From: a virus | Taxonomy: Duplodnaviria > Heunggongvirae > Uroviricota > Caudoviricetes | Virus record (IMG/VR): IMGVR_UViG_2681813205_000003 | Reading direction: 5' to 3' (one strand) | DNA length: 7,329 nt | In this document: positions 1 to 7,329 of the stretch, in pieces | Numbering within the stretch: the stretch's first letter is position 1 | Layout: each line of letters begins with the position of its first letter | Made by a program: the position numbers and the translations under genes | The notes under the pieces: model-generated | The model's database searches: none | What the model was told of the DNA's origin: nothing | Seen by the model: only the letters and a program-made list of their open reading frames with translations

Positions 1-448
1 TGGCCGCGCAGACAGCACGGCACCACTGCGAGGTAGCTAAATCCCATGCAGCCGCCCGTCGGTCGCACGTGTCCGTTGTGTACGAATCGCGGAAACGCTC
101 CAGACTCAGGGCGCGTGTGCCGGTATAAACAGCATTGCGCCAGTGCCAGAGATTGACGCTTTCTCCGTTAATTACGGGTGCCGGAACATCGGCCAGCGTC
201 TGATGTCCAGCCGCCTGCTGTTCCTGCTGCCATGCTTCCAACTCGTGGGTAACGTGTGCCACAGCCCCGGTGGCGGTATGCAGCAGGCGGGAGGTGGTCA
301 CACGGCCCGGCAGTCGTACCGCCAGACGCAGCTCACGCAGCACAATATCCGGCCAGAATGCACCCGCTGAAATACGGGTATCACCATCATCGGTATCGGT
401 GATGTCGTCCTCTGCGGGTCCTGGTTCAGTTCTGGCAACCATACTCAT
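1..448 (-). CDS. L: Head completion/stabilization protein (P2 gpL-like), C-terminal end truncated by the window edge
   Basis: Reverse-strand frame is open from ATG at 448 (complement of cat 446-448) to position 2 with no stop in my hand translation (MSMVARTEPGPAEDD...FWPDIVLRELRLAVRLPGRVT...LADVPAPVINGESVNLWHWRNAVYTGTRALSLERFRD...). AGGAG sits 8 nt upstream of the ATG. The FWPDI, ADVPAP and HWRNAVY motifs match my recollection of the gpL family, and the position downstream of M matches P2 order. Not in the ORF track because it runs off the window. Confidence 0.75.
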   Translation of the reverse strand, partial: MSMVARTEPGPAEDDITDTDDGDTRISAGAFWPDIVLRELRLAVRLPGRVTTSRLLHTATGAVAHVTHELEAWQQEQQAAGHQTLADVPAPVINGESVNLWHWRNAVYTGTRALSLERFRDSYTTDTCDRRAAAWDLATSQWCRAVCAA

Positions 449-462
449 GGGGTTCACTCCTG

Positions 463-537
463 AAAAAAAAATCGGGCGGTGGGTGCGCGGTGTAAACGGT
501 CACGGAGTCAGACCGGAACACCGCGCACGCCGCCCGC
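463..537 (-). terminator. GC-rich two-segment inverted repeat followed on the minus strand by a 9-nt U-run, in the M-L intergenic gap; candidate intrinsic terminator/attenuator or RNA stability element
   Basis: Plus-strand arms tcgggcggtgggtgcgcggtg (472-492) and caccgcgcacgccgcccgc (519-537) pair as a 10-bp inner stem (GTGCGCGGTG/CACCGCGCAC) plus a 7-bp outer stem (CGGGCGG/CCGCCCG) with a small internal bulge. The 26-nt loop has its own CGGTC/GACCG mini-hairpin. A9 at 463-471 on plus gives U9 directly 3' of the stem on the minus-strand transcript, just before the L ribosome-binding site. Confidence 0.45.
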
Positions 538-552
538 TGACGGGGTCAGTCG

Positions 553-1353
553 TTAACCGCGCTTCGCCTTCTGCGTCGCGGTGGTTTTTCGTGTTGCAGG
601 CTTCCGCGTTGTCTTTTTACTTTTGCTGCTTTCGTCCTGCGCCTGCTGTGCGCTGGCGTCTTCTGATGCGCCTGCGGAATCGGCTTTTTTCAGGGCGCGG
701 GAAAGGGTTGCAATCTCGCGTTTCACACCTGCGTTCGGGTTCAGGTGCATTGCTTCGCGCAGCAGCTTCAGTGACAGGGCCATGCTGTCCGCATCACTCA
801 GACCACGACGGGCAAAGGCGCACGCCTTGCATAATTTGGCGCGCACTTCGTCCGGCATGTCCTGGTTGGCGACAATTTCCCAAAGTGTGTCCAGTGGTTC
901 GATAAAGGCGGATAAATCCGCGTCGGCATCCGTCCCGGCCTGCGTCAGTACCGGGTTGCAGATTTCTTCGGTCAGTACCGTGGCTGCAGTACGTCCAAAG
1001 TTATCCGGCATGATGAGGTTGTGACGGACCACATATGCACCAATACGCAGCGCCAGCGGAAGATCGCCGCAGTCAATCGCCCACACCATCAGCGTGGCAA
1101 TCACTTCATCCTGCTGCCCGCCGTCAGCCTCCAGCGTTCCCTCAATCCAGCCGGAAAAGTCCGGCAATAACTCTTTTTTGATGGCGGCTTTCGCGCTTCT
1201 GGCCTGTACGCCCTTAAGCCGGGCCTGTGCCAGACGCAGACGATACAGCACCTCTTCATGCGCGGTACGCGCGGCGTGGTCCACGCCTTCATTCGCCCGG
1301 CCTGCGCGCTGTGCCATCACGTTCTGCCAGTGTTGCTGTGCAGGAGTAATCAT
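553..1353 (-). CDS. M: Terminase small (endonuclease) subunit, P2 gpM-like
   Basis: 266-aa ORF from ATG at 1353 to TAA at 553-555 (complement), with GGAGAG upstream. The translation (MITPAQQHWQNVMAQRAG...EVLYRLRLAQARLKGV...IATLMVWAIDCGDLPLALRIGAYVVRHNLIMPDNFGRTAATVLTEE...) fits the P2 gpM family as I recall it, and it sits between N and L as in P2. It ends in a low-complexity basic tail (KSKKTTRKPATRKTTATQKAKRG). Confidence 0.85.
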   Translation of the reverse strand: MITPAQQHWQNVMAQRAGRANEGVDHAARTAHEEVLYRLRLAQARLKGVQARSAKAAIKKELLPDFSGWIEGTLEADGGQQDEVIATLMVWAIDCGDLPLALRIGAYVVRHNLIMPDNFGRTAATVLTEEICNPVLTQAGTDADADLSAFIEPLDTLWEIVANQDMPDEVRAKLCKACAFARRGLSDADSMALSLKLLREAMHLNPNAGVKREIATLSRALKKADSAGASEDASAQQAQDESSKSKKTTRKPATRKTTATQKAKRG

Positions 1354-1370
1354 TTTTTCTCTCCGTTACA

Positions 1371-1389
1371 GGCGGGCATGATGCCCGCC
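1371..1389 (-). other. Short palindromic hairpin in the N-M intergenic spacer (no U-tract)
   Basis: ggcgggcatgatgcccgcc is a near-perfect inverted repeat (7-9 bp arms), centred in the 45-nt gap between the N stop (1399) and the M start (1353). No T-run follows it on either strand, so it is not a canonical intrinsic terminator. Confidence 0.4.
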
Positions 1390-1398
1390 GTGAGTTGA

Positions 1399-2451
1399 TT
1401 AGCTGTCGGCGAACTTCAGGCCAGTGACCATCGCGCACTTGCCATAGTCTTCAACGACATAAGCGTCATTGATGGACTGGTAGGTGGCGATGCGGTTGTA
1501 TTCCGGCTCGTCTTTCATCAGGCGACGCATTGTTCCTTTCTGCCAGTAAATTGACAGGTTGTTGAACGAGGTGATCAGCATCGTTGCATCCGGGAAGAAC
1601 GGCGCAAGGAATACATCCAGCCCGCCAATGGCGCGCGATGACAGGATGAGCTGTCCGGCAAGTAATTCCGCATTGGGATTCTGGCCGCTGATGCTGTTCA
1701 GCACGGGCAGACGCAGCGAGTTAAACAGGTTGCGCCCCATAATCACCACGAGGTCGTCAGCTTCCTTGTGCCATTCATCCAGCAGGGATGAGCGCGCGTC
1801 CTGTACCAGTGCATCAGCGTTCGCATACTTACCCGCGTGCGCCACGGTGTTGTCCATGTTGCGGGAGGTCAGCGTTACATCATTCATAACGCGCTCGCTG
1901 GCGTCGGTTCTGATGTGCTCCAGCCATCCCACGTTAACGTCCTGAAGCAGCTTGTTAGTGCTGAAGTTGGACTCATCTGCGTGAGACGTGCCGTTGAAAC
2001 CGATCATGATGCGGTCAAGCGCCACCTGCCGGGCAATCTGTGTGCTGACGCGGGACTGAAAATCAGGGTGTGCCGCCCAGGCATCAAGCTGCGGATACGA
2101 AATAAACGTGTCGTAGTTCACCTGTTCGCACTGGTATTTGCGGTTTTTCAGATCAACCACGTTATTCGGGTTACGGCGTTTTGTGCCGTCATAACTGGTA
2201 TTCGTGCGCGCAATCGGCCCGGTGGTGTCCAGGAGGATTTTTTCGCCTTTCTGGTCAGTCACACCGAACACGTTAATTTTTTTTGTAAATTCAGTGCTCT
2301 CCTTTACTGCGTTTTCAAAACGCTGCTGCACCGAGGGTTCTACGGTAAATCGCGATACCAGTGCAGATACCGGGATATTGTTAAGCGACGCCTGCTGCGC
2401 CATATAGCAACCCAGCTTGTTGCGGGTAATATCTGACATCACCAGATTCAT
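1399..2451 (-). CDS. N: Major capsid protein, P2 gpN-like
   Basis: 350-aa ORF. The ATG at 2451 is preceded by AAGGAG with 10-nt spacing (aaaggagcaaattttttATG on the reverse strand). The translation (…FTVEPSVQQRFENAVKESTEFTKKINVFGVTDQKGEKILLDTTGPIARTNTS…) matches my recollection of the P2-family major capsid protein, and it lies directly downstream of O. Confidence 0.9.
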   Translation of the reverse strand: MNLVMSDITRNKLGCYMAQQASLNNIPVSALVSRFTVEPSVQQRFENAVKESTEFTKKINVFGVTDQKGEKILLDTTGPIARTNTSYDGTKRRNPNNVVDLKNRKYQCEQVNYDTFISYPQLDAWAAHPDFQSRVSTQIARQVALDRIMIGFNGTSHADESNFSTNKLLQDVNVGWLEHIRTDASERVMNDVTLTSRNMDNTVAHAGKYANADALVQDARSSLLDEWHKEADDLVVIMGRNLFNSLRLPVLNSISGQNPNAELLAGQLILSSRAIGGLDVFLAPFFPDATMLITSFNNLSIYWQKGTMRRLMKDEPEYNRIATYQSINDAYVVEDYGKCAMVTGLKFADS

Positions 2452-2474
2452 AAAAAATTTGCTCCTTTGTCTTA

Positions 2475-3311
2475 TCAGAAGTCAGCCAGCTGGTCGGAGG
2501 CTGCGCCCGTTGCGGTGAACCGGTTCTGCGGATCGCCGTCCTGCGTGCGCAGTTTTTCCTTCAGTGCTGTCAGCTCTGTGGTCAGTGACGTAATTTTCTG
2601 GCGGTCCTGCTGATGGCGGGTTTCCAGCACATTAAAACGGTCGATAATGTCGGCCTGTGACGTTGCGACGCCTTCCACCGCTTCCTGAATACGGGAAAAA
2701 CTGGCGTCATCCGCTTTGCGGCCACGGCCAATAATCCCCATTACGCGGTTAAACCACTGGGTGCCTTCTTCCTGGCGTTGTTCTGCCATTTCGATGATTT
2801 CAGACTCGATGGCTTCGGAGATAAGCGGCGCTTCACCCTGGACACTGTTGAACGTCATTACCGCCTGACGTTGCTGTGCCGTGAATTTCAGGCGCTCAGT
2901 GCCCAGGCTTGCCGGGGTGTCGGTCATCGCCAGCCCGACCAGATAGGCGCGCCCGTTAACGGAGAACTGCGGGTGCAGTTCGATACTGGAATAGATTTTC
3001 TTGCCGTCCGCGACAAGCTGCTTCATGCGCTCGGTCGGTTCGATTTCTGCATACAGCGCAGTACGTCCGGCCAGCGGACCTTCCGTAATGTCTTCCGTAC
3101 TCAGTGCGGTGACATCGCCCATTGCGGAAAATTCGCTTGACGGGCATGGCGAGAGATAGTGCTCAACGTTCACGCGGGCAGCGTAAACATCCGGGTTGAA
3201 GTTCTCGGCGGCTTCACGCAGATGCACCGGACTGATTTCACGGCCATCAACAGTTGATCCGGAGACAGCCACGCGAAACTTTTTGCGGGATGTCTTTTTT
3301 TCATTAGCCAT
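2475..3311 (-). CDS. O: Capsid scaffolding protein, P2 gpO-like
   Basis: ORF-track frame 2475..3344. I place the start at the internal ATG at 3311 (MANEKKTSRKKFRVAVSGSTVDGREISPVHLREAAENFNPDVYAARVNVEHY...) because it has a GAGGGG ribosome-binding site 8 nt upstream and the N-terminus then resembles my recollection of P2 gpO (MAKKVSKFFRIGVEGDTCDGRVIS...). Downstream motifs (YSSIELHPQF, YLVGLAMTDTPASLGTERLKF) fit the GPO family. Confidence 0.87.
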   Translation of the reverse strand: MANEKKTSRKKFRVAVSGSTVDGREISPVHLREAAENFNPDVYAARVNVEHYLSPCPSSEFSAMGDVTALSTEDITEGPLAGRTALYAEIEPTERMKQLVADGKKIYSSIELHPQFSVNGRAYLVGLAMTDTPASLGTERLKFTAQQRQAVMTFNSVQGEAPLISEAIESEIIEMAEQRQEEGTQWFNRVMGIIGRGRKADDASFSRIQEAVEGVATSQADIIDRFNVLETRHQQDRQKITSLTTELTALKEKLRTQDGDPQNRFTATGAASDQLADF

Positions 3312-3465
3312 AGTTTTTGCCCCTCTGACTGGTTCTTCAGTCATGATGGCAAAGCGTAACAGGCTGATACAAAGGGCTTTTGTTGTAAGAAAACGGCCAG
3401 AACAGGGGGTTAAGGAGAACAGTTTCGCGCGCGGGTAATCTTCCTGTAATTACTCAGGGGGAGCA
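3312..3465. promoter_or_regulatory. Divergent intergenic control region between O (minus) and P (plus); expected site of the two late promoters
   Basis: 154-bp non-coding gap between divergently transcribed operons, as at the P2 P/O junction. It contains a partial dyad TGTTGT...AGAACA (3381-3404), a small ACAAA/TTTGT inverted repeat (3369-3386), a CGCGCGCG palindrome (3426-3433) and a TGTAAT -10-like hexamer (3445-3450). No exact TGT-N12-ACA activator dyad and no clean sigma70 -35/-10 pair found by eye. Confidence 0.5.
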
Positions 3466-5217
3466 ATGATTCAGGACGCTTTTGTGCGCCAGCGTGCGCG
3501 GCAACTTTACTGGCAGGGTTATCCGCCCGCAGAAATATCACGTCTGATGGGAATAAACCCGAACACGATTTATGCGTGGAAAAAACGCGACCAGTGGGAT
3601 GAAACGCCACCCGTGCAGCGTGTCACGCAGTCCATCGATGCGCGCCTCATCCAGCTTACTGAAAAACAGAATAAAACAGGCGGTGACTTTAAGGAAATAG
3701 ACCTGCTGACCCGGCAGCTTAAAAAACTGCATGATGGCCAGCCGGATGCGACGGCCACAGGAAAGAAAGGCCGGGCGAAAAAACTCAAAAATCATTTCAC
3801 GCCGGAACAGATTGCCGCACTGCGGGAAAAAATCATCAGCAGGCTGGAGTGGCATCAGCGGGGCTGGTTTGACTCCCTGACCCTTTGCAGGGAAGCCGGG
3901 ATACGTAACAGGATGATCCTGAAATCCCGACAGATTGGGGCGACCTGGTATTTTGCACAGGAAGCACTGCTGATGGCGCTGCGTGACGATGTGGCGCAAC
4001 CTTACCAGCGTAACCAGATTTTTTTGTCTGCGTCGCGTCGTCAGGCGTTCCAGTTTAAAAGCATTATTCAGAAGGCCGCGGCTGAAGTTGATGTGGAGCT
4101 GAAAGGGGGCGATAAAATCATCCTCTCCAACGGCGCAGAGCTGCATTTTCTCGGCACTTCTGCTGCGTCGGCACAGTCCTATACGGGCAATTTTTATTTT
4201 GATGAATTTTTCTGGGTCAGTCGCTTTGCTGAACTGCGCAAGGTGGCTGGCGCTATGGCAACCCTCAGCGGACTGCGGCGCACCTACTTCTCCACGCCAT
4301 CCACCGAAACGCACGAGGCATACGCCTACTGGAATGGCGACCGCTGGAACGAGAAAAAGGCCTCGCATAAACGCCAGCGTTTTTCTGTGGACTGGAAAAC
4401 GCTGCATAACGGGCTTATCTGCCCTGACCGGACGTGGCGGCAAATTGTCACGCTGGAAGATGTGGTTAATCACGGCTGGAAACACACCGATATCGACGAA
4501 ATTCGTGATGAAAACACCGAAGACGAGTTCCTCAATCTCTATATGTGTGAGTTTGTCCGCGAAGGGGAATCGGCATTTAACCTGAATATCCTGATTGGCT
4601 GCGGTGTTGACGGATACGACGACTGGAAAGACTGGAAACCTTTTGCTCCCCGACCGATGGGGAATCGTCCGGTATGGATTGGGTATGACGCAAACGGCAG
4701 TAGTGGCAACGGCGACAGCGGCGCTGTGTCCGTTGTGGTTCCTCCGGCTGTTCCTGGTGGCCGTTTTCGAACGGTGGAGACTCGACGCGTTCAGGGGCTG
4801 GAGTTTGAAGAGCAGGCCAGAGTCATTGAAGAGTTCACGTATCGCTACAACGTGGAACACATCGGCATTGATGTGACGGGCGGGAACGGGGAGGCTGTTT
4901 ATCAGATAGTGAAGCGGTTTTTCCCTGCTGCTATTCCGTACACCTTCACGCTGTCATCAAAACGGTCGCTGGTACTGAAAATGCTGCAAATAATGCGTGC
5001 CGGGCGGTGGGAATACGATCGCGCCGAACGCGAGCTGGTCGCGGCCTTTAACGCCGTGCGTAAGGTGAAAACACCGGGCGGCTTTATCACTTACGAAACG
5101 GACCGAGCGAGGGGGATCAGCCACGGCGACCTTGCGTGGGCAACCATGCTTGCTGTCATTAACGAACCGATTGGCGGCGAAGGAGAAAACGAGCGTTTCA
5201 CGGTTATGGAGTTCTGA
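3466..5217 (+). CDS. P: Terminase large (ATPase) subunit, P2 gpP-like
   Basis: 583-aa ORF with a G-rich ribosome-binding site (cagggggagcaATG). N-terminal HTH-like segment (YPPAEISRLMGINPNTIYAWKKR), deviant Walker A-like KSRQIGATWYFAQ and Walker B-like FYFDEFFW, all typical of P2-type terminase ATPase subunits as I recall them. Its stop overlaps the start of the portal gene. Confidence 0.9.
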   Translation: MIQDAFVRQRARQLYWQGYPPAEISRLMGINPNTIYAWKKRDQWDETPPVQRVTQSIDARLIQLTEKQNKTGGDFKEIDLLTRQLKKLHDGQPDATATGKKGRAKKLKNHFTPEQIAALREKIISRLEWHQRGWFDSLTLCREAGIRNRMILKSRQIGATWYFAQEALLMALRDDVAQPYQRNQIFLSASRRQAFQFKSIIQKAAAEVDVELKGGDKIILSNGAELHFLGTSAASAQSYTGNFYFDEFFWVSRFAELRKVAGAMATLSGLRRTYFSTPSTETHEAYAYWNGDRWNEKKASHKRQRFSVDWKTLHNGLICPDRTWRQIVTLEDVVNHGWKHTDIDEIRDENTEDEFLNLYMCEFVREGESAFNLNILIGCGVDGYDDWKDWKPFAPRPMGNRPVWIGYDANGSSGNGDSGAVSVVVPPAVPGGRFRTVETRRVQGLEFEEQARVIEEFTYRYNVEHIGIDVTGGNGEAVYQIVKRFFPAAIPYTFTLSSKRSLVLKMLQIMRAGRWEYDRAERELVAAFNAVRKVKTPGGFITYETDRARGISHGDLAWATMLAVINEPIGGEGENERFTVMEF

Positions 5218-6263
5218 TGAGCAGAAAAAATAAAAAAGTGCGCATGAGTTCACGCATTGATCTCGCTGATGCGCTCAGGAAAGAATCATCGCTCAGTGCA
5301 TTCACATTTGATGGTCCTTATCGCCTGACCGGGCATGACCTGCTGGATAATATGTACTGTGCTGATAACGGGCGGTGGTATGAAACCCCGGTGGACTGGT
5401 ACGGTCTGGCAAGAGCTGCCCGGCAAACGTCCTGGCATCAGTCTGCGCTTTACTTTAAGCGCAATGTATTACTCGGTTGCTACATCCCGCACCCGTTGCT
5501 TTCCCGGCAGGATTTCTCGGCGCTGGCGCTGGACTGGTTTGTGTTCGGTAACGCATTCCTTGAGCTTCGAAGCAATATGCTCGGCGAACCGCTTAAATTA
5601 CGGCACGCCCTGGCGAAATACATGCGACGCGGAAGCGATCTTGAATCATGGTGGTATGTGCAGGATGGCAAGGGCGCGTTCCAGTTTCGCCCTGGCAAAG
5701 TGTGCCACCTGATGAATCCGGACATTAACCAGGAAATCTACGGCATGCCGGAATATCTTGGCGCATTACTCTCGGCCAGCCTGTCTCATTCGGCGGACAT
5801 GTTCAGAAAACTGTACTACGACAACGGATCCCACGCCGGGTGCATCATCTACATCGGTGCAGCGCAGGTAAACCGCGAAAGCATGGACTCCCTGAAGGAA
5901 ACGCTACAGGGGGCACGTGGTGGTGGTGCGTTTAAAAACGTGCTCATTCATGCGCCCAACGGGGGCAAAGAGGGGGTGCAAATTTTGCCGTTCCAGCAGA
6001 TCACCGCAAAGGATGAGTTCATGAATGTTAAGGCGGCATCCCGTGATGATGTGCTGGCTTCGCACCGCGTTCCGCCGCAACTGATGGGGGCGATGCCGGG
6101 CGAAAAAAGTGCGTTTGGTGATGTGGAGAAGGCAGCGCGGGTTTACGCAATTAACGAGCTGATGCCTGTCATGGAGGCCATGAAGCACATCAATGACTGG
6201 CTTGGTGAAGAGGTGATCCGTTTTAATTCTTATGCTCTTCTTGATGAAAAAACAGCCCCGTGA
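5217..6263 (+). CDS. Q: Portal protein (capsid portal vertex), P2 gpQ-like
   Basis: 348-aa ORF starting at the ATG in the TGATG overlap with the P stop (5215-5219). The translation fits my recollection of P2 gpQ / PBSX-type portal proteins, and P followed by Q matches P2 order. It ends at TGA 6261-6263, inside the loop of the downstream terminator hairpin. Confidence 0.9.
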   Translation: MSRKNKKVRMSSRIDLADALRKESSLSAFTFDGPYRLTGHDLLDNMYCADNGRWYETPVDWYGLARAARQTSWHQSALYFKRNVLLGCYIPHPLLSRQDFSALALDWFVFGNAFLELRSNMLGEPLKLRHALAKYMRRGSDLESWWYVQDGKGAFQFRPGKVCHLMNPDINQEIYGMPEYLGALLSASLSHSADMFRKLYYDNGSHAGCIIYIGAAQVNRESMDSLKETLQGARGGGAFKNVLIHAPNGGKEGVQILPFQQITAKDEFMNVKAASRDDVLASHRVPPQLMGAMPGEKSAFGDVEKAARVYAINELMPVMEAMKHINDWLGEEVIRFNSYALLDEKTAP

Positions 6264-6280
6264 TGGGGCTGTCCTTTTTA
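6245..6280. terminator. Bidirectional intrinsic terminator shared by the convergent Q gene and the 6278..6802 ORF
   Basis: Stem acagcccc (6252-6259) / ggggctgt (6265-6272), 8 bp, with a 5-nt loop gtgat. It is followed on plus by ccttttta (T5) and preceded on plus by gaaaaaa (6245-6251), which gives a U-run after the same hairpin on the minus strand. The stop codons of both convergent genes abut or overlap the structure. Confidence 0.7.
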
Positions 6281-6802
6281 CCAGAGTTGAACCATTTTCT
6301 GGGTGCCGTCAGGCTTGAGATTATCAATTTCAGAGAGAACGTAATATTGGATGGCTTCACAAACGGTGGTGTATGGTGAATTACCTTCTTTAAGTGGCAC
6401 GATATTATTATTAACGCGAACCTGTATTTCATCGTTATACATTGCGATCGAAAGAGGAGTATGCACGAACGCGACTTCGCCAGGTGTGTCGTCAACCACT
6501 GTCTCAATGCTGAAAATCAGTTTTCGCTCATCATTGCCGCCCCTTGCTTTGGGGGTGGCGGCAGGAATCTGAGATAAAGGCATTCTGCGAAACCCTTCAG
6601 TTGTTTCCAGTCCGCATGAAACGTAATGCTGGCGATTACCGTCGCTATCCGTCCATGTCTGTGATGGCAGCTCCAGAGAGATTTCATAAGCATCAACAAT
6701 TCCCTGGGCAAGGTGTACAAGCGGGGTCAGATCTTCATTGCGGCGAAAACTTTCCTTTACCTGCTCTCGTTTTTCTCGTAACTGCTTGTAATTAATGACC
6801 AT
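6278..6802 (-). CDS. Hypothetical protein of unknown function (174 aa); candidate accessory/cargo gene of the prophage
   Basis: Minus-strand ORF. I favour the ATG at 6802 (MVINYKQLREKREQVKESFRRNEDLTPLVH...) because of a strong GGAGG 7 nt upstream (aatggaggctgttttATG); the ORF-track start at 6841 is a GTG. It ends at TAA (complement of 6278-6280) inside the bidirectional terminator. I recognise no family and see no Walker, HEPN or nuclease motif. Hand counts of 60-nt blocks give about 35-52% GC here versus about 55-65% in the structural genes. Confidence 0.6.
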   Translation of the reverse strand: MVINYKQLREKREQVKESFRRNEDLTPLVHLAQGIVDAYEISLELPSQTWTDSDGNRQHYVSCGLETTEGFRRMPLSQIPAATPKARGGNDERKLIFSIETVVDDTPGEVAFVHTPLSIAMYNDEIQVRVNNNIVPLKEGNSPYTTVCEAIQYYVLSEIDNLKPDGTQKMVQLW

Positions 6803-6904
6803 AAAACAGCCTCCATTGATTTCTTTGCTCGTATTTTGCACTTATGAAGTGTGGTCGGCAAGGTGCTGCATCACTGACGCGCTTCGCTTGTCTGCTGCTT
6901 CGCC

Positions 6905-6927
6905 GGGGCATAAAAAATTTATGCCCC
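6905..6927. repeat. Perfect 10-bp-arm inverted repeat with 3-bp spacer (GGGGCATAAA-aaa-TTTATGCCCC)
   Basis: ggggcataaaaaatttatgcccc at 6905-6927 is exactly self-complementary. It lies about 100 bp upstream of the 6802 start codon (in minus-strand sense) and 18 nt downstream of a possible 42-codon small ORF. No T-run follows on either strand, so it is more likely a protein-binding palindrome or RNA hairpin than a canonical terminator. Confidence 0.5.
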
Positions 6928-7207
6928 GACTCTCCAGCTCCTGTATCAGTCAGATAATTTCACGACGCCTTCCAGCTTATTGCCATCATCGGCGGTCAAG
7001 CTCTTACGCCATCCCATCGCGCTGACTGCATGTTCCCGCCGCCCCAGTGCGATTTTGACGGCCTTACCTTTCATCCCATCAAATCAGAACCCCTTACGTC
7101 TTTTTCACGCTCAGCGTGAGCGATACAGCCATTCTGTTGTGTCGCTGCGACATCGTTCAGGGAGTGCTATTTACCCCCTGAAACGCGGGCTGTTCCCCCG
7201 TCACCTG

Positions 7208-7231
7208 CGCGCAGAAAAAGCGCGTTTTTTT
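7208..7231 (+). terminator. Weak candidate plus-strand intrinsic terminator (5-bp GC stem, 7-nt loop, T7 run)
   Basis: cgcgc (7208-7212) / gcgcg (7220-7224) with loop agaaaaa, followed by ttttttt (7225-7231). The stem is short, and no plus-strand gene is evident upstream, so function is uncertain. Confidence 0.3.
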
Positions 7232-7239
7232 GTGCACGC

Positions 7240-7258
7240 ACGGATCCTTGACGGATCC
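7240..7258. repeat. Tandem direct repeat ACGGATCC x2 at 11-bp spacing, each containing the GGATCC palindrome
   Basis: acggatcc at 7240-7247 and 7251-7258, separated by ttg. The one-helical-turn phasing suggests a paired protein-binding site. Confidence 0.45.
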
Positions 7259-7301
7259 AGCCGCAACGCGGGCCGGAAGGGCAAAAAGTCGTTCAAAAAA
7301 A

Positions 7302-7328
7302 TTGTGCAAATTTGTGCACTATTGTGCA
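7302..7328. repeat. Three phased direct repeats TTGTGCA at 10-bp spacing (iteron/operator-like); array may continue beyond the window
   Basis: ttgtgca at 7302-7308, 7312-7318 and 7322-7328. A fourth TGTGCA lies at 7231-7236, immediately after the T-run. The window ends inside the array. Confidence 0.5.
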
Positions 7329-7329
7329 T

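Follow-up and report, generated by a model that had tools for sequence, protein, structure and literature searches.

A covarying RNA element in the M-L gap of most P2-like phages, carrying a variable U-run in a P88-type prophage

Sequence comparison indicates that the G·C-rich hairpin lying between the head genes M and L in the window (the whole stretch of DNA analysed here, 7,329 nucleotides) represents, in this prophage, a structured RNA element that most P2-like phages maintain in the M-L gap. Across the family, the comparisons establish that the M-L spacer is filled by a single-copy, covarying fold in which certain unpaired nucleotides are invariant. The nine U residues that follow the hairpin in the window, in turn, are a recent, length-variable addition of a few lineages. 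On balance, we lean towards reading the whole as a family-wide, cis-acting intercistronic RNA element with terminator anatomy in particular alleles, an explanation that we hold to be somewhat better than an even bet.

Results

The hairpin and its place in the late operon

The window carries the head-gene region of a P2-like prophage of the P88-like (Xuanwuvirus) type. Its closest relatives are the P88-type phages of the genus Xuanwuvirus, with 95.6-97.2% identity across the M-L junction, and for this reason P2 itself is excluded. According to the list of open reading frames, the minus strand encodes O (3344-2475), the capsid gene N (2451-1399) and M (1353-553, with its TAA stop at 555-553), the last of which is annotated in relatives as terminase small subunit or gpM. 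Further along the same strand lies L, with a Shine-Dalgarno GGAG at 460-457 and an ATG at 448-446, open at the end of the window and annotated in relatives as head completion protein or head-tail adaptor. Genes P (3466-5217) and Q (5217-6263) are encoded on the plus strand. The M-L spacer is 104 nt long (552-449, minus strand), exactly the interval delimited in the preliminary description.

O, N and M constitute the scaffold, capsid and terminase segment of the P_O late transcript, and the element is located about 2.8 kb downstream of the start of the O operon. The P2 GenBank annotation describes a single transcript for O, N, M, L, X, Y, K, lysA/B, R and S, in agreement with the earlier statement that the site lies inside a single late operon, and the gene string of P88 is equally unbroken through M-L. 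In the curated P2 record, no terminator or other feature is annotated in the M-L gap. A search for the late-promoter activator site TGT-N12-ACA gave two chance-level matches in the window and none within the spacer.

Read on the minus strand, the M-L spacer RNA contains a bulged 64-nt hairpin followed by one A and nine U. The outer stem pairs CGGGCGG (536-530) with CCGCCCG (479-473) over 7 bp and is separated from the inner stem by a 1×3 internal loop, which has a bulged C at 529 on its short side (all 82 distinct family members have C here) and a bulged CCA at 482-480 on its long side. The inner stem joins GUGCGCGGUG(U), that is GUGCGCGGUGU, at 528-518 to (A)CACCGCGCAC, that is ACACCGCGCAC, at 493-483, over 10-11 bp. 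It is capped by an apical region (517-494) of 24-26 nt, which in the MFE structure holds a 5-bp sub-stem of its own (515-511 with 501-497) and a 9-nt loop. On the 5' side of the hairpin, the MFE structure of the 90-nt element includes a mini-hairpin, CUGAC-ccc-GUCAG (549-537), just past the M stop, with a 5-bp stem and a triloop made only of C. On the 3' side, A472 is followed by nine U (471-463), a tract that proves lineage-specific and polymorphic in length when copies are compared.

The 90-nt element folds with -50.3 kcal/mol (z = -7.0), both hairpins being present in the MFE structure and none of 200 shuffled sequences being as stable; the 64-nt hairpin alone reaches -44.5 kcal/mol (z = -6.8). 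These values substantiate the GC-rich two-arm stem with U9 and the structured loop that had been reported between M and L, whereas the mini-hairpin, which belongs to the same element, had been missed. The U-run and stem had also been placed about 15 nt upstream of the L ribosome-binding site, a figure that has to be corrected: U9 ends 2 nt before the GGAG and 14 nt before the L ATG. The U-tract also makes up the U-rich sequence immediately 5' of the Shine-Dalgarno sequence of L.

Distribution among P2-like phages

The same layout, in which a CCC-loop mini-hairpin precedes a G·C outer stem that an invariant 1×3 internal loop (C facing CCA) joins to a covarying inner stem, is found in P2, where the M-L gap measures 99 nt, and in 186, where the corresponding R-Q gap measures 92 nt. 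Both phages read GGGCGG-C-ACGCCGGU…ACCGGCGU-CCA-CCGCCC, with the outer stem and the bulges as in the window, and their inner stem differs in sequence from that of the window yet still pairs. Downstream of the hairpin, P2 continues with GACUUUUCAGAGG and 186 with AACCUGAUGAGG, which has no U-run. A Mannheimia phage, whose genome has 41% G+C, carries AAGGGG-C-GGAUUUUAAAGGG…CCUUUUAAAAUCC-CCA-CCCCUU, also with the U-run absent. In terms of nucleotide identity, the spacers of P2 and 186 agree at 72.7% (flanking genes, 71-72%) and those of P2 and P88 at 61.5% (flanking genes, 54-55%), figures by which the non-coding M-L gap is as conserved as the coding genes on either side.

A scan based on M-protein alignment, with one genome per bacterial species, yielded 80 prophage loci in Xanthomonas, Pseudomonas, Burkholderia, Cupriavidus, Ralstonia, Halomonas, Pasteurellaceae and many enterics, and almost all of them show the identical layout directly after the M stop codon. 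The motif is also present in phiCTX-like, Acidovorax and Shewanella phages, and the host range of the element spans Beta- and Gammaproteobacteria. An alphaproteobacterial copy from Haematospirillum is degenerate and lacks the bulge. Within the HP1/K139 clade, the covariance model described below finds no motif; ahead of its L homologue, HP1 carries a long hairpin of another kind, and no significant fold was found in K139.

Between lineages, the apical region varies both in sequence and in length (19-44 nt). In most lineages, 13-32 nt separate the hairpin from the L ATG, and the intervening spacer is C/U-rich everywhere. Two loci, L092 and L122, have long spacers, and in both the element keeps its place by the M stop codon, 75-85 nt from L. 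That it remains beside M and not beside L speaks for a function where the upstream message ends.

Read-through of M into L, or an M-L fusion, was considered and rejected: the spacer is 104 nt long with an in-frame TGA in the window, and it is 92 nt long in 186. One locus (L078) does show an M-L fusion, produced by a deletion that takes away the 5' half of the element, and because the fusion arose by deletion into the element, this locus looks like a defective prophage.

Within a single host species the element is widespread. A 121-base query covering the M-L junction (440-560) found it in 1081 of 5426 complete E. coli genomes, with a median of one place in each; among the matches listed, every copy is situated between gpM and the head-completion gene.

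Evidence for a conserved fold

A plain MAFFT alignment of 71 sequences served as input both to RNAalifold and to the covariance model. On this alignment, RNAalifold recovered 6 outer and 7 inner pairs independently, with compensatory changes in 11 of the 13 (4 of the 6 outer pairs and all 7 modelled inner pairs). Paired cells amount to 96.3%, against 70.0±1.1% in shuffled alignments and 40-52% when the partners are slid by 1-3 columns, and the covariation score is 0.581, against 0.136 after shuffling. In the alignment fitted by the covariance model, 98.9% of the cells are paired, a value that leans toward structure because the alignment is model-fitted.

The covariance model gives one match each in P2 (64.6 bits), P88 (62.1 bits) and the window (61.9 bits, 468-560 on the minus strand), the next best match in the three having E > 4. 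Among 91 loci, 88 have one match, always on the M-sense strand. The stems contain G·U pairs and A·C mismatches in a ratio of 11:3, which modestly favours an RNA read in the sense of the genes; the assignment to sense-strand RNA rests on this ratio together with the gene context.

The two G-C pairs that close the internal loop are invariant (81/81), as are the last two bases of the CCA bulge (C and A in 81/81), and the first base of the bulge is C in 78 sequences and U in 3. The CCC of the mini-hairpin loop and a CCGA that follows the stop codon are likewise invariant across the family. Altogether, about 20 nucleotides are conserved in the element, and its unpaired positions are almost free of G. 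Polymorphisms among 77 P88-like copies fall mostly in the apical region or are rare, uncompensated stem variants.

The mini-hairpin has different stems in different phages, namely GCGC/GCGC in P2, GCUC/GAGC in 186, and GCGG/CCGC, GCGU/ACGC or GUCG/CGAC in others, with at least 13 different stem combinations in total. Defined as at least 4 bp closed by a C-rich, G-free loop, it occurs in 35 of the 49 unique upstream sequences, where shuffling leaves 3.0±1.5. It is less secure than the main hairpin because its register shifts by 1-2 nt between clades.

The U-run and its terminator likeness

The comparison of the M-L region with P2 and 186 gave a divided answer, since the hairpin is kept in both phages and the U-run is not. 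P2 has only U4, set off from the stem by GAC (CUUUUC), and 186 has none. Among the 77 P88-like copies, T6, T7, T8 and T9 occur 49, 25, 2 and 1 times, respectively, so that T6 accounts for 64% and the only T9 copy is that of the window. The length of the run varies even within a single hairpin haplotype. Because T9 was seen again in two complete E. coli genomes from different countries, it is probably real. A run of U6-8 right after the hairpin is also found in a few other lineages (L077, L087, L089 and L158). In enteric relatives, the U-rich stretch tracks the Shine-Dalgarno sequence of L (…UUUCAGAGG/…UUUCAGGAG; ACCUAUUUCAGAGG, ACCCUUUUCAGAGG) and not the hairpin. The U9 tail is a recent acquisition of a few lineages.

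With a Carafa-type terminator score in our own implementation, a home-made approximation, the window with U9 reaches +10, P88 with U6 reaches -7, the M-L element of P2 -41, the R-Q element of 186 -53, and the majority of some 80 further lineages -40 to -65; the terminators annotated in P2 obtain +40, +38, +18 and -3. The G·C-rich hairpin expected of an intrinsic terminator is present in the window (a 7-bp, all-G·C base plus the 10-11-bp inner stem), and so is a U-tract of about 6-9 residues within 2 nt of the stem (A + U9). As the U-tract is wanting in P2, 186 and most members, it is a property of the allele and not of the family. The compact hairpin with a loop of 3-8 nt that is typical of terminators is not found here, where the hairpin is 64 nt long and interrupted by a 1×3 internal loop, with an apical region of 24-26 nt; a simple terminator scan passes over this site because it allows loops of 3-8 nt only.

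On this anatomy, the U9 allele would qualify as a moderate, leaky terminator. Any termination would have to be partial because essential genes follow, and the terminator would have to be leaky since L and the essential genes beyond it are without a known promoter of their own. The P2 record carries a curated 'putative attenuator' farther downstream, in lysC.

Relation to described RNA elements

A search of the window against Rfam 15, which includes C4 antisense RNA, ribozymes and riboswitches, gave no match at E ≤ 1, and no Rfam 15 match was obtained at the element in 16 diverse loci. ARAGORN reported 0 tRNA or tmRNA genes in the window. Three further candidates were discarded. The RfaH ops site shares only GGCGG with the element, a segment that covaries to GCCGG. 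An attenuator-type alternative pairing, of the CCGA/CCCC segment with the 5' arm, showed complementarity that is inconsistent between clades and absent in the window. A mimic of the anti-Shine-Dalgarno sequence in the apical loop is enriched with respect to shuffles, but it amounts to a weak lead only because of the relatedness of the sequences, the commonness of Shine-Dalgarno-like words as well, and the free variation of the loops in Xanthomonas.

The element resembles the intrinsic terminators and operon attenuators of the P2 record in having a G·C stem followed within 1 nt by U9, in its location inside an operon and in a score within their range. It departs from them in its 64-nt length, its internal loop, its structured 24-nt apical region, a U-tract that most family members lack, and about 20 invariant nucleotides unrelated to termination. 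Intercistronic hairpins that stabilise mRNA are known from the malE-malF REP and the puf operon, and RNase III sites from T7, such as R1.1. With both groups the element has in common a stable hairpin between the cistrons of a polycistronic message, of a phage or an operon, after genes whose products are needed in large amounts; with R1.1 it also shares, as far as layout goes, upper and lower stems parted by an asymmetric internal loop. In contrast to all of them, the element is single-copy, its stems are very G·C-rich and its internal loop is invariant in sequence across hosts. The put sites of phage HK022 are likewise cis-acting phage RNAs with two stem-loops and conserved unpaired nucleotides, serving a long unit that contains terminators; the element differs from them in being far from the promoter, and no sequence similarity is known.

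In regard to the internal loop, C-loops are asymmetric internal loops of hairpins whose longer strand starts with C; they act as protein-binding sites and have been described in rRNA, the thrS operator and viroid loop 26, the sole known bacterial mRNA C-loop being reported in translational regulation (PMC9516175). The 1×3 loop of the element is asymmetric and the first base of its longer strand is C, in keeping with that sequence pattern: its longer strand has 3 nt starting from C and a single C lies opposite, as in loop 26 of PSTVd (C172 / U187-C188-C189; PMC9516175), a likeness at the level of the 2D pattern, whereas a C-loop is defined by two base triples formed by non-Watson-Crick pairs. 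Another structured phage RNA, the cabRNA of staphylococcal phages, arises from the terminase gene region and triggers CBASS immunity (PMC10686824). It belongs to an unrelated phage family and maps within the terminase subunit genes instead of a spacer, with no homology to the element.

Discussion

Since conservation extends to the hairpin but not to the U-run, the conserved function is not intrinsic termination, and termination would be at most an extra property of the U9 allele. What the preliminary description had proposed, a partial terminator or attenuator setting the amounts of L and the downstream genes relative to O, N and M, is therefore upheld as far as the anatomy of the U9 allele and its score of +10 are concerned, and fails as an account of why the element exists. 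As the purpose of the element, we regard such an attenuator as unlikely. The 7-bp G·C stem base with one A and U9 in the window, the position of its score inside the range of the annotated P2 terminators and the U6-8 runs of four other loci would fit it. These features are outweighed, in our view, by 186 and the Xanthomonas, Pseudomonas, Burkholderia, Cupriavidus and Mannheimia members, which have no U-run and score between -40 and -65, by the short and displaced U4 of P2 and the prevalence of T6 among the P88-like copies, and by the absence of a terminator in the gap from the curated P2 record; in addition, the invariant C/CCA loop, CCC loop and CCGA play no part in intrinsic termination. A translational device for L, also improbable as we see it, would make the hairpin and its pyrimidine- or U-rich spacer an operator or a standby or enhancer site, bound by ribosomal protein S1, a phage protein or terminating ribosomes that the fold brings near, with U9 as a translational enhancer and not as a terminator tail. 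The position of the element 75-85 nt from L at L092 and L122 counts against this proposal. In its favour, in most lineages the hairpin ends 2-10 nt before the Shine-Dalgarno sequence and 13-32 nt before the L ATG, the spacer is rich in C and U everywhere, and the U-stretch of enterics is tied to the Shine-Dalgarno sequence. With C at the start of its longer strand, the 1×3 loop matches the description of a C-loop (PMC9516175) and agrees with such a device. So do the anti-Shine-Dalgarno-like words in the apical loops (32 of 80, against 12.7±3.3 in shuffles), an enrichment that is confounded by relatedness; the terminal loops of Xanthomonas copies vary freely.

The element might also address the transcription machinery, either as a put-like modifier of RNA polymerase or as a structured Rho-loading or anti-Rho site controlling read-through of the distal O operon. 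By analogy with such sites, this is conceivable only as an outside chance: put sites lie near promoters and the element about 2.8 kb from the start of its operon, Rho sites are normally unstructured, and there is no resemblance to ops beyond the GGCGG that becomes GCCGG in Xanthomonas. Speaking in its favour are the two adjacent hairpins, the invariant unpaired C/A-rich nucleotides, just upstream of a U-run in some lineages, the near absence of G from unpaired positions, and the roughly 3.5 kb still to be transcribed, past the 'putative attenuator' in lysC. Covariation alone cannot separate RNA from single-stranded DNA, and P2, according to its annotation, replicates by rolling circle from a nick in gene A, on the same strand as the annotated late genes, and needs gpB for the lagging strand. 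On these grounds the fold could serve priming or primosome assembly for the lagging strand, acting on the single strand that rolling-circle replication displaces and comparable to the phiX174 F-G intergenic hairpin. We consider this very improbable, since the element exactly fills the mRNA spacer from stop codon to Shine-Dalgarno sequence and favours G·U over A·C by 11:3; we know of no priming site of the single-stranded DNA type reported for P2. Finally, a chance palindrome, an insertion of REP or MITE type or a homopolymer assembly artefact has a next to negligible probability. Homopolymer lengths are indeed error-prone in long-read assemblies, but T9 recurs in two further independent genomes. 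As to the hairpin, an origin by chance or from a mobile element is refuted by its z of about -7, its presence in 1081 of 5426 E. coli genomes at a median of one place, and covariation across Beta- and Gammaproteobacterial hosts; a dispersed repeat was rejected on the single match per phage genome in a fixed gpM/head-completion context.

Under the explanation that we favour, the element of about 90 nt would act as a cis-acting intercistronic device that closes the O-N-M segment of the P_O late transcript. Its very stable 3' hairpin would offer a C-loop-like recognition surface, probably read by a conserved factor, which could be a nuclease, RNA polymerase or a protein of the phage, most likely through the invariant 1×3 loop. 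As a consequence, the messages of the upstream head genes could be uncoupled from those of L and of the tail and lysis genes in amount, half-life or translation. The U-rich stretch that belongs to the L ribosome-binding region lies against the hairpin in the P88 lineage, where it has grown from U6 to U9. This function in vivo is a prediction from sequence. It is compatible with the RNA processing or stability determinant that had been offered earlier as a fallback to attenuation; a hairpin that plainly blocks exonucleases, however, would not need about 20 invariant nucleotides. Counted against our explanation are the absence of the motif in HP1/K139, the missing bulge in Haematospirillum and the rare uncompensated stem polymorphisms of P88-like copies.

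A more far-reaching version, which we put forward tentatively and as somewhat less probable than not, would see in the element an RNA class of its own, marked by a pair of hairpins, a 1×3 loop resembling a C-loop and some 20 invariant nucleotides, that is specifically recognised by a protein or enzyme and acts family-wide as a switch between head and tail/lysis genes, termination being an occasional by-product. Candidates for its recognition would be processing of RNase P or RNase III type, a role as an RNA-polymerase-modifying element, and an operator function for a late protein of the phage.

No description of the element was found in the literature searched, and an early remark on a stem-loop in the original sequence papers of P2 and 186 is possible. 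Hairpins or attenuators internal to operons are of a known kind; the conserved architecture with its invariant loop, and with it the RNA class, are possibly new. P2, 186 and phiCTX are textbook temperate phages, and late-gene control of the P2 type is usually described in terms of an Ogr-type activator and four promoters. In this regard, a strongly conserved, covarying RNA in the middle of the main head operon would imply an unrecognised control after initiation, through partitioning of the transcript, processing or binding of a factor. About a fifth of complete E. coli genomes have a P88-type copy of the element, and the covariance model could serve in the annotation of P2-like prophages. The natural series of U-tracts, with U4 in P2, none in 186 and U6-U9 in P88-like copies, offers a ready test of how a homopolymer may turn a structural RNA into an attenuator.

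A second strong hairpin is present in the window, directly after the capsid gene N, and its location would be consistent with a design based on segmental mRNA stability.

Altered M-L junctions

In most P2-like phages the spacer between the terminase small subunit gene M and the head completion gene L carries a conserved two-hairpin RNA fold, and several of the compared loci depart from this arrangement. In L078, a locus of IMG/VR contig IMGVR_UViG_2597489865_000010 (1830-1880), a deletion has taken the C-terminus of M together with the 5' half of the element, leaving only …GCGCCCACCGCCUG-AUUUUU-CAGGAG and an in-frame M-L fusion of 406 aa; this is probably a defective prophage. Two further loci have gained sequence between the element and L, namely a REP-like palindrome in L092 (about 1965-2050) and a C-rich stretch in L122 (about 1944-2015), and in both the element still adjoins the M stop codon despite the insertion.

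Phage HP1 (L173) has no M-L gap according to its annotation. A long hairpin unlike the M-L element, GUGGCGGGC…GCCCGCCCAC (16493-16567; folding z = -3.2), falls within what is annotated as the 3' end of M, just upstream of the Shine-Dalgarno sequence of the L homologue. Because of this location, the HP1 M reading frame may have been over-extended. In phage K139 (L174), folding of the 106-nt M-L gap (18285-18390) gave no significant structure.

The copy of L169 (OR820920.1, "Bacillus phage vB_BpuM-ZY1") is of the typical proteobacterial type, with 65% G+C and 51.4 bits under the covariance model built for the M-L element, and is similar to the copies of Halomonas and Kushneria. The recorded host is Bacillus pumilus, an assignment that looks doubtful.

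Other features of the window

A second intercistronic hairpin of the window, GGCGGGCA-uca-UGCCCGCC, is located on the minus strand at 1368-1391, within the 45-nt gap between the major capsid gene N and M, and begins 10 nt past the N stop codon. Its folding energy is -17.6 kcal/mol (z = -3.6), and no U-run follows it. Since the corresponding gap in P2 measures only 3 nt, the hairpin is a feature particular to the P88 lineage.

The portal gene Q, on the plus strand, overlaps at its end with a hairpin that resembles a terminator, ACAGCCCCGUGAUGGGGCUGU and then CCUUUUU (6252-6279; z = -4.0). The hairpin occupies the position of the curated tQ terminator in P2; its score on our own Carafa-type scale is only -11. 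Regarding late transcription, the TGT-N12-ACA activator site had no match in the P-O divergent promoter region (3345-3465), and the whole window holds only two matches (5782 and 7135), which is chance level. The late-activator site of P88-type phages may differ from that of P2.

Finally, the C-terminal 45 residues of M (222-266; 553-690, minus strand) form a low-complexity tail rich in Lys, Arg, Ala, Gln and Thr. All tblastn matches of M end at residue 221, even those of 98% identity, presumably due to the low-complexity filter; the length of the tail differs among lineages.

Follow-up and report, generated by a model that had tools for sequence, protein, structure and literature searches.

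Tin of phage P2 is a small soluble protein that the lysogen makes from the gene's own promoter; when another phage invades, Tin binds one of its proteins and poisons it. Old, another P2 product, measures about 590 aa and combines an ATPase with a Toprim nuclease. Both are encoded by optional genes near cos, in the gpA-gpQ interval, which forms a defence hotspot of P2-like phages with many alternative arrangements of its cargo (Rousset et al. 2022, PMC9122126). A second group of accessory genes, or morons, lies in the late operons of lambdoid prophages, either in the position of the stx genes, between the antiterminator gene Q and the holin gene (PMC8065619), or in the bor position, which follows the lysis genes and precedes cos/terminase.

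The stretch of DNA studied here (7,329 nucleotides, hereafter the window) belongs to a P2-family prophage and encodes its head and packaging functions. Among sequenced phages the P88-like ones (Xuanwuvirus, Peduoviridae) come closest, at 92–94% identity, and the closest E. coli chromosome is that of strain 2313 (98.4% identity). Genes for the small terminase subunit (553–1353), the major capsid protein (1399–2451) and the scaffold protein gpO (2475–3344) are located on the minus strand, those for the large terminase subunit (3466–5217) and the portal protein gpQ (5217–6263) on the plus strand. The scaffold ORF can be read as 289 aa from its first ATG; in RefSeq and phage annotations the product has 278 aa (837 nt) and starts 11 codons downstream of that ATG. 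An Rfam search of the whole window gave no match.

Convergent with the portal gene lies an ORF of 174 codons plus stop on the minus strand (6278–6802), whose product starts with MVINYKQL. The sequence upstream of it contains a GGAGG ribosome-binding site (6814–6810, minus strand), 7 nt before the ATG at 6802–6800. We regard this start codon as fixed because the N-terminal M-x-I-x-Y is conserved across the family; a longer reading of 187 aa from a GTG is unlikely, as all relatives share that start. The GC content of the ORF is 45.9% (44.6% at third codon positions), whereas the portal, terminase and capsid genes have 53–54% (60–68% at third positions).

Nei-Gojobori dN/dS ratios were 0.07 for the window ORF compared with the 569R5 phage copy and 0.15 when compared with a Salmonella copy of 97% identity; these two copies compared with each other gave 0.06. 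Such values, spanning 0.06–0.15, show that the ORF is a real coding gene under purifying selection. Thus the first-pass annotation was right in describing a well-formed minus-strand ORF with a strong ribosome-binding site, lower in GC than the structural genes and opposite in orientation to the portal gene. It had also seen no motif that would place the ORF in a phage structural, lysis or replication family, and our searches agreed with it: the protein has no Pfam domain (E up to 1), no NCBIfam match and no PADLOC match.

Alignment with P88 and 569R5 revealed that the gene is part of a larger segment of about 630 bp (~6244–6873, borders ± ~10 nt), which 569R5 and related phages have and P88 lacks. 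The limits proposed for the feature at first (6264–6850) do enclose the gene, but the functional unit extends beyond them, as the indel relative to P88 demonstrates. The segment includes the last five to six codons of the portal gene, a hairpin, the coding sequence, its ribosome-binding site and a promoter-like element. In P88 the portal gene passes straight into a block that matches window positions 6874–7329.

The promoter-like element, TTGCCG-17 nt-CAAAAT (6861–6833, minus strand), agrees with the sigma-70 consensus at 8 of 12 positions and scores below the threshold of the scan tool. A Salmonella homologue of 63% identity is preceded by TTGTCT-17-CAAAAT at the same distance from its start codon. 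We infer that the window's element may act as the promoter of the ORF. TGT-N12-ACA dyads are the kind of site to which Ogr binds at late promoters of P2; none was found at a suitable distance from the ORF, the sole nearby one (7135–7152) lying about 290 nt upstream, in the conserved block described below.

At the other end, a GC-rich hairpin (6247–6277), preceded by an A6 run and followed by a T5 run, abuts the stop codon of the ORF and holds the stop codon of the portal gene within its loop. An equivalent hairpin separates the Salmonella homologue from its portal gene. The structure looks like a two-way terminator common to both genes.

These features make the segment a self-contained optional accessory ('moron') cassette of a P88-like P2-family prophage. 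It is present in one and absent from another of two near-identical phages, its base composition deviates from that of its surroundings and, judging by sequence alone, it possesses its own terminator, namely the hairpin at 6247–6277 with its flanking A and T runs.

To describe the occupancy of the slot, 5,426 complete E. coli genomes were searched with a synthetic empty-site junction, which matched about 1,146 of them, and 60 evenly spaced records out of 1,147 were read. In 56 the match was either a single piece of 487 bp, as for an empty slot, or two pieces over about 1,100 bp, as for the cassette. The other four matched only in part, and three of these through the portal gene alone, at 78–83% identity. 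These partial matches aside, no third arrangement between the portal gene and the conserved block was found in the 60 sampled records.

The ORF itself is carried by 397 of the 5,426 genomes (about 7%), among them ST131, O111, O145 and O103 lineages, which corresponds to 397 of the ~1,146 genomes with this prophage type. A longer query returned the same count of 397; therefore, in E. coli the ORF is confined to this slot. Core-like presence in all related prophages, a pattern that the first-pass annotation had considered, is not what we observed. In ETEC H10407 (NC_017633.1, 2142392–2142779) the copy of the ORF matches query positions 138–525 only. The same record has a second matching place, and the ORF there may be disrupted or rearranged.

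With the cassette in place, the portal protein ends in ...LLDEKTAP (window 6244–6263), and in the empty P88 allele it ends in ...LLDTQPTS. The Salmonella portal protein ends in ...LLEEK (locus L002, near 5000). As this end resembles the occupied E. coli allele, it suggests that the empty state of P88 arose by deletion.

Between the cassette and the hypervariable gpA-side hotspot lies a conserved non-coding block of 456 bp (6874–7329), found in the ~1,146 E. coli genomes. Its core (7166–7259) is invariant in the window, P88, 569R5 and strain 2313, and the block with this core probably contains cos. The 19-mer of P2 cos was not found with up to three mismatches allowed, and the P88 paper gives no description of the cos of P88. 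The phage record P884B11 is linearised at window position 7283/7284.

Several further elements were recognised in the block. An intrinsic terminator (7207–7231, plus strand) is followed by a direct repeat, ACGGATCC-N3-ACGGATCC (7240–7258), and a hairpin with a perfect 11-bp stem, CGGGGCATAAA/TTTATGCCCCG (6904–6928), is located about 43 nt upstream of the −35 element of the ORF. In P88 the latter hairpin stands directly past the portal stop codon. The heptamer TTGTGCA occurs four times on the same strand within 100 bp (7230–7236, 7302–7308, 7312–7318 and 7322–7328) and nowhere else in the window. The last three copies are spaced by exactly 10 bp and reach the edge of the window, at the border of the hypervariable hotspot. 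These copies may serve as an array of binding sites for a protein such as terminase or the nearby ParR. A 42-aa ORF in the block (6946–7074, minus strand), annotated as SF19_gp22 in P88, is probably not a gene: its start varies between ATG and GTG, and many non-synonymous differences separate its versions in four close relatives.

Just past 7329 the window, P88 and 569R5 diverge completely, so that the hypervariable part begins at 7329/7330, and beyond the block different carriers have different genes. In P88-like prophages a plasmid-type ParM/ParR partition module separates gpA from the variable genes. That of strain 2313 lies past the right edge of the window (L001, 10985–11944 and 10669–10980), and its parM is a pseudogene with an internal stop.

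The divergence past 7329, the differing genes beyond it and the binary state of the slot show, taken together, that the gpA-gpQ 'hotspot' of P88-like phages consists of two compartments split by the conserved block. Only the compartment on the gpA side swaps its cargo, and the ORF lies in the other one. The description of the locus as a diverse hotspot therefore stands for the gpA-gpQ interval as a whole, inside which the ORF is found (PMC9122126), but not for the exact slot, which is either empty or filled by this cassette. In the same way, the proposed comparison of syntenic P2-like prophages confirmed that the slot is optional in E. coli but disclosed no cargo diversity there in the 60 sampled records.

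The gene thus resembles the cargo of the P2-like interval (P2 old and tin, and the systems of PMC9122126) in being optional and in its gpA-gpQ location near cos. It differs from it in lying on the portal side of the conserved block, whereas swapping cargo lies on the gpA side, and its product lacks similarity to PADLOC defence models. The many alternative arrangements typical of that cargo are seen from position 7330 onwards and not in the sub-slot between the portal gene and the block. The protein is also unlike P2 Old, having only 174 aa and no Pfam domain.

The product belongs to phrog_5091, a PHROGs v4 family annotated as unknown function (E = 6.8e-67, residues 1–168 against profile positions 1–164). 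It is a full member with no distinguishing difference, and the family has neither a Pfam nor an NCBIfam model. All 41 diverse relatives that we collected matched phrog_5091 and no other PHROG. None had a Pfam or NCBIfam match, and against 5,027 PADLOC models they gave no significant match, only single ones at chance level (E at least 0.009). An exhaustive HMMER profile search of 1.84 billion cluster representatives returned 85 proteins, nearly all of 155–185 aa; a related-locus search with a shallow alignment had returned only two loci. Ten partial matches to the beta-hairpin region in a 3,099-aa protein (P0030) were taken as repeat-driven noise.

The close family is narrow, comprising E. coli, Salmonella, Yersinia and Trabulsiella, and copies of more than 90% identity to the ORF occur in Salmonella and Yersinia. 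The named hosts of the wider family are all Enterobacterales (Edwardsiella, Pectobacterium, Morganella and the BFo1 symbiont). In a tblastn search of 50,697 phage records with three family members, only four carriers were found, and all of them are P88-like temperate phages. In the contexts examined, the phrog_5091 family is confined to temperate phages of Enterobacterales. RefSeq, PHROGs and Table S5 of PMC9122126 already list the gene, all as hypothetical; the entry in Table S5 is the near-identical WP_001407222. The literature searched contained no mention of phrog_5091.

Two groups of P2-like prophages outside E. coli keep a family gene convergent with the portal gene: one in Salmonella, with the 63%-identity homologue, and those in Morganella, with homologues of 22–23% identity. 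The identities of portal and ORF products to the window drop in step (99/97, 75/63 and 47/23%). Because divergent relatives keep the position and their divergence tracks that of the portal, the gene appears to be a long-term resident of the portal-convergent site and does not look like a recent insertion. The first-pass annotation had proposed a gene of foreign composition in this slot; the composition is indeed deviant, but the parallel divergence is at odds with a recent foreign origin. In the Morganella locus the gpA side is filled by an EcoRII restriction-modification system, and a 186-like cos motif (GGCGTGGCGGGG) is located about 250 nt upstream of the family gene. In Trabulsiella a homologue of 46% identity follows immediately after gpA, beside HicAB and Phd/Fic modules.

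Distant relatives, with 22–29% identity to the window protein, were found in five lambdoid prophages. In three of them (L007, L009 and L010) the family gene separates the antiterminator gene Q from the holin gene; L007 and L010 have a pR'-like promoter as well as a tR'-like terminator upstream of it and a further terminator downstream, an arrangement comparable with that of the stx genes (PMC8065619). In the remaining two (L004 and L005) the family gene follows the lysis genes after 24–58 nt and terminase lies beyond it, a bor-like position. All five are co-oriented with the late operon.

In the lambdoid members (L007, 7001–7039; L009, L010 and L019) the conserved M-S-I-T-Y start, served by a GGAG ribosome-binding site, is preceded in frame by 12 further conserved codons (MLIR...). 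These have a separate ribosome-binding site of the AAGGTG type, so that two start codons or isoforms are possible.

In general, all ~10 genomic contexts examined are prophages, the neighbouring genes differ in every one of them, and no partner gene is common to them. In 8 of 10 loci the GC content of the family gene is 5–13 points below that of its surroundings. The family thus resembles lambdoid late-operon morons both in the stx and bor positions of its distant members and in GC lower than that of the flanks. The window copy departs from them in belonging to a phage of P2 type, in being opposite in strand to the neighbouring late genes and in having a promoter-like element of its own. Stx and Bor themselves have no sequence or fold similarity to its product.

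Like most members of the family, the protein is acidic (pI 5.0, net charge −7). Reading the sequence by eye, with no predictor, we saw no obvious signal peptide or transmembrane segment, and the protein is probably cytoplasmic. An AlphaFold2 model built from the 41-sequence alignment (pLDDT 89.6, pTM 0.79) has helices at residues 5–22 and 26–42, an antiparallel sheet spanning residues 49–135 and a helix at residues 145–159. In this predicted fold the N-terminal helical hairpin packs on the sheet, and the last helix is added at the C-terminus. Conservation falls mostly on aromatic, glycine or structural residues (Y39, S42, L43, W50, G55, Y60, F97, T101 and the D104-D105 loop), and no catalytic motif was recognised among them. 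On the strength of this absence and of the make-up of the predicted fold, the product is probably a non-enzymatic protein that binds another protein.

Foldseek searches of PDB and BFVD found nothing at E < 0.01. The profile and structure searches advised by the first-pass annotation thus ended with phrog_5091 and brought no convincing structural neighbour. AcrIIA11, P1 DarA, type III secretion chaperones, type VI secretion immunity proteins and FP dimerisation domains gave fold scores in the chance range, with 4–13% identity. The resemblance of the model to such small phage inhibitor and adaptor proteins is a lead and not evidence of membership. PDB sequence matches to designed helical-repeat proteins (E = 4e-10 with a shallow profile) were compositional artefacts and vanished with a deeper one.

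We tentatively favour, as a possible role and well short of a probable one, a binder linked to the lytic cycle that acts in counter-defence or against a competitor. The product would be made during lytic development, a timing that we infer; it would bind another protein and, with no enzymatic action, neutralise either an immune protein of the host or a rival mobile element. This differs from classical exclusion, which would be exerted in the lysogen. The lytic-cycle role is suggested because the lambdoid relatives lie in the Q-antiterminated late operon and the P2-like gene abuts the packaging and head module. Consistent with it are the retention of the portal-convergent position in Salmonella and Morganella and the standalone nature of the gene, whose neighbours differ between carriers.

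Several observations weigh against the lytic-cycle role. No experiment or homology links the phrog_5091 family to any function, and in the P2-like cassettes of E. coli and Salmonella the gene is flanked by a sigma-70-like promoter and a terminator. Such flanks are the classic layout of a prophage-expressed gene and would favour a role that benefits the lysogen. The family is absent from virulent phages, its few carriers among the phage records being P88-like, while many counter-defence families are common to lytic phages too. The enrichment of the gpA-gpQ interval for defence genes (PMC9122126) and the HicAB and Phd/Fic modules adjoining the Trabulsiella homologue on the gpA side point the same way, and the placement of the gene could merely reflect permissive boundaries between modules.

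Much of this also speaks for the idea put forward in the first-pass annotation, that is, a superinfection-exclusion or abortive-infection protein, similar to Tin, expressed from the prophage. The location within an interval known for defence genes, the moron layout with its own terminator and a promoter-like element conserved in Salmonella, the optional and AT-rich character of the gene, its occurrence in prophages in every context examined and the toxin-antitoxin modules beside the Trabulsiella copy would all fit such a protein. We nevertheless consider it doubtful. None of the 41 family members has a significant match to the PADLOC models, and in all five lambdoid contexts the gene lies in the late operon, where it would be expected to be silent in the lysogen. 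Q-dependent late operons are therefore poor homes for a defence gene expressed from the lysogen. The address of the gene is also weaker evidence for defence than it seemed, because the slot is binary and does not swap cargo, the gene is a long-term resident and defence models do not match it. In the available part of Rousset et al. (PMC9122126) the protein appears only in Table S5 and is not among the cloned systems. With no convincing fold match in addition, the proposal of a defence or superinfection-exclusion gene is possible but unsupported, and the late-operon homes of the family point at least as strongly to a role in the lytic cycle as to defence.

An unlikely alternative is lysogenic-conversion or host-directed cargo, released or expressed on induction as genes in the stx slot are, whose action would be directed at host physiology or a eukaryotic target and not at phages. 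In its favour, the stx position (PMC8065619) is held by three lambdoid relatives, and the ORF is common in the pathogenic lineages named above, though this prevalence may only mirror the choice of genomes that were sequenced. The reading is weakened by the lack of a signal peptide or transmembrane segment visible to the eye, by the lack of a toxin-like or effector-like fold and by the presence of the family in Morganella and in plant- and insect-associated Enterobacterales (Pectobacterium and the BFo1 symbiont). Slightly less likely still is a virion or assembly accessory made with the late genes, either a head-internal or ejected protein or a helper of packaging or assembly.

It was also suggested that the gene might be one component of a multi-gene system continuing past the right edge of the window. 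The gpA-side genes are co-oriented with the ORF on the minus strand, but the 456-bp conserved non-coding block with terminator-like hairpins intervenes, the genes beyond it vary among carriers, and the seven other phage contexts contain no common partner gene. The conserved operon partner expected of a multi-gene defence system was thus not found, and this very improbable reading is largely refuted. The least probable of all, a spurious or decaying ORF with no function, could appeal to 'hypothetical protein' being its sole annotation in any source, but is already refuted by the selection signal and the conservation of a family with 85 representatives, together with the strong ribosome-binding site and the high-confidence fold prediction.

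Returning to the lytic-cycle binder, a more specific version of it may be put forward, though as a speculative one that we hold to be rather doubtful. In this version phrog_5091 would be a new family of conflict proteins with an unseen fold, and would be expressed along with late or packaging genes in temperate phages of both the lambdoid and the P2 type. Its members would bind and neutralise a host immune sensor triggered by late proteins (portal, terminase or capsid) or a satellite that hijacks packaging (P4-like or PICI).

It is worth stressing that this gene, carried by about one in fourteen complete E. coli genomes, is under selection yet has no annotation, domain or convincing structural neighbour; it is a well-defined candidate, simple to clone, for a phage accessory function not seen before. 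The two-compartment map of the hotspot matters for predictions based on guilt by association. The stx slot, the bor slot and the cos-portal junction of P2, which are the most productive sites for morons in temperate phages, all harbour members of the family. If the conflict-protein version were true, this recurring place near portal, terminase or cos in three phage architectures would be functional and not incidental.

Follow-up and report, generated by a model that had tools for sequence, protein, structure and literature searches.

In a stretch of phage DNA of 7,329 nucleotides, which we call the window, the portal gene is followed by a gene-sized segment that is poorer in GC than the head genes beside it. 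An earlier note on this sequence took the drop for the mark of moron-like cargo. [quoted passage not shown] The locus thus raises several questions: is the drop real, does it coincide with a segment that close relatives lack, was this segment gained or lost, and what might its protein do?

Results

The window and its phage

The window covers the head genes of a P88-like phage (Xuanwuvirus, P2-family), and the deposited phages closest to it are P88-like Peduoviridae of the genus Xuanwuvirus. Its top match among complete genomes is a prophage adjoining btuC in E. coli 2313 (NZ_AP027159), with 98.5% identity over the entire window. Table 1 gives the coordinates of the features discussed below.

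Table 1. Features of the window, with positions counted from its first nucleotide.
Feature	Position	Strand	Details and source
Terminase small subunit M	553-1353	-	
Capsid N	1399-2451	-	
Scaffold O	2475-3344	-	
Terminase large subunit P	3466-5217	+	
Portal gene Q, 348 aa	5217-6263	+	Pfam Phage_portal, E 4.8e-17
Variable cassette	6239-6872	.	Pairwise alignment, BLAST segments and three-way junction alignment against P88
Bidirectional intrinsic terminator (predicted)	6247-6279	.	A-tract 6247-6252, hairpin 6252-6272, T-tract 6275-6279; terminator scan
Cargo ORF, 174 aa	6278-6802	-	Stop 6278-6280 (TAA), ATG 6802-6800; ORF list; WP_001407222; PHROG 5091
RBS GGAGG	6810-6814	-	7 nt upstream of ATG; from sequence
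Candidate sigma-70 promoter of cargo ORF	6833-6861	-	-35 TTGCCG (6861-6856), 17-nt spacer, -10 CAAAAT (6838-6833)
Conserved Xuanwuvirus-specific cos-proximal region	6873-7329	.	91.5-93.7% identity in all 16 P88-like phage records
Perfect 11-bp hairpin CGGGGCATAAA aaa TTTATGCCCCG	6904-6928	.	Repeat search; folds at -18.0 and -24.5 kcal/mol

The low-GC segment holds a single gene, the cargo ORF, read on the strand opposite to the portal gene. Its true start is probably the ATG at 6802, which gives 174 amino acids, rather than the GTG at 6841 (187 codons), because records ON470599 and NZ_AP027159 annotate 174 amino acids and the ribosome binding site fits the ATG; the motif GGAG is invariant in five of five aligned upstream regions. 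Compared with the copy in ON470599, the ORF has 21 synonymous and 6 non-synonymous changes, with dN/dS of 0.07; compared with a Salmonella copy, dN/dS is 0.15. The cargo gene is real and under purifying selection.

Two observations concern the head genes themselves. Positions 1-1353 of the window, a partial gene L and gene M, have just 92-97% identity to the E. coli 2313 prophage, against 99.8-100% for N, O and the cassette, and we therefore place a recombination boundary near the M/N junction. The longest ORF of the scaffold gene O encodes 289 amino acids and related records annotate 278 (837 nt), so that translation probably begins at an ATG 11 codons into this ORF.

The drop in composition

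Positions 6264-6850 have a GC content of 0.453, and the ORF over positions 6278-6841 has 0.454, with 0.441 at third codon positions (GC3). The corresponding GC values for the head genes are 0.586 for M, 0.534 for N, 0.560 for O, 0.540 for P and 0.532 for Q, with GC3 of 0.60-0.68. When all intervals of 587 nucleotides in the sequence are ranked, the lowest GC, 0.451, is that of the interval starting at 6220; those wholly upstream of 6264 have a mean of 0.549, a standard deviation (sd) of 0.025 and a minimum of 0.501, which puts the cargo region about 3.8 sd low. A profile in steps of 200 nucleotides goes from 0.555 (6001-6200) to 0.43-0.49 (6201-7000), and is back at 0.535-0.56 after 6900. The earlier note was thus right in seeing a gene-sized drop, and in placing its beginning at the terminator of Q. 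Its estimate of 55-65% GC for the structural genes was too high, since they measure 53-59%, and the drop is uneven: successive blocks of 60 nucleotides in the ORF have GC contents of 0.48, 0.38, 0.33, 0.57, 0.53, 0.47, 0.52, 0.50, 0.37 and 0.43. The AT-richness sits at both ends of the ORF (33-43% GC), while the middle, at 47-57%, is near the values of the flanks.

The complete related prophage of E. coli 2313 (hereafter L003) allows the same comparison over a whole set of genes, with a codon adaptation index (CAI) built from the structural genes. The cargo ORF of L003 has GC 0.459, GC3 0.446 and CAI 0.649, which are respectively 2.7, 2.4 and 2.0 sd under the structural-gene means (0.553 +/- 0.035, 0.614 +/- 0.071 and 0.730 +/- 0.041).

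There is always the possibility that such a drop is ordinary variation within a genome, with nothing to say on the history of the gene. The early-region genes of L003 (GC 0.44-0.50), its tail-fibre genes and its other cargo are indeed as low as the cargo ORF or lower, so that composition alone does not single out this ORF, and the middle of the ORF reaches 50-57% GC. However, the segment holds the very lowest of the 587-nt intervals, far under the upstream ones, and the drop matches, within about 25 nucleotides, the presence/absence segment that is defined independently in the next section. Ordinary variation is largely refuted by this match, and we give it next to no credence.

The cargo-family gene is below the GC of its flanks in all 21 homologue loci compared (21/21), with a mean gap of 7.9 points. 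Low GC characterises the family in general, and is no evidence of recent arrival. The drop is real and non-random, yet by itself not diagnostic.

A segment that is present or absent

The phage P88 has an empty site, and comparison with it sets the limits of the segment. BLAST homology to P88 ends at 6238 and restarts at 6869-6873, and the part that diverges at the codon level is 6246-6868: a cassette of about 623-634 bp, from about 6239/6246 to 6868/6872, stands in place of 10-20 nucleotides of P88. When the C-termini of the two portal proteins, which are 97.7% identical, are aligned directly, they agree up to ...YALLD, and then read EKTAP-stop in the window and TQPTS-stop in P88. The last five codons of Q (6246-6260) and its stop codon (6261-6263) fall inside the variable segment, and part of the C-terminus of the portal protein is thus encoded by the cargo segment.

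Among deposited phages, megablast finds four records with all of positions 6264-7329, and 12 records, P88 and 11 others, with only 6869-7329; in these 12 the equivalent of 6869-7329 joins the portal gene directly. A survey of 5426 complete E. coli genomes finds the junction in 1146 of them, 397 with the filled form. In most of the roughly 750 others, as judged from an evenly spaced sample of the non-filled genomes, the two flanks are about 285 bp apart, which is the empty site. Outside the segment, empty-site phages and genomes have flanks of 93-98% identity. Closely related phages differ in having or lacking exactly this segment, which can be dispensed with and exchanged. Some 7% of the complete E. 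coli genomes thus carry a conserved, uncharacterised cassette of a single gene.

Three of the four structural traits in the definition of a moron (PMC3594210) are found here. The cassette is extra DNA between features that are adjacent in a close relative; its composition is unlike that of its neighbours (GC 0.45 against 0.53-0.59, GC3 0.44 against 0.60-0.68); and a hairpin predicted on the - strand gives it a terminator of its own. For the fourth, a promoter of its own that works in the repressed prophage, the cassette has a candidate, described below. The reading as moron-like cargo is supported, chiefly by the comparison of presence and absence, and less by the composition from which it was originally drawn.

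Gain or loss

A repeat search at 6239-6246 and 6865-6872 found no direct or inverted repeats flanking the cassette, and a Pfam search found no transposase or integrase domain in its single ORF. A transposon or insertion sequence, which would bring terminal repeats and target duplications, was accordingly rejected.

The right junction offers a possible leftover of a P88-type end of Q, CATCACTGA at 6869-6877 compared with CATCCTGA, which weakly favours insertion. The junction alone gives no decision between insertion and deletion. A homologue that is 62.5% identical fills the same slot in a P2-like phage of Salmonella, convergent with the portal gene. The head proteins of that phage are 63-79% identical to those of the window, and such co-divergence of the homologue with the head proteins favours antiquity of the gene in the slot. 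It is natural to ask whether the P2 family has long had the gene in this slot, and the P88-type genomes lost it by a small deletion or replacement, the low GC being a bias of the gene family. That the low GC is family-wide, and that the junction is a replacement of 10-20 bp by 623-634 bp rather than a clean insertion, would both suit this history. Against it are the putative relic at the right junction and the homologue of Trabulsiella, which lies beside gpA, away from the portal gene. Divergence also differs between the cassette and its flanks: with respect to ON470599, dS is 0.20 for the cargo ORF and 0.07 for the adjacent Q, a ratio of about three; with respect to E. coli 2313, identity is 100% in the cassette and 96.1% in the right flank. 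Finally, copies at least 90% identical are found in E. coli, Salmonella and Yersinia enterocolitica. On balance we hold long residence followed by loss to be unlikely. The mosaic divergence of cassette and flanks fits exchange by recombination among related prophages, and under gain or loss alike the cargo gene is dispensable and exchangeable.

Predicted signals of transcription

The hairpin of the terminator between the two convergent genes has 8-9 GC-rich base pairs, followed by UUUUUU on the - strand and CCUUUUU on the + strand, and the RNA folds at -18.8 kcal/mol (z -4.6) on the + strand and at -21.5 kcal/mol (z -5.8) on the - strand. The stop codon of Q lies within the loop, the T-tract overlaps the stop codon of the cargo ORF, and the A-tract codes for a Glu-Lys pair of Q. 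This structure is predicted to serve both genes, Q with its late P-Q transcript when read on the + strand, the cargo ORF when read on the - strand. The C-terminal EK of Q, which both gene-carrying phages share, could be taken as the mark of a common end of the cassette; we did not adopt this interpretation, since the A-tract, which any bidirectional terminator requires, accounts for EK more simply, and since the two hairpins also differ in sequence.

The candidate promoter of Table 1 agrees with the consensus at 8 of 12 positions, under the scan threshold of 9, and was thus missed by the scan. Its hexamers and spacing are retained in the diverged Salmonella homologue (TTGTCT-17-CAAAAT), where the surrounding sequence has diverged. 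The cargo ORF thus probably has its own weak, sigma-70-like promoter within the cassette. Inspection of the sequence revealed no Ogr-type late promoter motif for the ORF. A non-coding RNA in the cassette region was considered and rejected, as Rfam yields no match at E <= 1 across 6100-7329.

Read together, these signals suggest a self-contained unit on the - strand, in which a weak sigma-70-type promoter would be followed by the GGAGG ribosome binding site, the gene of 174 codons and, last, a strong hairpin that acts as terminator. On the + strand this hairpin would end the late P-Q transcript, and its A-tract would supply the last codons of Q. The cargo gene would then have a promoter of its own that drives it while the prophage is repressed; its transcription would converge on the late operon, with the shared terminator insulating one from the other.

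The cos-proximal region and the gpA-gpQ hotspot

The right flank of the cassette leads to the end of the phage genome. The linear record LR595891 starts and ends exactly at 7283|7284 of the window, and from these ends we infer a probable genome end, the cos cut, at about 7283/7284. The 19-mer of the P2 cos was not found in the related prophage with up to 3 mismatches allowed. Short repeats cluster at 7225-7329, around this position: ACGGATCC occurs twice (7240-7258), AACGCGGGC at 7182 and 7265, (A)TTGTGCA three times (7301-7328) and TTGTGCAC at 7230, with a terminator-like hairpin nearby at 7207-7225. These repeats are plausibly binding sites of the terminase or of a host factor.

The perfect hairpin at 6904-6928 has no U-tract on either strand. 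It is part of the conserved flank and is kept in all P88-like phages: in the empty-site phages it lies about 20 nucleotides past the stop codon of Q, and in the window, just upstream of the cargo promoter. A terminator of Q, an insulator and a protein-binding site are candidate roles. The conserved stretch that leads from the portal gene to the inferred cos also contains an ORF of 42 amino acids on the - strand (6946-7074, MKGKAVKIALGRREHAVSAMGWRKSLTADDGNKLEGVVKLSD), annotated as hypothetical in P88 (SF19_gp22) and in P88_4B11, with no match in Pfam, PHROG, NCBIfam or PADLOC.

Rousset et al. (2022, PMC9122126) described a cos-proximal hotspot of P2-like phages, bounded by gpA, a replication gene, and gpQ, the portal gene; it is precisely there that the cassette lies in the annotated prophages L001, L002 and L003. 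Table S5A of the same study lists WP_001407222, as hypothetical, in gpA-gpQ arrangements. The cassette is on the portal side of the inferred cos, where the site is a simple present/absent polymorphism, and the main variable block of the hotspot in P88-like phages is on the gpA side. The cargo protein matches none of the validated systems of the hotspot.

We thus consider it likely that the low-GC stretch is a compact, dispensable moron at the portal-proximal edge of the cos-adjacent gpA-gpQ hotspot of a P88-like prophage. It would be one of textbook quality, with boundaries known within a few nucleotides and a terminator shared with the late operon. As such the cassette is an ordinary feature of temperate phages, in a hotspot already catalogued, and leaves the view of phage genomes unchanged: the remaining interest lies in its uncharacterised protein.

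The cargo protein and its family

By computation, the cargo protein has a mass of 19.8 kDa and a pI of 5.0: it is mildly acidic and probably soluble, with a net charge of -7 and no hydrophobic segment. It matches PHROG 5091 over its full length (residues 1-168 against positions 1-164 of 164, E 6.8e-67), a family whose function is unassigned, so that membership brings no mechanism. The ORF has no match in Pfam, NCBIfam or PADLOC (PADLOC-DB 2.0: none at E <= 1), and its protein belongs to no known anti-phage defence family among the HMMs of PADLOC-DB 2.0. Searches with 42 members of the family gave no Pfam or NCBIfam domain and just one marginal PADLOC match, to PDC-S26 (E 0.009). A profile search against PDB sequences returned only noise, with a best E of 0.11, and structural comparison of the cargo protein gave no significant relative, all matches being under the usable threshold. 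The AlphaFold model (pLDDT 81.7) opens with a helical hairpin at the N-terminus and closes with a helix at the C-terminus, and it includes an antiparallel sheet. From these results we infer an alpha+beta protein free of any enzyme signature, which offers no basis for an enzymatic activity.

A word-indexed search finds 19 relatives, all enterobacterial, and an exhaustive profile search, 89 cluster representatives of 155-175 amino acids, which share the motifs Y-x2-S-L-x-L-P, W-x-D, Y-V and F-x-I-x-T-V-x-D-D-S-P; the invariant residues in the motifs include Y39, S42, W50, Y60, T101, D104/D105 and C148. The wider family has about 90 clusters at 50% identity in Proteobacteria, with no detectable relative among solved structures. 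Every cluster member is named 'hypothetical protein', and we found no mention of WP_001407222 or phrog_5091 in the main text of papers.

The homologues sit in diverse places. That of Trabulsiella comes directly after gpA, and is followed by HicB and Phd/Fic modules. Among the distant relatives, one lies in a baseplate cluster, between the genes of the baseplate spike and of the sheath initiator; another comes after a P22-type antirepressor (Ant) and HicAB; others, in HK97-like cos phages, lie between the lysis cassette and the HNH/terminase genes; and one is solitary on a bacterial chromosome. The family is always lower in GC than its surroundings, and occupies accessory slots in several types of phages.

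In the HK97-like cos phages (IMG/VR records L025-L033, L051, L070 and L073), the relatives directly precede the genes for the HNH endonuclease and the terminase and come after a lysis cassette of GH19 endolysin and Rz, amid other small variable genes. This slot is a second cos-adjacent one used by the family. A large IMG/VR group with the gene beside the portal gene was considered as a second P2-like lineage, and turned out to consist of the same E. coli P88-like phages; it was excluded from the independent evidence.

Possible functions of the cargo protein

The closest structural parallels are the morons of lambdoid phages, such as the element of HK97 gene 15 and the bor and lom genes of lambda. 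They too are extra segments between genes that are adjacent in relatives, and the cassette shares with them a differing GC content, its own predicted terminator, a candidate promoter and a single small gene. Unlike them, it resides in a P2-like myovirus, in a slot between the portal gene and cos, and its protein has no similarity of sequence or fold with gp15, Bor or Lom. Within the P2 family, the prophage presumably expresses old, tin and Z/fun, whose products are believed to stop other phages (PMC9122126). Like the cassette, they are non-essential prophage genes in variable regions, with old and tin near cos; the searches of PADLOC and Pfam show no homology between them and the cargo protein.

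By analogy with P2 old, tin and fun and with HK97 gp15, the cargo product may bind another protein, and so exclude or inhibit competing phages. That it is a protein-binding factor of exclusion or defence, expressed in the lysogen, is a proposal drawn from location and precedent only, and we advance it tentatively. A large share of the tested unknowns of the hotspot prove to be anti-phage systems, which makes the cassette a candidate, and a follow-up study (2026, NAR, PMC13586616) classifies 15-32% of the unknown proteins of the P2 hotspot as antiviral by machine learning. However, the gpA-gpQ hotspot in P88-like phages also contains ParM/StbA partition genes, which are not defence genes. A bolder form of the proposal sees in the cargo protein a new anti-phage, or anti-defence, protein encoded by one gene, whose family would have entered moron slots time and again, beside cos and in tail modules, in three or more phage architectures: this we regard as possible and rather doubtful.

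The protein could also aid the phage itself during infection, for instance as an anti-defence inhibitor expressed early from the incoming end of the genome, with no protection of the lysogen. Its net charge is far from that of DNA mimics, the structural matches are all under the usable threshold, and one relative is solitary on a bacterial chromosome; this role seems to us unlikely. An optional accessory of the virion or of packaging, associated for example with the portal or with a DNA end, would agree with the location of the family beside packaging and portal genes, or inside tail modules, in three phage architectures. However, about two thirds of otherwise near-identical prophages lack the gene, which is moreover convergent with the late operon and devoid of an Ogr-type late motif; the position of the family varies within tail modules, and the solitary chromosomal relative also speaks against it. 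An accessory of this kind is very improbable. Exclusion of competing phages from the lysogen thus stays our working proposal, with the reservation just expressed.

Other variable genes of these prophages

Genes of the ParM/StbA type lie between cos and gpA in L003 (21263-23044), L001 (6728-8006) and L002 (5231-6506), and parM of E. coli 2313 has an internal stop. Beside these partition genes are variable small genes, including one for a hypothetical protein of 135 amino acids with a GC content of 0.429. A much stronger outlier in composition than the cargo ORF is a serine O-acetyltransferase gene at 5628-6200 of L003, with GC 0.346 and GC3 0.298. With the tail genes on one side and a tail-fibre assembly gene on the other, it stands where P2 has its Z/fun hotspot.

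Follow-up and report, generated by a model that had tools for sequence, protein, structure and literature searches.

A predicted cos packaging site in a P88-like, P2-family prophage, diverged from the cos of P2 but colinear with it

P2-type phages package their DNA from circular monomers. Ziermann and Calendar reportedly placed, in 1990, the 19-nt 5′ cohesive ends of P2, 186 and P4 inside a 55-bp conserved core. Cos sites of the P2 family are described as consisting of a 55-bp core with GC-rich 19-nt 5′ ends (PMC9122126, PMC3931495, PMC5694545), and P2 and P4 have just a core cos signal in common (PMC9122126). In P2 and 186 the site falls in the stretch that separates Q, the portal gene, from the accessory genes on the A side; in P2, 186 and P4 a hotspot of variable genes adjoins it, and it is shared by helper phages and satellites. 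The same placement, neighbouring hotspot and sharing are seen at the locus described here, positions 7169–7328 of a 7,329-nt stretch of viral DNA (the window; IMG/VR record IMGVR_UViG_2681813205_000003). On sequence evidence, this locus is very probably the cos packaging site of a P88-like, P2-family prophage, diverged from the cos of P2 but colinear with it.

The ORF map of the window gives the P2-type order of head and packaging genes. Small terminase M (gpM; 553–1353), capsid N (1399–2451) and scaffold O (2475–3344) are on the minus strand, and large terminase P (gpP; 3466–5217) and portal Q (5217–6263) are on the plus strand. These are followed, 3′ of Q in map order, by a cargo gene of 174 amino acids on the minus strand (6278–6802) and then by the region under study (6803–7329). 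By BLAST, this region is 92–94% identical to P88-like phages (Xuanwuvirus, Peduoviridae, that is the P2 family), to which the prophage belongs. The structural and terminase proteins of the window are only 38–47% identical to those of P2, and by this measure the prophage is therefore a distant relative of P2. Beyond the window end, E. coli 2313 (locus L001) has a hypothetical gene, ParR, ParM and then the replication endonuclease gpA. Q is thus followed by the predicted cos and then by accessory genes and gpA, as P2 and 186 are laid out.

The sequence-only reading had described 6803–7329 as ORF-poor and unusually rich in symmetry, and both descriptions held. The region contains short ORFs only, none of the four window ORFs tested had a Pfam match, and comparison of 69 relatives revealed no codon periodicity (variable columns 16, 19 and 21 by phase) together with frameshifting indels. 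A 42-aa ORF annotated in P88_4B11 (window 6946–7074, minus strand) was rejected as a gene, since codon periodicity is missing and several relatives have frameshifts in it. Perfect hairpins (stem of at least 6, loop of at most 10, nested hits counted) numbered nine, where 1000 shuffles preserving dinucleotides gave 1.7 ± 1.7 (P about 0.002). The palindrome first read as having 10-bp arms at 6905–6927 is present, and proved to have 11-bp arms, CGGGGCATAAA and TTTATGCCCCG, around a 3-nt loop (aaa) at 6904–6928; an 11-bp stem arises in about 1 of 1000 shuffles. The dyad CGCTCA-gcg-TGAGCG was found at 7108–7122, where it had been reported, and overlaps TCACGCT-c-AGCGTGA at 7105–7119. TGTCGC-t-GCGACA lies at 7140–7152 rather than 7139–7151. 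The GC hairpin GCGCGC-agaaaaa-GCGCGT, on the plus strand, starts at 7207 rather than 7208 and extends to 7225, with a run of seven T residues (T7) at 7225–7231.

Both sets of phased repeats that had been noticed are also real: ACGGATCC occurs twice, 11 bp apart, at 7240 and 7251, and TTGTGCA occurs four times on the plus strand, three times with 10-bp spacing (7302, 7312 and 7322) and once more at 7230. Four copies of TTGTGCA in the whole window were reached in 23 of 200 shuffles, and the bare count is not significant alone; a phased triple 7-mer was obtained in none of 5000 shuffles. It is the clustering and phasing of the copies, rather than their number, that stand out.

One source of such symmetry would be a structured small or cis-regulatory RNA, transcribed from the plus strand and ending at the hairpin and T7 (7207–7231), which have the canonical form of a terminator. 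The plus strand does fold better than its shuffles (z −3.7), but so, to the same degree, does the minus strand (z −3.8), as expected of dyads in DNA. Near-equal values on the two strands therefore point to DNA dyads and not to a strand-specific RNA, so that the folding of both strands, which the sequence-only reading had suggested as a check, gave no signal for the RNA that it had offered as one option. No Rfam match was obtained at E ≤ 1, and no promoter-like site was found in 6803–7329. The positions that are conserved are unpaired (the T-run and TGCA are invariant), relatives carry indels of 1–5 nt, and the block is common to satellites in unrelated contexts. The 3′ arm of the hairpin (7213–7224) is not conserved outside the P88 group, and the stem is therefore a lineage feature and not a universal requirement. 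Taken with the evidence on both sides, an RNA is a very unlikely explanation of the region.

The left part of the region, 6803–7168, lies outside the cos and consists of the cargo leader, a post-Q stem-loop and a lineage-specific spacer. In relatives that lack the cargo gene (P88, P88_4B11 and others) the match to the window begins only at 6869, and the Q stop is fused directly to the position matching 6869. Positions 6803–6868, which form the 5′ leader of the cargo gene (minus strand) and presumably contain its promoter, are therefore the right-hand end of an inserted module. This module is ~630 bp long (about 6237–6868; homology of the Q 3′ end decays near 6237) and carries its own stem-loop and T-run at 6252–6272. 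The promoter is placed within 6803–6868 by presumption, no promoter consensus having been found there. To describe the whole region as lying upstream of the cargo gene is accordingly right for 6803–6868 and not for the remainder, which is present in cargo-less relatives.

The palindrome at 6904–6928 is 100% conserved in 68 P88-type sequences and lies 26 nt past the Q stop in the cargo-less P88_4B11. It occupies the same relative position as tQ of P2 and tW of 186, which suggests a putative terminator. It has no T-run on either strand and does not fit the intrinsic-terminator consensus, and any such activity may be weak. Between the palindrome and the cos lies a non-coding spacer (6929–7168) holding the dyads at 7105–7122 and 7140–7152, which is about 92% conserved among P88-like phages and cannot be aligned in other genera or in satellites. 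The distance from Q to cos is about 940 bp with the cargo gene here, about 180 bp in the cargo-less P88_4B11 and 167 bp in P2.

Phased direct repeats combined with palindromes are typical of iterons, operators and centromeres, and the genes for ParM and ParR lie just past the window end. The dyads and repeats could act for the cargo gene or for ParMR as operators, as an origin or as a parC-like centromere, and sites for a cargo-encoded regulator had been among the options of the sequence-only reading. That option is contradicted by the cargo-less relatives, which keep 6869–7329 at about 92–94% identity. The cargo protein itself has no Pfam match and no PADLOC match, and matches only PHROG 5091, a family whose function is unknown. 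Invariance of the repeat array extends to satellites and to phages that have no ParMR alongside it, such as phiT5282H, in which an S8 peptidase gene follows the array. In characterised parMRC systems parC is upstream of parM, whereas in E. coli 2313 the array is downstream of parR, from which another gene separates it, and not upstream of parM. An origin is also expected elsewhere, since the replication origin of the P2 family is inside gene A. We therefore regard operators, an origin or a centromere as extremely unlikely.

To compare the region with described cos sites, the P2, 186 and P4 records were circularised at their annotated cohesive ends, oriented with Q upstream, and aligned by MAFFT to the window and five relatives. 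The annotated 19-nt ends of all three aligned with window positions 7187–7205, and from there the 19-mer, the hairpin, the T-run with its TGCA and the array of three phased TGCA were in register, and colinear, with the P2, 186 and P4 junctions. Measured from the cos end, TGCA stands at 27, 99, 109 and 119 nt in the window, offsets that recur in phiT5282H and two satellites, compared with 25, 97, 107 and 119–120 nt in P2, 186 and P4. The spacing of 72 nt between the first and second copies is identical in both types. The surrounding motif differs: TGCA at +25 lies within AATGCA in P2, 186 and P4, and TGCA at +27 lies within TTGTGCA in the window, the repeat unit being (A/C)ATGCA(A/C) in the former and TTGTGCA in the latter. 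A point against taking the repeats simply as terminase-binding sites is that the third one in P2 also coincides in part with the −35 region of the old promoter, whose place was estimated from the transcript starts annotated there.

Pairwise comparison was far less informative. Local alignment of the window core with the cos of P2, 186 or P4 gave z values of 0.6–2.4, which are not significant alone, and the opposite orientation scored about equally. A direct search with the P2 and 186 19-mers, combined with local alignment, was tried as a means of finding the site and was discarded, as the scores were no better than those of shuffles. It is because this pairwise similarity is not significant that the sequence-only reading had seen no convincing 19-nt cohesive-end sequence. 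Alignment to the cos regions of P2 and 186, which it had also proposed, supported a cos by colinearity in the multiple alignment and not by pairwise score. Sequence identity alone cannot find the cos here, and the case for homology is built on architecture, position, intermediates and satellites.

The predicted cos begins with a left flank, ATTTACCCCCTGAAACGC (7169–7186), at which homology to E. coli satellites starts: identity of satellite loci L010 and L112 to the window begins at about 7169, and conservation across other genera climbs from about 7173. Next comes the predicted 19-nt cohesive end, the equivalent of cosN (7187–7205), which is rich in GC, contains a G/C run, reads GGTGACGGGGGAACAGCCC on the minus strand and equals the P2 end, GGCGAGGCGGGGAAAGCAC, at 13 of 19 positions. 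The predicted overhang starts GGTGACGGGGG, compared with GGCGAGGCGGGG in the P2/186/P4 type; the ends of P2, 186 and P4 are experimentally defined, whereas those of the window are predicted. Nicks are predicted at 7186/7187 and 7205/7206, each within 2 nt. The position is ambiguous by 2 nt, as local alignment favours 7205/7206 and the geometry of the C-run and TGCA would allow 7207/7208. The viable phage P88_4B11 lacks five nucleotides (GCGGG, about 7185–7189) at the predicted left nick, a deletion shared by none of roughly 130 other tabulated loci. It may be a tolerated variant of the nick site, or imperfect assembly at the junction.

To the right of the predicted cohesive end, the GC hairpin and T7 (7206–7231, plus strand) form the counterpart of the hairpin and T-run that abut cos in P2, 186 and P4, and the hairpin (7207–7225) with its T7 fits the consensus of an intrinsic (rho-independent) terminator on the plus strand. 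The first TTGTGCA copy (7230–7236, plus strand), whose TGCA is 27 nt past the predicted cos end, is invariant in phage and satellite loci. A patchily conserved spacer (7237–7301) separates it from the second copy, the starts of the two being 72 nt apart. Within the spacer are a dyad formed by the two copies of ACGGATCC (7240–7258), the second of which is specific to the P88 group, and a GC-rich imperfect dyad (7260–7273). The spacer also contains A-tracts, among them the invariant TCAAAAAAATTG (7292–7303). The site ends with the three phased TTGTGCA copies (7302–7328, plus strand), which are invariant in 114 unique loci and beyond which conservation falls sharply, at 7329. All four copies are on one strand, and the triple array is about seven helical turns from the first copy. 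We infer that gpM binds the TTGTGCA copies, the triple array being the presumed equivalent of cosB.

For the conservation profile, genome contigs were scanned with the 16-mer GTGCAAATTTGTGCAC. Most matches were chance ones in unrelated phyla, and these were filtered out by requiring the upstream C-run motif, leaving the 114 unique loci. These span Escherichia, Klebsiella, Enterobacter, Citrobacter, Kluyvera, Pantoea, Erwinia, Mixta, Kosakonia and other genera. Three blocks, 7185–7212, 7225–7236 and 7294–7328, are about 90–100% invariant across these loci, both flanks diverge, and the same three blocks are invariant also in 45 loci with an unrelated left flank. The first of them is nearly invariant in about 130 loci. 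Among P88-like phages identity is 97.4% over the core, 92.2% over the left spacer and 39% past position 7335. Weak BLAST matches of Klebsiella and Enterobacter phages are confined to 7184–7217 and 7297–7329.

Intermediates between the two types of cos were also found. In two Klebsiella phages (L007 and L073) the framework is of P88 type but the P2 core, CCCCGCCTCGCC, stands unaltered where the 19-mer is expected, and in one IMG/VR locus (L234) a P2-like 19-mer is joined to a P88-type right half.

A cos could also be cleaved at 7283/7284 instead of at 7187–7205, for the P88_4B11 record (NC_049391) starts and ends exactly there, without duplication, and the nearby GGAAGGGCA is G-rich. According to the source paper of this phage, repeats at contig ends were removed and nt 1 was set relative to reference genomes (PMC6969025), which means that the linearisation point was chosen by reference and not by end mapping. 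The surroundings of 7283/7284 are patchily conserved, do not resemble the ends of the P2 family in the relatives from Klebsiella, and fall in a spacer equivalent to non-cos DNA of P2, 186 and P4. Cleavage at 7283/7284 is very improbable for these reasons. The termini of records and contigs were rejected more generally as evidence of physical ends, as only P88_4B11 is linearised in the region. None of the deposited phage records of the P88 group has ends at the predicted site. The IMG/VR contigs are for the most part prophages predicted in the genomes of isolates, and the predicted nicks coincide with the end of none of them. A cos site was annotated in none of the records examined. A literature search with the predicted overhang sequence returned unrelated primer matches only, and a search for a description of the P88 cos found no paper.

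A block of ~150 bp from the predicted cos is carried by eight satellite-like loci, and their sole homology with the phages is confined to it. They come from E. coli ETEC6334 (L010), Kluyvera, Erwinia, Apirhabdus, Enterobacter and Izhakiella, and include a contig that assembles as a circle of ~12.2 kb. The elements encode an integrase, a toprim primase of 889 aa, a zinc-finger protein of the Ogr/Delta type and a homologue of the P2-family capsid, and no portal or terminase was found when the eight loci were searched by tblastn. A cos acts in cis, and it would be for this reason that elements with neither terminase nor portal carry the block, being presumably packaged by helpers. The sharing of the block with satellites, a pattern like that of P2 and P4, is the strongest functional argument short of experiment. 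Of the options raised by the sequence-only reading, the divergent cos is thus the one that found support, located at about 7169–7328 by architecture, intermediates and satellite sharing, with the 19-mer at 7187–7205.

Packaging at the predicted cos can be pictured as follows. The gpM/gpP terminase would recognise the phased TTGTGCA copies at 7230 and at 7302, 7312 and 7322, gpM being the likely recognition subunit. The invariant A/T tracts sit between the first copy and the triple array. gpP would then nick the two strands of the GC-rich 7187–7205 at staggered positions separated by about 19 nt, producing 5′ cohesive ends close to GGTGACGGGGGAACAGCCC, a position predicted to about ±2 nt from the register with P2, 186 and P4. 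Packaging of the DNA would follow nicking. The hairpin and T7 (7207–7231) probably also halt read-through from the late genes P and Q before it enters the accessory and A genes in antisense.

This last function raises the question of whether the region is no more than a zone of transcriptional insulation or termination where the late P-Q unit and the accessory unit converge, with the cos elsewhere. Two stem-loops (6904–6928, and 7207–7225 with T7) lie between genes that converge from either side, as such a zone would require. However, a terminator zone leaves the invariant phased TTGTGCA array and the 28-nt GC block unexplained, as it does the sharing with satellites and the register with the cos of P2, 186 and P4. 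A terminator role for the hairpin is, moreover, compatible with a cos and is included in the scheme above. We give a terminator zone without cos only a very small chance of being correct, and retain the cos at 7169–7328 as the preferred interpretation.

As a cos, the feature is an ordinary and expected one of the P2 family in a diverged, P88-type form, and reveals no new mechanism. Of 5426 complete E. coli genomes, 1152 matched the right-hand 180 bases of the region (7150–7329). The prediction locates the packaging site of this very common prophage family and supplies a specific cohesive-end prediction for P88-like phages. It should aid annotation, in setting genome start points, in recognising satellites, and when cosmids or transducing particles are designed to be used with P88-like helpers. 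Variable cargo DNA adjoins the cos core on either side, in agreement with the hotspot described next to cos in the literature. The satellite family that shares the block is a more interesting lead than the cos itself. It is possible, and we suggest it tentatively, that the P88-type cos, with an overhang of about GGTGACGGGGGAACAGCCC and a TTGTGCA array, defines a packaging-specificity group separate from that of P2, 186 and P4 and shared by Xuanwuvirus- and Novemvirus-like helpers from numerous genera of enterobacteria and by uncharacterised integrative satellites of ~12 kb, which bring a P2-family major capsid homologue of their own, a toprim primase and an Ogr/Delta activator. If so, divergence of the cos together with gpM would set which satellites a helper mobilises.

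Beyond P2, 186 and P4, the predicted site can be compared with two further systems. The end of the Ralstonia phage phiRSA1, determined experimentally, is GGTGAGGCGGGGTCCAAC (PMC5694545). It opens with GGTGAGGCGGGG, its first bases being GGTGAGG, and thereby shares with the window 19-mer both the initial GGTGA and the run of G that comes next. phiRSA1 also belongs to the P2 family, and a hotspot adjoins its cos, between cos and the Q homologue; it differs in that its host is of another clade and the 3′ half of its overhang is unrelated. The cos of phage lambda is organised as cosQ-cosN-cosB, and its R-site repeats are where gpNu1, the small terminase, binds. It has no sequence or protein homology to the window site, its overhang is 12 nt compared with the 19 nt predicted here, and no cosQ equivalent was identified in the window site. 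By analogy, however, a lambda-like logic is apparent: a predicted nicking site, which would yield cohesive ends, accompanied on one side by repeats in the same orientation, to which the small terminase would be recruited, with bendable A/T tracts.

One related IMG/VR locus, L234, carries a mosaic cos packaging site upstream of its own TTGTGCA array. Its 19-mer, the predicted cohesive end (window 7187-7205), is nearer to that of P2, with a reverse complement beginning GGCGACGAGGGAAGGGCGC, and is joined to a hairpin, spacer and repeat array of P88 type. The changeover point is TGCGCGC, directly after the 19-mer. This mosaic structure suggests recombination inside cos itself.

The viable phage P88_4B11 has lost five nucleotides (GCGGG), with a T-to-C change alongside, at L002 ~3325-3335 (window 7185-7194), precisely where the left nick of cos is predicted (7186/7187, ±2 nt). 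The deletion was absent from all of the ~130 other loci tabulated, and could be a variant that the phage tolerates or an artefact of assembly where the cohesive ends join. Further into cos, two copies of ACGGATCC lie at window 7240-7258, within the spacer between the first and second TTGTGCA copies, each containing one GATC (Dam) site. One GATCC is kept at this position in most other genera, and is missing in several satellites.

A P88-type cos was also observed in satellite-like elements of ~12 kb, as in E. coli ETEC6334 (L010 3158-10630) and at loci L112, L028, L032, L055, L060, L061+L084 and L094; one such contig, QAKE01000006, binned as Bacillota, is a circular assembly of 12,207 bp. These elements encode a homologue of the P2-family major capsid protein (Pfam Phage_cap_P2, 360-423 aa), adjoined by an ORF of 236-240 aa, together with an 889-aa toprim primase, an Ogr/Delta protein and one or more integrases. 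Searches of these elements with tblastn gave no match to portal or terminase, and no hit at E<=1e-5 was obtained for alpha, sid, psu or delta of P4. A P4-style satellite with a capsid gene may be an undescribed satellite type.

Among P88-like phages, identity falls from ~100% to ~40% directly past the third TTGTGCA (window 7329 onward), and this drop marks a second variable-cargo site abutting cos. In E. coli 2313 the site (L001 7131-8944) holds a gene for a 135-aa hypothetical protein followed by the partition genes ParR and ParM, the latter a pseudogene; one of 1327 matching places in E. coli was plasmid-borne. On the other side of cos, the 174-aa cargo gene (window 6278-6802, minus strand) lies within a module (~6237-6868) that replaces the final few codons of Q, the portal gene, and carries a stem-loop with a T-run (6252-6272). 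The product of the cargo gene had no match in Pfam or PADLOC, and falls in PHROG 5091, a family whose function is unknown. The interval from Q to cos, in which the cargo gene is located, has been described in the literature as a hotspot for insertions, with the ctx gene of phiCTX and the retrons Ec67 and Ec86 as examples.

Follow-up and report, generated by a model that had tools for sequence, protein, structure and literature searches.

The perfect palindrome close to the right-hand end of the DNA analysed here (7,329 nucleotides of a viral record, hereafter called the window) is a piece of the backbone of P88-like phages, lying where the late P-Q operon meets the opposing early/accessory region. 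Judged by its sequence and by that of its homologues, it most likely works as an RNA stem-loop rather than as a protein operator. Its precise role can be put forward with a confidence only slightly above even: the palindrome would form a 3′-end stem-loop at the point where the transcription units converge, with termination of transcription by Rho and protection of the resulting 3′ end by the stem.

The window comes from a P88 (Xuanwuvirus)-type prophage of the P2 family, of which it covers the head-gene end; its nearest phage records are vB_EcoM-569R5, 705R2, PhiR44_2 and P88. Its genes and the elements discussed below are listed in Table 1. Beyond the cargo gene, toward the cos side, a non-coding stretch of about 530 bp follows which contains the palindrome. 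The latter is the core of a conserved module of about 65 bp that normally marks the 3′ end of the P-Q operon, after the portal gene.

Table 1. Coordinates of genes and sequence elements in the window
Feature	Position	Strand	Basis or remark
Small terminase	553-1353	-	Pfam
P2-type major capsid	1399-2451	-	Pfam
gpO scaffold	2475-3344	-	Pfam
Large terminase	3466-5217	+	Pfam
Portal (gpQ homologue), final gene of the late P-Q operon	5217-6263	+	Pfam
Cassette absent from P88, parting portal from module	6227-6868		Comparison with P88
Canonical bidirectional intrinsic terminator, ACAGCCCCGTGATGGGGCTGT	6252-6272		T-runs on both strands
Cargo gene, 174 aa	6278-6802	-	phrog_5091 match (unknown function)
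Shine-Dalgarno sequence of the cargo gene, GGAGG	6814-6810	-	By eye
Candidate sigma-70 promoter, TTGCCG (6861-6856)-17-CAAAAT (6838-6833)	6833-6861	-	By eye
Conserved module, CTGACGCGCTTCGCTTGTCTGCTGCTTCGCC-(hairpin)-ACTCTCCAGC	6874-6938		Homology to other contexts ends at its edges
TGA, portal stop in the cargo-less arrangement, a relic here	6875-6877	+	612 bp past the present portal stop
27-nt A-free, pyrimidine-rich tract between relic stop and stem	6878-6904	+	Sequence
Outer stem GCTG with partner CAGC	6894-6897 with 6935-6938		Predicted fold
Perfect inverted repeat CGGGGCATAAA-AAA-TTTATGCCCCG (hairpin core)	6904-6928	both	11-bp arms
C-rich, G-poor stretch, candidate rut region	6929-7128	+	C/G 1.94
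Small ORF, 42 aa	6946-7074	-	On the far side of the palindrome from the cargo gene

Sequence, fold and covariation of the palindrome

The 23-bp palindrome of the preliminary description, GGGGCATAAAAAATTTATGCCCC, is found exactly at 6905-6927, and the true repeat is one pair longer than had been counted, with arms at 6904-6914 and 6918-6928 around a 3-nt centre. On the minus strand the addition of a U•G and a G-C pair gives a 13-pair stem (6902-6930); a symmetric internal loop follows below it and is closed off by the outer GCUG/CAGC helix. The 66-nt segment is predicted to fold with −22.2 kcal/mol (z −3.5) as plus-strand RNA and with −29.3 kcal/mol (z −5.6) as minus-strand RNA. When the window was shuffled 300 times with its dinucleotides preserved, 9 shuffles contained a perfect repeat whose arms reached 11 bp or more and whose spacer was no longer than 10 bp, which makes chance alone an unlikely, though possible, origin of the palindrome. 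We nevertheless accept it as real, as had been claimed from the sequence, because conservation and covariation settle the matter.

No U-tract, defined as at least five U in the eight nucleotides immediately after the stem, is present on either strand. The tails read GACUCUCC (plus) and GCGAAGCA (minus), and a terminator scan of the window returned three other terminator-like sites without the palindrome among them. The preliminary description was thus right on this point, and the palindrome is probably not a classical intrinsic terminator. It does correspond to a GC-rich stem-loop downstream of a transcription unit, with 11-13 bp and a GGGGC/GCCCC clamp. An Rfam covariance-model search of 6000-7329 gave nothing over 6874-6938, even at E values up to 5; at this permissive threshold just two chance-level matches were obtained, both elsewhere.

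The module that contains the hairpin runs from CTGA to CCAGC. In six different contexts homology begins and ends at identical module edges, and this confinement of similarity in every context marks the module out as a unit between stretches of variable DNA. Within it, the A-free tract contains a direct repeat of GCTTCGC (6881-6887 and 6897-6903), and the 27-nt flank as a whole is retained even in the copies found in integrative conjugative elements (ICEs) and in Erwinia. Conservation of this flank exceeds the needs of a simple protective hairpin, which is a point against the 3′-end reading.

In a flank-anchored scan the hairpin was invariant in 121 of 122 IMG/VR loci, the one variant having a plus-strand G•U pair, and IMG/VR searches with patterns that barred the usual base at the sixth and seventh stem positions produced no matches. 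Close relatives are so nearly identical that they carry no information on covariation. Informative changes come from more distant copies. Locus L125 reads GGGGCAAAAA-GTA-TTTTTGCCCC, a T:A to A:T exchange combined with a new loop, and in L183 the loop is one base shorter and the flanks differ by three substitutions, around an unchanged stem. The ICE copies, GCAACATAAA/TTTATGT(C)GC, show a G-C to A-U and a G-C to C-G change; their flanks pair too, so that the whole interval becomes a 21-bp helix, which as minus-strand RNA reaches −42 kcal/mol (z −7.4). The Erwinia homologue (L163) retains the same GCATAA/TTATGC core; its stem has 15 pairs and its loop 5 nt. Across the homologues the loop measures 2, 3 or 5 nt.

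In alignments of seven sequences, both sides have changed in 6 of 21 pairs, and 75% (plus) and 81.5% (minus) of the cells are paired, compared to 31-51% in slid controls in which the partner was shifted by 1-3 columns. For paired cells, double changes or covariation, no more than 4 of 500 shuffles attained the level seen in the alignments; as only seven related sequences are involved, the covariation counts as support and not as proof. Taken together, the variable centre and the paired changes argue for a hairpin and against a dimer operator with fixed spacing. The RNA hairpin that had been offered as one of two possibilities therefore fits the compensatory changes, but the control of the cargo gene that was attached to it finds no support.

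Genomic contexts of the module and its displacement in the window

A 71-bp element comprising the palindrome occurs in 1183 of 5426 complete E. coli genomes, with a median of one place per carrier genome; P88-like prophages are present in about one fifth of such genomes. The arrangement with the cargo gene accounts for 397 genomes, and in most of the remaining carriers the element directly adjoins the portal end. The same picture emerges from the 119 IMG/VR loci in which element and portal end are both present: 107 have the direct arrangement and 12 that of the window. In P88 and in these 107 loci the stem starts 26 nt past the portal stop. The P88 portal gene ends with ...ACATCCTGA, followed by CGCGCTTCGCTTGTCTGCTGCTTCGCC-GGGGCATAAAAAATTTATGCCCC-GACTCTCCAGC. 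P88-like phages mostly share only 6869-7329 of this part of the window; the segment 6227-6868 is missing from them, and homology to P88 picks up at 6869 with CATC(A)CTGA, the remnant of a P88-type portal end.

The module is also found outside this setting. In L124 it follows a portal gene that is only 69% identical, and the TGA of the module again provides the stop codon. In L125 the gene that precedes it is ogr/Delta-like, and the portal of this prophage has 30% identity. The module itself is thus at least 94% identical beside late operons with portals of 99%, 69% and 30% identity, and the genes to its right differ among L124, L125, L126 and L183. A weak homologue is present behind the portal gene of an Erwinia tracheiphila prophage. 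At 79-84% identity the module occurs inside SPI-7-type ICEs (L181, L182 and L184) and additionally in 11 metagenome contigs of this ICE type. The ICE copies are located between two minus-strand genes, with no portal gene nearby, and adjoin replication genes (STY4528, STY4534, ssb and topoisomerase III). When the small ICE proteins encoded beside the module were compared with the phage loci by tblastn, no matches were obtained, so that co-transfer with neighbouring genes is unsupported. Its presence in ICEs documents that phages and conjugative elements exchange non-coding modules.

A dispersed repeat of the MITE or REP type was considered and rejected since the copies examined are all in P2-like prophages or SPI-7-type ICEs. 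A role as a cos or packaging site was equally rejected: the distance to cos-proximal sequences varies (a 711-bp gene intervenes in L126), and the ICE copies have no packaging context.

In the window, a cassette of about 640 bp, carried by the window and by the 397 E. coli genomes mentioned above, has been introduced by recombination, so that portal gene and module are now apart. It consists of a replaced portal 3′ end (the last ~10 codons have diverged), a canonical terminator and the cargo gene, along with a candidate promoter. The terminator of the cassette, in which the present portal stop (6261-6263) is embedded, now serves portal and cargo genes alike. Only 66 bp separate the cargo ATG (6802) from the end of the cassette, and the candidate promoter within this stretch agrees with the consensus at 8 of 12 positions, which is under the threshold of the promoter scan. 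The scan detected no promoter-like site on the minus strand upstream of this candidate, on the cos side. The cargo protein gave no matches in Pfam, PADLOC or NCBIfam; PDB matches to designed helical repeat proteins, none of them with a significant stretch, were put down to composition. The cargo gene occupies the unusual, portal-proximal side and brings its own canonical terminator together with a weak candidate promoter.

Insertion of the cassette between portal and module makes the palindrome a displaced backbone element. Having been separated from the portal gene it is largely redundant for the portal transcript here, and the element as a whole may be functionally redundant in the window, the portal gene having a canonical terminator. 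At most, the palindrome would keep transcription that arrives from the cos side out of the cassette and catch portal-sense read-through, or it might be included in such cos-side transcription of the cargo gene; any effect on the cargo gene is an inference.

The preliminary description had placed the palindrome between a small ORF and the cargo gene, about 100 bp from the start of the latter. The distance holds (103 bp from the ATG at 6802); the small ORF shows no coding signature. In the 42-aa frame the variable sites are spread 23/17/16 over the three codon positions, the ratio of synonymous to nonsynonymous changes is 18:44, the same as in the off-frames, and the frame is broken in 16 of 95 unique relatives and starts mostly with GTG. 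Similarly, a minus-strand ATG within the 3′ arm of the palindrome does not open a conserved ORF, the ICE copy running into a stop after 3 codons.

Transcription at the end of the P-Q operon

The position of the palindrome has counterparts in related phages. At a distance of 5 nt behind gene Q, the P2 record lists tQ, a "putative rho-independent terminator for P operon", and in the 186 record tW is annotated after the portal gene. Both tQ (GCCGCCTGCGGGCGGC-TTTTTT) and tW are canonical hairpins with T-runs and lie 5-9 nt after the portal genes. We compared the portal loci of P2, 186 and P88 with 47 others taken from different bacterial species, and about 40 of these 50 P2-like loci have a stable hairpin (−11 to −29 kcal/mol) 5-26 nt after the stop codon. 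The sequences of these post-portal hairpins are unrelated and about one third are without a U-tract. In the relatives of the window the first structure behind the portal stop is the palindrome, and it can be considered the positional counterpart of tQ and tW, with the U-tract absent. It shares with them the location between portal and cos at the convergence with the early/accessory region, as well as a GC-clamped stem of comparable stability. In contrast, tQ and tW possess a canonical U-tract and have no sequence similarity to the window element, which in turn is characterized by an A/U-rich upper stem and the conserved 27-nt flank.

How transcription could end at a stem of this kind is suggested by the E. 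coli chromosome, where Rho-terminated transcripts end at stable stem-loops without following U residues (Dar and Sorek 2018, PMC6061677). Such stems protect against PNPase and RNase II, and the rut sites are found immediately downstream (PMC6061677). By analogy, RNA polymerase would read through the stem-loop of the module, Rho would load on the C-rich untranslated RNA directly downstream and end transcription, and 3′-to-5′ exonucleases would then trim the RNA back to the stable stem, which would constitute the protected 3′ end. As the palindrome is perfect, it might play the same role, or that of a 3′-end or processing hairpin, on minus-strand transcripts. Both a transcript end at the palindrome and the participation of Rho are what we infer from the stem, its tails and the base composition that follows.

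On the plus strand this composition fits such an arrangement. Over the 200 nt downstream on the plus strand the GC skew falls to −0.37, and the matching stretch of P88 is at the 99.4th percentile of C/G for all 200-nt windows on either strand of the P88 genome. The rut-like composition is confined to the plus strand and missing from the minus strand; nor is the RNA that follows the stem on the minus strand of the ICE copies rich in C. However, a C-rich spacer between portal and cos is found family-wide, even behind canonical terminators (C/G of 2.25 in P2 and 2.22 in 186, with a median of 1.70), and may therefore reflect the composition of the packaging site instead of a rut site.

The likeness to the Rho-dependent 3′ ends of Dar and Sorek extends to the stable stem-loop after the gene and the missing U residues and, on the plus strand, perhaps to the C-rich, G-poor candidate rut region immediately downstream. 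A perfect palindrome within a discrete, horizontally shared 65-bp module is not described for the chromosomal sites. In kind the element is ordinary: it belongs to the known class of U-tract-less operon-end stem-loops, and it matches no Rfam family. A well-conserved member of this class for which there is compensatory evidence represents a convenient test case for Rho-type termination and 3′-end protection in the late operon of a phage.

The evidence as to which strand is the relevant one is mixed, and a perfect palindrome can serve both directions. In favour of the minus strand, mismatches of the ICE copies on the plus strand become G•U pairs on the minus strand, where the fold is 6-10 kcal/mol more stable, and this is also the strand of the genes flanking the ICE copies. 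The twelfth pair of the phage form behaves likewise, being A•C on the plus and U•G on the minus strand. In favour of the plus strand, the interior of the post-portal hairpins contains 22 G•U against 8 A•C on the portal-sense strand, a count that weighs little as strand evidence since many of those portal loci are related; moreover, some post-portal hairpins of P2-like phages are plain portal-sense terminators with U-tracts. When entire segments of 48 post-portal regions were folded, the minus strand was the stabler one in 34. This was rejected as a strand test because a G-rich minus strand gains G•U pairs from its composition alone.

Alternative readings of the element

According to the preliminary description, the palindrome would be an operator for a dimeric regulator or a 5′-leader hairpin controlling the cargo gene. 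This we consider very improbable, even though the palindrome is perfect, stands 103 bp ahead of the cargo start codon in the direction from which the gene is transcribed, and is invariably the neighbour of the cargo gene in E. coli. The association does not hold in the other direction: with 1183 genomes having the element and only 397 the cargo gene, the element is without the cargo in about two thirds of its carriers, and also in unrelated contexts such as the ogr-like gene and the ICEs. Centres of 2, 3 or 5 nt and a covarying stem are not expected of a site for a dimeric repressor, and there is no regulator or DNA-binding gene adjacent. A search for additional copies of the palindrome had been proposed as a check; in the P88 genome and the cargo-bearing 569R5 record, two complete or near-complete phage genomes, no other copy of the half-site was found. 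Finally, the sole candidate promoter found is inside the cassette, downstream of the palindrome, with none detected upstream. In this configuration, with the cargo transcript predicted to start at about 6826, the centre of the palindrome would lie near −90 and outside that transcript, although read-through from the cos side might conceivably place it in a cargo leader.

The module might alternatively be a recombination linker or hotspot boundary, that is, a short block of homology used for swapping the variable regions on either side, with the hairpin being incidental or secondary. The near-identical copies (at least 94%) beside portals of such different identity and the presence in ICEs speak for this, as do the break of homology at the same edges in six contexts and the location in the gpA-gpQ region, a P2 defence hotspot with recombinational turnover (PMC9122126, PMC13586616). 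We regard it as unlikely nonetheless, since a linker has no need of a stem, while here the stem is kept by compensatory changes and even lengthened in the ICE copies. In addition, homology-driven crossovers would fall inside the 65 bp, whereas the breakpoints observed flank the module. A linker is in any case compatible with a 3′-end stem-loop and does not exclude it. The concept of module exchange developed for lambdoid phages holds that conserved linkers lie between the modules of mosaic temperate phages; the block in the window differs from these in carrying a covarying stem.

A broader version, in which the module is a horizontally mobile cis-element that acts at the level of DNA or ssDNA, for instance as a priming or recombination site at the edges of the cargo hotspot, seems to us rather unlikely. 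If true, it could explain the cassette swaps at the P2 cos-proximal hotspot. As in this hotspot (PMC9122126), one is dealing with a short non-coding block between variable segments inside gpA-gpQ; the main text of PMC9122126 and PMC13586616 makes no mention of a terminator, hairpin or palindrome. A particular form of this idea, a hairpin of single-stranded DNA that functions in replication or transfer, such as an ssi-like priming site on the displaced strand during rolling-circle replication, appears decidedly improbable. The module is common to a rolling-circle phage family and to ICEs, where it is near replication genes, its A-free flank with the repeated GCTTCGC is strand-asymmetric, and one strand pairs better than the other. 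Against this, the element lies exactly at gene ends, a location typical of transcript elements, and ordinary terminators occupy the same spot in other P2-like phages. Known ssi or primosome assembly sites are, furthermore, much longer than the window element.

Processing by an RNase III-type enzyme, with the stem being cut in read-through RNA and thereby setting the stability of the upstream mRNA (retroregulation), would account for an RNA hairpin in a different way. The uninterrupted 21-bp helix of the ICE copies is long enough for RNase III as minus-strand RNA, no U-tract follows the stem, and the ICE copy lies between co-directional genes. The succession of an upper stem, a symmetric internal loop and a lower stem (13 + 4 pairs) may resemble the processing sites of T7. 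Like the RNase III hairpins of T7 early mRNA and of lambda sib, the element is an intergenic stem-loop with an internal loop and lacks a U-tract, and the ICE helix exceeds 20 bp; there is no sequence relation, and the phage form in the window is shorter. With 11-13 contiguous pairs the phage stem is in fact short for the enzyme. We rate this possibility, in which cleavage is putative, as improbable.

A core site for XerCD or another tyrosine recombinase was also rejected, since the junctions are all outside the 65-bp module and none is in the palindrome. Cores of the dif/cer type have 11-bp arms, a centre of 6-8 bp and a conserved XerD arm, TTATGTTAAAT. In a comparison with dif by eye, the left arm of the palindrome shares GCATAA, the right arm matches at only 5 of 11 positions and the spacing would be 5 bp.

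For the reading that we favour, a 3′-end stem-loop of the phage backbone, the surroundings of the module have a practical consequence. The gpA-gpQ interval beside cos is described as a P2 defence hotspot subject to recombinational turnover (PMC9122126, PMC13586616), and two variable slots can be distinguished there, one between portal and module, which is taken by the cargo gene, and another between module and cos with defence or accessory genes. The palindrome separates these two slots and can hence be used to delimit cassettes; in annotation it should be treated as a landmark of the phage backbone and not as a regulator of the cargo gene.

The portal-proximal slot and its cargo

The last ~10 codons of the portal gene have diverged from those of P88 (NSYALLDEKTAP in the window versus NPYALLDTQPTS in P88), and the portal stop codon sits within a canonical bidirectional terminator. 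The cassette, the stretch absent from P88 that separates the portal gene from the conserved hairpin module, was thus not simply inserted behind the portal gene but took the place of its 3′ end. It places the cargo gene on the portal-proximal side of the module, which is the unusual side. Among complete E. coli genomes the cargo gene is present in 397 of 5426, and only in this one arrangement. The protein has no match in Pfam, PADLOC or NCBIfam; it may be an uncharacterised gene of the P2 cos-proximal hotspot between gpA and gpQ, possibly one with a role in defence. That the portal-proximal slot also takes other inserts is shown by one P2-like prophage (L125), where an ogr/Delta-like zinc-finger gene (2239-2496) lies between portal and module.

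Features of the window from the portal 3′ end into the portal-to-cos spacer
Feature	Window position	Strand	Remarks
Diverged portal end and stop codon	6227-6272		last ~10 portal codons
Cargo gene	6278-6802	-	174 aa; phrog_5091 (family of unknown function)
Direct repeat GCTTCGC	6881-6887 and 6897-6903		period 16; within A-free tract
42-aa ORF	6946-7074	-	P88 gp22, annotated as hypothetical protein
Symmetric element	7105-7119		TCACGCT-C-AGCGTGA
Terminator-like element	7207-7232	+	GCGCGCAGAAAAAGCGCG, then T7
TTGTGCA, four copies in 100 bp	7230-7328	all +	last three at 7302, 7312, 7322
Symmetric element	7242-7258		GGATCC-TTGAC-GGATCC

The module and its copies in conjugative elements

Immediately to the left of the module's stem, a 27-nt tract free of A residues contains the GCTTCGC repeat, and this tract is kept in the Erwinia copy and in those of integrative conjugative elements (ICEs). 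Copies of the phage module occur in conjugative elements of E. coli (L181, L182 and L184, SPI-7-type ICEs) and of metagenomes (L185-L195), between small genes of the ead/Ea22-like region and the STY4528 replication gene. These copies still contain CTGA, left over from the stop codon of the portal gene, and have a stem lengthened to 21 pairs; their occurrence suggests that the non-coding module has moved from phage to ICE. A module identical to that of the window, together with a portal gene 98% identical to the window's, was also found on a contig labelled Vagococcus sp. WN89Y (L152), which suggests enterobacterial contamination of that assembly.

The portal-to-cos spacer

Throughout the P2 family the portal-sense strand of this spacer is strongly C-rich. 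Downstream of the portal stop the C/G ratio has a median of 1.70 in 31 loci (from L128-L176, L179 and L180) and reaches 2.25 in P2 and 2.22 in 186; inside the portal gene it is 0.88. The 42-aa ORF is probably not a gene: no codon-position bias was seen, the ratio of synonymous to non-synonymous changes is the same in its frame as in the off-frames, the start codon is mostly GTG, and the frame is broken in 16 of 95 unique relatives.

Besides further small symmetric elements, the spacer contains the TTGTGCA array, whose last three copies are phased at 10 bp. The array lies near the putative cos region, on the side of the ParM/ParR genes, and may be a protein-binding array, perhaps for terminase or for partition; the linear record of P88_4B11 begins at about window position 7283. 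P88 encodes partition proteins of the ParM/ParR type (gp17-gp18), and P88-like phages may persist as phage-plasmids, P88-like sequences being present in PLSDB as small non-mobilizable 'plasmids' (NZ_CP148288.1, 34.5 kb; NZ_CP049283.1, 26.8 kb).

Follow-up and report, generated by a model that had tools for sequence, protein, structure and literature searches.

The four copies of TTGTGCA near one end of the window (i.e. the whole stretch of 7,329 nucleotides analysed here) are likely to be the sequence-specific flank of a cos site, a cosB-like array to which the terminase of a P88-like prophage of the P2 family would bind. All four copies lie on the plus strand, at 7230–7236, 7302–7308, 7312–7318 and 7322–7328, in a segment (7230–7329) that reads ttgtgcacgcACGGATCCttgACGGATCCagccgcaacgcgggccggaagggcaaaaagtcgttcaaaaaaaTTGTGCAaatTTGTGCActaTTGTGCAt; TRF reports a period-10 array at 7298–7328. 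The three copies at exact 10-bp intervals (7302–7328) had been recognized in a preliminary description of the window and are recovered by both motif search and TRF. The upstream TGTGCA reported at 7231–7236 is also present, and is in fact a full heptamer that starts one base earlier, at 7230. A search for the heptamer elsewhere, run within the window, places all four copies in 7230–7328. The number of copies is unremarkable in itself (1.76 expected; 23 of 200 shuffles reach four). In 1500 first-order Markov sequences of the window's length and composition, a phased triple of any 7-mer (three copies, period 9–12) never occurs (0/1500), and a 5-mer triple at period 10 occurs in ∼1%.

The array had been thought to be cut by the window edge. 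This is incorrect: relatives contain exactly three distal copies, and similarity ends right after the third. The sequences of P88, vB_EcoM-569R5 and P88_4B11 continue past the edge without a fourth copy and diverge from one another immediately 3′ of the third. Among P88-type IMG/VR loci, roughly at least 20 unrelated junction sequence families follow the triad.

The window comes from a P88-like prophage (Xuanwuvirus, P2 family), of which it represents the head-gene end. Its ORFs and annotated relatives give the head-gene order M-N-O / P-Q, as in P2. The features that bear on the argument are as follows.

553..1353, minus strand: gpM, terminase small subunit (Pfam PF05944 Phage_term_smal, E 1e-36), the candidate reader of the repeats
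Part of the P2-family head region, from annotated relatives: capsid N and scaffold O
3466..5217, plus strand: gpP, terminase large subunit (583-aa ORF; same annotation at the syntenic position in P88 and close relatives)
5217..6263, plus strand: gpQ, portal protein (348-aa ORF; portal annotation in relatives)
6278–6841, minus strand: cargo ORF of 187 aa without a Pfam match, between the portal gene and the cos block
7169..7328, plus strand: functional cos block (core, flanks and repeat array), delimited by helper–satellite sharing
7187..7205, plus strand: predicted 19-nt cohesive-end core, GGGCTGTTCCCCCGTCACC, which would correspond to cosN and is placed through its homology to P2, 186 and P4
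7207..7231, plus strand: hairpin and T-run right after the core, a terminator-like site GCGCGCAGAAAAAGCGCGT and then the T-run
7230..7236, plus strand: proximal repeat TTGTGCA, with GTGCA at +27 from the core (7232); GTGCAC is palindromic
7237..7291, plus strand: spacer of conserved length but not sequence, holding two copies of ACGGATCC
7292..7301, plus strand: A-tract TTCAAAAAAA, directly before the distal array
7302..7328, plus strand: distal triad, three TTGTGCA at 10-bp spacing, with GTGCA at +99, +109 and +119 (7304, 7314 and 7324), the candidate terminase recognition array

The gpM of the window is 36% identical to P2 gpM, and tblastn gives ∼45% identity between its gpQ and the portals of P2-type phages, Wphi and P2-like isolates among them. 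We found no solved structure for the PF05944 family of small terminases. A 460-bp block (6869–7329) is common to all P88-like (Xuanwuvirus) phages. Within it, the repeats lie downstream of Q and ahead of a variable cargo hotspot, which matches the position of cos in P2, where cos stands just past Q and the old/tin cargo region comes next. The region adjacent to cos is a known hotspot for gene exchange and defence genes (PMC9122126). In the closest relatives, the ParMR genes and gene A are farther out than the cos block. The compared stretches of the deposited P88-like records carry no annotated cos feature.

Several observations concern the genes around the block. P88 is without the ∼600-bp insert that holds the ORF at 6278–6841, so the Q side of cos can take up cargo as well. 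Small ORFs annotated as 'hypothetical protein' are called across the cos block, i.e. gp21 and gp22 in P88 (L002 3077–3368) and the minus-strand ORF at 7157–7309 in the window; they are probably spurious because the block has a non-coding conservation pattern. Between the cos hotspot and replication gene A, P88-like phages also carry plasmid partition genes of the ParM/ParR type (L002 4231–5506; L004 1–763; L008 7669–8944). Almost all the copies that we examined in E. coli genomes are chromosomal, and the ParM of the window's closest E. coli relative is a pseudogene.

The predicted core is identical to the P2 core GTGCTTTCCCCGCCTCGCC at 13 of 19 positions and is oriented as in P2 with respect to Q. 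The ES1 prophage of E. coli has the same layout and an intermediate core, GGGCTTTCCCCCCGTCACC, which matches P2 at 15 of 19 positions and the window at 17 of 19. The core is invariant (variant frequency 0.000) in 78 IMG/VR loci, which were themselves retrieved by its 14-nt 3′ part. We therefore take 7187–7205 as the putative cohesive-end core, with predicted cleavage positions deduced from sequence homology. In P2, 186 and P4, the order of elements is a 19-nt core, a hairpin with a T-run, ATGCA at +25, ∼70 bp of unrelated DNA and then the distal ATGCA copies, at +97, +107 and +118–120. An equivalent hairpin and T-run are present at the same place in P2, 186, P4 and ES1; phiT5282H and the satellite-like island described below keep the T-run, with a degenerate hairpin stem. 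The A-tract is kept in phiT5282H, the satellite-like island and Kp4871-3, and the corresponding position of the P2-type consensus is A-rich.

Other placements of the parts were considered and dropped. A core at about 7216–7234, obtained by aligning ccgtcacctgcgcgcag of the window with ccgtcagcgcgcag to the left of the P2 cos, was abandoned given the full architecture and the intermediate ES1 core. The break in the P88_4B11 record at 7283|7284 was not retained as a measured cos end, position 1 of that record having been set 'relative to reference genomes' (PMC6969025); sibling records of P88_4B11 start at the P2 cos. The triad was also considered as a minus-strand terminator with a 5-bp stem, but TGCA is palindromic, a third copy would be left unexplained and P2-type arrays have no T-run.

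The same architecture appears in ten lineages, i.e. the window, P2, 186, P4, phiT5282H, ES1, the ETEC6334 island, Kp4871-3, YenM_31.17 and 813R9. In these, RTGCR is present at +25/27, +97/99, +107/109 and +116–120 (positions from the core end). In every one of them (10/10), the first distal copy starts 72 bp after the proximal one, and the spacer sequences are unrelated. The lineages fall into the following types: (i) GTGCA with a +2 offset (+27, +99, +109 and +119) in the window, phiT5282H (Enterobacter) and the ETEC6334 island; (ii) GTGCA with a degenerate array in the ES1 prophage (+27 and +99, then GCGCA and TTGCA in register); (iii) ATGCA in P2, 186, P4 and E. coli 813R9 (+25, +97, +107 and +119/120); (iv) ATGCA in Yersinia YenM_31.17 (+25, +97, +107 and +116); and (v) GTGCA with a P2-like core in Klebsiella Kp4871-3 (+25, +34, +97 and +107, with TTGCA at +117).

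No TGCA array was seen in relatives from Pseudomonas, Burkholderia, Aeromonas and Ralstonia (Dobby, KS14, LPM4 and YO140_2), which were scanned without a located cos, nor in one of the two Klebsiella relatives (ST11-OXA245phi3.1), scanned in the same way. A scan of 596 Gb of genome contigs for GTGCAN5GTGCAN5GTGCA returned random matches in unrelated bacteria only, the 15 specified bases being too few for such a search. Burkholderia phage KS14 (L300) has a different feature ∼1000–1110 bp downstream of Q, i.e. four iteron-like copies of AACCGGGG(A/T)TTTG, a few hundred bases from a gene for a replication initiation protein; these copies are unrelated to the TGCA arrays.

Sequence constraint on the repeats was assessed in two sets of loci. 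The P2-type set comprises 76 loci downstream of an identical P2 core, which were grouped into 48 families whose spacers share <30% of 8-mers. Homology among these families stops at +29. Beyond that point, RTGCA nonetheless recurs at fixed positions, starting at +96–98 in 38 families, +106–108 in 34 and +117–120 in 16, in addition to +25 in 43. At least two TGCA are present in +89..+130 in 42/48 families versus 0–1/48 in each of six control windows. Furthermore, the anchored P2-type consensus cATGCAAAtTcATGCA matches tGTGCAAATTTGTGCA of the window beyond the pentamer.

The P88-type set comprises 78 IMG/VR loci with a near-identical portal, and variant frequencies were calculated from 69 distinct sequences. 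Rather than being absent or unphased in related elements, the triad is kept in 76 of the 78 loci, 69 of them with GTGCA three times. Variant frequency per site is 0.004 in the A-tract, 0.009 in the proximal GTGCA and 0.017 in the GTGCA bases of the array; the bases between the copies and the spacer both reach 0.062. In one of the two exceptions, IS1 is inserted just past the core; in the other, the triad has been deleted.

Some individual records depart from this pattern. In IMG/VR locus L063, an IS1-like end (GGTAATGACTCCAACTTATTGATAGTG, identified by eye) is inserted 3 bp past the predicted core, which presumably inactivates cos in that prophage. In IMG/VR locus L033, a deletion from the equivalent of ∼7268 takes out the A-tract and the triad in full, together with the last part of the spacer, and fuses the spacer to cargo DNA; this locus is a candidate packaging-defective prophage. 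The virion-derived P88_4B11 (NC_049391, L003 3310–3325; window 7185–7194) differs inside the core, where 5 bp are deleted and a T is replaced by C; the difference may be genuine or may have arisen during assembly at the DNA ends.

Satellites delimit the functional unit further. P4 and other satellites have packaging as the sole thing in common with their helper. The array stands in the cos region and is shared with such satellites, and a packaging role therefore fits the repeats. Among 75 P4-like loci, 72 have the motif at +25/+97/+107/+120, including relatives with only 63–65% Psu identity. The array of P4-like satellites follows the psu stop codon, and their variable hotspot lies on the other side, right after 'GCGCGCA' and the core. 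Because that hotspot begins on the core's other side, nearly all the conserved cos sequence must lie on the array side. The sole spacing exception in the 75 loci is L377, where a 6-bp tandem duplication of GGCACA gives 78 bp instead of 72.

A second kind of element shares the block. The ETEC6334 island of E. coli (NZ_CP122604, ∼4124121–4131944; L294 2158–9630) is located beside hpt/can. It encodes an integrase, an 889-aa Toprim primase, an Ogr/Delta zinc finger protein, a 423-aa homologue of the P2-family major capsid protein with an extra N-terminal ∼130 aa, and a 236-aa ORF without a Pfam match. We found no portal, terminase, psu or sid gene in this island. It has only 7169–7328 in common with the window, at 80% identity. 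The shared block consists of the core, the T-run, GTGCACGCAC, an unrelated spacer in the 72-bp register without ACGGATCC, the A-tract and three copies of TTGTGCA. Sharing of the block around an unrelated spacer delimits the functional unit and indicates that the ACGGATCC pair is dispensable. The island may represent a kind of satellite separate from P4, one that has its own capsid gene and P88-like phages as helpers, and it is possibly active. The cos block (7169–7328) is present in 1152 of 5426 complete E. coli genomes.

The ACGGATCC pair deserves separate mention because the preliminary description listed it together with the TTGTGCA copies. Its two copies are indeed 11 bp apart, at 7240–7247 and 7251–7258, and can form a GGATCC-N5-GGATCC hairpin (z = −2.8). 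A third, unrelated copy is present at 5824 inside the portal gene. The pair is, however, mostly kept in close P88-type relatives only, where variants break the hairpin without compensation, and it is missing from all the ATGCA-type elements, P2, 186 and P4 among them, as well as from phiT5282H, ES1 and the satellite-like island. Of the two repeat types, only TTGTGCA thus retains a place in a conserved device; the ACGGATCC pair is a lineage-specific part of the spacer and possibly a small local duplication.

Taken together, the motif occurs in multiple phased copies, all on the same side of the predicted nicking site and at a constant distance from it, and is under selection, as is expected of a cosB-like array. 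The position past Q, the homologue of the 19-nt core and the sharing between helper and satellite are likewise what a P2-family cos should display. We propose the following mechanism, in part by analogy with other small terminases: (i) a gpM oligomer would most likely bind the three distal copies cooperatively on one face of the helix; (ii) gpM or the terminase would also contact the proximal copy, which would require the 72-bp spacer to loop or wrap; and (iii) the complex would position gpP to nick the core, 25–27 bp from the proximal copy. The array would then be the P2-family counterpart of lambda cosB in function. By the same analogy, gpM is probably the reader of the repeats. A phage-encoded reader is favoured because the A/G letter of the motif differs by lineage and the small terminases of the window and P2 have diverged so far. 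Since 72 bp corresponds to about seven turns at 10.3 bp/turn and the array has a period of 10 bp, we infer that all copies lie on a single face of DNA that is wrapped or slightly overwound. P2 terminase is reported to favour supercoiled circular monomers, a preference that would be compatible with a looped recognition complex.

Published work on P2 and P4 bears on how much of this flank is needed. A P2 cosmid with longer cos flanks was transduced ∼2000-fold better than one with short flanks, a confounded comparison that is suggestive only (PMC9594776). As reported in later papers, the conserved or required P2/P4 cos is a 55-bp region (Ziermann & Calendar 1990 as cited in PMC9122126, PMC9594776 and PMC3931495). 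This region takes in the proximal copy and excludes the distal triad, so the triad may be stimulatory, enhancing packaging rather than being essential to it. The weak points of a recognition array are that the third distal copy is present in only 16/48 P2-type families and that the ES1 array is degenerate (GTGCA, GCGCA and TTGCA).

The binder could also be a host architectural protein rather than gpM. We consider it unlikely that a host nucleoid protein (IHF, Fis or CRP type) binds or bends the DNA at the repeats to shape cos and that the terminase reads the core only. Host factors are involved in lambda cos function, with IHF site I1 inside lambda cosB; the A-tract here precedes the array, the 10-bp phasing suits bent DNA and TGTGCA is, by eye, loosely like a CRP half-site. 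However, the motif is ATGCA in P2, 186 and P4 but GTGCA in the P88 type, all of them in E. coli, which points to a phage-specific reader. No match to the IHF consensus WATCAANNNNTTR is seen by eye, and P2-type arrays are without the TGTG of the CRP site. Inspection by eye for CRP (TGTGA-N6-TCACA), IHF (WATCAANNNNTTR) and the Ogr/Delta late-promoter dyad (TGT-N12-ACA) gave no conserved match. The array might instead be a recombination site or hotspot for the exchange of cargo (defence) cassettes, which would explain the homology break at its 3′ edge: similarity ends exactly after the third copy in 76 P88-type loci, with ∼20 or more unrelated continuations, and cos-adjacent gene exchange is known (PMC9122126). 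We regard this as improbable since the break is not constant, falling at +29 in the P2 type (i.e. before the spacer and array) and on the core's other side in P4-like satellites. An exchange site needs no fixed 72-bp or core distance, and no recombinase is associated.

It is very improbable that the repeats serve as an operator or promoter element for the adjacent cargo genes. The third ATGCA of P2 does overlap the −35 element of the old promoter, and the P2 array occupies about −28 to −54 relative to the mapped old–tin transcript starts, but there is no sigma-70-like promoter in 6800–7329 of the window. The sequence after the array is variable and often opens with a terminator-like hairpin and T-run, of the kind expected where a leftward cargo gene ends. 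In P4-like elements, the array follows the stop codon of psu, and its distance is fixed to cos, not to a cargo gene. We give hardly any credence to a parC centromere for a ParR-like protein. Type II centromeres do consist of phased direct repeats, and P88, P88_4B11 and the closest E. coli relative have ParM/ParR homologues ∼0.5–2 kb farther downstream. Yet the array is not upstream of parM, being situated beyond parR and variable cargo genes; it is also present where no ParMR is annotated in the compared stretch (phiT5282H, the ES1 prophage and the ETEC6334 island), and it has homologous ATGCA arrays in P2, 186 and P4. There is no further TGTGCA cluster near parMR, and the region upstream of parM is without TGTGCA. 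An iteron-type origin was rejected because no initiator gene is adjacent, the replication endonuclease gene A being >1.7 kb off beyond cargo genes in the closest relatives, and because P4 and the island keep the array beside unrelated genes; the P2 origin is inside gene A. The general idea of the preliminary description, i.e. phased sites on one face for cooperative protein binding, has strong comparative support. Among the proteins that it listed, only a packaging protein agrees with the data; the repressor or Cox operator, replication-initiator and partition readings lack support, given the absence of a promoter-like site and the presence of the array in lineages without annotated ParMR.

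A terminase recognition array at cos would have several implications. A cos flanked by recognition sequences is expected, and a P88-like cos in the window is ordinary. Beyond this, we tentatively raise the possibility, which we hold to be doubtful, that the RTGCA array with its fixed 72-bp geometry is what sets the specificity of enterobacterial P2-family terminases, a 'missing cosB' that has so far gone undescribed. The ATGCA/GTGCA and core variants would, in that case, define packaging-compatibility groups that decide satellite–helper pairing, one satellite being the capsid-gene island distinct from P4. The proximal-plus-triad geometry does not appear in the later papers that describe the 55-bp cos (PMC9122126, PMC9594776 and PMC3931495), the primary 1990 paper apart, and its novelty is uncertain. 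P2 and P4 are the classic helper–satellite pair and are increasingly used for cosmid and antimicrobial delivery particles, and the literature covered here gives no definition of what a P2-family terminase recognizes in cos past the 19-nt ends. A proximal site and a distal triad at fixed spacing offer a concrete, mutable target and predict which flanks are needed in a high-efficiency cosmid. The ATGCA/GTGCA and core type also suggests itself as a simple sequence marker of helper–satellite compatibility, one that could likewise be used to find cos in the ∼20% of E. coli genomes with P88-type elements.

The closest known systems are the cos sites of P2, 186 and P4. The window has in common with these (i) the position past Q beside a cargo hotspot, (ii) a homologous C-rich 19-nt core, (iii) the hairpin with a T-run, (iv) RTGCA at +25/27 with a distal array 72 bp on, and (v) sharing between helper and satellite. 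It differs from P2 at 6 of 19 core positions, has GTGCA (TTGTGCA) in place of ATGCA, and its sites are 2 bp farther out. The P88-type spacer is conserved within the type and holds the ACGGATCC pair, and the small terminase is 36% identical. P2, 186 and P4 have 19-nt 5′ cohesive ends, while cleavage in the P88-like phages is predicted here from homology to them.

Other packaging and partition systems show more distant similarity. Lambda cosB consists of the gpNu1 sites R3, R2 and R1 and the IHF site I1, beside cosN. As is well established, it also has short phased sites on one side of the nick, a near site that is parted from the others by bending DNA, and a role in anchoring the terminase so that its large subunit can nick. 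By contrast, its motifs are unrelated to those here (R sites of 16 bp compared with 5–7 bp for RTGCA), the small terminase here belongs to a different family (PF05944), and no IHF site is recognizable. The pac boxes of the SPP1/SF6 type, also from established knowledge, resemble the array in having phased short repeats and A-tracts that are wrapped by an oligomeric small terminase, but these phages use headful packaging without defined cohesive ends, and their proteins and motifs are unrelated. The parC sites of R1 and pSK41 are likewise arrays of phased direct repeats, and ParM/ParR genes are nearby in P88-like phages; the array described here nevertheless has the wrong position relative to parM and is found in elements without annotated ParMR.
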